In this document: piece after piece, positions 1 through 64,000 of the stretch
How positions within the stretch are numbered: the first letter of the stretch is position 1
How the letters are laid out: every line of letters begins with the position of its first letter
Source: Escherichia coli
GTDB lineage: Bacteria > Pseudomonadota > Gammaproteobacteria > Enterobacterales > Enterobacteriaceae
Length of the DNA: 64,000 nt
Reading direction: 5' to 3' (one strand)
NCBI RefSeq assembly: GCF_041248615.1
Contig: NZ_CP158426.1
The notes under the pieces: generated by a model
Databases searched by the model: none
Seen by the model: the letters and a program-made list of their open reading frames with translations, nothing else
What the model was told of the DNA's origin: nothing
Position numbers and translations under genes: made by a program

Positions 1-37
1 TCAACACGTCACATGAATGATCAGGGAGAGTATTCAT
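1..37 (-). CDS. nadB: L-aspartate oxidase NadB, first 12 codons only (gene runs off the left edge)
   Basis: Reverse complement of 1-37 reads ATG AAT ACT CTC CCT GAT CAT TCA TGT GAC GTG TTG = MNTLPDHSCDVL, close to the NadB N-terminus as I recall it. It is divergent from rpoE as in E. coli. Absent from the ORF track because it has no stop in the window. Confidence 0.6.
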   Translation of the reverse strand, partial: MNTLPDHSCDVL

Positions 38-292
38 TTTCTTTGTTTAATTTACTAAACACGGTTTGGTCAGCATAGCATCATGTTGTGCGATTAAACA
101 CCTGCTATTTTAATATTTGTTACAGTGGCTAAACACGCTGACGCAGGGCGGCGAGAAAAAGAGAAGTTACTGGCTGGTGGAGGATTAGGTGGTGAAATAA
201 AAAGGCCGTTGGGTTACTCTTCAGGCAGTTAAATGGGCATTTCTACACAGATAATGCGATGTTCAGATTCTGTAGACTTATAATGATAGATA

Positions 293-448
293 ATGATCCG
301 TCTACAGCATGACAAACAAAAACAGATGCGTTACGGAACTTTACAAAAACGAGACACTCTAACCCTTTGCTTGCTCAAATTGCAGCTAATGGAGTGGCGT
401 TTCGATAGCGCGTGGAAATTTGGTTTGGGGAGACTTTACCTCGGATGA
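293..448 (+). CDS. rseD: 51-codon leader ORF upstream of rpoE (rseD-like), stop overlapping the rpoE start as ATGA
   Basis: My own translation from ATG 293: MIRLQHDKQKQMRYGTLQKRDTLTLCLLKLQLMEWRFDSAWKFGLGRLYLG, with stop TGA at 446-448 overlapping rpoE ATG 445-447. The 51-aa length and coupled arrangement match the published rpoE leader peptide as I remember it. No strong SD seen. Confidence 0.5.
   Translation: MIRLQHDKQKQMRYGTLQKRDTLTLCLLKLQLMEWRFDSAWKFGLGRLYLG
335..362 (+). promoter_or_regulatory. sigmaE-dependent promoter of rpoE operon
   Basis: GGAACTT (335-341), a 16-nt spacer, then TCTAA (358-362) matches the sigmaE consensus GGAACTT-N15/16-TCNAA. Located about 85 nt upstream of rpoE. 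Confidence 0.7.
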
Positions 449-1020
449 GCGAGCAGTTAACGGACCAGGTCCTGGTTGAACGGGTCCAGAAGGGAGATCA
501 GAAAGCCTTTAACTTACTGGTAGTGCGCTATCAGCATAAAGTGGCGAGTCTGGTTTCCCGCTATGTGCCGTCGGGTGATGTTCCCGATGTGGTACAAGAA
601 GCTTTTATTAAAGCCTATCGTGCGCTGGATTCGTTCCGGGGAGATAGCGCTTTTTATACATGGCTGTATCGGATTGCTGTAAATACAGCGAAAAATTACC
701 TGGTTGCTCAGGGGCGTCGTCCACCTTCCAGTGATGTGGATGCCATTGAAGCTGAAAACTTCGAAAGTGGCGGCGCGTTGAAAGAAATTTCGAACCCTGA
801 GAACTTAATGTTGTCAGAAGAACTGAGACAGATAGTTTTCCGAACTATTGAGTCCCTCCCGGAAGATTTACGCATGGCAATAACCTTGCGGGAGCTGGAT
901 GGCCTGAGCTATGAAGAGATAGCCGCTATCATGGATTGTCCGGTAGGTACGGTGCGTTCACGTATCTTCCGAGCGAGGGAAGCTATTGATAACAAAGTTC
1001 AACCGCTTATCAGGCGTTGA
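445..1020 (+). CDS. rpoE: RNA polymerase sigma-E (ECF sigma-24)
   Basis: ORF 412-1020 trimmed to ATG 445 (MSEQLTDQVLVERVQKGDQKAF...), giving 191 aa. Recognisable E. coli RpoE with ECF sigma regions 2 and 4. Confidence 0.97.
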   Translation: MSEQLTDQVLVERVQKGDQKAFNLLVVRYQHKVASLVSRYVPSGDVPDVVQEAFIKAYRALDSFRGDSAFYTWLYRIAVNTAKNYLVAQGRRPPSSDVDAIEAENFESGGALKEISNPENLMLSEELRQIVFRTIESLPEDLRMAITLRELDGLSYEEIAAIMDCPVGTVRSRIFRAREAIDNKVQPLIRR

Positions 1021-1052
1021 CGATAGCGGGATACTGGATAAGGGTATTAGGC

Positions 1053-1703
1053 ATGCAGAAAGAACAACTTTCCGCTTTAATGGATGGCGAAACGCTGGAT
1101 AGTGAGCTGCTTAACGAACTGGCTCATAACCCAGAAATGCAGAAAACCTGGGAAAGCTATCACTTAATCCGTGACTCAATGCGGGGTGATACTCCCGAGG
1201 TGCTCCATTTCGATATCTCTTCACGCGTGATGGCCGCCATTGAAGAAGAGCCAGTACGTCAACCGGCGACATTGATCCCGGAAGCCCAGCCTGCGCCGCA
1301 TCAATGGCAGAAAATGCCATTCTGGCAGAAAGTACGTCCGTGGGCGGCACAGCTTACCCAAATGGGCGTAGCAGCATGCGTATCGCTTGCAGTTATCGTT
1401 GGGGTCCAGCACTATAATGGACAATCTGAAACGTCCCAGCAGCCCGAAACGCCGGTATTTAATACACTGCCGATGATGGGTAAAGCCAGCCCGGTTAGCT
1501 TGGGAGTACCTTCTGAAGCGACCGCAAATAATGGTCAACAGCAGCAGGTACAGGAGCAGCGTCGTCGCATTAATGCAATGTTGCAGGATTACGAACTGCA
1601 ACGCCGACTCCACTCTGAACAGCTTCAGTTTGAGCAGGCGCAAACTCAGCAAGCCGCTGTACAGGTGCCAGGAATTCAAACTTTAGGAACGCAATCGCAG
1701 TAA
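1053..1703 (+). CDS. rseA: anti-sigma-E factor RseA
   Basis: ORF 1017-1703 trimmed to ATG 1053 (MQKEQLSALMDGETLD...), 216 aa. Central TM segment and Q-rich C-terminus typical of RseA. Confidence 0.95.
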   Translation: MQKEQLSALMDGETLDSELLNELAHNPEMQKTWESYHLIRDSMRGDTPEVLHFDISSRVMAAIEEEPVRQPATLIPEAQPAPHQWQKMPFWQKVRPWAAQLTQMGVAACVSLAVIVGVQHYNGQSETSQQPETPVFNTLPMMGKASPVSLGVPSEATANNGQQQQVQEQRRRINAMLQDYELQRRLHSEQLQFEQAQTQQAAVQVPGIQTLGTQSQ

Positions 1704-2659
1704 TGAAGCAACTTTGGTTTGCCATGTCATTAGTGACAGGTAGCCTGTTATTCTCTGCTAACGCCTCGGCCACTCCCGCGTCCGGGGCGTTATTACAGCA
1801 GATGAACCTGGCCAGTCAGTCACTGAATTACGAGCTGTCATTCATCAGCATCAATAAACAGGGTGTTGAGTCTCTGCGTTATAGACATGCACGCCTCGAT
1901 AACCGTCCTCTTGCACAATTGTTGCAAATGGATGGCCCGCGCCGGGAAGTGGTACAGCGCGGCAATGAAATCAGCTATTTTGAACCGGGACTTGAACCGT
2001 TCACGCTTAATGGCGATTACATTGTTGATTCTCTACCATCGCTCATCTATACCGATTTCAAACGCCTTTCTCCTTACTACGACTTTATCTCCGTCGGGCG
2101 CACGCGTATTGCTGATCGTCTTTGCGAAGTCATTCGTGTGGTTGCCCGAGATGGTACACGCTACAGCTACATCGTGTGGATGGACACCGAATCGAAATTA
2201 CCGATGCGGGTTGATCTCCTTGATCGCGATGGTGAAACGCTGGAACAATTTCGCGTGATTGCTTTTAATGTCAATCAGGATATCAGCAGCAGTATGCAGA
2301 CGTTGGCGAAGGCAAATTTGCCGCCGTTGCTTTCTGTTCCTGTAGGTGAAAAAGCTAAATTCAGCTGGACGCCAACCTGGTTGCCACAGGGTTTTAGCGA
2401 AGTTTCCAGTAGTCGACGTCCGCTACCGACGATGGACAACATGCCTATCGAATCACGTCTCTATTCCGACGGATTATTCAGCTTTTCGGTAAACGTTAAC
2501 CGCGCTACGCCATCGAGCACCGATCAGATGTTGCGCACCGGACGCAGAACCGTCAGTACAAGCGTACGTGATAACGCCGAAATCACCATTGTCGGTGAAC
2601 TGCCGCCGCAAACGGCGAAACGCATTGCCGAGAATATTAAGTTCGGGGCAGCGCAATGA
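1703..2659 (+). CDS. rseB: periplasmic sigma-E regulator RseB
   Basis: 318-aa ORF with signal peptide (MKQLWFAMSLVTGSLLFSANASA). Start overlaps the rseA stop; matches E. coli RseB. Confidence 0.95.
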   Translation: MKQLWFAMSLVTGSLLFSANASATPASGALLQQMNLASQSLNYELSFISINKQGVESLRYRHARLDNRPLAQLLQMDGPRREVVQRGNEISYFEPGLEPFTLNGDYIVDSLPSLIYTDFKRLSPYYDFISVGRTRIADRLCEVIRVVARDGTRYSYIVWMDTESKLPMRVDLLDRDGETLEQFRVIAFNVNQDISSSMQTLAKANLPPLLSVPVGEKAKFSWTPTWLPQGFSEVSSSRRPLPTMDNMPIESRLYSDGLFSFSVNVNRATPSSTDQMLRTGRRTVSTSVRDNAEITIVGELPPQTAKRIAENIKFGAAQ

Positions 2660-3135
2660 TCAAAGAGTGGGCTACCGTCATCTCCTGGGAAAACGGGCAG
2701 GCGCTGGTTAGTTGTGATGTTAAAGCCTCATGCAGCAGCTGCGCTTCACGCGCCGGTTGCGGTAGCCGCGTGTTGAATAAACTTGGCCCGCAAACCACGC
2801 ATACCATTGTCGTACCCTGTGATGAGCCGTTAGTGCCGGGGCAAAAAGTAGAATTAGGAATCGCCGAAGGCAGCCTGCTTAGCTCCGCATTACTGGTTTA
2901 TATGTCGCCGTTGATGGGACTATTCCTCATCGCTTCACTATTTCAGCTACTCTTTGCTTCAGATATTGCAGCATTATGCGGTGCGATTCTCGGTGGCGTT
3001 GGTGGATTCCTGATTGCACGTGGCTGCTCTCGAAAGTTTGCTGCCCGGTCTGAATGGCAACCGATCATCTTAAGCGTGGCCTTGCCGCCTGGCCTTGTGC
3101 GATTTGAAACATCTTCGGAAGACGCGAGCCAGTGA
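2656..3135 (+). CDS. rseC: RseC / SoxR-reducing system membrane protein
   Basis: 159-aa ORF overlapping the rseB stop (ATGA). Cys-rich N-terminus plus two TM helices, as in RseC. Confidence 0.93.
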   Translation: MIKEWATVISWENGQALVSCDVKASCSSCASRAGCGSRVLNKLGPQTTHTIVVPCDEPLVPGQKVELGIAEGSLLSSALLVYMSPLMGLFLIASLFQLLFASDIAALCGAILGGVGGFLIARGCSRKFAARSEWQPIILSVALPPGLVRFETSSEDASQ

Positions 3136-3152
3136 TTTCACTGGCTTTGTTG
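3128..3152 (+). terminator. hairpin plus T-rich tract at the end of the rpoE-rseABC operon
   Basis: GCCAGTGA / TCACTGGC inverted repeat overlapping the rseC stop, followed by TTTGTTGCATTTT. Confidence 0.55.
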
Positions 3153-3332
3153 CATTTTGCATAACAAATGCGAGGACGTTTCCAGATACCACAATCCATA
3201 CGGTATGAACATTTCCTCGCCTCAATGTTGTAGTGTAGAATGCGGCGTTTCTATTAATACAGACGTTAAGCTCAGAACAGCGACTTCTAAAAGCCTGGTT
3301 AACCGGGCATTAAGGCACAATAATCATACTTT

Positions 3333-5132
<1,800 letters not shown>

Positions 5133-5147
5133 CCCTTAGGAGTTGGC

Positions 5148-6122
5148 ATGGCGAATATGTTTGCCCTGATTCTGGTGATTGCCACACTGGTGACGGGCAT
5201 TTTATGGTGCGTGGATAAATTCTTTTTCGCACCTAAACGGCGGGAACGTCAGGCAGCGGCGCAGGCGGCTGCCGGTGACTCACTGGATAAAGCAACGTTG
5301 AAAAAGGTTGCGCCGAAGCCTGGCTGGCTGGAAACCGGTGCTTCTGTTTTTCCGGTACTGGCTATCGTATTGATTGTGCGTTCGTTTATTTATGAACCGT
5401 TCCAGATCCCGTCAGGTTCGATGATGCCGACTCTGTTAATCGGTGATTTTATTCTGGTAGAGAAGTTTGCTTATGGCATTAAAGATCCTATCTACCAGAA
5501 AACGCTGATCGAAACCGGTCATCCGAAACGCGGCGATATCGTGGTCTTTAAATATCCGGAAGATCCAAAGCTTGATTACATCAAGCGCGCGGTGGGTTTA
5601 CCGGGCGATAAAGTCACTTATGATCCGGTCTCAAAAGAGCTGACGATTCAACCGGGATGTAGTTCCGGCCAGGCATGTGAAAACGCGCTGCCGGTCACCT
5701 ACTCAAACGTGGAACCGAGCGATTTCGTTCAGACCTTCTCACGCCGTAATGGTGGGGAAGCGACCAGCGGATTCTTTGAAGTGCCGAAAAACGAAACCAA
5801 AGAAAATGGAATTCGTCTTTCCGAGCGTAAAGAGACACTGGGTGATGTGACGCACCGCATTCTGACAGTGCCGATTGCGCAGGACCAGGTGGGGATGTAT
5901 TACCAGCAGCCAGGGCAACAACTGGCAACCTGGATTGTTCCGCCGGGACAATACTTCATGATGGGTGACAACCGCGACAACAGCGCGGACAGCCGTTACT
6001 GGGGCTTTGTGCCGGAAGCGAATCTGGTCGGTCGGGCAACGGCTATCTGGATGAGCTTCGATAAGCAAGAAGGCGAATGGCCGACAGGTGTGCGCTTAAG
6101 TCGCATTGGCGGCATCCATTAA
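5148..6122 (+). CDS. lepB: signal peptidase I
   Basis: 324 aa with catalytic-Ser box SGSMMPTL and the GDNRDNSxDSR motif. Recognisable E. coli LepB. Confidence 0.97.
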   Translation: MANMFALILVIATLVTGILWCVDKFFFAPKRRERQAAAQAAAGDSLDKATLKKVAPKPGWLETGASVFPVLAIVLIVRSFIYEPFQIPSGSMMPTLLIGDFILVEKFAYGIKDPIYQKTLIETGHPKRGDIVVFKYPEDPKLDYIKRAVGLPGDKVTYDPVSKELTIQPGCSSGQACENALPVTYSNVEPSDFVQTFSRRNGGEATSGFFEVPKNETKENGIRLSERKETLGDVTHRILTVPIAQDQVGMYYQQPGQQLATWIVPPGQYFMMGDNRDNSADSRYWGFVPEANLVGRATAIWMSFDKQEGEWPTGVRLSRIGGIH

Positions 6123-6135
6123 TAGCCCATCTTCG

Positions 6136-6176
6136 TTCACGTTGTCGCCGTTATGGCGACAACGTGAATTATTTAT
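6136..6176 (+). terminator. lepAB intrinsic terminator
   Basis: 14-bp perfect stem TTCACGTTGTCGCC / GGCGACAACGTGAA (6136-6149 / 6155-6168) followed by TTATTTAT. Confidence 0.7.
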
Positions 6177-6267
6177 GAGATAAATCTCCCGTGGCTAACG
6201 ACATCCCCCGTCGTTGTGTATAGAATATTCCCCCGAAGTTTAAGGTTGGCACCTCCAGGTTGCCACG

Positions 6268-6361
6268 GCACACGAAACAGCGTTGGTCCCCATATACCGG
6301 TAAACTGAAACTGCAGCGAAGCAGTTAGCAGAACCATGTATATCAGGTCTGTTTCGTGTGC
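6268..6361 (+). promoter_or_regulatory. long-range stem in the rnc 5' leader (rncO-type RNase III autoregulatory structure)
   Basis: GCACACGAAACAG (6268-6280) is perfectly complementary to CTGTTTCGTGTGC (6349-6361), enclosing a small CTGC...GCAG hairpin. It lies just upstream of the rnc ATG. RNase III is known to cleave its own leader. Confidence 0.55.
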
Positions 6362-6364
6362 TGA

Positions 6365-7977
<1,613 letters not shown>

Positions 7978-7988
7978 GAGTAACTCCG

Positions 7989-8717
7989 ATGGAAGGCTGG
8001 CAGCGCGCATTTGTCCTGCATAGTCGCCCGTGGAGCGAAACCAGCCTGATGCTGGACGTCTTCACGGAGGAATCGGGTCGCGTGCGTCTGGTTGCCAAAG
8101 GCGCACGCTCTAAACGCTCTACTCTGAAAGGTGCATTACAGCCTTTCACCCCTCTCTTGCTACGTTTCGGCGGGCGTGGCGAAGTCAAAACGCTGCGCAG
8201 TGCTGAAGCCGTCTCGCTGGCGCTGCCATTAAGCGGTATCACGCTTTACAGCGGTCTGTACATCAACGAACTTCTCTCCCGCGTACTGGAATACGAGACG
8301 CGCTTCTCTGAACTCTTTTTCGATTACTTGCACTGCATTCAGTCTCTTGCAGGTGCCACTGGTACGCCAGAACCCGCGCTGCGCCGCTTTGAACTGGCAC
8401 TGCTCGGGCATCTGGGCTATGGCGTCAATTTTACCCATTGTGCGGGTAGCGGCGAGCCGGTAGATGACACCATGACGTATCGTTATCGCGAAGAAAAAGG
8501 GTTTATCGCAAGCGTCGTTATCGACAATAAAACGTTCACCGGAAGGCAGTTAAAAGCGTTAAACGCGCGGGAATTTCCTGACGCAGACACACTGCGCGCC
8601 GCGAAACGCTTTACCCGCATGGCGCTTAAGCCGTATCTTGGCGGTAAACCATTAAAGAGCAGGGAACTGTTCCGGCAGTTTATGCCTAAGCGAACGGTGA
8701 AAACACATTATGAATGA
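7989..8717 (+). CDS. recO: DNA repair protein RecO
   Basis: 242 aa ([26 protein letters not shown]...), recognisable E. coli RecO. Confidence 0.95.
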
Positions 8718-8728
8718 TGAGGATTGTC

Positions 8729-9460
8729 ATGGCTGAATTACTGTTAGGCGTCAACATTGACCATATTGCAACGCTGCGTAACGCACGCGGTACTGCTTAC
8801 CCGGATCCGGTGCAGGCGGCGTTTATTGCTGAGCAGGCGGGAGCGGACGGCATTACCGTGCATTTACGTGAAGATCGCCGCCACATTACTGACCGTGATG
8901 TGCGCATCCTGCGTCAGACGCTGGATACCCGCATGAATCTGGAGATGGCGGTGACCGAAGAGATGCTGGCGATCGCCGTTGAGACGAAGCCACATTTTTG
9001 CTGTCTGGTACCGGAAAAGCGTCAGGAAGTAACAACCGAAGGCGGCCTGGACGTCGCAGGGCAGCGTGACAAAATGCGCGATGCCTGTAAACGTCTGGCG
9101 GAGGCCGGGATCCAGGTTTCTCTGTTTATCGACGCCGATGAAGGGCAGATCAAAGCTGCGGCAGAGGTTGGCGCACCGTTTATCGAGATCCACACCGGTT
9201 GCTATGCTGATGCCAAAACTGACGCCGAACAGGCGCAAGAGCTGGCGCGTATCGCCAAAGCCGCGACCTTTGCCGCTAGTCTCGGTCTGAAAGTTAACGC
9301 TGGTCACGGTCTGACCTATCACAACGTGAAAGCTATTGCCGCCATCCCTGAGATGCATGAACTGAATATCGGTCATGCCATTATTGGTCGTGCAGTGATG
9401 ACCGGACTGAAAGATGCGGTGGCAGAAATGAAGCGTTTGATGCTGGAAGCGCGTGGCTAA
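8729..9460 (+). CDS. pdxJ: pyridoxine 5'-phosphate synthase
   Basis: ORF 8714-9460 trimmed to ATG 8729 ([21 protein letters not shown]...), 243 aa. Confidence 0.95.
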
Positions 9461-9840
9461 TGGCAATATTAGGTTTAGGTACGGATATTGTGGAGATCGC
9501 TCGCATTGAAGCGGTGATCACCCGATCCGGTGAGCGCCTGGCACGCCGCGTATTAAGCGATAACGAATGGGAAATTTGGAAAACGCACCACCAGCCGGTG
9601 CGTTTTCTGGCGAAACGCTTTGCCGTAAAAGAAGCCGCAGCAAAAGCGTTTGGCACCGGGATCCGCAATGGTCTGGCGTTTAATCAGTTTGAAGTATTTA
9701 ACGATGAGCTTGGTAAGCCACGGCTGCGACTGTGGGGCGAGGCATTAAAACTGGCGGAAAAGCTCGGCGTTGTAAATATGCATGTAACGCTGGCAGATGA
9801 ACGCCACTATGCTTGCGCCACGGTAATTATTGAAAGTTAA
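9460..9840 (+). CDS. acpS: holo-ACP synthase
   Basis: 126 aa ([17 protein letters not shown]...). Start overlaps the pdxJ stop. Confidence 0.95.
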
Positions 9841-9861
9841 AAAAATACCGTTCTCTTTATA

Positions 9862-9938
9862 AAGTAAAACCCCCGAACTGGTAAGGAACGGGGGTTTTAC
9901 TTTTTAACTTTAATTTTGTGCAGCACGCACCCTCAACA
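9862..9938 (-). ncRNA. ohsC: OhsC-like antitoxin sRNA of the shoB type I toxin-antitoxin pair (ends approximate)
   Basis: Minus-strand promoter TTGTAA-N18-CATAAT (CATAAT is the complement of 9945-9950) predicts a start near 9938. The first ~21 nt are complementary to 10166-10188 in the shoB leader. The transcript would end at the 9864-9900 hairpin, about 77 nt. Divergent arrangement as published for shoB/ohsC. Confidence 0.5.
9864..9905. terminator. bidirectional intrinsic terminator (acpS on plus strand, ohsC on minus strand)
   Basis: 12-bp stem GTAAAACCCCCG / CGGGGGTTTTAC (9864-9875 / 9889-9900), followed by TTTTT on the plus strand. An A/T-rich run flanks it on the other side. Confidence 0.75.
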
Positions 9939-10259
9939 AGAGCGATTATGGATCAGGGCGGTTATCTTTTACAAGCAACTTGCAATCTTTAGCATAAAAA
10001 CTCGAGCCTTTACGAAGAAAACAATATTGATGGAAAGATTAACGTGACCGCCAATTCGGAAGTACATTAAAATTGGCTTCGTTATTGGCGATTTTGCTGT
10101 GCTTTATACCATGCCACAGAATTCCCCCATTGAAACGAGTGGTGTCGTCAAAGCTCTGGTGTGGAGTGCAGCATGCACCCTCAATAACTCGCACGTTCAG
10201 TTTTGGGGAGATGTAAGGGCTAATCTGAACGGCTGCATTCCTTGTTTAAGGAAAAACGA

Positions 10260-10340
10260 ATGACTGATTGCCGATACCTGATTAAACGGGTCATCAAAAT
10301 CATCATTGCTGTTTTACAGCTGATCCTTCTGTTCTTATAA
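10260..10340 (+). CDS. shoB: type I toxin ShoB (26-aa hydrophobic peptide)
   Basis: My own translation: ATG ACT GAT TGC CGA TAC CTG ... TTA TAA = MTDCRYLIKRVIKIIIAVLQLILLFL, which I recognise as ShoB. SD-like AAGGAAA lies upstream. Below the ORF-track length cutoff. Confidence 0.85.
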   Translation: MTDCRYLIKRVIKIIIAVLQLILLFL

Positions 10341-10357
10341 CATAAGGAAACGTACTT

Positions 10358-10394
10358 AAGGCGCGTCAGGTTAACCAGCCAGGCGCGCCTTTAA
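10358..10394 (+). terminator. shoB terminator hairpin
   Basis: AAGGCGCG (10358-10365) pairs with CGCGCCTT (10384-10391), with an internal GGTTAACC palindrome, followed by a T/A-rich tract. Confidence 0.55.
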
Positions 10395-10534
10395 TAATTA
10401 TAAATAAGTGCTTATACAGATAGTGTTATCATTCATGAAATAATTGATATTTATGATAACATCACGAAAATAAATATAAGAACCTGAAGGCTCACACTAT
10501 AAAGTCAACAATAGTCTACTCCAGGAGCAGAATA

Positions 10535-10831
<297 letters not shown>

Positions 10832-10850
10832 TTATACGCGCATTCTTTAC

Positions 10851-11699
10851 TCAGACCAGTTTTTTCACCAGCGCTTCACTGTGACGAATACGTTCTGGAG
10901 CCAGTTCCAGATCCTGCTGAATCAGCGCAATGAACAGCAAATCCGTTAACATTCCCTGCGCGTGACAAGCAGAGATTGAAGCACTGTTTGTCGCTTGTTC
11001 TTCGGCAATGGTATACAGGCAATGAGAAGCACGCTGTTGCAGGGCATTCGGAGTAAAGCCGGTAATCGCCAGCACTTTTCCGCCCACTCGCAGCATCTCA
11101 TCTGCCGCCAGGTTTAACTCGCGTCGTACACCGGTGTAAGAAATGGCTAATAACAGATCGTCAGGGGACGACGCCTGTACGGTAGCGAGTAGCACATGCA
11201 TATCGCGCACTGCGGCAGCATTGAAGCCAATCTTCATCAGCTTCCAGGCAAAGTTTTGCGCCACCAGACCCGAAGCGCCAATACCGGTCAGAATTATCCG
11301 CCGCGCAGAGCGCAACATTGTTACGCATTCATGCAGTTTCTCTTCACTATTAACGTTTAGCGTTGCGTACATAGCGGCAGTATTTTCTTTAATCAGTTTT
11401 TCGCCGACCAGCCGTAACGGATCATCACCGCGGATTTGGTTATGAATGGGCACGGAGGGCGATTCCGGCTGGCTTGCCAGCGCTTCACTCAACGCCAACT
11501 TAAGCGCCGGAAAACCTTTATAGCCGAGTTTTTGCGCGAACTTCACGACGCTGGACTGACTGACTCCGGCTTCGTTGGCCAGTTGCTGAGAGCTTAAATG
11601 GCGCGCCGTATCAGGTTGTAGCAGAAGATAATCCGCCAGTTTTTTATCACTCTGGGCAAGCCCCTGGTAACGCTGACGGATACGAAGTAAGCCGTTCAT
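10851..11699 (-). CDS. yfhH: RpiR/MurR-family transcriptional regulator YfhH (HTH + SIS domain)
   Basis: ORF trimmed to MNGLLRIRQRYQGLAQSDKKLADYL..., 282 aa. N-terminal HTH (SQSSVVKFAQKLGYKGF) and SIS sugar-phosphate-binding domain. Confidence 0.88.
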   Translation of the reverse strand: MNGLLRIRQRYQGLAQSDKKLADYLLLQPDTARHLSSQQLANEAGVSQSSVVKFAQKLGYKGFPALKLALSEALASQPESPSVPIHNQIRGDDPLRLVGEKLIKENTAAMYATLNVNSEEKLHECVTMLRSARRIILTGIGASGLVAQNFAWKLMKIGFNAAAVRDMHVLLATVQASSPDDLLLAISYTGVRRELNLAADEMLRVGGKVLAITGFTPNALQQRASHCLYTIAEEQATNSASISACHAQGMLTDLLFIALIQQDLELAPERIRHSEALVKKLV

Positions 11700-11907
11700 A
11701 TCTTTCCTCGCGATGAAATAGTGGCGACAACAGGCAATATGAGACAAACGCGAGTGAATTTTATATTCCATTGCCGCTAATTTCCATGAATTAAAAATTC
11801 CAGTTAGCCATGATGCGGTCGATTGTTGCCGGAAAAGTGATGATCTATCTGTTAGGCTATGTAGTAGCGAAAATTAATCAGGATGTTTCAGTCCAGAGGA
11901 GTATGGT

Positions 11908-12543
11908 TTGGCAACTCACGAGCGTCGTGTGGTGTTTTTTGACTTAGATGGAACATTGCATCAGCAGGATATGTTCGGCAGTTTTTTGCGTTATTTACTG
12001 CGTCGCCAACCGCTGAATGCGTTGCTTGTCCTGCCGTTGTTGCCGATCATTGCCATTGCGTTATTGATAAAAGGTCGTGCGGCACGCTGGCCGATGAGTC
12101 TGCTTCTGTGGGGGTGCACTTTTGGTCACAATGAAGCACGTTTACAGACGTTGCAGGCCGATTTCGTACGCTGGTTTCGTGACAATGTTACCGCCTTTCC
12201 GCTGGTTCAGGAGCGATTAACCACCTACCTGTTAAGTTCCGATGCTGATATCTGGTTGATTACCGGCTCTCCGCAGCCGCTGGTTGAAGCGGTTTATTTC
12301 GATACGCCCTGGCTGCCGCGGATTAATCTTATCGCCAGTCAGATTCAGCGTGGCTATGGTGGTTGGGTATTGACGATGCGTTGTCTGGGACATGAAAAGG
12401 TCGCGCAACTGGAGCGTAAAATCGGCACGCCACTGCGGTTGTACAGTGGCTATAGCGACAGTAATCAGGACAACCCGCTGCTTTATTTCTGTCAGCATCG
12501 TTGGCGAGTAACCCCGCGCGGTGAACTCCAGCAACTGGAATAG
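11908..12543 (+). CDS. pgpC: phosphatidylglycerophosphatase C
   Basis: 211 aa from a TTG start with HAD motif FFDLDGTL and one TM segment. Matches YfhB/PgpC. Confidence 0.9.
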   Translation: MATHERRVVFFDLDGTLHQQDMFGSFLRYLLRRQPLNALLVLPLLPIIAIALLIKGRAARWPMSLLLWGCTFGHNEARLQTLQADFVRWFRDNVTAFPLVQERLTTYLLSSDADIWLITGSPQPLVEAVYFDTPWLPRINLIASQIQRGYGGWVLTMRCLGHEKVAQLERKIGTPLRLYSGYSDSNQDNPLLYFCQHRWRVTPRGELQQLE

Positions 12544-12555
12544 AGTAAAGCATAG

Positions 12556-14657
<2,102 letters not shown>

Positions 14658-14822
14658 TTAGTTAATTCTCTGTGTCGTGCGCGTCCCAGCTTGAAAAAAC
14701 GTAATAATAGTGAAAGGTTTACTCATAAATGAGCGGCATTTTGCGTAAACCTGCGCCAGTTGGCAACTTATTACAGCCATTGGCGGCACGCGTTGCTAAT
14801 TCGCGATGGTGATTTTATTTCC

Positions 14823-14838
14823 ACGCAAACGGTTTCGT
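14823..14838. promoter_or_regulatory. PurR operator in the purL promoter
   Basis: ACGCAAACGGTTTCGT closely matches the pur box ACGCAAACGTTTTCNT. A TATAAT -10 lies about 18 nt downstream (14856-14861). Confidence 0.75.
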
Positions 14839-14914
14839 CAGCGCATCAGATTCTTTATAATGACGCCCGTTTCCCCCCCTTGGGTACACCGAAAGCTTAG
14901 AAGACGAGAGACTT

Positions 14915-17900
14915 ATGATGGAAATTCTGCGTGGTTCGCCTGCATTGTCGGCATTCCGAATCAACAAACTGCTGGCACGTTTTCAGGCTGCCAGGCTCCC
15001 GGTTCACACTATTTACGCCGAGTATGTCCATTTTGCTGACCTCAATGCGCCGTTAAACGATGATGAGCACGCACAACTTGAACGCCTGCTGAAATATGGC
15101 CCGGCACTCGCCAGCCACGCCCCGCAAGGCAAACTCCTGCTGGTGACCCCGCGTCCTGGCACCATCTCTCCCTGGTCTTCGAAAGCGACCGATATTGCCC
15201 ATAACTGCGGGCTGCAACAGGTAAACCGTCTTGAGCGCGGCGTGGCTTACTATATAGAAGCCGGTACGCTGACCAATGAACAATGGCAGCAGGTTACCGC
15301 TGAACTGCACGACCGCATGATGGAAACGGTCTTTTTTGCTTTAGATGATGCAGAGCAGCTGTTTGCACACCATCAACCGACTCCGGTCACCAGCGTTGAT
15401 TTGCTGGGGCAGGGCCGTCAGGCGCTAATCGACGCTAACCTGCGTCTTGGCCTGGCACTGGCGGAAGATGAAATTGACTATTTGCAGGATGCTTTCACAA
15501 AGCTTGGTCGTAACCCGAACGACATCGAACTGTATATGTTTGCCCAGGCGAACTCCGAGCACTGCCGCCACAAAATTTTTAACGCCGACTGGGTTATCGA
15601 TGGTGAACAGCAGCCGAAATCGCTGTTTAAGATGATCAAAAACACCTTCGAAACCACGCCGGATCACGTTCTCTCTGCTTATAAAGATAACGCCGCCGTA
15701 ATGGAAGGTTCTGAAGTGGGCCGCTACTTTGCTGACCACGAAACGGGCCGCTACGATTTCCATCAGGAACCGGCGCATATTCTGATGAAAGTCGAAACTC
15801 ACAACCACCCGACGGCGATTTCTCCGTGGCCGGGCGCGGCGACCGGTTCCGGCGGTGAAATCCGCGATGAAGGTGCCACCGGGCGCGGCGCGAAGCCGAA
15901 AGCTGGTTTGGTTGGTTTCTCCGTTTCCAACCTGCGAATTCCTGGTTTCGAACAGCCGTGGGAAGAAGATTTCGGTAAGCCTGAGCGCATTGTCACCGCG
16001 CTGGACATCATGACCGAAGGCCCGCTTGGTGGCGCGGCATTTAACAACGAATTTGGTCGTCCGGCACTGAACGGCTACTTCCGTACTTATGAAGAAAAAG
16101 TGAATAGCCACAATGGCGAAGAGCTGCGCGGTTATCACAAACCGATCATGCTGGCGGGCGGGATCGGCAACATTCGCGCCGATCACGTACAAAAAGGCGA
16201 GATCAACGTTGGTGCGAAGCTGGTCGTTCTCGGCGGCCCGGCAATGAACATCGGTCTTGGCGGCGGCGCGGCGTCTTCCATGGCGTCTGGTCAGTCTGAT
16301 GCCGACCTCGACTTTGCTTCCGTACAGCGCGACAACCCGGAGATGGAGCGTCGCTGCCAGGAAGTGATCGACCGTTGCTGGCAGCTTGGTGATGCCAACC
16401 CAATCCTGTTTATCCACGACGTCGGCGCTGGCGGTCTTTCTAACGCCATGCCGGAACTGGTGAGCGACGGCGGGCGCGGCGGTAAATTCGAACTGCGCGA
16501 TATCCTGAGCGACGAACCGGGCATGAGCCCGCTGGAAATCTGGTGTAACGAATCCCAGGAACGCTACGTGCTGGCGGTTGCTGCCGATCAGTTACCGCTG
16601 TTTGACGAACTGTGTAAGCGTGAGCGCGCGCCATACGCGGTGATTGGTGAAGCGACCGAAGAACTGCATCTTTCTTTGCACGATCGTCATTTTGATAATC
16701 AGCCGATCGATCTGCCGCTGGACGTCCTGCTTGGTAAAACGCCGAAGATGACCCGCGAAGTACAAACGCTGAAAGCGAAGGGTGATGCGCTGGTTCGTGA
16801 AGGGATTACCATTGCTGACGCGGTGAAACGCGTGCTGCACCTGCCGACCGTGGCGGAGAAAACTTTCCTGGTGACCATTGGTGACCGCAGCGTAACCGGC
16901 ATGGTAGCGCGCGATCAGATGGTGGGTCCGTGGCAGGTGCCGGTCGCTAACTGCGCGGTCACTACCGCCAGCCTCGATAGCTACTACGGCGAAGCGATGG
17001 CGATTGGCGAGCGTGCGCCGGTTGCGCTGCTGGATTTCGCCGCCTCTGCCCGTCTGGCGGTCGGTGAAGCGTTAACCAATATTGCCGCAACACAGATTGG
17101 CGATATCAAACGCATTAAACTTTCCGCCAACTGGATGGCGGCGGCAGGCCACCCTGGTGAAGATGCGGGCCTGTATGAAGCCGTTAAAGCTGTGGGCGAA
17201 GAACTTTGTCCTGCGCTGGGCCTGACGATCCCGGTGGGTAAAGACTCTATGTCGATGAAAACCCGCTGGCAGGAAGGTAACGAAGAGCGCGAAATGACGT
17301 CGCCGCTGTCGCTGGTGATTTCTGCATTTGCCCGCGTGGAAGATGTGCGTCACACCATCACGCCACAGCTTTCTACCGAAGATAACGCACTGCTGCTGAT
17401 TGATTTGGGCAAAGGCAATAACGCGCTGGGCGCAACGGCGCTGGCGCAGGTTTATCGTCAGCTTGGCGACAAACCGGCAGATGTACGCGATGTCGCGCAA
17501 CTGAAAGGCTTCTATGACGCGGTTCAGGCGCTGGTAGCACAGCGTAAGCTGCTCGCGTACCACGACCGCTCTGATGGCGGCCTGCTGGTAACGCTGGCGG
17601 AAATGGCCTTTGCTGGTCATTGCGGCATTGACGCGGATATCGCCACTCTGGGTGACGATCGCCTGGCGGCGTTGTTTAACGAAGAACTGGGTGCGGTGAT
17701 TCAGGTTCGTGCCGCTGACCGTGAAGCAGTTGAAGCGGTACTGGCACAGCATGGGCTTGCGGATTGCGTCCATTATGTTGGGCAGGCGGTTTCCGGTGAC
17801 CGTTTTGTGATTACCGCCAACGGGCAGACTGTATTCAGCGAAAGCCGCACCACGTTGCGTGTCTGGTGGGCAGAAACTACCTGGCAGATGCAGCGCCTGC

Positions 17901-18802
17901 GTGACAACCCGGAGTGTGCCGACCAGGAGCACCAGGCGAAATCAAACGACGCCGATCCGGGCCTGAATGTAAAACTGTCGTTCGATATCAACGAAGATGT
18001 GGCAGCACCGTATATTGCCACTGGCGCACGTCCGAAAGTTGCTGTGCTGCGTGAGCAGGGCGTGAACTCGCATGTTGAAATGGCGGCAGCTTTCCACCGT
18101 GCAGGCTTCGATGCTATCGACGTGCATATGAGCGACCTGCTGGCTGGACGCACGGGCCTGGAGGATTTCCACGCCCTGGTCGCGTGCGGTGGTTTCTCCT
18201 ACGGTGATGTGCTGGGTGCCGGTGAAGGTTGGGCGAAGTCTATCCTGTTCAATGACCGTGTACGCGATGAGTTTGCAACCTTCTTCCACCGTCCGCAAAC
18301 GCTGGCGCTGGGGGTATGTAACGGTTGCCAGATGATGTCTAATCTGCGCGAACTGATCCCAGGTAGTGAGTTGTGGCCACGTTTTGTGCGCAATACCTCC
18401 GATCGCTTTGAAGCGCGTTTCAGCCTGGTTGAAGTAACCCAAAGCCCGTCTCTGCTGTTGCAGGGGATGGTGGGCTCGCAAATGCCGATTGCTGTATCTC
18501 ATGGTGAAGGGCGCGTGGAAGTGCGTGATGCGGCGCATCTGGCGGCACTGGAAAGCAAAGGGCTGGTGGCACTGCGCTATGTCGATAACTTCGGCAAAGT
18601 CACTGAAACCTACCCGGCTAACCCGAACGGTTCTCCGAATGGTATTACGGCAGTCACGACTGAAAGTGGTCGAGTCACCATTATGATGCCGCACCCGGAA
18701 CGTGTTTTCCGTACTGTCAGCAACTCCTGGCATCCGGAAAACTGGGGCGAGGATGGCCCATGGATGCGCATTTTCCGCAATGCACGTAAGCAATTGGGAT
18801 AA
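14915..18802 (+). CDS. purL: phosphoribosylformylglycinamidine synthase
   Basis: 1295 aa ([20 protein letters not shown]...). Large single-chain FGAM synthase with a C-terminal glutaminase domain (GVCNGCQ). Confidence 0.97.
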
Positions 18803-18860
18803 GCCGTCAACCCATTGGTTTTGCAGCCGCATCCGGCATTAAGCACCAACCGCTATTATA

Positions 18861-18886
18861 AGCTCCCAACTTCGGGAGCTTTTTTG
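18861..18886 (+). terminator. purL intrinsic terminator
   Basis: AGCTCCCAACTTCGGGAGCT hairpin followed by TTTTTT. Confidence 0.8.
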
Positions 18887-19000
18887 TGTCTGTAAATCAC
18901 GACAATGGGTGGTTTACCGTGTCGCTTTCTGGCGACACTTAACTGATTGATTTTAATAGTATCTAATAAGTTTATCTTAAGTTGTCTCTTTTTAGCGACA
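18887..19000. promoter_or_regulatory. three GlrR-type activator sites (TGTC-N10-GACA) upstream of glmY
   Basis: TGTCtgtaaatcacGACA at 18887-18904, TGTCgctttctggcGACA at 18920-18937 and TGTCtctttttagcGACA at 18983-19000. They lie 90-230 nt upstream of a sigma-54 promoter, as described for glmY. Confidence 0.7.
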
Positions 19001-19089
19001 CAGTGGCTGATTTACATTCAAATAGCGAAGAAGCCATAAATCCCTCAAAGCAGCGTATAATCAGTACGTTACCAAACTATTTTCTTTAT

Positions 19090-19109
19090 TGGCACAGTTA
19101 CTGCATAAT
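19090..19109 (+). promoter_or_regulatory. glmY sigma-54 promoter (-24 TGGCAC / -12 CTGCA) overlapping a sigma-70 -10 (CATAAT)
   Basis: TGGCAC (19090-19095), agtta, then CTGCA (19101-19105), with GC about 13 nt from the predicted start at 19117. CATAAT at 19104-19109. Confidence 0.8.
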
Positions 19110-19116
19110 AGTAACC

Positions 19117-19300
19117 AGTGGCTCATTCACCGACTTATGTCAGCCCCTTCGGGACGTGCTACATAAAATTCGAATGACGCACAACAAGGTGCCTGCCGTC
19201 CAACTTCTGATATCAGCGTAGCTATATCAACCATCGGGCGAAACGTCGAGTTAGGCACCGCCTTATTCCATAACAAAGCCGGGTAATTCCCGGCTTTGTT
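19117..19300 (+). ncRNA. glmY: GlmY small RNA
   Basis: AGTGGCTCATTCACCGACTTATGTCAGCCCCTTCGGGACGTGC ... AAAGCCGGGTAATTCCCGGCTTTGTTGT matches GlmY as I recall it (about 184 nt), ending in a terminator hairpin at 19276-19300. Confidence 0.88.
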
Positions 19301-19358
19301 GTATCTGAACTTCCCCTCGGTTAGCATCAGGCTATTCGCGTCTGACGAGAGTAACACC

Positions 19359-20786
19359 TTGAAACGCTGGCCCGTTTTTCCCCGCTCATTACGACAACTG
19401 GTAATGCTGGCATTTTTGCTGATTCTGCTGCCCCTGTTGGTGCTGGCATGGCAAGCCTGGCAAAGCCTGAATGCGCTTAGCGATCAGGCGGCGCTGGTTA
19501 ACCGCACTACGCTTATTGATGCCCGGCGCAGTGAAGCGATGACCAACGCGGCGCTGGAGATGGAGCGTAGCTACCGTCAGTATTGCGTGCTGGATGACCC
19601 TACGCTTGCGAAGGTTTATCAAAGCCAGCGCAAGCGTTACAGTGAAATGCTCGATGCCCACGCAGGCGTACTGCCAGACGATAAACTTTACCAGGCATTG
19701 CGTCAGGACTTGAACAATTTGGCTCAACTTCAGTGTAACAACAGCGGTCCCGATGCCGCCGCCGCCGCGCGTCTGGAAGCCTTTGCCAGTGCCAATACCG
19801 AAATGGTGCAGGCCACGCGCACAGTGGTGTTCTCTCGTGGGCAGCAACTTCAGCGTGAAATCGCCGAACGTGGGCAATATTTTGGTTGGCAATCGCTGGT
19901 GCTATTTCTGGTGAGTCTGGTGATGGTACTGCTTTTCACGCGGATGATTATCGGTCCGGTAAAAAATATCGAGAGGATGATCAACCGGTTGGGGGAAGGG
20001 CGTTCTCTGGGCAATAGCGTTTCGTTCAGTGGACCGAGTGAGTTACGCTCGGTTGGGCAACGTATTCTTTGGTTAAGTGAGCGCCTGTCATGGCTGGAAT
20101 CCCAACGTCATCAATTCTTAAGACATTTATCTCATGAATTAAAAACGCCGCTGGCGAGTATGCGCGAGGGCACTGAATTACTGGCTGACCAGGTTGTTGG
20201 GCCGCTTACGCCAGAGCAAAAAGAGGTGGTGAGCATTCTTGATAGCAGCAGCCGCAATTTGCAAAAGTTGATCGAACAACTGCTTGATTACAACCGTAAA
20301 CAGGCGGACGGTGCGGTGGAACTGGAGAATGTTGAGTTAGCGCCACTGGTGGAAATGGTGGTTTCTGCTCATAGCCTGCCCGCACGGGCTAAAATGATGC
20401 ATACCGACGTCGATCTCAAAGCAACAGCTTGCCTGGCGGAGCCAATGCTGCTGATGAGCGTACTGGATAATCTTTACTCCAATGCGGTGCACTACGGGGC
20501 TGAATCCGGTAACATTTGCCTTCGCAGCAGTTTACATGGCGCGCGGGTTTGTATTGATGTCATCAATACAGGCACACCCATTCCGCAAGAGGAACGCGCC
20601 ATGATCTTTGAACCCTTTTTTCAGGGAAGCCACCAGCGAAAAGGGGCGGTGAAGGGCAGCGGTCTGGGATTAAGCATTGCCAGGGATTGTATTCGCCGTA
20701 TGCAAGGGGAACTGTATCTGGTCGACGAGAGCGGGCAAGACGTTTGCTTCCGCATTGAATTGCCGTCGTCGAAAAACACGAAATAA
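19359..20786 (+). CDS. glrK: sensor histidine kinase GlrK (YfhK/QseE)
   Basis: ORF 19296-20786 trimmed to TTG 19359 (KRWPVFPRSLRQLVMLAFL...), 475 aa. H-box HELKTPL with HAMP and HATPase domains. Confidence 0.92.
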   Translation: MKRWPVFPRSLRQLVMLAFLLILLPLLVLAWQAWQSLNALSDQAALVNRTTLIDARRSEAMTNAALEMERSYRQYCVLDDPTLAKVYQSQRKRYSEMLDAHAGVLPDDKLYQALRQDLNNLAQLQCNNSGPDAAAAARLEAFASANTEMVQATRTVVFSRGQQLQREIAERGQYFGWQSLVLFLVSLVMVLLFTRMIIGPVKNIERMINRLGEGRSLGNSVSFSGPSELRSVGQRILWLSERLSWLESQRHQFLRHLSHELKTPLASMREGTELLADQVVGPLTPEQKEVVSILDSSSRNLQKLIEQLLDYNRKQADGAVELENVELAPLVEMVVSAHSLPARAKMMHTDVDLKATACLAEPMLLMSVLDNLYSNAVHYGAESGNICLRSSLHGARVCIDVINTGTPIPQEERAMIFEPFFQGSHQRKGAVKGSGLGLSIARDCIRRMQGELYLVDESGQDVCFRIELPSSKNTK

Positions 20787-20837
20787 TGCTAACAGCCTAT
20801 CCCATCAGGCTATTTTATTTGCCAGTTTGGCCCTGGG

Positions 20838-20918
20838 CAGTGCTCGAAATCCTCACGTACGACATGTACGCTCCGGTTTCTCCGCGCTGTCCGTATCCAA
20901 ACTGCCTGCAACAATTAC
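20838..20918. repeat. degenerate ERIC-like remnant in the glrK-yfhG spacer
   Basis: CCTCACGTACGACATGTACGCTCCGG ... CTGCCTGCAACAATTAC resembles the ERIC core (AGTCACTTACTTATGTAAGCTCCTGG ... CCTTCCTGCAA). Similarity judged by eye only. Confidence 0.3.
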
Positions 20919-20950
20919 GCCCACTGGGATAGGCATTAAGTCTGGTGAAT

Positions 20951-21664
20951 ATGCGACACATTTTTCAACGATTATTGCCCCGACGGCTGTGGCTGGCAGG
21001 GCTGCCATGTCTGGCATTGCTGGGTTGCGTGCAGAGTCACAATAAACCAGCCATTGATACGCCAGCAGAAGAAAAAATTCCGGTTTATCAACTGGCTGAC
21101 TATCTTTCTACTGAATGTAGCGACATCTGGGCGCTGCAAGGTAAATCAACCGAAACCAATCCGCTTTACTGGCTGCGGGCGATGGATTGTGCTGATCGTT
21201 TAATGCCTGCGCAGTCGCGTCAGCAAGCCCGCCAATATGACGACGGCAGCTGGCAAAATACCTTTAAACAAGGGATTTTGCTCGCCGACGCCAAAATTAC
21301 GCCGTATGAGCGCCGCCAGCTGGTCGCGCGCATTGATGCGCTAAGTACCGAGATCCCGGCACAGGTTCGCCCTCTGTATCAACTCTGGCGCGACAGTCAG
21401 GCGCTGCAACTGCAACTGGCGGAAGAGCGCCAACGCTACGGCAAGCTCCAGCAATCCAGCGACAGCGAGCTGGATACTTTGCGCCAGCAATATCACGTTC
21501 TACAGCAGCAACTGGAACTCACCACCCGCAAGCTGGAAAACCTGACTGATATTGAACGCCAGCTCTCGACCCGCAAACCGGCTGGAAATTTCTCGCCGGA
21601 TACGCCACACGAGAGTGAAAAGCCCGCGCCATCCACCGATGAGGTCACTCCTGATGAGCCATAA
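20951..21664 (+). CDS. yfhG: outer-membrane lipoprotein YfhG (QseG/GlrP)
   Basis: ORF trimmed to MRHIFQRLLPRRLWLAGLPCLALLGC (lipobox LLGC), 237 aa with a Q-rich coiled-coil C-terminus. Confidence 0.9.
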   Translation: MRHIFQRLLPRRLWLAGLPCLALLGCVQSHNKPAIDTPAEEKIPVYQLADYLSTECSDIWALQGKSTETNPLYWLRAMDCADRLMPAQSRQQARQYDDGSWQNTFKQGILLADAKITPYERRQLVARIDALSTEIPAQVRPLYQLWRDSQALQLQLAEERQRYGKLQQSSDSELDTLRQQYHVLQQQLELTTRKLENLTDIERQLSTRKPAGNFSPDTPHESEKPAPSTDEVTPDEP

Positions 21665-22988
21665 ACCTGCGCATTTATTATTGGTCGATGACGATCCGGG
21701 ATTGCTGAAACTGCTTGGCCTGCGCCTGACCAGCGAAGGCTACAGCGTGGTCACGGCGGAAAGTGGTGCTGAAGGATTACGGGTACTGAATCGCGAAAAA
21801 GTAGATTTAGTTATCAGCGACCTGCGGATGGATGAAATGGATGGTATGCAGCTGTTTGCTGAAATCCAGAAAGTGCAGCCGGGAATGCCGGTAATTATTC
21901 TTACCGCACATGGTTCTATTCCCGATGCCGTTGCTGCAACACAGCAGGGAGTGTTCAGTTTCCTCACCAAGCCTGTCGATAAAGATGCGCTATATCAGGC
22001 AATTGACGATGCGCTGGAACAATCCGCGCCAGCCACCGATGAACGCTGGCGCGAGGCGATTGTCACCCGCAGCCCGCTGATGCTGCGTTTGCTGGAACAG
22101 GCGCGGCTGGTGGCGCAATCAGACGTTAGCGTTTTGATTAACGGCCAGAGCGGCACCGGGAAAGAGATTTTCGCCCAGGCTATCCACAACGCCAGCCCGC
22201 GCAACAGCAAGCCATTTATTGCTATTAACTGTGGCGCATTACCCGAGCAATTGCTGGAGTCGGAGCTATTTGGTCATGCGCGTGGCGCGTTTACTGGCGC
22301 TGTCAGCAATCGCGAAGGTTTATTCCAGGCGGCGGAAGGCGGTACGCTATTTCTCGATGAGATTGGCGATATGCCCGCACCGTTGCAGGTCAAACTGCTG
22401 CGCGTGTTGCAGGAGCGTAAAGTGCGCCCGCTGGGCAGTAACCGCGATATTGATATCGACGTGCGGATTATTTCCGCCACTCACCGCGACCTGCCAAAAG
22501 CGATGGCGCGCGGGGAATTCCGCGAAGATCTCTATTACCGCCTCAACGTTGTCAGCCTGAAAATTCCGGCACTGGCGGAGCGCACAGAAGACATTCCGCT
22601 ACTGGCAAATCACCTGTTGCGCCAGGCGGCAGAGCGACATAAACCGTTTGTCCGCGCGTTCTCTACCGATGCGATGAAACGCCTGATGACCGCGAGCTGG
22701 CCGGGTAATGTGCGCCAGTTGGTCAACGTGATTGAACAGTGCGTGGCGCTGACCTCATCTCCGGTGATTAGTGATGCGCTGGTGGAGCAGGCGCTGGAGG
22801 GTGAAAATACGGCGCTGCCAACCTTTGTTGAGGCACGTAATCAGTTTGAACTCAACTATTTGCGTAAGCTGCTGCAAATCACCAAAGGCAACGTCACCCA
22901 CGCGGCGAGAATGGCGGGGCGCAACCGGACAGAATTTTATAAACTGCTTTCCCGACACGAGCTGGATGCAAACGATTTCAAGGAATGA
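21654..22988 (+). CDS. glrR: sigma-54-dependent response regulator GlrR (YfhA/QseF)
   Basis: ORF trimmed to [18 protein letters not shown]..., 444 aa. Receiver domain, AAA+ domain ([14 protein letters not shown]) and C-terminal HTH. Overlaps the yfhG end by 11 nt. Confidence 0.95.
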
Positions 22989-23012
22989 ATTGGCGTTATG
23001 TGTTACGTTTAG

Positions 23013-23387
<375 letters not shown>

Positions 23388-23399
23388 ACCGCGTCAAGG

Positions 23400-23425
23400 G
23401 TTGCCGGATGTTTCCATCCGGCAAC
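23400..23425. terminator. bidirectional hairpin between convergent glnB and hmp
   Basis: GTTGCCGGATG tttc CATCCGGCAAC, a perfect 11-bp stem. Confidence 0.7.
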
Positions 23426-23431
23426 ATCAAA

Positions 23432-24622
23432 TCACAGCACCTTATGCGGGCCAAAGCATTCGTAATGAATGTTTTCCTGCTTCACGCCCAGATCCACTAA
23501 CTGTTTCGCGGCAAACTGCATGAAGCCAACCGGGCCGCAGAGATAGAACTGCATTGTCGGATCGCTGAACGCACCTTCCAGTTTGCTCAAATCCATCAGA
23601 CCTTCGCTATCAAACTGACCTTTAGCGCGATCGGCTTCGCTTGGCTGACGATACCAGGTGTGCGCGGTAAAGCGCGGCAGTGCTTGCCCCAGTTCCTTAA
23701 CTTCATCGGCAAAGGCGTGAACATCGCCATTTTCTGCCGCATGGAACCAGTTCACTTGTGCTGTGTGGCCAGCTTTTGCCAGCGTGTCGAGCATTGCCAG
23801 CATTGGCGTTTGACCGACACCGGCAGAGATTAACGTCACTGGTGTGTCATCTGCGACAGCCATAAAGAAATCACCTGCTGGAGCAACCAGTTTCACGACA
23901 TCGCCAACATTGGCGTGATTGTGCAGCCAGTTGGATACCTGCCCACCCTCTTCGCGTTTCACCGCAATACGATAGCCTTTGCCATCCGGTTTGCGAGTCA
24001 AAGAGTACTGACGAATTTCCTGATGCGGGAAACCTTCCGGCTTCAGCCAGACGCCGAGATATTGCCCCGGACGGTATTCTGCCACTGCGCCACCGTCGAC
24101 CGGCTCCAGTTCGAAGCTGGTGATAAGTGCGCTGCGCGGTGTTTTAGCCACAATGCGGAAATCGCGAGTACCTTCCCAGCCACCGGCTTTGCTGGCGTTT
24201 TCGTTATAGATTTCCGCCTCGCGATTGATAAATACATTAGCCAGTACGCCATAGGCTTTACCCCACGCGTCCAGCACTTCCTGGCCCGGGCTGAACATTT
24301 CGTCCAGCGTCGCCAACAGGTGTTCACCGACAATGTTGTACTGTTCCGGTTTGATCTGGAAGCTGGTGTGCTTCTGCGCGATTTTTTCTACCGCTGGCAG
24401 CAGCGCAGGCAGGTTTTCAATATTACTGGCGTAGGCGGCAATAGCGTTAAACAGGGCTTCACGTTGATCGCCATTGCGCTGGTTACTCATGTTAAAAATT
24501 TCTTTGAGTTCTGGGTTATGAGTAAACATACGGTCGTAGAAATGGGCGGTTAACTTTGGCCCCGTTTCCACCAGTAAAGGGATGGTGGCTTTTACTGTAG
24601 CGATGGTTTGAGCGTCAAGCAT
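23432..24622 (-). CDS. hmp: flavohemoglobin (nitric oxide dioxygenase)
   Basis: ORF trimmed to [29 protein letters not shown]..., 396 aa. Globin domain plus FAD/NAD reductase domain. Confidence 0.95.
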
Positions 24623-24648
24623 ATGGTCTTCCTTTTTTTGCATCTTAA

Positions 24649-24671
24649 TTGATGTATCTCAAATGCATCTT
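24649..24671. promoter_or_regulatory. NsrR / FNR operator at the hmp promoter
   Basis: Complement reads AAGATGCATTTGAGATACATCAA, the hmp NsrR site as I recall it. The embedded TTGAG-ATAC-ATCAA is FNR-like. Confidence 0.6.
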
Positions 24672-24815
24672 ATAAAAAATAGCCCTGCAATGTAAATGGT
24701 TCTTTGGTGTTTTTCAGAAAGAATGTGATGAAGTGAAAAATTTGCATCACAAACCTGAAAAGAAATCCGTTTCCGGTTGCAAGCTCTTTATTCTCCAAAG
24801 CCTTGCGCAGCCTGA

Positions 24816-24831
24816 AGGTAATCGTTTGCGT
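24816..24831. promoter_or_regulatory. candidate PurR box upstream of glyA
   Basis: AGGTAATCGTTTGCGT resembles the reverse pur box (ANGAAAACGTTTGCGT). glyA is known to be PurR-regulated. Confidence 0.4.
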
Positions 24832-24949
24832 AAATTCCTTTGTCAAGACCTGTTATCGCACAATGATTCGGTTATACTGTTCGCCGTTGTCCAACAGGAC
24901 CGCCTATAAAGGCCAAAAATTTTATTGTTAGCTGAGTCAGGAGATGCGG

Positions 24950-26203
24950 ATGTTAAAGCGTGAAATGAACATTGCCGATTATGATGCCGAACTGTGGCAG
25001 GCTATGGAGCAGGAAAAAGTACGTCAGGAAGAGCACATCGAACTGATCGCCTCCGAAAACTACACCAGCCCGCGCGTAATGCAGGCGCAGGGTTCTCAGC
25101 TGACCAACAAATATGCTGAAGGTTATCCGGGCAAACGCTACTACGGCGGTTGCGAGTATGTTGATATCGTTGAACAACTGGCGATCGATCGTGCGAAAGA
25201 ACTGTTCGGTGCTGACTACGCTAACGTCCAGCCGCACTCCGGCTCCCAGGCTAACTTTGCGGTGTACACCGCGCTGCTGGAACCAGGTGATACCGTTCTG
25301 GGTATGAACCTGGCGCATGGCGGTCACCTGACTCACGGTTCTCCGGTTAACTTCTCCGGTAAACTGTACAACATCGTTCCTTACGGTATCGATGCTAGCG
25401 GTCATATCGACTACGCCGATCTGGAAAAACAAGCCAAAGAACACAAACCGAAAATGATTATCGGTGGCTTCTCTGCATATTCCGGCGTGGTGGACTGGGC
25501 GAAAATGCGTGAAATCGCTGACAGCATCGGTGCTTACCTTTTCGTTGATATGGCGCACGTTGCGGGCCTGGTTGCTGCTGGCGTCTACCCGAACCCGGTT
25601 CCTCATGCTCACGTTGTTACTACCACCACTCACAAAACCCTGGCGGGTCCGCGCGGTGGCCTGATCCTGGCGAAAGGTGGTAGCGAAGAGCTGTACAAAA
25701 AACTGAACTCTGCCGTTTTCCCTGGTGGTCAGGGCGGTCCGTTGATGCACGTAATCGCCGGTAAAGCGGTTGCTCTGAAAGAAGCGATGGAGCCTGAGTT
25801 CAAAACTTACCAGCAGCAGGTCGCTAAAAACGCTAAAGCGATGGTAGAAGTGTTCCTGGAACGCGGCTACAAAGTGGTTTCCGGCGGCACTGATAACCAC
25901 CTGTTCCTGGTTGATCTGGTTGATAAAAACCTGACCGGTAAAGAAGCTGACGCCGCTCTGGGCCGTGCTAACATCACCGTCAACAAAAACAGCGTACCGA
26001 ACGATCCGAAGAGCCCGTTTGTGACCTCCGGTATTCGCGTGGGTACTCCGGCGATTACGCGTCGCGGCTTCAAAGAAGCAGAAGCGAAAGAACTGGCTGG
26101 CTGGATGTGTGACGTGCTGGACAGCATCAATGATGAAGCGGTTATTGAGCGCATCAAAGGTAAAGTTCTCGACATCTGTGCACGTTACCCGGTTTACGCA
26201 TAA
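24950..26203 (+). CDS. glyA: serine hydroxymethyltransferase
   Basis: ORF trimmed to [22 protein letters not shown]..., 417 aa. PLP-Lys motif [14 protein letters not shown]. Confidence 0.97.
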
Positions 26204-26226
26204 GCGAAACGGTTAATCTGTTGAAA

Positions 26227-26250
26227 AAAGGCTTCCTTCGGGAAGCCTTT
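26227..26250. terminator. bidirectional terminator between glyA and yphH
   Basis: AAAGGCTTCC ttcg GGAAGCCTTT flanked by an A-run and a T-run. Confidence 0.75.
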
Positions 26251-26266
26251 CTACGTTATCGCGCCA

Positions 26267-27460
26267 TCAAATCTGTCGTAACTGCGCCTCAACATACAAA
26301 TAGCCAATCCCCAGCACCTGTTGTGCGCGGCTTAATTGCCCAAAGCCAATTTTCGTCGCTTTCACGCTCGGTCCTTCGTCGCGGTCGAACGGGTTAAATC
26401 CCGTCTGGCGAATAATGGTATTAAGCCAGTGCTCACCAAAGGCACAACTGCGACCGTACAACCAAATCTGATTAATATTGAGGATGTTGAGGAAGTTATA
26501 CAGACTCAAACCAATGGCATTGGCAGAGCGATCAACCCAGCTGGTGATCCACGGTTCTCCACTCTGCCAGGCAGCGATTAACTGCGCTGTTGTCAGTTTT
26601 TCAGGATCAAGCTGAGTATTAACCGGTTGTGATTTTAGCCATACCCGCGCCTGTTTTTTTAATGCACTTAACGAGGCGACGGTTTCCAGGCAGCCGTAAC
26701 GTCCACAGTCGCAGACGACACCATCCGGATTAACGATGGTGTGACCAATCTGTCCGCTACCATACAAACTGCCGCGATAAATTTGCTCGTTAATCACGAA
26801 CGACGAGCCAATGCCGTAATCAACGTTGATCACGCAGAAATCCCGTTCCTGCGAATTATTTTGCCATTTCTCCGCCAGCGCCAGCATCACGCAGTCATTA
26901 TCGACCATCACCCGAATGCCGAGCTTCTCTTCCAGCAGATACTTTACCTCAACCGGCGTTGTCCACGGCGCTTGCGGCATGGTTTGCGACACGCCAGTCA
27001 CCGGATCAACCTGACCGTGGATTGCCAGCGCCAGGTTGATGGTACGGTCCGGCCACAATTTACGGTGGCGATGCCAGCATTTTTCGATTTCGGACAGCAG
27101 CGCCTGCGGCGTCGGTGCATCAATCTGTAAATACTCAAATTCACCTTTCGGACTTAAACAGGCGTTAGCGACCTGACACTCAATACTGGTGGGCGTCACG
27201 TTCAGGCACAGCGTCCAGTCACCTTCCGGCGCAATCAGCCATGTACCGCTACTATGCCCGCGCGTCTGGCTTTCATCGTCGATATTCACCACCCGTTTTT
27301 CGCTTTCCAGTTCCTGCAAAATATTACTGACTGCCGGAATCGAAATTTGCGCCAGCCGGGCCAGGGTTGATTTATTGGCGCGCTTTTGCCGGTACAGCAG
27401 TTCCAGAATCACGCATTTGTTATGGTGGCGAATCTGTTGATTATTAATGCAGGCTCTCAT
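26267..27460 (-). CDS. yphH: ROK/NagC-family putative regulator YphH
   Basis: ORF trimmed to MRACINNQQIRHHNKCVILELL..., 397 aa. N-terminal HTH plus a ROK sugar-kinase-like fold with the Cys motif CDCGRYGC. Confidence 0.85.
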   Translation of the reverse strand: MRACINNQQIRHHNKCVILELLYRQKRANKSTLARLAQISIPAVSNILQELESEKRVVNIDDESQTRGHSSGTWLIAPEGDWTLCLNVTPTSIECQVANACLSPKGEFEYLQIDAPTPQALLSEIEKCWHRHRKLWPDRTINLALAIHGQVDPVTGVSQTMPQAPWTTPVEVKYLLEEKLGIRVMVDNDCVMLALAEKWQNNSQERDFCVINVDYGIGSSFVINEQIYRGSLYGSGQIGHTIVNPDGVVCDCGRYGCLETVASLSALKKQARVWLKSQPVNTQLDPEKLTTAQLIAAWQSGEPWITSWVDRSANAIGLSLYNFLNILNINQIWLYGRSCAFGEHWLNTIIRQTGFNPFDRDEGPSVKATKIGFGQLSRAQQVLGIGYLYVEAQLRQI

Positions 27461-27577
27461 CTTCACTAAACCTTGTTTAGTTAATTGCGTGATTATTCCG
27501 CGAAAACATTGCCAGATTGTTCAATACACTGCCACAAATCTTTTAATTCAGTATGTCTTGTTAATATTGAGGGCACC

Positions 27578-30500
27578 ATGACTCCAGTAAAAGTGTGGCA
27601 AGAGCGCGTTGAGATCCCGACCTATGAAACCGGGCCGCAGGATATACATCCCATGTTCCTGGAAAATCGCGTTTATCAGGGATCGTCCGGCGCGGTTTAT
27701 CCCTACGGCGTGACCGATACGCTGAGCGAGCAGAAAACCCTGAAATCCTGGCAGGCGGTGTGGCTGGAAAACGACTACATTAAAGTGATGATCCTGCCGG
27801 AACTGGGCGGTCGGGTGCATCGCGCATGGGATAAAGTGAAACAGCGCGATTTTGTCTATCACAATGAAGTCATTAAACCGGCGCTGGTGGGGCTGCTGGG
27901 ACCGTGGATCTCCGGCGGGATTGAGTTTAACTGGCCGCAACACCATCGCCCGACCACCTTTATGCCCGTTGATTTCACCCTCGAAGCCCATGAAGACGGC
28001 GCACAAACCGTGTGGGTCGGCGAAACGGAGCCGATGCACGGTTTACAGGTGATGACTGGTTTCACCTTGCGTTCTGACCGGGCGGCGCTGGAAATCGCCA
28101 GCCGCGTCTATAACGGCAACGCCACGCCGCGTCATTTCTTGTGGTGGGCCAACCCGGCAGTGAAAGGGGGTGAAGGGCATCAGAGCGTCTTCCCGCCGGA
28201 TGTAACGGCGGTGTTTGATCACGGCAAACGGGCCGTCTCCGCTTTCCCCATCGCCACCGGCACTTACTACAAAGTGGACTACTCCGCCGGAGTGGACATT
28301 TCTCGCTATAAAAATGTGCCCGTTCCAACCTCATATATGGCTGAAAAATCACAGTACGATTTTGTTGGCGCGTGGTGTCACGATGAAGATGGCGGTTTGC
28401 TGCACATTGCCAACCACCATATTGCGCCAGGTAAAAAACAGTGGAGCTGGGGACACAGTGAATTTGGCCAGGCGTGGGATAAGAGTCTGACCGACAATAA
28501 CGGCCCGTATATCGAACTGATGACTGGTATTTTTGCCGATAACCAGCCCGATTTTACCTGGCTTGATGCTTACGAAGAGAAGCGTTTTGAGCAGTATTTC
28601 CTGCCTTACCATTCTTTGGGCATGGTGCAAAACGCCTCCCGCGATGCGGTGATTAAACTCCAGCGTAGCGAGCGGGGGATTGAGTGGGGGCTGTATGCCA
28701 TCTCTCCGTTGAAAGGATACCGTCTGGCGATCCGCGAAATCGGCAAATGCAACGCGTTGCTCGATGATGCCGTGGCCCTGACACCAGCGACCGCCATCCA
28801 GGGCGTGTTGCACGGTATCAATCCTGAAAGGCTGACCATTGAACTCTCCGATGCCGACGGCAATATCATACTGAGTTATCAGGAACATCAGCCGCAAGAG
28901 TTGCCGTTGCCGGACGTCGCCAAAGCGCCACTGGCAGCACAAGACATTACCAGTACAGATGAAGCCTGGTTTATCGGTCAGCATCTGGAGCAATATCATC
29001 ACGCCAGCCGTTCACCGTTCGATTACTACCTGCGCGGCGTGGCGCTGGATCCGCTGGATTATCGCTGTAATCTGGCGCTGGCGATGCTGGAATATAACCG
29101 CGCAGATTTCCCGCAAGCGGTGGCGTATGCCACTCAGGCGCTGAAACGCGCACATGCGCTGAACAAAAATCCGCAGTGCGGACAGGCGAGTTTGATTCGC
29201 GCCAGTGCTTACGAACGTCAGGGGCAATATCAACAAGCCGAAGAGGATTTCTGGCGTGCGGTCTGGAGCGGCAACAGTAAAGCCGGTGGCTATTATGGTC
29301 TGGCACGGCTGGCGGCGCGTAATGGTCACTTCGATGCTGGTCTGGATTTTTGCCAACAAAGTCTTCGCGCCTGCCCAACCAATCAGGAAGTGCTTTGCCT
29401 GCATAATCTGCTGCTGGTGTTAAGTGGTCGTCAGGACAACGCGCGTTTGCAGCGCGAGAAACTGCTGCGTGATTATCCGCTGAACGCCACTCTGTGGTGG
29501 CTGAACTGGTTCGATGGTCGTAGCGAATCAGCCCTCGCGCAGTGGCGCGGTCTGTGTCAGGGACGCGACATTAACGCCCTGATGACCGCCGGGCAACTGA
29601 TTAACTGGGGAATGCCTGCCCTGGCGGCAGAGATGCTGAACGCACTGGACTGCCAGCGCACGCTGCCGCTTTACCTGCAAGCCAGCTTGCTGCCGAAAGC
29701 TGAACGCGGCGAACTGGTCGCAAAAGCCATTGATGTCTTCCCACAGTTTGTCCGTTTCCCGAATACGCTGGAAGAAGTGGCGGCGCTGGAGAGTATTGAA
29801 GAGTGCTGGTTTGCCCGTCATTTACTGGCCTGCTTCTACTACAACAAGCGCAGCTACAACAAAGCCATTACTTTATGGCAACGTTGCGTAGAGATGTCGC
29901 CGGAGTTTGCCGACGGCTGGCGCGGGTTAGCGATCCATGCGTGGAATAAGCAACACGATTATGAGCTGGCCGCGCGTTATCTTGATAATGCTTATCAGCT
30001 TGCTTCGCAGGATGCACGTCTGCTTTTCGAACGGGATTTGCTGGATAAGTTAAGCGGAGCCACACCGGAGAAACGACTGGCGCGTCTGGAAAATAATCTG
30101 GAAATTGCGCTGAAACGCGACGACATGACCGCAGAACTGCTCAATTTGTGGCATCTCACTGGTCAAGCAGACAAAGCGGCGGACATTCTCGCCACGCGCA
30201 AATTCCACCCGTGGGAAGGCGGGGAAGGGAAGGTCACCAGTCAGTTTATCCTCAACCAGTTATTACGCGCCTGGCAGCACCTTGATGCCAGAGAGCCGCA
30301 GCAGGCCAGCGAACTGCTTCATGCCGCGCTGCATTATCCGGAGAATTTAAGCGAAGGCCGTTTACCGGGGCAAACTGACAACGACATCTGGTTCTGGCAG
30401 GCGATATGCGCCAACGCGCAGGGCGATGAAACTGAAGCGACGCGTTGTTTACGTCTGGCGGCGACTGGCGATCGCACCATTAACATTCACAGTTATTACA

Positions 30501-30859
30501 ACGATCAGCCGGTTGATTATCTCTTCTGGCAAGGAATGGCGCTGCGACTGCTGGGCGAACAACAAATCGCACAGCAACTGTTTAGTGAAATGAAACAGTG
30601 GGCGCAAGAGATGTCGAAAACCAGTATCGAGGCGGATTTCTTTGCTGTTTCACAACCTGACCTGTTGTCGCTGTATGGCGATTTACAACAGCAGCATAAA
30701 GAAAAATGCCTGATGGTGGCGATGCTGGCGTCCGCGGGACTAGGGGAGGTTGCGCAATATGAGTCTGCTCGCGCTGAATTGACGGCGATTAATCCGGCCT
30801 GGCCGAAAGCGGCATTATTCACCACTGTGATGCCTTTTATTTTTAACTACGTTCACTAA
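27578..30859 (+). CDS. yphG: large conserved protein YphG (DUF5107-like N-domain plus TPR repeats), function unknown
   Basis: ORF 27485-30859 trimmed to ATG 27578 (MTPVKVWQERVEIPTYETGPQD...), 1093 aa. The C-terminal two thirds is TPR-like helical repeats. No P-loop seen. Confidence 0.85.
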   Translation: MTPVKVWQERVEIPTYETGPQDIHPMFLENRVYQGSSGAVYPYGVTDTLSEQKTLKSWQAVWLENDYIKVMILPELGGRVHRAWDKVKQRDFVYHNEVIKPALVGLLGPWISGGIEFNWPQHHRPTTFMPVDFTLEAHEDGAQTVWVGETEPMHGLQVMTGFTLRSDRAALEIASRVYNGNATPRHFLWWANPAVKGGEGHQSVFPPDVTAVFDHGKRAVSAFPIATGTYYKVDYSAGVDISRYKNVPVPTSYMAEKSQYDFVGAWCHDEDGGLLHIANHHIAPGKKQWSWGHSEFGQAWDKSLTDNNGPYIELMTGIFADNQPDFTWLDAYEEKRFEQYFLPYHSLGMVQNASRDAVIKLQRSERGIEWGLYAISPLKGYRLAIREIGKCNALLDDAVALTPATAIQGVLHGINPERLTIELSDADGNIILSYQEHQPQELPLPDVAKAPLAAQDITSTDEAWFIGQHLEQYHHASRSPFDYYLRGVALDPLDYRCNLALAMLEYNRADFPQAVAYATQALKRAHALNKNPQCGQASLIRASAYERQGQYQQAEEDFWRAVWSGNSKAGGYYGLARLAARNGHFDAGLDFCQQSLRACPTNQEVLCLHNLLLVLSGRQDNARLQREKLLRDYPLNATLWWLNWFDGRSESALAQWRGLCQGRDINALMTAGQLINWGMPALAAEMLNALDCQRTLPLYLQASLLPKAERGELVAKAIDVFPQFVRFPNTLEEVAALESIEECWFARHLLACFYYNKRSYNKAITLWQRCVEMSPEFADGWRGLAIHAWNKQHDYELAARYLDNAYQLASQDARLLFERDLLDKLSGATPEKRLARLENNLEIALKRDDMTAELLNLWHLTGQADKAADILATRKFHPWEGGEGKVTSQFILNQLLRAWQHLDAREPQQASELLHAALHYPENLSEGRLPGQTDNDIWFWQAICANAQGDETEATRCLRLAATGDRTINIHSYYNDQPVDYLFWQGMALRLLGEQQIAQQLFSEMKQWAQEMSKTSIEADFFAVSQPDLLSLYGDLQQQHKEKCLMVAMLASAGLGEVAQYESARAELTAINPAWPKAALFTTVMPFIFNYVH

Positions 30860-30955
30860 ACCCTATTAACTGTAATATTTGAGCGGCACGCGCTGCCGCT
30901 CATCACAAAATAATTAGAATAAGCCGTTGTTAATAAAAACCCTACAGGAGGTACT

Positions 30956-31939
30956 ATGCCTAAAAAAATGAGAGCAACCCGTAATCTATTATTAATGGCT
31001 ACGCTATTAGGTAGCGCACTATTTGCCAGGGCTGCGGATAAAGAAATGACCATTGGCGCAATATACCTTGATACCCAGGGATATTACGCTGGCGTGCGTC
31101 AGGGCGTTCAGGATGCGGCAAAAGATTCTTCAGTACAGGTACAGTTAATTGAAACTAACGCCCAGGGTGATATTTCGAAAGAAAGTACCTTTGTTGATAC
31201 CCTCGTGGCGCGTAATGTCGATGCCATTATTTTATCGGCAGTGTCTGAAAATGGCAGTAGCTGTACCGTTCGTCGCGCCAGTGAAGCGGGTATTCCGGTG
31301 ATTTGCTACAACACCTGTATTAATCAAAAAGGTGTCGATAAATATGTCTCGGCGTATCTGGTCGGCGATCCGCTGGAATTTGGTAAAAAACTGGGTAACG
31401 CTGCCGCCGATTATTTTATTGCCAATAAAATTGACCAGCCGAAAATTGCCGTCATCAATTGCGAAGCCTTTGAAGTTTGTGTGCAACGACGTAAAGGGTT
31501 TGAAGAAGTATTAAAAGCCCGCGTTCCCGGCGCGCAAATTGTCGCTAATCAGGAAGGGACTGTTTTAGATAAAGCGATTTCCGTTGGTGAAAAACTAATT
31601 ATCTCCACGCCGGATCTCAACGCCATTATGGGGGAATCGGGCGGTGCGACACTCGGCGCGGTAAAAGCGGTACGTAATCAAAATCAGGCCGGAAAAATTG
31701 CTGTTTTCGGTTCGGATATGACCACTGAAATTGCTCAGGAGCTGGAAAACAATCAGGTGCTGAAAGCGGTGGTGGATATTTCCGGTAAGAAAATGGGCAA
31801 TGCTGTTTTCGCGCAAACTTTGAAGGTTATCAATAAACAAGCCGACGGTGAAAAAGTGATTCAGGTGCCTATCGATCTCTATACCAAAACGGAAGACGGT
31901 AAACAGTGGCTGGCAACGCACGTTGATGGTCTGCCCTAA
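30956..31939 (+). CDS. yphF: periplasmic sugar-binding protein of ABC transporter
   Basis: 327 aa with a signal peptide. RbsB-like periplasmic binding-protein fold. Confidence 0.9.
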   Translation: MPKKMRATRNLLLMATLLGSALFARAADKEMTIGAIYLDTQGYYAGVRQGVQDAAKDSSVQVQLIETNAQGDISKESTFVDTLVARNVDAIILSAVSENGSSCTVRRASEAGIPVICYNTCINQKGVDKYVSAYLVGDPLEFGKKLGNAAADYFIANKIDQPKIAVINCEAFEVCVQRRKGFEEVLKARVPGAQIVANQEGTVLDKAISVGEKLIISTPDLNAIMGESGGATLGAVKAVRNQNQAGKIAVFGSDMTTEIAQELENNQVLKAVVDISGKKMGNAVFAQTLKVINKQADGEKVIQVPIDLYTKTEDGKQWLATHVDGLP

Positions 31940-31961
31940 TCGCTGATTCGCAGAGGTCCCT

Positions 31962-33473
31962 ATGTTCACGGCAACAGAGGCAATCCCGGTAGCAAAAGTG
32001 GTGGCAGGAAATAAGCGTTATCCCGGCGTCGTTGCGTTGGATAACGTTAACTTCACGCTCAATAAAGGCGAAGTTCGTGCGCTGTTAGGCAAAAACGGCG
32101 CGGGCAAATCGACCCTCATTCGAATGCTTACCGGTAGCGAACGTCCGGATAGCGGTGATATCTGGATTGGCGAGACGCGACTGGAAGGTGACGAAGCTAC
32201 GTTGACTCGCCGTGCCGCTGAACTGGGGGTTCGTGCGGTTTATCAGGAGTTAAGTCTGGTGGAGGGACTGACTGTGGCGGAAAACCTCTGCCTCGGTCAG
32301 TGGCCCCGCCGCAACGGCATGATTGATTACCTGCAAATGGCGCAGGATGCCCAACGTTGCTTACAGGCGCTGGGCGTTGACGTTAGCCCTGAACAACTTG
32401 TTTCAACGCTAAGCCCGGCACAAAAGCAGCTGGTGGAAATTGCGCGGGTGATGAAGGGCGAGCCGCGCGTGGTCATTCTTGATGAACCTACCAGTTCGCT
32501 TGCCAGTGCGGAAGTTGAACTGGTGATCAGCGCGGTGAAAAAGATGTCGGCACTGGGCGTGGCGGTGATTTATGTCAGCCACCGGATGGAAGAAATCCGC
32601 CGCATTGCCTCCTGTGCCACCGTTATGCGCGATGGTCAGGTGGCGGGCGATGTGATGCTCGAAAACACCTCCACGCATCATATTGTGTCGCTAATGCTCG
32701 GGCGCGATCACGTTGATATTGCGCCGGTTTCCCCTCAGGAAATTGTCGATCAGGCCGTGCTGGAAGTCCGTGCGTTACGCCATAAGCCCAAGCTGGAGGA
32801 TATCAGCTTTACGCTCCGTCGTGGCGAAGTACTCGGCATTGCTGGCCTGCTGGGGGCAGGGCGCAGTGAATTGTTGAAAGCCATAGTTGGGCTGGAGACG
32901 TATGAACAGGGCGAAATTGTTATCAACGGCGAGAAAATCACGCGCCCCGATTACGGCGACATGCTGAAACGCGGCATTGGCTATACGCCAGAAAACCGCA
33001 AAGAAGCGGGGATCATTCCCTGGCTGGGCGTTGACGAAAATACAGTGCTGACCAATCGGCAAAAAATCAGCGCCAACGGTGTGCTGCAATGGTCCACCAT
33101 CCGCCGCCTGACCGAAGAGGTGATGCAGCGGATGACGGTCAAGGCCGCCAGTAGCGAAACGCCCATCGGCACGCTTTCTGGCGGCAATCAGCAAAAAGTG
33201 GTGATCGGTCGTTGGGTCTATGCCGCCAGCCAGATTTTGTTGCTCGACGAGCCAACGCGTGGCGTCGATATCGAAGCCAAACAGCAGATTTACCGTATTG
33301 TCCGCGAGCTGGCTGCCGAAGGAAAAAGCGTGGTGTTTATCTCCAGTGAAGTGGAGGAGTTGCCGCTGGTGTGTGACCGCATCCTGTTATTACAGCACGG
33401 TACGTTCTCGCAGGAGTTTCACTCGCCGGTCAATGTGGATGAGCTGATGTCCGCCATTCTGTCTGTGCACTGA
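31962..33473 (+). CDS. yphE: sugar ABC transporter ATP-binding protein (duplicated ATPase)
   Basis: 503 aa with Walker A GKNGAGKST, LSGGNQQK and two ABC cassettes. Confidence 0.9.
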   Translation: MFTATEAIPVAKVVAGNKRYPGVVALDNVNFTLNKGEVRALLGKNGAGKSTLIRMLTGSERPDSGDIWIGETRLEGDEATLTRRAAELGVRAVYQELSLVEGLTVAENLCLGQWPRRNGMIDYLQMAQDAQRCLQALGVDVSPEQLVSTLSPAQKQLVEIARVMKGEPRVVILDEPTSSLASAEVELVISAVKKMSALGVAVIYVSHRMEEIRRIASCATVMRDGQVAGDVMLENTSTHHIVSLMLGRDHVDIAPVSPQEIVDQAVLEVRALRHKPKLEDISFTLRRGEVLGIAGLLGAGRSELLKAIVGLETYEQGEIVINGEKITRPDYGDMLKRGIGYTPENRKEAGIIPWLGVDENTVLTNRQKISANGVLQWSTIRRLTEEVMQRMTVKAASSETPIGTLSGGNQQKVVIGRWVYAASQILLLDEPTRGVDIEAKQQIYRIVRELAAEGKSVVFISSEVEELPLVCDRILLLQHGTFSQEFHSPVNVDELMSAILSVH

Positions 33474-33497
33474 TGAATTTTACCGAGGAACCTGAAG

Positions 33498-34496
33498 ATG
33501 TCTGCTTCGTCATTACCATTGCCGCAGGGCAAGAGCGTCTCGCTCAAACAATTTGTCAGTCGCCATATTAATGAGATCGGTTTGCTGGTGGTGATCGCCA
33601 TTCTTTATCTGGTCTTTTCTCTGAACGCGCCGGGTTTTATCTCATTGAATAACCAGATGAACGTGCTGCGCGATGCCGCCACCATTGGGATTGCCGCCTG
33701 GGCGATGACGCTGATTATTATCTCCGGTGAAATTGATGTCAGCGTTGGGCCGATGGTGGCTTTTGTCTCGGTGTGCCTGGCATTTTTGCTGCAATTTGAA
33801 GTTCCGTTGGCGATTGCTTGTCTGCTGGTGTTGCTGTTAGGCGCGCTGATGGGAACGCTCGCCGGGGTGCTGCGCGGCGTGTTTAACGTGCCAAGTTTCG
33901 TGGCCACGCTGGGGCTGTGGAGCGCCCTGCGCGGAATGGGGCTGTTTATGACGAACGCCTTGCCAGTGCCGATTGACGAAAACGAAGTGCTGGACTGGCT
34001 GGGGGGACAATTTCTCGGTGTGCCGGTATCCGCGCTGATCATGATGGTGTTATTTGCGCTGTTTGTGTTCATTAGCCGCAAAACCGCCTTCGGGCGCTCG
34101 GTTTTTGCTGTTGGCGGTAATGCCACTGCAGCACAGTTGTGCGGTATTAACGTTCGTCGGGTACGCATTCTTATTTTTACCCTTTCGGGATTATTAGCAG
34201 CGGTGACCGGCATTTTGTTGGCGGCGCGCCTCGGTTCCGGTAACGCAGGTGCCGCAAACGGTCTGGAGTTTGACGTCATCGCCGCGGTCGTGGTTGGCGG
34301 TACGGCGCTTTCCGGTGGTCGCGGTTCCCTGTTTGGTACATTGCTTGGTGTGTTGGTGATTACGCTAATCGGTAACGGTCTGGTGCTGCTCGGGATTAAC
34401 TCCTTTTTCCAGCAGGTGGTGCGCGGCGTCATCATCGTGGTGGCGGTGCTGGCGAATATCTTGCTGACCCAGCGTAGCAGTAAAGCGAAACGCTAA
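33498..34496 (+). CDS. yphD: sugar ABC transporter permease
   Basis: 332 aa, polytopic, RbsC-like. Confidence 0.9.
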   Translation: MSASSLPLPQGKSVSLKQFVSRHINEIGLLVVIAILYLVFSLNAPGFISLNNQMNVLRDAATIGIAAWAMTLIIISGEIDVSVGPMVAFVSVCLAFLLQFEVPLAIACLLVLLLGALMGTLAGVLRGVFNVPSFVATLGLWSALRGMGLFMTNALPVPIDENEVLDWLGGQFLGVPVSALIMMVLFALFVFISRKTAFGRSVFAVGGNATAAQLCGINVRRVRILIFTLSGLLAAVTGILLAARLGSGNAGAANGLEFDVIAAVVVGGTALSGGRGSLFGTLLGVLVITLIGNGLVLLGINSFFQQVVRGVIIVVAVLANILLTQRSSKAKR

Positions 34497-34561
34497 ACCT
34501 TAACGCCCCTGGCGCGGGTGCGGCAGGGATGAAAATTAATCGTATTGTTAATGAGGGATTT

Positions 34562-35623
34562 ATGAAAACGATGCTGGCAGCTTATTTACCAGGAAATTCG
34601 ACCGTCGATCTGCGGGAAGTTGCGGTGCCGACGCCGGGGATTAACCAGGTACTGATCAAAATGAAATCCTCCGGGATTTGCGGAAGTGATGTCCACTATA
34701 TCTATCATCAACACCGTGCCACGGCAGCGGCACCCGATAAACCGTTATACCAGGGATTTATCAACGGTCATGAACCGTGCGGGCAGATTGTGGCGATGGG
34801 GCAAGGCTGCCGCCATTTTAAAGAGGGCGACCGCGTGCTGGTGTATCACATTTCTGGCTGTGGTTTTTGCCCGAACTGCCGCCGCGGCTTTCCTATCTCT
34901 TGTACTGGCAAAGGAAAAGCGGCTTACGGCTGGCAGCGTGACGGCGGCCATGCTGAATACCTGCTGGCGGAAGAAAAAGATCTGATCCTGCTGCCGGACG
35001 CGCTGAGCTATGAAGATGGTGCGTTTATCAGTTGCGGCGTTGGTACAGCGTATGAAGGGATTTTGCGCGGCGAAGTTTCCGGTAGCGATAACGTGCTGGT
35101 GGTCGGTCTGGGGCCGGTCGGCATGATGGCGATGATGCTGGCGAAAGGTCGCGGTGCAAAAAGGATCATCGGCGTTGATATGCTGCCGGAACGTCTGGCG
35201 ATGGCGAAACAGTTAGGGGTGATGGATCACGGCTATTTAGCAACCACCGAAGGTCTGCCGCAGATTATCGCCGAACTCACCCACGGTGGCGCGGATGTTG
35301 CGCTCGATTGTTCCGGTAATGCCGCAGGTCGCTTACTGGCGTTGCAATCCACTGCTGACTGGGGACGGGTGGTTTACATCGGGGAAACCGGAAAAGTGGA
35401 GTTCGAGGTTAGCGCCGATCTGATGCACCATCAACGGCGGATTATTGGCTCCTGGGTGACCAGTCTATTCCATATGGAAAAATGCGCCCACGATTTAACG
35501 GACTGGAAACTGTGGCCGCGTAATGCCATTACCCATCGCTTCTCACTGGAACAGGCAGGAGATGCCTATGCGCTGATGGCGAGCGGTAAATGCGGGAAAG
35601 TTGTGATTAACTTCCCGGATTAA
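34562..35623 (+). CDS. yphC: Zn-dependent alcohol/polyol dehydrogenase family protein
   Basis: ORF trimmed to MKTMLAAYLPGNSTVDLREV..., 353 aa. MDR motifs GICGSDVH and GLGPVG. Confidence 0.88.
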   Translation: MKTMLAAYLPGNSTVDLREVAVPTPGINQVLIKMKSSGICGSDVHYIYHQHRATAAAPDKPLYQGFINGHEPCGQIVAMGQGCRHFKEGDRVLVYHISGCGFCPNCRRGFPISCTGKGKAAYGWQRDGGHAEYLLAEEKDLILLPDALSYEDGAFISCGVGTAYEGILRGEVSGSDNVLVVGLGPVGMMAMMLAKGRGAKRIIGVDMLPERLAMAKQLGVMDHGYLATTEGLPQIIAELTHGGADVALDCSGNAAGRLLALQSTADWGRVVYIGETGKVEFEVSADLMHHQRRIIGSWVTSLFHMEKCAHDLTDWKLWPRNAITHRFSLEQAGDAYALMASGKCGKVVINFPD

Positions 35624-35634
35624 GGAGTCAGCGG

Positions 35635-36507
35635 ATGACCATCTATACCTTATCTCACGGGCCGCTAAAGCTGGACGTTTCTGACCGGGGCGGCGTCATC
35701 GAAGGCTTCTGGCGTGACGCGACGCCGCTCTTACGTCCCGGTAAAAAAAGCGGTGTGGCAACCGATGCCTCTTGTTTTCCGCTGGTGCCGTTTGCAAACC
35801 GGGTGAGCGGCAATCGTTTTGTCTGGCAGGGGCGTGAGTATCAACTGCAACCGAATGTTGAGTGGGATGCGCACTATCTGCACGGCGACGGCTGACTGGG
35901 GCAGTGGCAATGTGTCTCGCGCAGCGAAGATAGCTTGTGTCTGGTGTATGAACATCGCAGCGGTGTTTATCACTATCGGGTAAGTCAGGCGTTTCATTTA
36001 ACGGCAGATACGCTGACGGTGACGCTCTCTGTCACCAATCAAGGGGCAGAGACGCTGCCATTTGGTACCGGCTGGCATCCTTATTTTCCGTTGTCACCAC
36101 AAACGCGGATTCAGGCGCAGGCGAGCGGTTACTGGCTGGAGCGGGAGCAGTGGCTGGCGGGTGAGTTTTGCGAGCAGCTACCGCAAGAGCTGGATTTCAA
36201 CCAGCTCGCGCCGTTGCCACACCAGTGGGTGAACAATGGCTTTGCCGGATGGAATGGTCAGGCCCGCATCGAGCAGCCGCAGGAGGGTTATGCCATCATC
36301 ATGGAAACGACGCCACCTGCACCATGTTATTCCATCTTTGTTTCCGACCCGGCGTTTGATAAAGGATATGCGTTTGATTTCTTCTGTCTGGAACCGATGA
36401 GCCATGCGCCGGATGACCATCATCGCCCGGAAGGGGGTGATCTCATTGCGCTTGCACCAGGGGAATCAACAACTTCAGAGGTGTCGTTGCGGGTTGCGTT
36501 ACTGTAA
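35635..36507 (+). pseudogene. yphB: aldose 1-epimerase-family gene yphB interrupted by an in-frame TGA
   Basis: ORFs 35635-35895 and 35935-36507 are in the same frame, separated only by TGA at 35893-35895 (...YLHGDG * LGQWQCVS...). Read through, the total is 290 codons, the length I recall for intact YphB. Confidence 0.8.
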
Positions 36508-36516
36508 TTTATAAAA

Positions 36517-36533
36517 TGCCGGATAAGGCGTTC
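36517..36533. repeat. left arm of a REP palindrome split by IS insertion
   Basis: TGCCGGATAAGGCGTTC. Together with 37966-37984 it reconstitutes GCCGGATAAGGCGTTCACGCCGCATCCGGCA. Confidence 0.85.
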
Positions 36534-37060
36534 TGAACTGCACCCCAAATGTTGGACATAATCTGACATCTGAAGGTGCAGTTTATGAAACATTCATTTG
36601 AAGTAAAACTTGCCGCTGTAAATCATTACCTGGCTGGTCATGCAGGCATCATTTCTACGGCAAAACTCTTTCAACTTTCTCACACCAGCCTCTCACACTG
36701 GATTAATCTTTTTCTTCTTCACGGTCCTCGGGCACTGGATTGCAGACACAAGCGTAGCTATTCTCCTGAAGATAAACTTTGCGTGGTTCTTTATGCTCTC
36801 GGGCATTCTGAGTCTCTACCCCGGGTAGCTGCCCGGTTTAACATTCCCAGCCACAACACGGTTAAAAACTGGATAAAAGGCTACCGCAAATCTGGTAATG
36901 AGGCCTTTATCAGGCGCAGGAAGGAGAAAAGCATGACCCGTTCTGATGATACCCATGAAAACGAGGCAAACATGACGCCGGAAGAGATGAAGAATGAGCT
37001 GCGTTATCTTCGCGCAGAAAATGCATATCTGAAAGCCATGCAGGAGCATCTCCTGGAAAA

Positions 37061-37965
<905 letters not shown>

Positions 37966-37984
37966 GTTCACGCCGCATCCGGCA
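37966..37984. repeat. right arm of the split REP palindrome
   Basis: GTTCACGCCGCATCCGGCA immediately after the IS right end. Confidence 0.85.
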
Positions 37985-37990
37985 TCTTTC

Positions 37991-38413
37991 CTAACGCCGA
38001 TCGAGAGAAATTGCCCCCGGCCCGGTAATTGCCAACAGCAGGAATGCGCCAGCGATACTGACATTTTTCCAGAAATTAATCATATTTGGCCCAACCGCAT
38101 CGCCGGTCATATCCCAGTAATGGTGACCAATTACCGCTGTACCCAGCGTGTAGAAAATAAACAGCACCGCCAGCGGACGGGTGAAAAAGCCAAGCACGAT
38201 TAATATCGCGGCGGGCACTTCCATAACTACCGCAATAATCGCTGCCAGCATCGGCATTGGCGCGCCCAGCGAGGCCATATATTGGACCGTACCGTCAAAA
38301 CCCATCATTTTGGGAAAACCAAAAATAATGAAAATTAAGACCACGGCGATACGGGCAATTAATAACAAAACGGGGCGTGCAGCTCCAAAATCAAAATAAC
38401 GTAGTGTGTTCAT
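37991..38413 (-). CDS. yphA: DoxX-family inner membrane protein
   Basis: ORF trimmed to [25 protein letters not shown]..., 140 aa, four TM segments. Confidence 0.9.
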
Positions 38414-38509
38414 AACCAATCCCTTTGCAAGATAATGTGATTTAAACGTAATACACACTCTTGCACCTCGCCACGCCCCAGGCATTGAGATATTCGCTAA
38501 TTATCCTGG

Positions 38510-39721
<1,212 letters not shown>

Positions 39722-40534
39722 TTAAAGATCCAGCCCAGCCGCTACGTGGCGAATGCCGCGAATCGCTAAACCCGCATCAGCGTTGATCATCACACCGCTT
39801 AATGCGCGATTATTGCGCCGCGATGCCAACATCACATACGGACCCGTAAAATCCGCCGGTTGCGGGAAAAATTGCAGCGGTAAAATGGCGGCAATTTTCT
39901 CCGGCGTCAGAGACTGCATTATCGAGGTTTCACTTTGCCCGAGCGCCTGTGGGCCGCGCAGGTCGCTGGCCATACCACACGGGCCGACGCCATTCACCCG
40001 CACTTTCGGTGCCAGTTCATAAGCCAGTTGGCGAATAAGTCCGGTTGCGGCATGTTTACTGGCGGTGTACAGCGGGCCTCCGCCGCCGGGATACCAGGCG
40101 GCATTTGACAGTGTGAAAATCATGCTGCCTTCACTGGCGATTAACGCCGGAGCGCAGGCTTTTGCGCCCAGCAGGTAACCGAGTACGTTGACGTTAAACA
40201 GCTCGTGGAAGCCAGTTTCGAGCGTCTCTGCGGGAGTATTAACCAGTGAGGCATTGTGATCCCAGATGCCCGCATTGCCGATAAAACAATCCAGCTTGCC
40301 AGAACGAGTCAGGATCTGATTAACCGCGCGTTGATAATCGGCATAACAGGTCACGTTACCTTCCACCGCCAGAATATGTTCGCCAAATCGCTGACGCAGA
40401 CTGGCGACTTTAGCCGCCGACAGTTCCAGCGTGGCAACCTGCGCGCCTTCTTCGATAAATCGCTCGACCAGCGCCAGCCCTAATCCCGATCCGCCGCCGG
40501 TAATAAAGATGGACTCGTTATGCAGATCGCTCAT
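39722..40534 (-). CDS. hcaB: 2,3-dihydroxy-2,3-dihydrophenylpropionate dehydrogenase (SDR)
   Basis: 270 aa with SDR motifs TGGGSGLG and YTASKHA. Confidence 0.93.
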
Positions 40535-40850
40535 GGCTGCGCCTCCGGTAAGTCGATGAAGATGTCACCACCATCAACGTGTACTGGATAAGTGGTGAGC
40601 GGATCGGTGGCGGGCAGGCATAACGCTTTCCCCGTTTTCAGGCAAAAACTGGCGGCGTGCAGCGGGCACTCCACCGTGGCGTCATCTTCCAGATACCCTT
40701 CTGACATCGACGCATTACCATGGCTGCAACGATCGTTAATGGCATAAAACTCGCCGCCTACGTTGAACAGGGCGATGACGGGCGAGGTATCGATCCGGAG
40801 AGCCTCACCCTCCGGCACATCCGCAACGGGACACGCATAAATTCGATTCA

Positions 40851-40851
<1 letters not shown>
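40531..40851 (-). CDS. hcaC: Rieske-type ferredoxin of 3-phenylpropionate dioxygenase
   Basis: 106 aa with Rieske motifs CSH...CPLH. Confidence 0.93.
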
Positions 40852-42763
<1,912 letters not shown>

Positions 42764-42862
42764 CTATTTTTGTGCCATAAGGATGTTGCTGGTTGGTTGC
42801 TAATATGTGAAATAGTTAATTTCTACCAGCTGAGACGTTTTTTCGATAACAAGGGGAAGGTG

Positions 42863-43753
42863 ATGGAACTACGACATTTACGCTATTTCGTCGCAGTGGC
42901 GCAGGCACTGAACTTTACCCGTGCGGCGGAAAAACTGCATACCTCACAGCCTTCGTTAAGCAGCCAGATCCGCGATCTTGAAAACTGTATCGGTGTTCCG
43001 TTGCTGGTGAGGGATAAGCGCAAAGTCGCGTTGACGGCGGCGGGAGAATGTTTTCTCCAGGACGCGCTGGCAATCCTCGAACAAGCGGAAAATGCCAAAT
43101 TACGGGCGCGGAAAATTGTTCAGGAAGACAGACAATTAACCATTGGCTTTGTGCCATCGGCGGAAGTGAATTTACTGCCAAAAGTATTACCGATGTTTCG
43201 TCTCAGACAGCCAGACACCTTGATTGAGCTGGTGAGTTTAATCACCACGGAACAGGAAGAAAAAATTCGCCGTGGTGAACTCGACGTCGGCTTAATGCGC
43301 CATCCTGTTTATAGCCCGGAGATTGATTATCTGGAGCTTTTTGACGAACCATTAGTGGTGGTGTTACCGGTTGATCACCCTTTAGCACATGAAAAAGAGA
43401 TCACTGCCGCGCAACTGGATGGCGTGAATTTCGTCAGTACTGATCCAGCGTATTCCGGTTCGCTTGCGCCGATCGTTAAAGCGTGGTTTGCGCAAGAAAA
43501 CAGCCAGCCAAATATCGTCCAGGTGGCAACGAATATTCTGGTGACCATGAATCTGGTGGGGATGGGGCTGGGCGTCACTTTGATACCCGGTTATATGAAT
43601 AATTTTAATACCGGCCAGGTGGTATTTCGACCCATTGCCGGAAATGTGCCTTCCATTGCTTTACTGATGGCGTGGAAGAAAGGGGAGATGAAGCCGGCAT
43701 TACGCGATTTCATCGCCATTGTGCAGGAACGTTTGGCAAGCGTAACGGCATAA
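42863..43753 (+). CDS. hcaR: LysR-type activator of the hca operon
   Basis: ORF trimmed to MELRHLRYFVAVAQALNFTRAAEKLHTSQPSLSSQIRDLE..., 296 aa. Divergent from hcaE. Confidence 0.93.
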   Translation: MELRHLRYFVAVAQALNFTRAAEKLHTSQPSLSSQIRDLENCIGVPLLVRDKRKVALTAAGECFLQDALAILEQAENAKLRARKIVQEDRQLTIGFVPSAEVNLLPKVLPMFRLRQPDTLIELVSLITTEQEEKIRRGELDVGLMRHPVYSPEIDYLELFDEPLVVVLPVDHPLAHEKEITAAQLDGVNFVSTDPAYSGSLAPIVKAWFAQENSQPNIVQVATNILVTMNLVGMGLGVTLIPGYMNNFNTGQVVFRPIAGNVPSIALLMAWKKGEMKPALRDFIAIVQERLASVTA

Positions 43754-43912
43754 TTACGCATTATTTTTGCAACATGCGTCGCGGCTCGCAGTTTTTTAGT
43801 GCTTGTGAACTGGCGTTACAGACATCGGGAAGCAGGCTCGAATATTCTTATCTTTCAACTTGCACCAACATTCGATTAACCCCAGACTAACGCCTCCTGA
43901 CGGGAGGGACTC

Positions 43913-45052
43913 ATGGTTTTGCAATCCACGCGCTGGTTGGCGCTCGGCTATTTCACATACTTTTTTAGTTACGGCATTTTTCTACCTTTCTGGAGCGTTT
44001 GGCTTAAGGGGATTGGCTTAACGCCAGAAACCATCGGCCTGTTATTGGGGGCAGGTCTGGTTGCCCGTTTTCTCGGGAGTTTGCTCATCGCGCCCCGCGT
44101 CAGCGATCCTTCTCGCCTGATTTCCGCCTTGCGCGTGCTGGCACTGCTGACACTTCTCTTTGCAGTCGCCTTCTGGGCGGGGGCGCACGTAGCGTGGCTG
44201 ATGCTGGTGATGATTGGCTTTAACCTCTTTTTCTCACCGCTGGTACCGTTGACCGATGCACTGGCGAATACGTGGCAAAAGCAGTTCCCGCTTGATTACG
44301 GCAAAGTGCGATTGTGGGGCTCGGTGGCGTTTGTCATTGGCTCGGCGCTGACGGGTAAACTGGTCACTATGTTTGATTATCGGGTGATCCTCGCGCTGTT
44401 GACGTTGGGCGTGGCATCCATGCTGCTCGGCTTTCTCATCCGTCCGACGATTCAGCCACAAGGGGCAAGCCGCCAGCAGGAGAGCACCGGTTGGTCTGCG
44501 TGGTTGGCGCTGGTTCGCCAGAACTGGCGCTTTCTGGCCTGCGTTTGTTTATTGCAGGGGGCGCATGCGGCCTATTACGGTTTTAGCGCCATTTACTGGC
44601 AGGCTGCTGGCTACTCGGCCTCGGCGGTGGGCTATTTGTGGTCGCTGGGCGTGGTGGCGGAAGTCATTATCTTTGCGCTGAGTAATAAACTTTTCCGCCG
44701 TTGTAGTGCACGCGATATGCTGTTGATCTCGGCGATTTGCGGCGTAGTGCGCTGGGGCATTATGGGAGCAACTACGGCGTTGCCGTGGTTGATAGTGGTG
44801 CAAATTCTGCATTGTGGCACCTTCACGGTCTGCCACCTGGCCGCCATGCGCTATATTGCCGCTCGCCAGGGTAGCGAAGTCATCCGTTTACAGGCGGTTT
44901 ACTCTGCCGTCGCGATGGGCGGCAGTATCGCGATCATGACCGTTTTCGCCGGTTTCCTGTATCAATATCTGGGGCACGGCGTGTTCTGGGTGATGGCGCT
45001 GGTGGCGCTTCCGGCAATGTTTTTGCGCCCGAAAGTTGTTCCCTCATGCTGA
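43913..45052 (+). CDS. hcaT: MFS transporter (putative 3-phenylpropionate permease)
   Basis: 379 aa, 12-TM MFS. Confidence 0.9.
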   Translation: MVLQSTRWLALGYFTYFFSYGIFLPFWSVWLKGIGLTPETIGLLLGAGLVARFLGSLLIAPRVSDPSRLISALRVLALLTLLFAVAFWAGAHVAWLMLVMIGFNLFFSPLVPLTDALANTWQKQFPLDYGKVRLWGSVAFVIGSALTGKLVTMFDYRVILALLTLGVASMLLGFLIRPTIQPQGASRQQESTGWSAWLALVRQNWRFLACVCLLQGAHAAYYGFSAIYWQAAGYSASAVGYLWSLGVVAEVIIFALSNKLFRRCSARDMLLISAICGVVRWGIMGATTALPWLIVVQILHCGTFTVCHLAAMRYIAARQGSEVIRLQAVYSAVAMGGSIAIMTVFAGFLYQYLGHGVFWVMALVALPAMFLRPKVVPSC

Positions 45053-46324
45053 TTCGAGCATTTTGCGGATTTGCTCCTGTTGATGTGTTGTCAGCGTCAG
45101 GTCCGTATAGATCAGCGGTGGTGAAAAGAGCGGTAACGGCATGGTATAAGGAGCAATAATCAGTGCCGCGCCGCGCGGAGCGCCTGTCTGCAAAAATACC
45201 TTTACCGACATATGTTTAATGTTGAGCGGCAGTAACGTTAGTTCGCGTAGCTGCTGCTCAATCTGCGCTTCTCGCTCGCTATCATTCCCGGTCAGTAGAA
45301 TAATCTGTTTCTCATGCAGGTCGTTTTCCTGCATTAGCCAGGCACCGAAAATCACCGCGACCAGACCGCTTTCCTCATCAGAAAGATGGACGCCGTATTC
45401 ACTTTCAAATCCGGCCAGCGCCGCGCGGGTGGTGCGCACCAGGCGTGGATACAGGCGGGCGAACTCTTCCGGCAGGGTGTTATCAATACCGATGGCAAAC
45501 AAGCTGCGATTTAACGCCTGGGCGAGGTGGGTATAAAGCTGATCGCACAACCCCTGTTCATCATAAAAACGAACATTTCCCAGCTCACGAAAATGGTTTA
45601 CCAGACGTTTGATAGACTGACGCAGTTGTCTGTCCCGCTGATGCGCATCCCGCAGTGGATCGGGAACCCGCAACATGGAAAAAAGTAATGCCATGAACAG
45701 TGGCTCATCAGGCGGTACAGGCTGGAGTGCCCGACGCTGCCAGTGGCGTCCAATTTCCTGCGCTACCTGAAATTCAAGGCAGGATTCCGCCCAGCGACGT
45801 TGGAGCGGATTAAACTGAGGCGTAATTCCAGCGTGGTGTTGCAGCAAACAATATTGCAGATACAGACACAGGAAATGAATATCGCGCGTTTCAAAGCGTT
45901 TTTGCAGCCGTCGGGAGCAGAGATTCACTAACGCTTGTAGATTGGTATCGTCGTAAAAGTTACGCGCAATTCCGCGCCGCTTCAGTTCACTCTTCAGGGC
46001 GGGGGTGAAATGGCTGGTAATAAATGACGGACAGAGACGGAAACCACGTCGTAGCCAGTGAAATAAACACAAACGTTGGTTAAGCACTGTACCTTCAACC
46101 CGGTAGCTACCGTCATAACCAGTAGTCAGTGTGAGTTGATGATAGCGCAGGATCTCCCGTCCTGTTTCGCTGATATCAAGACTGGCAATATCATCATCCA
46201 CACCATTAAGCTCGCTGAAAGTTGCCGTGGTGGCGGTCAACCCCGGCTGAAAGAGTGTCAGCAAGATCTGGCAGCGGCGCTGGGGAGCCGAAAGGACAGA
46301 TGGTGGAGCAAGCGTAGGCATCAT
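45044..46324 (-). CDS. csiE: stationary-phase inducible protein CsiE
   Basis: ORF trimmed to MMPTLAPPSVLSAPQRRCQILLTLF..., 426 aa, PRD-like domains. Its 3' end overlaps hcaT by 9 nt. Confidence 0.9.
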   Translation of the reverse strand: MMPTLAPPSVLSAPQRRCQILLTLFQPGLTATTATFSELNGVDDDIASLDISETGREILRYHQLTLTTGYDGSYRVEGTVLNQRLCLFHWLRRGFRLCPSFITSHFTPALKSELKRRGIARNFYDDTNLQALVNLCSRRLQKRFETRDIHFLCLYLQYCLLQHHAGITPQFNPLQRRWAESCLEFQVAQEIGRHWQRRALQPVPPDEPLFMALLFSMLRVPDPLRDAHQRDRQLRQSIKRLVNHFRELGNVRFYDEQGLCDQLYTHLAQALNRSLFAIGIDNTLPEEFARLYPRLVRTTRAALAGFESEYGVHLSDEESGLVAVIFGAWLMQENDLHEKQIILLTGNDSEREAQIEQQLRELTLLPLNIKHMSVKVFLQTGAPRGAALIIAPYTMPLPLFSPPLIYTDLTLTTHQQEQIRKMLESA

Positions 46325-46514
46325 CTGTAGATCTCCCATAAGCATAATTGATAAGAATAGCTAAAGTTTGCTCAGGGAAATGGCGAAGGGAATGCTAATG
46401 ATCAGAAATGTTGGCAAGCGTCACAGAATTTTTCTCATCTTAAACTGTTCTGACCAGTGGATTAGCATGTCTTAAGGTGGTTTTGTGAATGATTATCGTG
46501 CTAGCGATCATGGG

Positions 46515-47368
46515 TTAGTTCTGCGGATTCAACGCGCTAAGGATAAAATCCACCATCTGTTCGCGATAAACATCGCCGTGACGATCGGAAAAAGCATCAA
46601 TGTGTTCGCCATCCGGGATTAGGATCAACCGTTTTGGCTCTTTTGCCAGGCTATACAACTTTTCGCTGTGCTGCCATGGGATAACGTGATCAGCTTTACC
46701 GTGAATGAGTAAAAGCGGGATCGGGCTGACGCTGGCGATGTAATTTTCGCCGCTGTAACTCTCATCAAGTAAGTAGCCACTGCCGGGGATCATCTGGTTG
46801 GCGATGGTCGCATAAGAGGCAAATGTGGAGTCGAGGATCACCGCACGTATGCCTTCACGATCACCCTGACCAATAACATCCAGAATATTCGCCCCGCCAA
46901 TACTCTGCCCGAACAGCACCAGCCGTTGTGGGTTTACATCACTGCGATGGCGCACCACATTGATGGCACTTTGCGTATCGTCCAGCAATCCGGCCTGGGA
47001 CGGCGTGCCTTTTGATTTACCAAACCCGCGATAATCAAACATAAAAACGTTGAAATTACGCTCGGGTAACCAACTGACCAGCGGCCAGTGGGCGGACATA
47101 TTTCCGGCATTGCCGTGAGCATGAATAATGGTGGCAATGGCATTTTCAGCGGGGCCAGTTGCAGAAGGGATAAACCAACCATGTAGGCGAGTGCCATCTT
47201 TAGCGGTGAATTCTACTGATTCGGCTGACCAGGGATCGGGGCCGTAGATTTTGTCGTCAGGGTAATAGAAAAATTGATGGCGATGCGCGGTATTAAATAA
47301 ATGCAGAAGGCAACAACAAAGAGAATAAACAGAATTTTGAGAACGCGTTTGTTCACTGGCAGCGCCAT
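46515..47368 (-). pseudogene. yfhR: alpha/beta-hydrolase (S9-type) gene yfhR carrying a frameshift after the membrane anchor
   Basis: The N-terminal anchor MALPVNKRVLKILFILFVVAFCIYLIPRIAINF is in one frame (ORF 47213-47395). The hydrolase body FYYPDDKIYGPDPW...GQSIGG... is in another (ORF 46515-47513). 854 nt is one base short of the 285 codons expected. Confidence 0.75.
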
Positions 47369-47512
47369 AACCTTTCCTTGCGACTTCTTTATCATCCATT
47401 AATCGGGGAAAGATGGTGGGAGAGTGGCGAAAGAAAGTAAAGCGGTGAGGAAGTATTTCGGAATAGCGCCTGAAAGGCGAGGGCGGGTGAGTGACATCAC
47501 CCGCCAGAGTCA

Positions 47513-48316
47513 TTAACGCTTCAGGGCGTCGCTTAACTCGTCACGCATGTTCGCCAGCATGGCTTTAACAACGCGCGGGTTACCAGCAACGATGTTACCG
47601 GTCAGCATGTAGTTATGACCACCGGTGAAGTCGCTGACGATGCCGCCCGCTTCACGAACCAGCAGCTCGCCTGCCGCGAAATCCCACGGACGCAGACCGA
47701 TTTCAAAGAAACCGTCAACGCGACCCGCAGCAACGTAAGCCAGATCCAGCGCCGCAGAACCGGTACGACGGAAGTCTGCACATTCGTTGAACAGTTTGCC
47801 GACGATGTTGATGTAGGTGGTGGCGTACTGTTTTGCTTTGAACGGGAAGCCGGTCGCCAGAATAGTACCGTCGAGATCGCGAGCGGTGCTGCCGCGCAGA
47901 CGGTAGCCGTTCAGCTGTGCGCCCTGACCGCGAGTGGCGGTGAACAGTTCGTTACGCATAGGATCGTAAACCACAGCAACTTCAGTGCGGCCTTTGATAC
48001 GAACGGCGATAGATACCGCGAAGTGCGGCAGACGTTTGATAAAGTTGGTAGTGCCATCCAGTGGATCGATAACCCATTGAACATCCTGATCAGTACCTTC
48101 AAGTTCACCGCTTTCTTCGGTGATGATGGTGTGCTGTGGGTAAGATTTACGAATCGTGTCGATAATCACCGCTTCGGCAGCTTTATCTACGTTGGTCACG
48201 AAGTCGTTACTGCCTTTCTGGCTCGCTTCTACAGCGTCCGGGGTTTCATAGTTTTTGGCAATTAAATTACCCGCCTTGCGCGCTGCGCGCACGGCGATGT
48301 TCAGCATCGGATGCAT
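47513..48316 (-). CDS. suhB: inositol monophosphatase / Nus factor SuhB
   Basis: 267 aa (MHPMLNIAVRAARKAGNLIAKNYE...) with IMPase motifs DPLDGT and WDxAAG. Confidence 0.96.
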   Translation of the reverse strand: MHPMLNIAVRAARKAGNLIAKNYETPDAVEASQKGSNDFVTNVDKAAEAVIIDTIRKSYPQHTIITEESGELEGTDQDVQWVIDPLDGTTNFIKRLPHFAVSIAVRIKGRTEVAVVYDPMRNELFTATRGQGAQLNGYRLRGSTARDLDGTILATGFPFKAKQYATTYINIVGKLFNECADFRRTGSAALDLAYVAAGRVDGFFEIGLRPWDFAAGELLVREAGGIVSDFTGGHNYMLTGNIVAGNPRVVKAMLANMRDELSDALKR

Positions 48317-48434
48317 CGGTCTCTCTCACTGGATGTTAAAGAACGGGAAAACGGCGCAGAGTATAGCAGCGAGATCGGCATCTGTCTTCGTTTTATGATA
48401 AGATGCGCGAATAATCTTTAGACGAAGAAAGACA

Positions 48435-49175
48435 ATGCTGCAAAATATTCGAATTGTGCTGGTGGAGACGTCACACACCGGCAATATGGGTTCTGTTGCC
48501 CGTGCCATGAAAACAATGGGATTAACCAATCTGTGGTTGGTTAATCCACTGGTGAAACCTGACTCCCAGGCGATTGCCCTGGCAGCAGGGGCCAGCGATG
48601 TGATTGGTAATGCTCATATCGTCGATACGCTCGACGAAGCGTTAGCCGGTTGTAGCCTGGTGGTGGGCACCAGCGCACGCTCCCGCACGCTGCCGTGGCC
48701 GATGCTCGACCCGCGCGAATGCGGTCTGAAAAGCGTCGCTGAAGCGGCAAATACCCCGGTGGCGCTGGTTTTTGGTCGCGAGCGCGTCGGCTTGACCAAT
48801 GAAGAGTTGCAGAAATGCCATTATCATGTCGCGATTGCCGCTAACCCGGAATACAGTTCGCTGAACCTGGCGATGGCGGTTCAGGTTATTGCCTATGAAG
48901 TGCGCATGGCCTGGCTTGCAACTCAGGAAAATGGTGAGCAGGTCGAGCATGAAGAGACGCCGTATCCGCTGGTCGATGATCTGGAGCGTTTTTATGGTCA
49001 TCTGGAACAAACGCTGCTGGCAACCGGTTTTATCCGTGAAAACCATCCGGGGCAGGTGATGAATAAATTGCGTCGTTTGTTTACCCGTGCGCGCCCGGAA
49101 AGCCAGGAATTGAATATCCTGCGCGGGATTCTGGCTTCTATAGAGCAGCAGAATAAAGGTAATAAGGCCGAATAA
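48435..49175 (+). CDS. trmJ: tRNA (cytidine/uridine-2'-O)-methyltransferase TrmJ
   Basis: 246 aa, SpoU/TrmH fold ([29 protein letters not shown]...). Confidence 0.95.
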
Positions 49176-49183
49176 TAGTGGTT

Positions 49184-49268
49184 GCCTGATGCGACGCTTA
49201 ACGCGTCTTATCAGGCCTACAATGTACAGAACCGTAGGTCGGATAAGGTGTTCACACCGCATCCGACA
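49184..49268. repeat. BIME: two inverted REP palindromes
   Basis: GCCTGATGCGACGCTTAACGCGTCTTATCAGGCCTAC and GTAGGTCGGATAAGGTGTTCACACCGCATCCGACA. Confidence 0.7.
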
Positions 49269-49311
49269 ACAGGTACAAACGCCACGATAAAAAAATGGCA
49301 CTGAAGGTTAA

Positions 49312-49362
49312 ATACCCGACTAAATCAGTCAAGTAAATAGTTGACCAATTTACTCGGGAATG
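49312..49362. promoter_or_regulatory. IscR type-1 binding sites in the iscR promoter
   Basis: ATACCCGACTAAATCAGTCAAGTAA (49312-49336) fits ATASYYGACTRWWWYAGTCRRSTAT. A second, weaker site ATAGTTGACCAATTTACTCGGGAAT follows. Confidence 0.55.
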
Positions 49363-49444
49363 TCAGACTTGACCCTGCTATGCAATACCCCCACTTTTAC
49401 AATAAAAAACCCCGGGCAGGGGCGAGTTTGAGGTGAAGTAAGAC

Positions 49445-49933
49445 ATGAGACTGACATCTAAAGGGCGCTATGCCGTGACCGCAATGCTTGACGTTGCGCT
49501 CAACTCTGAAGCGGGCCCGGTACCGTTGGCTGATATTTCCGAACGTCAGGGAATTTCCCTTTCTTATCTGGAACAACTGTTTTCCCGTCTGCGTAAAAAT
49601 GGTCTGGTTTCCAGCGTACGTGGACCAGGCGGTGGTTATCTGTTAGGCAAAGATGCCAGCAGTATCGCCGTTGGCGAAGTGATTAGCGCCGTTGACGAAT
49701 CTGTAGATGCCACCCGTTGTCAGGGTAAAGGCGGCTGCCAGGGCGGCGATAAATGCCTGACCCACGCGCTGTGGCGTGATTTGAGCGACCGTCTCACCGG
49801 TTTTCTCAACAACATTACTTTAGGCGAACTGGTTAATAACCAGGAAGTGCTGGATGTGTCTGGTCGTCAGCATACTCACGACGCGCCACGCACCCGCACA
49901 CAAGACGCGATCGACGTTAAGTTACGCGCTTAA
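49445..49933 (+). CDS. iscR: Fe-S cluster regulator IscR (Rrf2 family)
   Basis: 162 aa ([46 protein letters not shown]...) with Cys92/98/104 cluster ligands. Confidence 0.97.
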
Positions 49934-50044
49934 TAAAAAGTATTCAGAATCAGGCCGGAGTGTTTAACACTCCGTAAACACGGTCGTACATCCAGCCGGT
50001 AGCCTGGTTCCTTGCATTGAGTGATGTACGGAGTTTATAGAGCA

Positions 50045-51259
50045 ATGAAATTACCGATTTATCTCGACTACTCCGCAACCACGCCGGTGGACCCGCGTGT
50101 TGCCGAGAAAATGATGCAGTTTATGACGATGGACGGAACCTTTGGTAACCCGGCCTCCCGTTCTCACCGTTTCGGCTGGCAGGCTGAAGAAGCGGTAGAT
50201 ATCGCCCGTAATCAGATTGCCGATCTGGTCGGCGCTGACCCGCGTGAAATCGTCTTTACCTCTGGTGCAACCGAATCTGACAACCTGGCGATCAAAGGTG
50301 CAGCCAACTTTTATCAGAAAAAAGGCAAGCACATCATCACCAGCAAAACCGAACACAAAGCGGTACTGGATACCTGCCGTCAGCTGGAGCGCGAAGGTTT
50401 CGAAGTCACCTACCTGGCACCGCAGCGTAACGGCATTATCGACCTGAAAGAACTTGAAGCAGCGATGCGTGACGACACCATCCTCGTTTCTATCATGCAC
50501 GTGAATAACGAAATCGGCGTGGTGCAGGATATCGCGGCTATCGGCGAAATGTGCCGTGCTCGCGGCATTATCTATCACGTTGATGCAACCCAGAGCGTGG
50601 GCAAACTGCCTATCGACCTGAGCCAGTTGAAAGTTGACCTGATGTCATTCTCCGGTCACAAAATCTATGGCCCGAAAGGTATCGGTGCGCTGTATGTACG
50701 TCGTAAACCGCGCGTACGCATCGAAGCGCAAATGCACGGCGGCGGTCACGAGCGCGGTATGCGTTCCGGCACCCTGCCTGTCCACCAGATCGTCGGTATG
50801 GGCGAAGCCTATCGCATCGCAAAAGAAGAGATGGCGACCGAGATGGAACGTCTGCGCGGCCTGCGTAACCGTCTGTGGAACGGCATCAAAGATATCGAAG
50901 AAGTTTACCTGAACGGTGACCTGGAACACGGCGCGCCGAACATTCTCAACGTCAGCTTCAACTACGTTGAAGGTGAGTCGCTGATTATGGCGCTGAAAGA
51001 CCTCGCGGTTTCTTCAGGTTCCGCCTGTACGTCAGCAAGCCTCGAACCGTCCTACGTGCTGCGCGCGCTGGGGCTGAACGACGAGCTGGCACATAGCTCT
51101 ATCCGTTTCTCTTTAGGTCGTTTTACTACTGAAGAAGAGATCGACTACACCATCGAGTTAGTTCGTAAATCCATCGGTCGTCTGCGTGACCTTTCTCCGC
51201 TGTGGGAAATGTACAAGCAGGGCGTGGATCTGAACAGCATCGAATGGGCTCATCATTAA
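50045..51259 (+). CDS. iscS: cysteine desulfurase IscS
   Basis: ORF trimmed to [19 protein letters not shown]..., 404 aa. PLP-Lys motif SGHK and active-site motif SSGSACTS. Confidence 0.97.
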
Positions 51260-51286
51260 TCGGTATCGGAATCAGGAGAATTTATA

Positions 51287-51673
51287 ATGGCTTACAGCGA
51301 AAAAGTTATCGACCATTACGAGAATCCGCGTAACGTGGGTTCCTTTGACAACAACGACGAGAACGTCGGCAGCGGCATGGTGGGTGCACCGGCATGTGGC
51401 GATGTGATGAAGTTGCAGATTAAAGTCAACGATGAAGGTATCATTGAAGACGCGCGTTTTAAAACTTACGGCTGCGGTTCTGCTATCGCTTCCAGCTCCC
51501 TGGTCACCGAATGGGTGAAAGGGAAGTCTCTCGACGAAGCGCAGGCGATCAAAAACACCGATATTGCTGAAGAACTTGAACTGCCGCCAGTGAAAATTCA
51601 CTGTTCTATTCTGGCAGAAGACGCGATCAAAGCCGCCATTGCGGACTATAAAAGCAAACGTGAAGCAAAATAA
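51287..51673 (+). CDS. iscU: Fe-S scaffold IscU
   Basis: 128 aa with GAPACGD and LPPVKIHCS motifs. Confidence 0.97.
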   Translation: MAYSEKVIDHYENPRNVGSFDNNDENVGSGMVGAPACGDVMKLQIKVNDEGIIEDARFKTYGCGSAIASSSLVTEWVKGKSLDEAQAIKNTDIAEELELPPVKIHCSILAEDAIKAAIADYKSKREAK

Positions 51674-51689
51674 GAGTTGAGGTTTGGTT

Positions 51690-52013
51690 ATGTCGATTAC
51701 ACTGAGCGACAGTGCAGCAGCGCGAGTAAATACCTTTCTGGCTAACCGTGGCAAAGGGTTTGGCCTGCGTCTGGGCGTGAGAACCTCCGGATGTTCAGGT
51801 ATGGCTTATGTACTGGAATTTGTTGACGAACCGACGCCGGAAGACATCGTGTTTGAAGACAAAGGCGTGAAAGTCGTGGTCGATGGCAAAAGCCTGCAAT
51901 TTCTGGACGGTACGCAGCTGGACTTCGTAAAAGAAGGCCTGAACGAAGGGTTTAAATTCACCAACCCGAACGTTAAAGATGAGTGTGGTTGCGGCGAAAG
52001 CTTCCACGTTTGA
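51690..52013 (+). CDS. iscA: A-type Fe-S carrier IscA
   Basis: ORF trimmed to [17 protein letters not shown]..., 107 aa, C-terminal CGCGESF. Confidence 0.96.
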
Positions 52014-52108
52014 TGCGCATACCGATAACCCCACCGTGGTCGCCTGCGCGTGGGGTTTGTTTTACCTGATTCGCCGTTATCGCGGCGGATCGCAGCCCTG
52101 AGAATGTT

Positions 52109-52624
52109 ATGGATTACTTCACCCTCTTTGGCTTGCCTGCCCGTTATCAACTCGATACCCAGGCGCTGAGCCTGCGTTTTCAGGATCTACAACGTCAGTA
52201 TCATCCTGATAAATTCGCCAGCGGAAGCCAGGCGGAACAACTCGCCGCCGTACAGCAATCTGCAACCATTAACCAGGCCTGGCAAACGCTGCGTCATCCG
52301 TTAATGCGCGCGGAATATTTGCTTTCTTTGCACGGTTTTGATCTCGCCAGCGAGCAGCATACTGTGCGCGATACCGCGTTCCTGATGGAACAGCTGGAGC
52401 TGCGCGAAGAACTGGACGAGATCGAACAGGCGAAAGATGAAGCGCGGCTGGAAAGCTTTATCAAACGTGTGAAAAAGATGTTTGATACCCGCCATCAGTT
52501 GATGGTTGAACAGTTAGACAACGAGACGTGGGACGCGGCGGCGGATACCGTGCGTAAGCTGCGTTTTCTCGATAAACTGCGAAGCAGTGCCGAACAACTC
52601 GAAGAAAAACTGCTCGATTTTTAA
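52109..52624 (+). CDS. hscB: J-type co-chaperone HscB
   Basis: 171 aa with J-domain HPD motif (QRQYHPDKF). Confidence 0.95.
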
Positions 52625-52640
52625 TTTCTGGAAGCTAAAC

Positions 52641-54491
52641 ATGGCCTTATTACAAATTAGTGAACCTGGTTTGAGTGCTGCGCCGCATCAGCGTCGTCTG
52701 GCGGCCGGTATTGACCTAGGCACAACCAACTCGCTGGTGGCGACAGTGCGCAGCGGTCAGGCCGAAACGTTAGCCGACCATGAAGGCCGTCACCTGCTGC
52801 CGTCTGTTGTTCACTATCAACAGCAAGGGCATTCGGTGGGTTATGACGCACGTACTAACGCAGCGCTTGACACCGCCAACACCATTAGTTCTGTTAAACG
52901 CCTGATGGGGCGCTCGCTGGCTGATATCCAGCAACGCTATCCGCATCTGCCTTATCAATTCCAGGCCAGCGAAAACGGCCTGCCGATGATTGAAACGGCG
53001 GCGGGGCTGCTGAACCCGGTGCGCGTTTCTGCGGACATCCTCAAAGCACTGGCGGCGCGGGCAACTGAAGCCCTGGCAGGCGAGCTGGATGGTGTCGTTA
53101 TCACCGTTCCGGCGTACTTTGACGATGCCCAGCGTCAGGGCACCAAAGACGCGGCGCGTCTGGCGGGGTTGCATGTTCTGCGCTTACTTAACGAACCGAC
53201 CGCTGCGGCTATCGCCTACGGGCTGGATTCCGGTCAGGAAGGCGTGATCGCTGTTTATGACCTCGGCGGCGGGACGTTTGATATTTCCATTCTGCGCTTA
53301 AGTCGCGGCGTGTTTGAAGTGCTGGCGACCGGCGGTGATTCCGCGCTCGGCGGCGATGATTTCGACCATCTGCTGGCGGATTATATTCGCGAGCAGGCGG
53401 GCATTCCTGATCGTAGCGATAACCGCGTTCAGCGTGAACTGCTGGATGCCGCCATTGCAGCCAAAATCGCGCTGAGCGATGCGGACTCCGTGACCGTTAA
53501 CGTTGCGGGCTGGCAGGGCGAAATCAGCCGTGAACAATTCAATGAACTGATCGCGCCACTGGTAAAACGAACCTTACTGGCTTGTCGTCGCGCGCTGAAA
53601 GACGCGGGTGTAGAAGCTGATGAAGTGCTGGAAGTGGTGATGGTTGGCGGTTCTACCCGCGTGCCGCTGGTGCGTGAACGGGTGGGCGAATTTTTCGGTC
53701 GTCCACCGCTGACTTCTATCGACCCGGATAAAGTCGTCGCTATTGGCGCGGCGATTCAGGCGGATATTCTGGTGGGTAACAAGCCGGACAGCGAAATGCT
53801 GTTGCTGGATGTGATCCCGCTGTCGCTGGGCCTCGAGACCATGGGCGGCCTGGTGGAGAAAGTGATCCCGCGTAATACCACGATTCCGGTGGCCCGCGCC
53901 CAGGATTTCACCACCTTTAAAGATGGTCAGACGGCAATGTCTATCCATGTGATGCAGGGTGAACGTGAACTGGTGCAGGACTGCCGCTCGCTGGCGCGTT
54001 TTGCACTGCGTGGTATCCCGGCGCTACCGGCTGGCGGCGCGCATATTCGCGTAACGTTCCAGGTCGATGCCGACGGTCTTTTGAGCGTGACGGCGATGGA
54101 GAAATCCACCGGCGTTGAGGCGTCTATTCAGGTCAAACCGTCTTATGGTCTGACCGATAGCGAAATCGCTTCGATGATCAAAGACTCAATGAGCTATGCC
54201 GAGCAGGACGTAAAAGCCCGTATGCTGGCAGAACAAAAAGTAGAAGCGGCGCGTGTGCTGGAAAGTCTGCACGGCGCGCTGGCTGCTGATGCCGCGCTGT
54301 TAAGCACCGCAGAGCGTCAGGTCATTGACGATGCTGCCGCTCACCTGAGTGAAGTGGCGCAGGGCGATGATGTTGACGCTATCGAACAAGCGATTAAAAA
54401 CGTAGACAAACAAACCCAGGATTTCGCCGCTCGCCGCATGGACCAGTCGGTTCGTCGTGCGCTGAAAGGCCATTCCGTGGACGAGGTTTAA
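52641..54491 (+). CDS. hscA: Hsp70-type chaperone HscA
   Basis: ORF trimmed to [31 protein letters not shown]..., 616 aa. Confidence 0.96.
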
Positions 54492-54492
54492 T

Positions 54493-54828
54493 ATGCCAAA
54501 GATTGTTATTTTGCCTCATCAGGATCTCTGCCCTGATGGCGCTGTTCTGGAAGCGAATAGTGGTGAAACCATTCTCGACGTTGCGCTGCGTAACGGTATC
54601 GAGATTGAACACGCCTGTGAAAAATCCTGTGCTTGCACCACCTGCCACTGCATCGTTCGCGAAGGTTTTGACTCGCTGCCGGAAAGCTCAGAGCAGGAAG
54701 ACGACATGCTGGACAAAGCCTGGGGACTGGAGCCGGAAAGCCGTTTAAGCTGCCAGGCGCGCGTTACCGACGAAGATTTAGTGGTCGAAATCCCGCGTTA
54801 CACTATCAACCATGCGCGTGAGCATTAA
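54493..54828 (+). CDS. fdx: [2Fe-2S] ferredoxin
   Basis: 111 aa, adrenodoxin-type Cys pattern ([12 protein letters not shown]...C). Confidence 0.96.
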
Positions 54829-54839
54829 CAGAGGTTAGT

Positions 54840-55040
54840 ATGGGACTTAAGTGGACCGATAGCCGCGAAATTGGCGAAGCACTGTACGATGCGTATCCCG
54901 ATCTTGATCCGAAAACGGTTCGATTCACCGATATGCATCAGTGGATTTGCGATCTGGAAGATTTCGACGACGACCCGCAGGCATCCAACGAGAAAATCCT
55001 CGAAGCGATTTTGTTAGTCTGGCTGGACGAAGCCGAATAA
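54840..55040 (+). CDS. iscX: IscX (YfhJ)
   Basis: 66 aa, acidic ([29 protein letters not shown]...). Confidence 0.93.
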
Positions 55041-55231
55041 TTTCCGCGTCATGCTTCACGCCGCAGATGCGTTGGCTGCGCTCGTTCACCCCAGTCACAT
55101 AGTTATCTATGCTCCTGGGGCTTCACTCACTTGCCGCGTGATTCGGCCTTTTGGCCTCACCCCTTTGGGGCCAGCGCAAGCGCTGTTCAAAACGCAATGC
55201 GTTTTGTCCTGCAACGCGAATCATTTAGCGG
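55041..55231. repeat. ERIC (IRU) element carrying a roughly 69-bp internal insertion
   Basis: CGTCATGCTTCACGCCGCAGATGCGTTGGCTGCGCTCGTTCACCCCAGTCAC...ATGCTCCTGGGGCTTCACTCACTTGCCGCG matches the ERIC core (compare ERIC primers CGCTCACCCCAGTCACTTACTT and ATGTAAGCTCCTGGGGATTCAC). The ERIC tail TCCTGCAACGCGAATCATTTAG resumes only after an extra block at about 55138-55206. Confidence 0.7.
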
Positions 55232-55284
55232 AAAAATCCTGGGGCTGCCAACTGGCGGCCCTTTTACAAAGAAGGATAACTAAA

Positions 55285-56568
55285 ATGACAGAAGCGATGA
55301 AGATTACCCTCTCTACCCAACCTGCCGACGCGCGCTGGGGAGAAAAAGCGACTTACAGCATTAATAATGATGGCATTACCCTGCATTTGAACGGGGCAGA
55401 CGATCTGGGGCTGATCCAGCGTGCGGCGCGCAAGATTGACGGTCTGGGCATCAAGCATGTTCAGTTAAGCGGTGAAGACTGGGATGCGGATCGCTGCTGG
55501 GCATTCTGGCAAGGTTACAAAGCCCCGAAAGGCACACGTAAAGTGGAGTGGCCGGATCTGGACGATGCCCAACGGCAGGAACTGGATAACCGCCTGATGA
55601 TCATCGACTGGGTGCGTGACACCATCAACGCACCGGCGGAAGAACTGGGGCCATCGCAACTGGCACAGCGTGCTGTTGATCTGATCAGCAATGTCGCGGG
55701 CGATCGTGTGACTTACCGGATCACCAAAGGCGAAGATCTGCGTGATCAAGGTTATATGGGGCTGCACACGGTCGGACGCGGTTCAGAACGTTCTCCGGTA
55801 TTGCTGGCGCTGGATTACAACCCGACTGGCGATAAAGAAGCGCCAGTGTACGCGTGCCTGGTTGGTAAAGGCATCACCTTTGATTCCGGCGGCTACAGTA
55901 TCAAACAGACCGCATTTATGGACTCGATGAAGTCGGACATGGGCGGCGCGGCAACGGTTACCGGGGCGCTGGCGTTTGCCATTACGCGCGGACTGAACAA
56001 GCGCGTGAAGCTGTTCCTCTGCTGTGCGGATAACCTGATCAGCGGCAACGCGTTCAAACTGGGCGATATTATTACCTATCGCAACGGTAAAAAAGTTGAA
56101 GTGATGAACACTGATGCGGAAGGGCGTCTGGTGCTGGCCGATGGCCTGATTGATGCCAGTGCGCAGAAACCGGAACTGATCATTGATGCGGCGACCCTCA
56201 CCGGGGCGGCGAAAACTGCGCTGGGTAATGATTATCACGCGCTGTTCAGTTTTGACGATGCGCTTGCCGGTCGCTTGCTGGCGAGTGCCGCGCAGGAGAA
56301 TGAACCGTTCTGGCGTCTGCCGCTGGCGGAGTTCCACCGCAGCCAGCTGCCGTCTAACTTTGCCGAACTGAACAATACCGGAAGCGCGGCGTACCCGGCA
56401 GGCGCGAGCACGGCGGCGGGCTTCCTGTCGCACTTTGTTGAGAACTATCAGCAAGGCTGGCTGCATATCGACTGCTCGGCGACTTACCGTAAAGCGCCGG
56501 TTGAACAGTGGTCTGCGGGTGCTACGGGACTTGGTGTGCGCACGATTGCTAATCTGTTAACGGCGTAA
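55285..56568 (+). CDS. pepB: aminopeptidase B (M17)
   Basis: ORF 55051-56568 trimmed to ATG 55285 ([21 protein letters not shown]...), 427 aa, M17 motif NTDAEGRL. The upstream in-frame extension runs through ERIC. Confidence 0.95.
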
Positions 56569-56651
56569 ACGTCTTATTTGGCCTACAAAATTGCGAAAAT
56601 CCAATAGATTGAGATTCCCTTGTAGGCCTGATAAGCGTAGCGCATCAGGCA
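56568..56651. repeat. REP-derived repeats downstream of pepB
   Basis: GTAGGCCTGATAAGCGTAGCGCATCAGGCA (56622-56651) plus a partial arm CGTCTTATTTGGCCTAC (56570-56586). Confidence 0.6.
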
Positions 56652-56686
56652 CTTGTGCCCCGAACGTTGAATGAATTGTGGTTCTT

Positions 56687-57463
56687 ATGTCCGAAACAAA
56701 AAACGAACTTGAAGATCTGCTGGAAAAAGCAGCAACCGAACCGGCGCACCGCCCGGCCTTTTTCCGTACTCTACTGGAATCCACCGTCTGGGTGCCGGGT
56801 ACGGCGGCGCAGGGCGAGGCTGTGGTTGAAGATAGCGCGCTTGATTTACAGCACTGGGAAAAAGAAGACGGCACCAGCGTCATTCCTTTTTTTACCTCGT
56901 TAGAAGCACTTCAACAGGCGGTTGAAGACGAACAGGCATTTGTCGTAATGCCCGTTCGCACATTGTTTGAGATGACCCTTGGCGAAACGCTCTTCCTTAA
57001 TGCCAAACTGCCAACCGGTAAAGAATTTATGCCGCGTGAAATCAGTTTGTTGATTGGTGAAGAAGGAAATCCGCTGAGCAGCCAGGAAGTACTGGAGGGC
57101 GGTGAATCGCTGATATTATCGGAAGTCGCAGAGCCGCCAGCACAAATGATTGATTCACTCACCACCTTATTTAAAACTATTAAGCCGGTGAAGCGTGCTT
57201 TTATTTGTTCAATTAAAGAGAACGAAGAGGCACAGCCTAATTTACTTATTGGCATTGAAGCCGATGGTGATATCGAAGAAATTATTCAGGCGGCGGGAAG
57301 TGTAGCGACCGATACATTACCTGGCGATGAACCCATCGATATTTGTCAGGTGAAAAAAGGGGAAAAAGGAATTAGCCACTTTATTACCGAACATATTGTG
57401 CCATTCTATGAACGTCGCTGGGGTGGTTTTTTGCGTGACTTTAAACAGAACCGGATAATCTAA
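56687..57463 (+). CDS. sseB: SseB (enhanced serine sensitivity protein)
   Basis: ORF trimmed to MSETKNELEDLLEKAATEPAHRPAFF..., 258 aa. Confidence 0.9.
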   Translation: MSETKNELEDLLEKAATEPAHRPAFFRTLLESTVWVPGTAAQGEAVVEDSALDLQHWEKEDGTSVIPFFTSLEALQQAVEDEQAFVVMPVRTLFEMTLGETLFLNAKLPTGKEFMPREISLLIGEEGNPLSSQEVLEGGESLILSEVAEPPAQMIDSLTTLFKTIKPVKRAFICSIKENEEAQPNLLIGIEADGDIEEIIQAAGSVATDTLPGDEPIDICQVKKGEKGISHFITEHIVPFYERRWGGFLRDFKQNRII

Positions 57464-57466
57464 AAT

Positions 57467-57488
57467 ATGCCGCCCCAAAGGGCGGCAT
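57467..57488. terminator. bidirectional hairpin shared by sseB (plus strand) and the ryfA-like transcript (minus strand)
   Basis: ATGCCGCCC caaa GGGCGGCAT. On the minus strand it is followed by ATATTTTA. Confidence 0.7.
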
Positions 57489-57494
57489 TCGGGC

Positions 57495-57620
57495 TTACCT
57501 GCTGTTCTGAAGGTTGTTAACCACCAGTAAATTGTTGCCGGAGAGACTCCGGTTATTATTTACCTCGGTTAACAGCGCACCAGAAACAATAAGTACGATA
57601 CAAAAGCACCGTATCTTCAT
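57495..57620 (-). CDS. 41-codon hydrophobic small ORF inside ryfA (TimP-like type I toxin candidate)
   Basis: My own translation of the minus strand: MKIRCFCIVLIVSGALLTEVNNNRSLSGNNLLVVNNLQNSR, with the stop abutting the terminator. N-terminal signal/TM-like segment. The start is buried next to hairpin TGCGGTC...GACCGCA (57622-57643). Below the ORF-track cutoff. Confidence 0.5.
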   Translation of the reverse strand: MKIRCFCIVLIVSGALLTEVNNNRSLSGNNLLVVNNLQNSR

Positions 57621-57794
57621 TGTGCGGTCCATGCGAAGACCGCATCACGACAGCACCACTGGCGATATTGCCGCGATAGCAAGCGCTGTGAAACACCTGC
57701 ATTTACGGCCATGGAACATCCTTTCCTTAAGCCAGCGCCCGTTTGCGAGACGGCGGAAAGGGCCGGTGTCGATAATACGCTAAATAAACAATGA

Positions 57795-58927
57795 TTACTC
57801 TCTTTCGCTGTGTAAGTTCACAGAGATATTGCAATTACCTCCGGATAAGTAAGGGGAGATTGCACTATGCAAATGCAGCATCTGATGGTTGGCTATCCTA
57901 AGTACTACCAAACGGCCGATTATGCGTTGAGGCTTTCAGTGATGGCTGATACAGCAACAATGAGAATGAAGGCTCTGCACTTCTGGGATAAACACGGTAT
58001 TTCTGCAGCTTCTGAAGCCTTTGGCGTGTCCTGCCGCACGCTTTACTGGTGGCGTCAGTTACTGAACAAGGGAGGACCTGAGGGGCTAATCCCGCACAGT
58101 AAGGCACCTCTGGTGCGACGAAAAAAGCACTGGCATCCCGATGTGCTGAAAGAGATTCGACGGCTGCGGACAGAGCTGCCGAACCTCGGTAAAGAGCAGA
58201 TTTTTGTTCGCCTGAAGCCCTGGTGCGAACAGCGCTATCTGGCCTGTCCAAGTGTTTCCACCATCGGCAGAATGATCGCTGCCGCACACGATAAAATGCG
58301 AATGATACCTGTGCGTCTGGGCTCGCGGGGGAAGGCACTGCTTGTCAAAAAGCGGTCTGCCAAACCCCGCAGACCAAAGCACTACCGCCCGGTAAAGACA
58401 GGTGAGCTCATTGGGATGGACGCCATTGAGCTCAGAATGGGCGAACTGCGTCGCTATGTCATCACCATGATCGACGAATGCAGCAATTACGCGCTGGCGC
58501 TGGCTGTACCGTCGCTCAACAGTGATATCGTCAATCACTTCTTCAGCCGTGCAGCCCGGCTGTTCCCGGTCGGTATCAGTCAGATAATCACAGATAACGG
58601 AAAAGAGTTCCTGGGAAACTTCAACAAAACGCTGCAGGAAGCCGCTATCAAACACCTCTGGACCTATCCCTACACGCCAAAAATGAACGCTATCTGTGAA
58701 CGTTTTAACCGGACGTTAAGAGAGCAGTTTATTGAATTTAATGAGATTTTACTCTTTGAAGATCTGGCGCTATTTAATCAGAAGCTGGGGGAATATCTGG
58801 TACTGTATAACAGCAAAAGGCCCCATAAGGCGCTCGCACTAATGACGCCCGTGGAATATATTTTAAGAGAGAACAAAAATTGCAATATGTGGTGGACCCA
58901 TACATTCGCTTGACAAAAAGAGAGTTA
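57795..58927 (+). mobile_element. IS481-family insertion sequence (about 1.13 kb); boundaries provisional
   Basis: Single 348-aa rve/DDE transposase ORF ending 14 nt from the proposed right end. Imperfect terminal inverted repeats: TTACTCTCTTTcgcTGTgtAAG (left) versus the complement of CTTgACAaaAAAGAGAGTTA (right). No flanking direct repeat found. Confidence 0.5.
57867..58913 (+). CDS. IS481-family transposase (integrase-core DDE)
   Basis: 348 aa with SD GGGGAG 8 nt upstream. N-terminal HTH (ASEAFGVSCRTLYWWRQLL). DDE-type motifs GMDAIEL, ITDNGKEF and PYTPKMNAICERFNRTLREQF. Confidence 0.8.
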   Translation: MQMQHLMVGYPKYYQTADYALRLSVMADTATMRMKALHFWDKHGISAASEAFGVSCRTLYWWRQLLNKGGPEGLIPHSKAPLVRRKKHWHPDVLKEIRRLRTELPNLGKEQIFVRLKPWCEQRYLACPSVSTIGRMIAAAHDKMRMIPVRLGSRGKALLVKKRSAKPRRPKHYRPVKTGELIGMDAIELRMGELRRYVITMIDECSNYALALAVPSLNSDIVNHFFSRAARLFPVGISQIITDNGKEFLGNFNKTLQEAAIKHLWTYPYTPKMNAICERFNRTLREQFIEFNEILLFEDLALFNQKLGEYLVLYNSKRPHKALALMTPVEYILRENKNCNMWWTHTFA

Positions 58928-58944
58928 CTGGCGAGTATTGCTTT

Positions 58945-59046
58945 GCTGTGAAGCACCTGCGTTGCTCCGACAACACAAGTCAACCTGCTGGAAAGGCCGC
59001 GAACCAGACCAGCAATAAAAAACCGCCAAATTCGGCGGTTTTTTAT
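58945..59046 (+). ncRNA. candidate antitoxin sRNA (TimR/RyfB-like) for the ryfA toxin mRNA; hypothetical
   Basis: GCTGTGAAGCACCTGCGTT (58945-58963) is a near-copy of 57685-57703, so a plus-strand RNA would pair with the ryfA leader over 19 bp (2 G-U). Putative promoter TTGACA (58910-15)-N17-GAGTAT (58933-38). It would end at the terminator at 59015-59046. Confidence 0.35.
59015..59046. terminator. bidirectional terminator (sseA on minus strand; candidate sRNA on plus strand)
   Basis: AAAAAACCGCC aaattc GGCGGTTTTTT. Confidence 0.75.
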
Positions 59047-59060
59047 TGCCTGTAAAAAGC

Positions 59061-59906
59061 TTATTTCAATGGCTCAACCGGTAAATCTGCCCGTGCGCCC
59101 CATTCACTCCATGCGCCGTCGTACAGTTTCACGTTTGGCACATCCAGCGTCGCGAGTGCCAACAAAACCACGGCTGCCGTTACACCAGAACCGCAACTGA
59201 CGATAATAGGTTTGTCATAACTTACGCCGCGACCAAAAAATATCGCATCCAGTTCATCGGTCGTTTTTAGTTCGCCTTCACGTACCAGTTCTGTCCACGG
59301 AACGTTAAACGCGCCGGGAATATGTCCGCGACGTAAACCTGGGCGAGGTTCATCAACTTCTGCGTTAAAACGTGCAGCCGGGCGGGCATCAATAATTTGC
59401 GCCGTATTTTCATGGCTTGCCAATAACACATCGGTGACTTTCACCACGGCTTCAGGATTAAACGTGGCGTTAAACTCTCCTTCCGGCAGCTCTACTGCAC
59501 CTTCTTCTAACAGCAGATCATCGCGCTGCCAGCCTGCAAGTCCACCCCCCAGAATCGACACTTTCTCTACACCAAAGGTGCGCAGCATCCACCATGCTCG
59601 TGGGGCTGAGAAAAGATTACCTTCGTCATAGACAATCAGGTGCTTATCCTGGTTAACGCCTAATTCACGCATCGCCACGGCGAACGTTTCCGGGCGCGGC
59701 AGCATGTGCGGAAGCGGGGAAGTGTGATCAGAAAGCGCTTCGATATCAAAAAACACTGCGCCGGGAATATGTCCATTCAGATACTCCTGAGCAACGTTAC
59801 GATCTTCCTGTCCAGGCGACGCCATGCGGGCATCAATAATCTGAATTTCCGGGTCATCAATATGTTCGGCGAGCCAGTCGGCTCCTACAAACCATGTCGT
59901 GGACAT
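59061..59906 (-). CDS. sseA: 3-mercaptopyruvate sulfurtransferase
   Basis: ORF trimmed to MSTTWFVGADWLAEHIDDPEIQIIDARM..., 281 aa. Tandem rhodanese domains with active-site motif CGSGVTA. Confidence 0.95.
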   Translation of the reverse strand: MSTTWFVGADWLAEHIDDPEIQIIDARMASPGQEDRNVAQEYLNGHIPGAVFFDIEALSDHTSPLPHMLPRPETFAVAMRELGVNQDKHLIVYDEGNLFSAPRAWWMLRTFGVEKVSILGGGLAGWQRDDLLLEEGAVELPEGEFNATFNPEAVVKVTDVLLASHENTAQIIDARPAARFNAEVDEPRPGLRRGHIPGAFNVPWTELVREGELKTTDELDAIFFGRGVSYDKPIIVSCGSGVTAAVVLLALATLDVPNVKLYDGAWSEWGARADLPVEPLK

Positions 59907-60112
59907 AGGCATCTCCATTTTTGCCGGGGTTAGGCTAAATTGTCGGATGTTTAGTGAAAGGCGACAAGCAAAAGAGGCTGATTTGGCTGTCTGAGCCACA
60001 ATTCTCACTAAAATTCGGATTGTATGGGCGTGATACTGAATTACATAACGTAAATTCTCACGCATAATAATTATTCGACGTTGCTAACGGGCCATTGTGG
60101 CAGGGATGAAAA

Positions 60113-63100
60113 ATGAAAAAGTTACGCGTAGCCGCCTGCATGCTAATGCTGGCGCTGGCAGGGTGCGACAACAACGATAACGCGCCAACAGCGGTGAAAA
60201 AAGATGCGCCTTCTGAAGTTACTAAAGCGGCTTCTTCAGAAAACGTGAGTTCAGCAAAACTTTCCGCGCCGGAGCGACAAAAACTGGCCCAACAGAGTGC
60301 CGGTAAGGCGCTGACATTGCTGGATCTCTCTGAAGTTCAACTTGATGGCGCAGCCACGCTGGTGCTGACGTTCTCCATTCCTCTCGACCCGGATCAGGAT
60401 TTCTCACGCGTTATCCATGTCGTCGATAAGAAAAGCGGCAAAGTGGATGGTGCCTGGGAGCTGTCAGATAATCTTAAAGAGTTGCGTTTACGCCACCTCG
60501 AACCGAAACGTGATTTGATCGTCACTATTGGCAAGGAGGTCAAAGCACTCAACAACGCAACCTTCAGTAAAGATTACGAAAAAACTATAACTACCCGCGA
60601 TATCCAACCCAGCGTCGGTTTTGCCAGCCGTGGCTCGTTGTTACCCGGTAAAGTTATTGAAGGGCTGCCGGTAATGGCGCTCAACGTTAACAATGTCGAT
60701 GTTAACTTCTTCCGTGTTAAGCCAGAATCTCTGCCTGCATTCATTAGCCAATGGGAATACCGCAATTCGCTGGCGAACTGGCAGTCTGAAAAACTGCTGC
60801 AGATGGCGGATCTGGTTTATACCGGACGGTTTGATCTCATTCCTGCGCGTAACACCCGTGAAAAATTATTGCTGCCGCTGGGCGATATCAAACCGCTTCA
60901 GCAGGCAGGCGTGTATCTGGCTGTGATGAATCAGGCTGGACGTTACGATTACAGTAATCCAGCGACGCTGTTTACGTTAAGTGATATCGGCGTTTCAGCT
61001 CACCGTTATCACAATCGTCTGGATATCTTTATCCAAAGTCTGGAAAACGGCGCGGCCCAGCAAGGAATAGAAGTCTCTTTATTAAATGAGAAAGGGCAGA
61101 CTCTGACTCAGGCAACCAGTGATGCTCAGGGGCATGTGCAGCTGGAAAATGATAAAAACGCGGCATTACTGCTGGCGCGTAAAGACGGTCAGACAACGCT
61201 ACTCGATTTAAAACTTCCGGCGCTGGACTTAGCAGAATTTAACATTGCTGGCGCGCCAGGCTATAGCAAACAGTTTTTCATGTTTGGCCCGCGCGATCTT
61301 TATCGCCCTGGTGAAACAGTCATCCTCAATGGTTTACTGCGTGATGCAGATGGTAAAGCATTGCCCGATCAACCCATCAAGTTAGACGTGATTAAACCCG
61401 ACGGGCAGGTACTCAGGAGCGTCGTTAGTCAGCCGGAGAATGGCCTCTACCACTTTACCTGGCCACTCGATAGCAATGCGGCAACCGGTATGTGGCATAT
61501 TCGCGCTAACACGGGCGATAACCAGTACCGGATGTGGGATTTCCACGTCGAAGATTTTATGCCAGAGCGCATGGCGCTGAATCTGACCGGTGAGAAAACC
61601 CCGCTAACGCCGAAAAATGAAGTGAAATTCTCCGTGGTGGGGTACTACCTGTATGGTGCGCCTGCTAATGGTAATACTTTGCAAGGGCAACTTTTCCTGC
61701 GCCCACTGCGTGAAGCTGTGTCAGCCTTACCTGGTTTCGAATTCGGCGATATAGCTGCCGAAAATCTTTCCCGCACGCTGGATGAAGTTCAGTTGACGCT
61801 GGATGATAAAGGGCGTGGCGAAGTTTCTACAGAAAGCCAGTGGAAGGAAACGCATTCCCCATTGCAGGTTATTTTCCAGGGTAGTTTGCTGGAATCGGGC
61901 GGTCGCCCGGTGACGCGCCGCGCTGAGCAGGCTATCTGGCCTGCCGATGCATTGCCGGGGATCCGTCCGCAGTTCGCCTCGAAATCGGTTTACGATTATC
62001 GCACTGACAGCACGGTGAAACAGCCCATTGTTGATGAAGGCAGTAACGCCGCTTTTGACATCGTTTATAGCGATGCGCAAGGCGTGAAAAAAGCCGTGTC
62101 GGGCTTGCAGGTGCGCCTGATTCGCGAACGCCGCGATTACTACTGGAACTGGTCAGAAGATGAAGGCTGGCAATCACAGTTTGATCAAAAAGATCTGATT
62201 GAAAATGAACAAACTCTGGATCTGAAAGCGGACGAAACCGGCAAGGTCAGTTTCCCGGTAGAGTGGGGCGCTTATCGTCTGGAAGTCAAAGCGCCGAATG
62301 AAGCGGTCAGTAGTGTGCGTTTCTGGGCTGGCTATAGCTGGCAGGACAACAGCGACGGGAGCGGTGCCGTGCGACCCGACCGTGTCACGCTGAAACTGGA
62401 TAAAGCCAGTTATCGCCCTGGCGATACCATTAAGTTGCATATTGCCGCGCCAACGGCGGGTAAAGGTTATGCGATGGTCGAGTCCAGTGAAGGGCCGCTG
62501 TGGTGGCAAGAGATTGATGTTCCGGCTCAAGGGCTGGATCTGACGATTCCGGTCGATAAAACCTGGAATCGTCATGATCTGTATTTAAGTACGCTGGTGG
62601 TACGTCCTGGCGATAAATCTCGCTCCGCGACGCCAAAACGCGCGGTTGGGGTGTTGCATCTGCCGCTTGGTGATGAAAACCGTCGCCTCGATCTGGCGCT
62701 GGAAACCCCCACCCAAATGCGCCCCAATCAGCCATTAACCGTGAAAATTAAAGCCAGCAATAAAAACGGTGAGATGCCAAAACAGGTGAATGTGCTGGTG
62801 TCTGCCGTTGATAGCGGTGTGCTAAATATTACTGATTACGTTACCCCCGATCCGTGGCAGGCGTTCTTTGGTCAGAAACGCTATGGTGCAGACATTTACG
62901 ATATTTACGGTCAGGTCATTGAAGGTCAGGGGCGTCTGGCAGCTCTGCGTTTTGGTGGCGATGGTGATGAGCTGAAACGTGGTGGTAAACCGCCGGTCAA
63001 TCACGTCAAAATTGTCGCGCAGCAGGCGCTGCCGGTAACGCTCAACGAACAGGGTGAAGGCTCGGTTACACTGCCGATTGGTGATTTTAACGGTGAATTG

Positions 63101-64000
63101 CGCGTCATGGCGCAAGCCTGGACGGCAGATGACTTCGGTAGCAACGAAAGCAAAGTGATAGTTGCCGCACCGGTGATTGCTGAACTGAACATGCCGCGCT
63201 TTATGGCGAGTGGCGATACCTCGCGTCTGACGCTGGATATCACTAATCTTACCGATAAACCGCAAAAACTGAACGTTGCCCTGACCGCCAGTGGTTTGCT
63301 TGAACTGGTTAGCAACTCTCCCGCACCTGTTGAATTAGCGCCAGGTGTGCGTACTACGCTGTTTATCCCGGTGCGAGCATTGCAAGGTTATGGCGATGGA
63401 GAAATTCAGGCCACCATTAGCGGGTTAGCGTTACCGGGTGAAACCGTTGCCGATCAGCATAAGCAGTGGAAAATCGGCGTCCGTCCAGCGTTCCCGGCAC
63501 AAACGGTTAATTACGGTACGGCGTTGCAGCCTGGTGAAACCTGGGCGCTCCCGGCGGATGGATTGCAAAACTTCTCGCCTGTTACGCTGCAAGGTCAGCT
63601 ATTGTTGAGCGGCAAACCACCGCTGAACATCGCACGTTATATCAAAGAGTTAAAAGCGTATCCGTACGGCTGTCTTGAGCAAACCGCCAGCGGCCTGTTC
63701 CCGTCACTTTATACCAATGCAGCCCAACTGCAGGCGTTGGGCATCAAAGGCGATAGTGATGAGAAACGCCGTGCATCGGTCGATATCGGCATTTCCCGTT
63801 TGCTGCAAATGCAACGTGATAACGGCGGCTTTGCGCTGTGGGATAAAAACGGTGACGAAGAGTACTGGCTGACGGCTTACGTGATGGATTTCCTGGTCCG
63901 CGCAGGCGAACAGGGTTACAGCGTGCCGACGGACGCCATTAACCGGGGTAATGAGCGTCTGCTGCGCTATTTACAAGATCCGGGCATGATATCGATCCCG
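60113..64000 (+). CDS. yfhM: alpha-2-macroglobulin-family lipoprotein YfhM (ECAM), N-terminal 1296 codons; runs off the right edge
   Basis: Not in the ORF track because it has no stop in the window. My own translation from ATG 60113: MKKLRVAACMLMLALAGCDNNDNAPTAV... (lipobox LAGC). The frame stays open to 64000. Thioester motif CLEQ is encoded at 63671-63682 (YPYGCLEQTASG). Confidence 0.92.
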   Translation, partial: MKKLRVAACMLMLALAGCDNNDNAPTAVKKDAPSEVTKAASSENVSSAKLSAPERQKLAQQSAGKALTLLDLSEVQLDGAATLVLTFSIPLDPDQDFSRVIHVVDKKSGKVDGAWELSDNLKELRLRHLEPKRDLIVTIGKEVKALNNATFSKDYEKTITTRDIQPSVGFASRGSLLPGKVIEGLPVMALNVNNVDVNFFRVKPESLPAFISQWEYRNSLANWQSEKLLQMADLVYTGRFDLIPARNTREKLLLPLGDIKPLQQAGVYLAVMNQAGRYDYSNPATLFTLSDIGVSAHRYHNRLDIFIQSLENGAAQQGIEVSLLNEKGQTLTQATSDAQGHVQLENDKNAALLLARKDGQTTLLDLKLPALDLAEFNIAGAPGYSKQFFMFGPRDLYRPGETVILNGLLRDADGKALPDQPIKLDVIKPDGQVLRSVVSQPENGLYHFTWPLDSNAATGMWHIRANTGDNQYRMWDFHVEDFMPERMALNLTGEKTPLTPKNEVKFSVVGYYLYGAPANGNTLQGQLFLRPLREAVSALPGFEFGDIAAENLSRTLDEVQLTLDDKGRGEVSTESQWKETHSPLQVIFQGSLLESGGRPVTRRAEQAIWPADALPGIRPQFASKSVYDYRTDSTVKQPIVDEGSNAAFDIVYSDAQGVKKAVSGLQVRLIRERRDYYWNWSEDEGWQSQFDQKDLIENEQTLDLKADETGKVSFPVEWGAYRLEVKAPNEAVSSVRFWAGYSWQDNSDGSGAVRPDRVTLKLDKASYRPGDTIKLHIAAPTAGKGYAMVESSEGPLWWQEIDVPAQGLDLTIPVDKTWNRHDLYLSTLVVRPGDKSRSATPKRAVGVLHLPLGDENRRLDLALETPTQMRPNQPLTVKIKASNKNGEMPKQVNVLVSAVDSGVLNITDYVTPDPWQAFFGQKRYGADIYDIYGQVIEGQGRLAALRFGGDGDELKRGGKPPVNHVKIVAQQALPVTLNEQGEGSVTLPIGDFNGELRVMAQAWTADDFGSNESKVIVAAPVIAELNMPRFMASGDTSRLTLDITNLTDKPQKLNVALTASGLLELVSNSPAPVELAPGVRTTLFIPVRALQGYGDGEIQATISGLALPGETVADQHKQWKIGVRPAFPAQTVNYGTALQPGETWALPADGLQNFSPVTLQGQLLLSGKPPLNIARYIKELKAYPYGCLEQTASGLFPSLYTNAAQLQALGIKGDSDEKRRASVDIGISRLLQMQRDNGGFALWDKNGDEEYWLTAYVMDFLVRAGEQGYSVPTDAINRGNERLLRYLQDPGMISIP

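Follow-up and report, generated by a model that had tools for sequence, protein, structure and literature searches.

In the window, the 64,000-nt stretch of Escherichia coli DNA analysed here, the spacer between sseB and sseA carries two small divergent genes that are parted by an insertion sequence (IS) (Table 1). Inspection of the sequence alone had suggested that the minus-strand gene is a ryfA-like unit with a 41-aa ORF, and this has held: the RNA matches the Rfam ryfA family over its full length (gathering score, 80), and the ORF is identical to RefSeq TimP (WP_004974226.1), which is annotated both in identical and in IS-free records. When the K-12 ryfA 5' end (2653855) is mapped to the window, the 5' end of the timP mRNA falls at about 57766. 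The divergent pairing sRNA that had been suspected to the right of the IS is likewise present. It is timR, a 95%-identical counterpart of K-12 b4811 that ends in a terminator of its own. The two genes are divergent and share a direct repeat (D3), so that their RNAs are complementary over 19 nt, and the first 19 nt of timR (58945-58963) can pair with +64 to +82 of the timP mRNA, counting two G-U pairs. This pairing is taken from plain complementarity, as folding of the whole TimR x timP mRNA duplex returned meaningless long-range structure. With an RNA of the ryfA family, a TimP ORF, and a divergent sRNA complementary to the toxin leader, the locus is, as judged from its sequence, a ryfA/timP-timR type I toxin-antitoxin (TA) system.

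In Salmonella, TimP acts as a toxin, and its translation is blocked when TimR destabilises a pseudoknot in the timP 5' UTR (PMC7667032, PMC11228461). The locus in the window resembles the timP/timR loci of Salmonella and E. coli in its full-length ryfA RNA, its TimP ORF, and a divergent TimR whose 5' end is complementary to the toxin leader, but it differs in having 1.1 kb of IS between promoters that are normally back to back. No mention of an IS at timP/timR was found in the published descriptions consulted.

Table 1. Features of the sseB-sseA region, in order of position in the window
Feature	Positions	Strand	Basis or remark
sseB CDS, left neighbour	56687-57463	+	Mapped RefSeq annotation of the 100%-identical NZ_OW967178.1; ORF list
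ryfA RNA (timP mRNA)	57462-57766	-	Rfam RF00126, 320.5 bits, model 1-296 of 296, full length
Hairpin terminator common to sseB (+) and timP/ryfA (-)	57467-57488		Terminator scan; 3' stem of the Rfam ryfA alignment
timP ORF, 41 aa (MKIRCFCIVLIVSGALLTEVNNNRSLSGNNLLVVNNLQNSR)	57495-57620	-	AUG at mRNA +147
TimR-pairing site, timP 5' UTR	57685-57703	-	+64 to +82; direct repeat D3 with 58945-58963, 17/19 identical
Probable timP -10, TATTAT	57772-57777	-	-12 to -7 of the mapped 5' end
Putative timP -35 position, GAGTAA (weak)	57795-57800	-	17 bp upstream of the -10; placed by spacing alone
Native inverted repeat, left arm TTACTCTCTTT	57795-57805		Contiguous with the right arm in IS-free L001
Target-site duplication TTCGC, left copy	57804-57808		Alignment to the IS-free locus and junction table
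IS481-family insertion sequence, relative of ISKpn28	57809-58904	+	1096 bp, TGT...ACA ends
Left terminal inverted repeat TGTGTAAGTTCACAGAGATATTGCAATT	57809-57836		Read from the sequence
Transposase ORF, 348 aa, intact	57867-58913	+	ORF list
Right terminal inverted repeat AATTGCAATATGTGGTGGACCCATACA	58878-58904		
Target-site duplication TTCGC, right copy	58905-58909		-40 to -36 of timR
timR -35, TTGACA	58910-58915	+	Abuts the TTCGC duplication; sequence and promoter-register analysis
Native inverted repeat, right arm AAAGAGAGTTA	58917-58927		Within the timR promoter spacer
timR -10, GAGTAT	58933-58938	+	17-bp spacer; -12 to -7 of the timR 5' end mapped from K-12
timR antitoxin sRNA, 100 nt	58945-59044	+	K-12 b4811 (2653356-2653455), 95% identity, no gaps
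timR terminator hairpin facing the sseA 3' end	59012-59049		Inverted repeat I2, 19 nt, 95% complementary
sseA CDS, right neighbour	59061-59906	-	Mapped RefSeq annotation

The element itself had been recognized as being of the IS481 type, and this assignment stands. The best NCBIfam model for its intact transposase is IS481 (NF033577, 219 bits against a cut-off of 224, E=9e-65, model 2-283 of 284), the next best being IS3 at 97 bits; Pfam returns rve, rve_3, HTH_28, and HTH_32, together with a weak match to LZ_Tnp_IS481. The element also shows other features of the IS481 family: one ORF that encodes, with no need of a programmed frameshift, a DDE (rve) transposase whose N-terminus bears an HTH; inverted ends of the form TGT...ACA; and a short target duplication. 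The RefSeq name for variants of this IS is "IS481 family transposase". The transposase ORF has no stop codon inside the IS. Its stop, TGA at 58911-58913, falls within the timR -35 hexamer, and among the copies compared, the C-terminal tails of the transposase differ according to the flanking DNA.

The edges of the element had been placed at about 57795 and 58927, and it had been held that no direct repeat is present at the junctions. Neither statement survives comparison with other copies. A 1096-bp unit, TGTGTAAG...CCCATACA, recurs with the same bounds at a minimum of seven other loci, so that independent copies start and stop exactly where the IS of the window does, and here it is bordered on each side by a perfect TTCGC, whereas an IS-free relative (L001) reads ...CTCTCTTTCGCTTGACAAAAAG... 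with one TTCGC. Elsewhere, the 1096-bp IS is flanked by other perfect 5-bp duplications (TCTCC, CCCTC, ATGTC, AGCAC, GCTGT, CGCTT, TTCAT, and CCGAT), as are most of the full copies compared. The terminal repeats are imperfect and about 28 nt long (21/28 matches between left and right, counted by eye); a core of the left repeat, ATATTGCAATT, pairs with 58878-58888, and the right repeat is the same in the IS of the window, in ISKpn28-like copies, and in a 93% variant. The pair TTACTCTCTTT and AAAGAGAGTTA, once considered as the IS termini, was rejected, as it is a native inverted repeat that is found in IS-free loci.

The closest named relative is ISKpn28, an IS481-family element of Klebsiella pneumoniae. 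The two share the 1096-bp length class, near-identical terminal repeats (the right 30 nt being identical), a single-ORF DDE transposase without a stop codon inside the element, 5-bp duplications, and copies at the same position before the sok promoters of plasmid hok loci. However, the IS of the window has only ~75% nucleotide identity to ISKpn28 copies and 79-80% amino-acid identity to ISKpn28-named proteins. Under the ISfinder convention, elements are the same IS at >95% amino-acid or >90% nucleotide identity, and consequently, identity with ISKpn28 itself was rejected; by this measure of divergence, the element is a distinct IS of the ISKpn28 subgroup. IS481 and IS1002 of Bordetella, the type members of the family, are alike in having a DDE transposase of the IS481 model, TGT...ACA ends, and a short duplication. 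Bordetella IS481 duplicates 6 bp at NCTAGN, whereas the 5 bp duplicated by the IS of the window and its relatives vary in sequence, and what is conserved is found beyond the duplication, in the -35/-10 hexamers.

How the element came to lie at this site had been explained in the sequence-only reading by an adjacent deletion or an IS-mediated recombination, an event that would have left no duplication, taken several hundred bp out of the ryfA-sseA spacer, and put other sequence in place of the timP -35. This was understandable with the ends set at 57795 and 58927, where no repeat is apparent; however, at the true ends, the 5-bp duplication is perfect. When the IS and one TTCGC are taken out of positions 54464-62060, 6496 nt remain, which is the length of the IS-free locus, and the alignment shows 37 substitutions and 0 indels. 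Over the 496 nt of the reconstructed empty site, identity to three IS-free genomes is 99.8%. With collinearity over 6.5 kb and no indels, this was an ordinary insertion and no deletion. The sequence-only reading had also given K-12 a spacer longer by several hundred bp, and this part is correct (~322 bp, between timR and ryfA), but it does not represent a loss in this strain: the extra K-12 DNA is a partial tandem duplication in the K-12 lineage, made up of a timR-like copy (82% identical) and a 60-bp fragment of the ryfA promoter. Lastly, the timP -35 position, thought to fall inside the IS, is 8 nt outside it. The alignment to IS-free genomes that had been named as the check on the deletion model thus finds that the IS ends elsewhere, that 5 bp are cleanly duplicated, and that the native core promoters of both genes are left whole outside it, and the chance that a deletion or recombination produced this arrangement is close to negligible. 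Instead, an IS481-family element would have transposed by ordinary cut-and-join into the gap between the back-to-back timP and timR -35 regions, a gap of 9 bp by our own count. The left end of the IS now lies at -44 of timP and the right end at -41 of timR, and the toxin ORF, the antitoxin RNA, the pairing sites, and both core promoters are intact.

What such an insertion would do to the expression of the two genes can be considered from this arrangement. The timP and timR promoters would be uncoupled by 1.1 kb, and each would be cut off from the native sequence beyond about -41 to -44, which for timR is an A/T-rich stretch. In addition, since the transposase gene has neither its own stop codon nor a terminator, its transcripts should run through timR to the timR terminator and would carry TimR sequence in their 3' part. 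Any shift in the TimR:timP ratio is expected to be modest at most, with neither RNA lost. An altered balance of toxin and antitoxin expression, which had been put forward in a stronger form, is possible only in this weaker one, through displaced upstream sequence and transposase read-through into timR. It should be noted, however, that the putative timP -35, GAGTAA, is a poor match; if timP needs upstream sequence, an IS at -44 could matter more than is assumed here. A simple consensus promoter scan (at least 4/6 matches per hexamer) returned no promoter in 57440-59080 and likewise gave no hint that the IS ends carry a promoter directed outwards; the timR promoter is missed because GAGTAT matches at 3/6 positions only. 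For the locus, then, the outcome is deflationary: a clean insertion, with the toxin, the antitoxin, and the core promoters intact and no evidence of an IS-driven deletion or of obvious rewiring.

The timR site has been occupied elsewhere. In 13/5426 complete E. coli genomes, which belong to several backbones, the IS occupies this very nucleotide in this orientation. The flanks of the occupied loci differ by 2-5% between backbones, and the IS is 100% identical between some of them. If there were no hotspot, all of these would descend from a single ancestral insertion, passed on vertically or by homologous recombination of the occupied locus. The small number of occupied genomes would fit this account, as would the identity of the immediate 45-50 bp flanks in the window and in L008, L009, L012, and L013, the single-base difference of L010 (which lies in the left copy of the duplication), and the divergence of the IS between the window and the L009-type copy (2.3%), which is close to that of the flanks (~3%). 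However, strain IAL7255, which holds 37 copies of the IS, has other immediate flanks at this site and duplicates its own allele, TTTGC, and six IS-free genomes match its reconstructed empty site at 100% identity; judging from these flanks, at least one of the 13 insertions (IAL7255) is provably independent. Furthermore, backbones with flanks 3-5% apart carry copies of the IS that are 100% or 99.9% identical, both IS variants are active at other loci, and one lineage has the IS inside the K-12-type duplicated structure. A single insertion would also need to have been lost precisely from >99% of genomes. This account is thus improbable, though less so than the deletion.

Recurrent insertion at one nucleotide raises the question of what is common to the targets. 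Twenty unrelated right flanks of the window IS and its ISKpn28 relatives were scored with a -35/-10 weight matrix, the sites being whatever the collections returned rather than an unbiased map of new insertions. The register score peaks sharply at an offset of 5 from the IS right end, and 15/20 sites exceed the 99.5% background quantile at that offset only (binomial P=5e-31). Where a TTG is present at offset 5, the -10 score is above the 95% quantile at 12 of 13 sites, that is, a -10-like hexamer follows at 16-18 bp where 5% would be expected (P=3e-15). The usual target is TTGnnn, 17 bp, TAnnnT, with the IS right end 5 bp upstream of a sigma-70 -35; the distance and the orientation relative to the -35/-10 are thus fixed at unrelated sites. 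The TTG is near-invariant, the remaining -35 positions vary, and no other position in the spacer is conserved. Known 5' ends agree with this register, as timR begins 7 nt after GAGTAT and K-12 sokB begins 7 nt after TAAGAT, and an AgrB Rfam match (53.6 bits, threshold 40) begins 7-8 nt after TATAAT.

Many of the targets are promoters of type I antitoxins, namely sok at eight or more hok loci, timR, and an agrB-like RNA, and those in register outside TA systems include avtA and phage promoters. Five of the 20 sites do not fit (L003, L074, L078, L088, L091), and a decayed copy from a ColV plasmid, scored separately, is also outside the register, which makes the rule a dominant rather than an absolute one. 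One of the misfits lies at a type I TA locus too, shoB/ohsC of E. albertii. Two other descriptions of the target were set aside. A second TTGC at the transcription start looks conserved among the antitoxin promoters, but it is absent from the phage and other promoters. Targeting of a palindrome loop (TTACTCTCTTT...AAAGAGAGTTA here, the SD hairpin at hok) was dropped, as the promoter register fits all sites better.

Considered as a whole, the locus would be best explained, at a probability of roughly 0.85, by an ordinary insertion of a 1096-bp IS with a 5-bp duplication and no loss of DNA, at a site chosen by promoter register and with a modest effect at most. On this account, the position is no accident: elements of this group select the architecture of a sigma-70 promoter and insert 5 bp upstream of the -35 with the transposase co-oriented with the promoter, a preference that exposes the timR promoter to repeated insertion.

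It is less certain what recognizes the promoter. The most likely candidate, we infer, is the promoter-bound RNA polymerase holoenzyme or the bend that it makes in the DNA at about -38. A fuller proposal, to which we would give even odds, is that these are promoter-seeking ISs, which read sigma-70 promoters (probably when bound by RNA polymerase), land 5 bp upstream of the -35 in one orientation, take their transposase stop from the TTGA, and favour antitoxin promoters such as those of Sok, TimR, and AgrB-like RNAs, the timR site being one instance. If so, the favouring of strong, constitutive antitoxin promoters would mean that small toxin genes are repeatedly uncoupled or silenced.

A rather unlikely, though not far-fetched, alternative is that the transposase reads the register straight from the DNA, for example as N5-TTG(A/C), with no involvement of RNA polymerase, and that promoters are hit as carriers of the motif. 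Both IS ends carry ATATTGCAATT ~20 bp from their tips, and the TTGCAA within them suggests that the transposase might recognize a TTG(C/A) motif directly. The TTG of the -35 is the anchor also in promoters with an 18-bp spacer, and the near-invariance of the TTG beside a variable remainder of the hexamer points the same way. Consistent with this, a domain search found no sigma-70 region-4-like domain in the transposase N-terminus and no other tie of the transposase to the transcription machinery. However, a TTG motif does not account for the -10-like hexamer that follows it at 12 of 13 unrelated sites, nor is any other spacer position conserved, and for a transposase to read the bipartite 6-17-6 signal of sigma-70 independently would be a remarkable coincidence.

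It could also be argued that insertion is nearly random and that selection acts later, such that copies beside type I toxin genes persist because they silence the toxin or are harmless. At hok loci, the IS comes to lie between the hok ORF on one side and its promoter, leader, and Shine-Dalgarno sequence on the other, and the toxin should be silenced. Moreover, other ISs, IS150 and IS186, reportedly lie beside hok genes in K-12, as Pedersen and Gerdes are said to have described in 1999. However, the toxin genes at timP/timR and at the dinQ-like/agrB-like loci keep their own promoter and leader, so that nothing is silenced there, and selection cannot explain why unrelated promoters, among them avtA and those of phages, are hit in one orientation and in a register exact to the nucleotide. 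This possibility is therefore very improbable, slightly more so than a single ancestral insertion at timR.

The reading of promoters by the IS, if true, would be a new mode of target choice, in which a bacterial IS is positioned to the nucleotide relative to the -35/-10; in the literature searched, no earlier description of promoter targeting by IS481/ISKpn28 elements was found. IS186 has a hotspot in the lon promoter, where it follows a G/C-rich target sequence. IS150 and IS186 are thus comparable in their recurrence beside type I toxin genes and, for IS186, in a promoter-region hotspot, but they belong to other families, and IS186 is not known to show a -35/-10 register across many promoters. 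The closest parallels are found in two other systems. In yeast, the retrotransposon Ty3 integrates at RNA polymerase III start sites. The likeness is conceptual, a mobile element being placed to the nucleotide by a promoter-bound transcription complex; Ty3, however, is a eukaryotic retroelement, and contact between the IS of the window and polymerase is hypothetical. IS1202-family elements (ISAjo2 group) are reported to insert in one orientation at a fixed 5 bp from the XerC half-site at dif/pdif, a site to which a host protein binds (PMC10132070). They are the closest formal analogue of the one-orientation, 5-bp-from-(-35) rule, although they form another IS family and their landmark is a recombinase site, not a promoter.

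Promoter targeting would explain why ISKpn28-type transposases recur by hok/flm loci in plasmid leading regions and in prophages, and why the annotated transposases of this type have variable C-termini. In plasmid leading regions, ISKpn28 is found together with FlmC, according to a preprint (PMC12248084). For type I TA biology, these insertions would constitute a recurrent natural perturbation, in which the hok ORF is cut from its leader, while at timP/timR and at dinQ-like/agrB-like loci, divergent promoters are moved 1.1 kb away from each other. The perturbed loci can be compared between natural isolates that carry the IS and others that lack it; for timP/timR, isolate 362 (NZ_OW967178.1) bears the IS, and Res13-Lact-PER13-34 (NZ_CP062824.1) is a near-identical strain free of it.

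A scan of species-representative genomes with the transposase gave E. albertii fragments only, and a metagenome scan with the IS left end gave mostly one locus, a 43-bp remnant of an IS end. The idea that most copies lie in toxin loci was rejected, since 13 genomes (timR), 55 (hokD), and 34 (plasmid hok) stand against 1138 records with a near-full copy. Two places sampled from 1090 on plasmids (L113 and L114) hold one and the same decayed, frameshifted copy, 92-93% identical, between iss and iroB, apparently on ColV-type plasmids.

The window locus corresponds to timP/timR, a type I system already described, whose sRNA TimR prevents translation of timP (PMC7667032, PMC11228461). The toxin unit and its "divergent pairing sRNA," as proposed by the sequence-only reading, are borne out by the matches to Rfam ryfA, RefSeq TimP, and K-12 timR listed in the table, and by the complementarity of timP mRNA +64 to +82 to the 5'-most 19 nt of timR, which is seen as a direct repeat (D3) because the genes are divergent. 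The window region is the pepB-sseB-(timP/ryfA)-(IS)-(timR)-sseA-yfhM segment of E. coli, and NZ_OW967178.1 and NZ_LT599825.1 are 100% identical to it. The Rfam AgrB model (the dinQ antitoxin RNA) also gives a sub-threshold match to TimR at 58966-59047 (32.7 bits versus a threshold of 40, E = 0.004), mainly over the 3' stem-loops and terminator.

Features of the timP/timR locus and of the hok-locus IS copies (window positions unless a comparison locus, L, is named)
Feature	Position	Strand	Basis
ryfA RNA, full-length	57462-57766	-	Rfam, 320 bits
timP ORF, 41 aa, within ryfA RNA	57495-57620	-	identical to RefSeq TimP WP_004974226.1
Target duplication TTCGC	57804-57808 and 58905-58909		
IS	57809-58904		limits from IS-free alignment and independent copies
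timR	58945-59044	+	gap-free match to K-12 timR (b4811), 95% identity
hok-locus IS copies	L005 2339-3765; L006 2337-3765; L056-L060; L070		

Insertion at this locus is ordinary. The window aligns with the IS-free strain CM2, whose empty site reads ...CTCTCTTTCGCTTGACAAAAAG..., as far as 57809 on the left side and from 58905 onward on the right. Independent copies of the IS (in a prophage hokD, an F-plasmid hok, a prophage region, and other loci) start with TGTGTAAG, finish with CCCATACA, and are each exactly 1096 bp with 5-bp duplications. Because the alignment and these copies share the same ends, the tabulated limits and duplicated TTCGC follow. The edges proposed previously, 57795 and 58927, are instead arms of a native 11-bp inverted repeat, TTACTCTCTTT/AAAGAGAGTTA (57795-57805/58917-58927, 10/11 matching), which is present in IS-free loci. 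This repeat flanks the target and is split by the IS, one arm overlapping the timP -35 position and the other falling within the spacer of the timR promoter; an operator common to both promoters is one possible reading, a mere mirror-image promoter arrangement another. Furthermore, once the IS and one TTCGC are removed, 54464-62060 amounts to 6496 nt, the exact length of the corresponding stretch in the IS-free strain Res13-Lact-PER13-34, from which it differs by 37 substitutions and no indels; within the toxin-antitoxin locus, only one silent timP substitution separates the two. Three IS-free genomes are 99.8% identical to the window's 496-nt empty site. Thus, the earlier reading was half right: its identification stands, while its account of a junction without a direct repeat, formed by adjacent deletion or recombination and placing the timP -35 within the IS, is refuted.

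Mapping of K-12 and Rfam 5' ends onto the window places the timP +1 at about 57766 and the timR +1 at 58945, and shows both core promoters intact outside the IS, an outcome that the earlier reading had itself named as refuting it. That of timP has TATTAT at -12 to -7 but a poor -35 match, GAGTAA (57795-57800), with the IS starting at -44; that of timR has TTGACA (58910-58915), a 17-bp spacer, and GAGTAT (58933-58938), with the right TTCGC copy at -40 to -36 and the last IS base at -41. With 78 bp between the two starts in the empty site, the IS landed in the short gap between the two -35 regions. Such an insertion would uncouple the two promoters by 1.1 kb and would deprive timR of its A/T-rich upstream stretch and timP of sequence beyond -44. 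Nevertheless, the effect on timP/timR is expected from the sequence to be small, since no compensating changes are found in the toxin ORF or flanks; in strain IAL7255, the flanks are identical to empty sites.

The spacer in K-12 is indeed several hundred bp longer, as the earlier reading stated, not because of loss in the window strain but because ryfA and timR are separated in K-12 by a partial tandem duplication of ~322 bp (NC_000913.3, 2653490-2653817), containing a second timR-like copy (82% identity) and a 60-bp ryfA promoter fragment. In three IS-bearing genomes, the IS lies inside this K-12-type structure, adjoining the distal timR.

Among 5426 complete genomes, 13 carry the IS at the identical nucleotide and in the same orientation. 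These represent several backbones, with ±3-kb flanks 2-5% divergent; the IS is identical or nearly so across three backbones and 2.3% divergent in the window lineage. IAL7255 has distinct immediate flanks with its own allele, TTTGC, duplicated, and its empty site is found at 100% identity in six IS-free genomes. In one lineage, the IS lies within the K-12-type duplicated structure. The timR site was certainly hit in at least two independent events, and the number is likely to be four or five. IS-matching places number 37 in NZ_CM130730.1 (IAL7255) and 13 in NZ_CP027103.1 (strain RM14723), which suggests recent transposition bursts; both genomes are well suited to an unbiased target-site map.

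The 348-aa ORF of the IS has IS481 as its best model (219 bits versus a cut-off of 224; IS3 is next at 97 bits), with rve and HTH domains, in agreement with the family proposed earlier. Given 79-80% protein and about 75% DNA identity to ISKpn28, the IS is treated as a distinct member of the ISKpn28 subgroup. According to a preprint (PMC12248084), ISKpn28 is found together with FlmC in the leading regions of plasmids. The transposase ORF has no stop codon within the IS. Window 58902-58915 reads ACA/TTC GCT TGA, the stop (58911-58913) lying inside the timR -35. TTGA-type -35 hexamers give a 2-aa protein tail (FA, AV, FI, RF, and others), and with TTGC-type hexamers the ORF continues into the flank, yielding host-sequence fusion proteins as long as 573 aa; database transposases are 348-573 aa with site-specific tails. 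There is no terminator between the transposase ORF and timR, and therefore transcription of the transposase gene would be expected to stop at the timR terminator, giving transcripts with TimR sequence at their 3' ends.

The same placement recurs elsewhere. At least eight different hok-family genes, including hokB, prophage hokD, E. coli and Klebsiella plasmid hok, and an iap-cysH hok-like gene, have the IS or ISKpn28 3-13 nt ahead of the start codon; of the 5426 E. coli genomes, 55 have an occupied junction at hokD and 34 at plasmid hok. The left end always faces the toxin ORF, which the IS separates from its Shine-Dalgarno sequence, leader, and promoter, and the IS sits directly before the sok promoter, with the Rfam sok match immediately to its right. 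A second divergent type I-like locus has been struck as timP/timR was (L062, 834-2368; E. coli, ybbP-like FtsX gene/selU): a DinQ-family small ORF lies left of the IS and, to its right, an AgrB-family RNA (53.6 bits, threshold 40) preceded by TTGAAT-17-TATAAT, starting 7-8 nt past TATAAT. At one IS site, the downstream gene is avtA.

When right flanks are aligned, the 5-bp duplication is followed by TTG(A/C)nn, 17 bp, and a TAnnnT-like hexamer, with no further conserved columns. In the hok loci, this pattern is the sok promoter, and the K-12 sokB 5' end lies 7 nt past the predicted -10. Searching viral contigs for the conserved right end gave nine further distinct non-sok sites, six of which fit. 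With a -35/-10 weight matrix applied to 20 unrelated sites, scores average 6.3 at offset 5, the distance from the IS right end to the -35, versus a background of about -8, and drop within one base either side; 15 of the 20 exceed the 99.5% background quantile (P = 5e-31), and in 12 of the 13 with TTG, the -10 exceeds the 95% quantile (P = 3e-15). The pattern is real: this IS group sits with nucleotide precision and in one orientation ahead of sigma-70 promoters, type I antitoxin RNA promoters in particular. No description of such targeting was found in the literature covered by the searches.

An exact register and a fixed orientation are more than selection alone can produce. Recognition of promoter-bound RNA polymerase by the transposase complex is favoured, since only the holoenzyme is known to read both hexamers at 17 bp. 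Direct reading of target DNA by the transposase complex is less favoured, although TTGCAA in the IS ends would suit it, as would our finding no sigma-like domain in the transposase.

Many antitoxin-type targets (timR, sokB, hokD sok, hok loci L058 and L060, agrB-like, and site L065) have TTGC at or adjoining the transcription start, its G being +1 in timR and sokB. This TTGC is absent from the phage and other promoters targeted by the IS, and it may be common to these sRNA promoters instead of belonging to the IS target.

The exceptions to the register are the shoB site, two decayed 93% copies, and three prophage sites. In the first (L074, 769-2313; E. albertii, yfhL-acpS), ~290 bp separate the IS from a downstream 26-aa ORF resembling ShoB in its size and its place between yfhL and acpS, presumably the shoB/ohsC locus; its right flank, TACAG/GATAAC..., is off the -35 rule, though this is a type I toxin locus. 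Two apparently ColV-type plasmids (L113, 1501-2585, and L114) share, between iss and iroB, one decayed 92-93% copy that is frameshifted, has internal stops, and lacks a matching duplication. It appears to be a remnant passed on with the plasmid and, two plasmids having been sampled, is probably what is found at many of the 1090 plasmid places. A second 93% copy (L003) occupies the galF-yegH interval on some chromosomes.

Follow-up and report, generated by a model that had tools for sequence, protein, structure and literature searches.

A probable timR antitoxin RNA gene separated from the divergent toxin gene timP by an IS481-family element in Escherichia coli

The timP/timR type I toxin-antitoxin module is known from Salmonella, in which the small RNA STnc2070, since renamed TimR, carries at its 5' end 18 nt of continuous complementarity to the 5'UTR of timP (PMC7667032). 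Compensatory mutations and cell-free translation demonstrated that Salmonella TimR represses translation by base pairing, the RNA was detected by Northern blot, and complementary, terminator-flanked sequences were present upstream of timP in every enterobacterium examined (PMC7667032). The Salmonella timP mRNA is unprocessed, stem-loop 4 keeps its Shine-Dalgarno sequence inaccessible and its translation requires a 7-bp pseudoknot formed by stem-loops 1 and 3; by binding to stem-loop 2 in the conformer that contains the pseudoknot, TimR destabilises this structure, and does so without masking the ribosome-binding site (PMC11228461). In E. coli, Northern blots have revealed TimR in strains CFT073 and CH138. 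Work in Shigella (2017) and Salmonella (2020 and 2024) had already made the system known, and the unit described below is a correct rediscovery of it.

In the 64-kb stretch of E. coli DNA analysed here (the window), the plus-strand unit of interest belongs to a cluster with the gene order pepB, sseB (plus strand, 56678-57463), ryfA/timP (minus strand), an insertion sequence (IS), timR (plus strand) and sseA (minus strand, from 59061). The 1.7-kb region 57400-59100 was 100% identical to the corresponding DNA of isolate 362 (NZ_OW967178.1). We consider it highly probable that the unit encodes TimR, which serves the timP/timR type I toxin-antitoxin module as its RNA antitoxin; its expression, translational repression and action on the pseudoknot in the window strain would be expected from the published work on orthologues. 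The original prediction of an antitoxin sRNA of about 100 nt, divergent from the toxin gene and acting in trans, matches the TimR/RyfB RNA published for the timP/ryfA locus. The features of the locus are collected in Table 1.

Table 1. Features of the timP/timR locus in the window (strand "." denotes a feature assigned to neither strand).
Feature	Position	Strand	Basis or remark
timP mRNA (ryfA), toxin transcript	57462..57766	-	Rfam RF00126
TimP ORF, 41-aa small toxic inner membrane protein	57495..57620	-	NCBIfam NF040796; RefSeq timP
TimR-binding site (predicted), stem-loop 2 of timP 5'UTR	57685..57703	-	mRNA positions 64-82 from 57766
IS481-family IS, 1096 bp	57809..58904	+	Comparison with empty-site SX4 and K-12
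IS transposase ORF, 348 aa	57867..58913	+	ORF list, sequence
timR promoter	58910..58938	+	-35 TTGACA 58910-58915, 17-nt spacer, -10 GAGTAT 58933-58938
TimR (RyfB/STnc2070) antitoxin sRNA, ~100 nt	58945..59046	+	Homology, covariance model, fold
TimR 5' seed, 19 nt, complementary to timP leader	58945..58963	+	Duplex, Salmonella +1
TimR stem-loop 1	58961..58974	+	Fold, compensatory pairs
TimR stem-loop 2, with near-invariant GGAAAGGCCGCGAAC	58986..59014	+	Conserved stem
timR intrinsic terminator, symmetric (A-run, hairpin, T-run)	59015..59046	.	Inverted repeat, RNA fold

The Salmonella TimR sequence (S. Typhimurium SL1344) was rebuilt from the published template oligonucleotides EHO-1419/1420, with the +1 position taken from EHO-1357. 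The window unit was identical to it at 79 of 96 aligned positions (82%), the differences being clustered in the seed; position 58946 corresponds to the start of the Salmonella RNA. The deletion oligonucleotide EHO-1349 contains the Salmonella timR upstream sequence, which has the same promoter layout. From its promoter boxes, the window transcript was predicted to start near 58945/58946, so the duplicated block indeed occupies the predicted 5' end of a unit of about 100 nt closed by a hairpin and T-run, as had been proposed. The predicted fold, with an energy of -34.9 kcal/mol (z = -4.0 against shuffled sequences), comprises a free 5' segment, a short hairpin, a second stem-loop and the terminator. 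The unit scored 103.6 bits with a TimR covariance model in which the window's own sequence had been included. The terminator is an inverted repeat with 19-nt arms that are 95% complementary; due to its symmetry and its position 15 nt beyond the sseA stop codon (59061, minus strand), it probably also terminates the convergent sseA gene and so serves both genes.

Two automatic searches missed these elements. A consensus promoter scan left the timR promoter unscored because its -10 hexamer matches the consensus at only three of six positions; this weak match is a caveat to the TimR reading. A simple terminator scan did not find the timR hairpin because its A/T arms extend the stem so far that the T-run becomes part of it. 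Both cases were judged to reflect limits of the scan rules and not to be evidence of absence.

The toxin gene was recognised with high scores, reaching 320.5 bits for ryfA (Rfam RF00126, gathering score 80) and 84.2 bits for the TimP ORF (NCBIfam NF040796 toxic_TimP, cut-off 45). Homology to the Salmonella oligonucleotide EHO-1224 places the timP +1 at about 57764, with a -10 box TATTAT at 57777-57772. [quoted passage not shown] The pseudoknot partners are kept in the window timP mRNA as CGCUGGC in stem-loop 1 and GCCAGUG in stem-loop 3, which, as read from the timP sequence, form seven pairs including one G-U. Because the TimR site falls in the same stem-loop and the pseudoknot partners are kept, we infer for the window module the pseudoknot mechanism of Salmonella, the only organism in which it was tested. 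A sigma-70 promoter of its own would drive timR, divergent from timP (ryfA), and the 19 unstructured nucleotides at the 5' end of the RNA would anneal to stem-loop 2 of the timP leader, some 65 nt before the start codon. Such pairing would destabilise the pseudoknot of stem-loops 1 and 3 needed for initiation, and no TimP would be made.

The intact and conserved TimP ORF (84 bits with the NCBIfam model, many Escherichia homologues) and the translation-control elements kept in the timP leader (320 bits with the Rfam model, pseudoknot partners) argue against a reading that we regard as improbable, namely that TimR is real but that the E. coli pair consists mainly of two regulatory sRNAs, with RyfA acting on other targets and TimR serving as its sponge or counter-regulator. 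This reading draws on a study of avian pathogenic E. coli (APEC), in which RyfA was treated as a regulatory RNA, deletion of timR alone had little phenotypic effect and the authors noted that a TimP peptide produced from ryfA is undemonstrated in E. coli. It also draws on S. dysenteriae, in which RyfB1 lowers the level of RyfA1 RNA and a reporter gave no protein (PMC5333039); that reporter, however, tested a different frame of 30 aa (PMC5333039). The regulatory-sRNA and toxin-antitoxin roles are mutually compatible.

The pairing of TimR with timP rests on two near-repeated blocks on the plus strand, GCTGTGAAaCACCTGCaTT at 57685-57703 and GCTGTGAAgCACCTGCgTT at 58945-58963, whose positions were found to be exact. 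A degenerate 19-nt pattern built on them matched twice in the 64 kb (0.03 matches expected from shuffles), both matches being the blocks themselves. An unbiased scan of the whole window for direct 19-mer near-repeats (at least 17/19 identity, at most 1.5 kb apart) revealed seven, compared with none in each of five shuffled sequences, and two of the seven were seeds of type I toxin-antitoxin systems: shoB/ohsC (9918/10166) and the timP/TimR block pair. The likeness to the ohsC/shoB architecture, to which the original prediction had pointed, thus has a real 18/19 near-repeat behind it. In shoB/ohsC, the repeat occupies 9918-9936 and 10166-10184 and its single difference is a C/T transition; OhsC itself was identified as Rfam RF02495 at 9861-9937 on the minus strand. 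The blocks of the timP/timR locus are 1260 bp apart because the 1096-bp IS element intervenes, and only about 160 bp separate them in empty-site strains.

A plus-strand RNA from the second block forms with the minus-strand ryfA mRNA 17 Watson-Crick and two G-U pairs without a mismatch, in agreement with the proposal that both A/G differences become wobbles, the A being on the timP side and the G on the sRNA side in each case. RNA-RNA interaction was predicted by an accessibility-corrected window scan. For TimR 1-19 and timP mRNA 64-82, the hybrid energy of -32.6 kcal/mol and the opening costs of +6.4 and +6.9 gave a net value of -19.3 kcal/mol at the predicted site; a version of the same site shifted by 4 nt reached -10.3, and every other combination of windows was at -6.6 or weaker. 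When the TimR seed was compared with both strands of the 64 kb, the timP site was the best non-self target (-35.9 kcal/mol against a background of -13.9 +/- 3.9). A duplex fold of full-length TimR with the timP mRNA gave z = -0.8, a value that is uninformative since the method ignores intramolecular structure.

A protein search with TimP returned almost only Escherichia and Shigella sequences, and related loci were therefore fetched through the neighbouring SseB, resulting in a sample of 80 syntenic loci with one genome per species. An intact timP was present in 13 of the 80 loci, each time with a timR homologue at the same position; no timP/timR module was found at the sseB site of Enterobacter, Klebsiella, Raoultella and others in this sample. 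Fifteen loci in which the promoter is kept (Escherichia, Citrobacter, Salmonella and Pseudocitrobacter) were aligned: the first five bases of the -35 box, TTGAC, never varied, the sixth was A or T, and the -10 box had the form GA(G/A/T)TAT. The alignment of 15 TimR homologues contained 26 consensus pairs, three of them with compensatory changes: two pairs of stem-loop 1 that change from G-C to A-U in type-B alleles and one pair in the terminator. Stem-loop 2 changed on one side only, to G-U.

The seed was the most variable part of TimR and fell into seven types over these four genera, a matching timP site being present in every lineage. Examples, written on the plus strand with the timP site first and the TimR seed second, are GTGAAACACC and GTGAAGCACC; GAGACGCGCT and GAGACGCGCT; GTGGGGTGTC and GTGGGGTGCC; GAGGTGCGCC and GAGGTGCGCC; ACGGTGTGCC and ACGGTGTGTC. 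Over the seven types, cognate duplexes had a mean energy of -34.7 kcal/mol versus -22.5 kcal/mol for non-cognate ones, and the cognate RNA was the best partner for 7/7 timP types and 6/7 TimR types. The intergenic DNA flanking seed and target differs between these lineages. The covariation of the two blocks that was anticipated across genomes is thus present, with seed and site changing together in seven lineage types. Judged on sequence, this covariation settles the case and constitutes the decisive evidence for selected pairing. A profile search with nhmmer additionally matched timP positions 3-85 weakly to the timR region (E ~0.1-0.3), which hints that timR may have arisen by partial duplication of the timP 5' end, a hint too weak to be claimed.

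The G-U pattern within the window had been read as a sign of selection. That the pairing is selected is borne out by the lineage covariation; the pattern on its own is a weak sign, consisting of two wobbles in one strain. According to our own estimate for two substitutions in one strain, the chance of both giving G-U pairs is about 0.1-0.25, and the pattern was dropped as standalone evidence, being insignificant within the window alone. Between lineages, a hand count of interior non-Watson-Crick positions gave about nine wobbles versus about three mismatches, an excess that is suggestive only. Selection on pairing is therefore argued here from the seed/target covariation between lineages, and the G-U argument is given no such weight.

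The sole peculiarity local to the window is the IS481-family insertion between the core promoters. The element is bordered by 5-bp target duplications TTCGC at 57804-57808 and 58905-58909, and its transposase scored 219 bits with NF033577 transpos_IS481 (cut-off 224) and contains Pfam rve and HTH domains. Its insertion point, position -36 relative to timR and about -44 relative to timP, falls precisely in the gap between the core promoters of the two genes, both of which remain intact; in the empty-site strains SX4 and K-12, the two -35 regions are about 10 bp apart. Because the IS replaces the DNA upstream of these points, promoter strength or shared regulation may be altered. The transposase frame runs past the end of the IS, to a TGA stop codon within the timR -35 hexamer. 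A scan for plus-strand terminators, which also missed that of TimR, predicted none from 58913 up to the TimR terminator, and hence read-through transposase transcripts would carry the whole TimR as a 3'UTR. That the IS has rewired the module rather than merely separated its genes, either by coupling the antitoxin supply to IS expression or through pairing of the transposase mRNA with timP mRNA, is nevertheless unlikely in our estimation. As TimR acts in trans, the module, viewed from its sequence, should still work despite the separation.

An identical IS/timR junction was found in 13 of 5426 complete E. coli genomes from diverse sources. The IS occurs in three locus backgrounds: in a single type-A module, upstream of the second timR copy of a two-copy locus, and in a locus that combines a K-12-type timP promoter with a timR-2-type gene and has a TTTGC duplication at either side. 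In the locus records of strains RM14723 (L088), IAL7255 (L089) and ETEC1748 (L090), it is located at 460-1555. These occurrences suggest that the divergent timP/timR promoter is an insertion hot spot for the IS or that the inserted form has spread by recombination.

The state of the interrupted locus bears on the view that the module is a disabled relic in the window strain, the IS having silenced or deregulated timR, timP or both and the complementarity being merely inherited. We hold this to be very improbable: both core promoters, the TimR body, the timP mRNA and its ORF are intact, an IS-free strain carries a timR segment with 100% identity to 58910-59046, and the junction persists in 13 genomes, three of which were aligned with the window and showed timR without decay. 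Speaking for the relic are the position of the IS (-36 for timR, about -44 for timP), which deprives both genes of their AT-rich upstream DNA, and the decay of the locus in relatives: C. werkmanii, C. braakii and Superficieibacter have lost timP, and S. enterica subsp. arizonae carries a deletion. The notion that no independent sRNA exists, the repeat being due to chance or a duplication remnant and the hairpin being only the sseA terminator, can point to the symmetric terminator 15 nt past the sseA stop and to the lack of an Rfam family and of annotation in the E. coli records examined, but is effectively refuted by a promoter conserved at the correct distance, an RNA body conserved with compensatory pairs, a seed and target that covary over seven types while the flanking intergenic DNA differs, and the experimental detection of orthologous RNAs.

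Several variants of the locus were encountered among relatives. K-12 and S. flexneri possess two timR copies, separated by a short leftover of a second timP 5' end with its promoter; the copies are located at 745-840 and ~1066-1143 in the K-12 TG1 record (L003) and at 3668-3763 and 3989-4088 in that of S. flexneri (L007). The timP-proximal copy of K-12 has a non-matching type-B seed (-23.3 kcal/mol with K-12 timP), and the distal one has a window-type seed that matches K-12 timP (-34.6 kcal/mol). A third kind of second timR copy, with a different 5' region (GACGAGATACACTTGCAGTAATAC) and without stem-loop 1, is present in E. ruysiae (L006, 3943-4029) and E. coli THO-008 (L086, 1212-1298); no matching timP site was found for it in the same locus.

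In S. enterica subsp. arizonae (L025, ~3500-3520), a deletion has its endpoints in the two 19-nt blocks and fuses the timP body to the TimR body, the first 60-odd nucleotides of timP and both promoters being gone; the seed repeat is therefore also a recombination substrate. Orphan timR genes from which timP has been deleted are located at 3395-3489 in C. werkmanii (L013), 3385-3478 in C. braakii (L011) and 3377-3472 in Superficieibacter (L074), and score 84-110 bits with the TimR model. At these loci, the antitoxin, as recognised by homology, is kept after toxin loss. The C. braakii copy shows decay in the -35 box and in stem-loop 1.

TimR has no Rfam family, and no Rfam match to the window unit reaches its gathering score. 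A timR homologue is present in 5425 of 5426 complete E. coli RefSeq genomes, and no annotated feature was found under any of the 30 timR matches listed; in every E. coli locus record examined, timP was annotated and timR was not. The timPR module, its 5'-seed pairing, its enterobacterial conservation and the pseudoknot mechanism are already published, and the present analysis adds little new biology. A reading made without database searches recovered TimR correctly, and the practical value lies in annotation, a task to which the TimR covariance model constructed in this analysis could be put. Small leads on the evolution of type I modules come from the IS insertion, the presence of two copies in K-12 and the variants that lost the toxin.

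Among the known systems, OhsC/shoB, located in the same window, is likewise a type I pair of divergent, non-overlapping genes with a short trans-complementary block. The two systems have no sequence relationship, and shoB mRNA needs processing, in contrast to the purely structural switch of timP mRNA. The antitoxins IstR-1/tisB, OrzO/zorO and AgrB/dinQ are also divergent sRNAs with seeds of 18-23 nt that pair far upstream of the toxin ribosome-binding site, but these systems involve stand-by sites or processed mRNAs, and RNase III cleavage of the duplex is typical for them. Assignment of TimR to Rfam AgrB (RF02891) was rejected at 32.7 bits against a gathering score of 40 (58966-59047, plus strand), the match resting largely on a generic stem and terminator. 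Rfam IS128 (RF00125) was also rejected, as only model positions 150-209 matched, on the minus strand of the terminator, scoring 35.9 bits where the gathering score is 80. The 3' end of IS128 corresponds to 59003-59060 on the minus strand of the TimR terminator, and this older family of predicted sRNAs seems, by its consensus, to coincide in part with the opposite strand of the first timR copy in K-12. A cis-antisense antitoxin of the Sok/hok type was dismissed since the genes are divergent without overlap and the complementarity is limited to the 19-nt block.

Closer relatives are RyfB1 and RyfB2 of S. dysenteriae, transcripts of about 100 nt that RNA-seq showed to run divergently from each copy of ryfA and that are complementary to the variable region of RyfA at 16-17 of 18 nt (PMC5333039). 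The window holds a single module instead of sibling copies; in the Shigella study, RyfA was taken to be a non-coding regulator. In S. flexneri and K-12, it is the second timR copy whose seed agrees with that of the window, and by this resemblance we infer a RyfB2/RyfA2-like type.

The closest counterpart is TimR/timP of Salmonella (PMC7667032, PMC11228461). The seed differs, being GCUGUGAAGCACCUGCGUU in the window and CUACGGUGUGCCUGCGUU in Salmonella, with the target changed to match; the window duplex contains two G-U pairs, 5 nt are inserted after stem-loop 1 and a 1.1-kb IS lies between the genes. Shared by both are the slot between sseB and sseA, the divergent arrangement, the promoter layout, 82% identity, the architecture of stem-loops and terminator, the timP pseudoknot partners and a 5'-terminal seed of 18-19 nt directed to stem-loop 2, more than 60 nt upstream of the ribosome-binding site.
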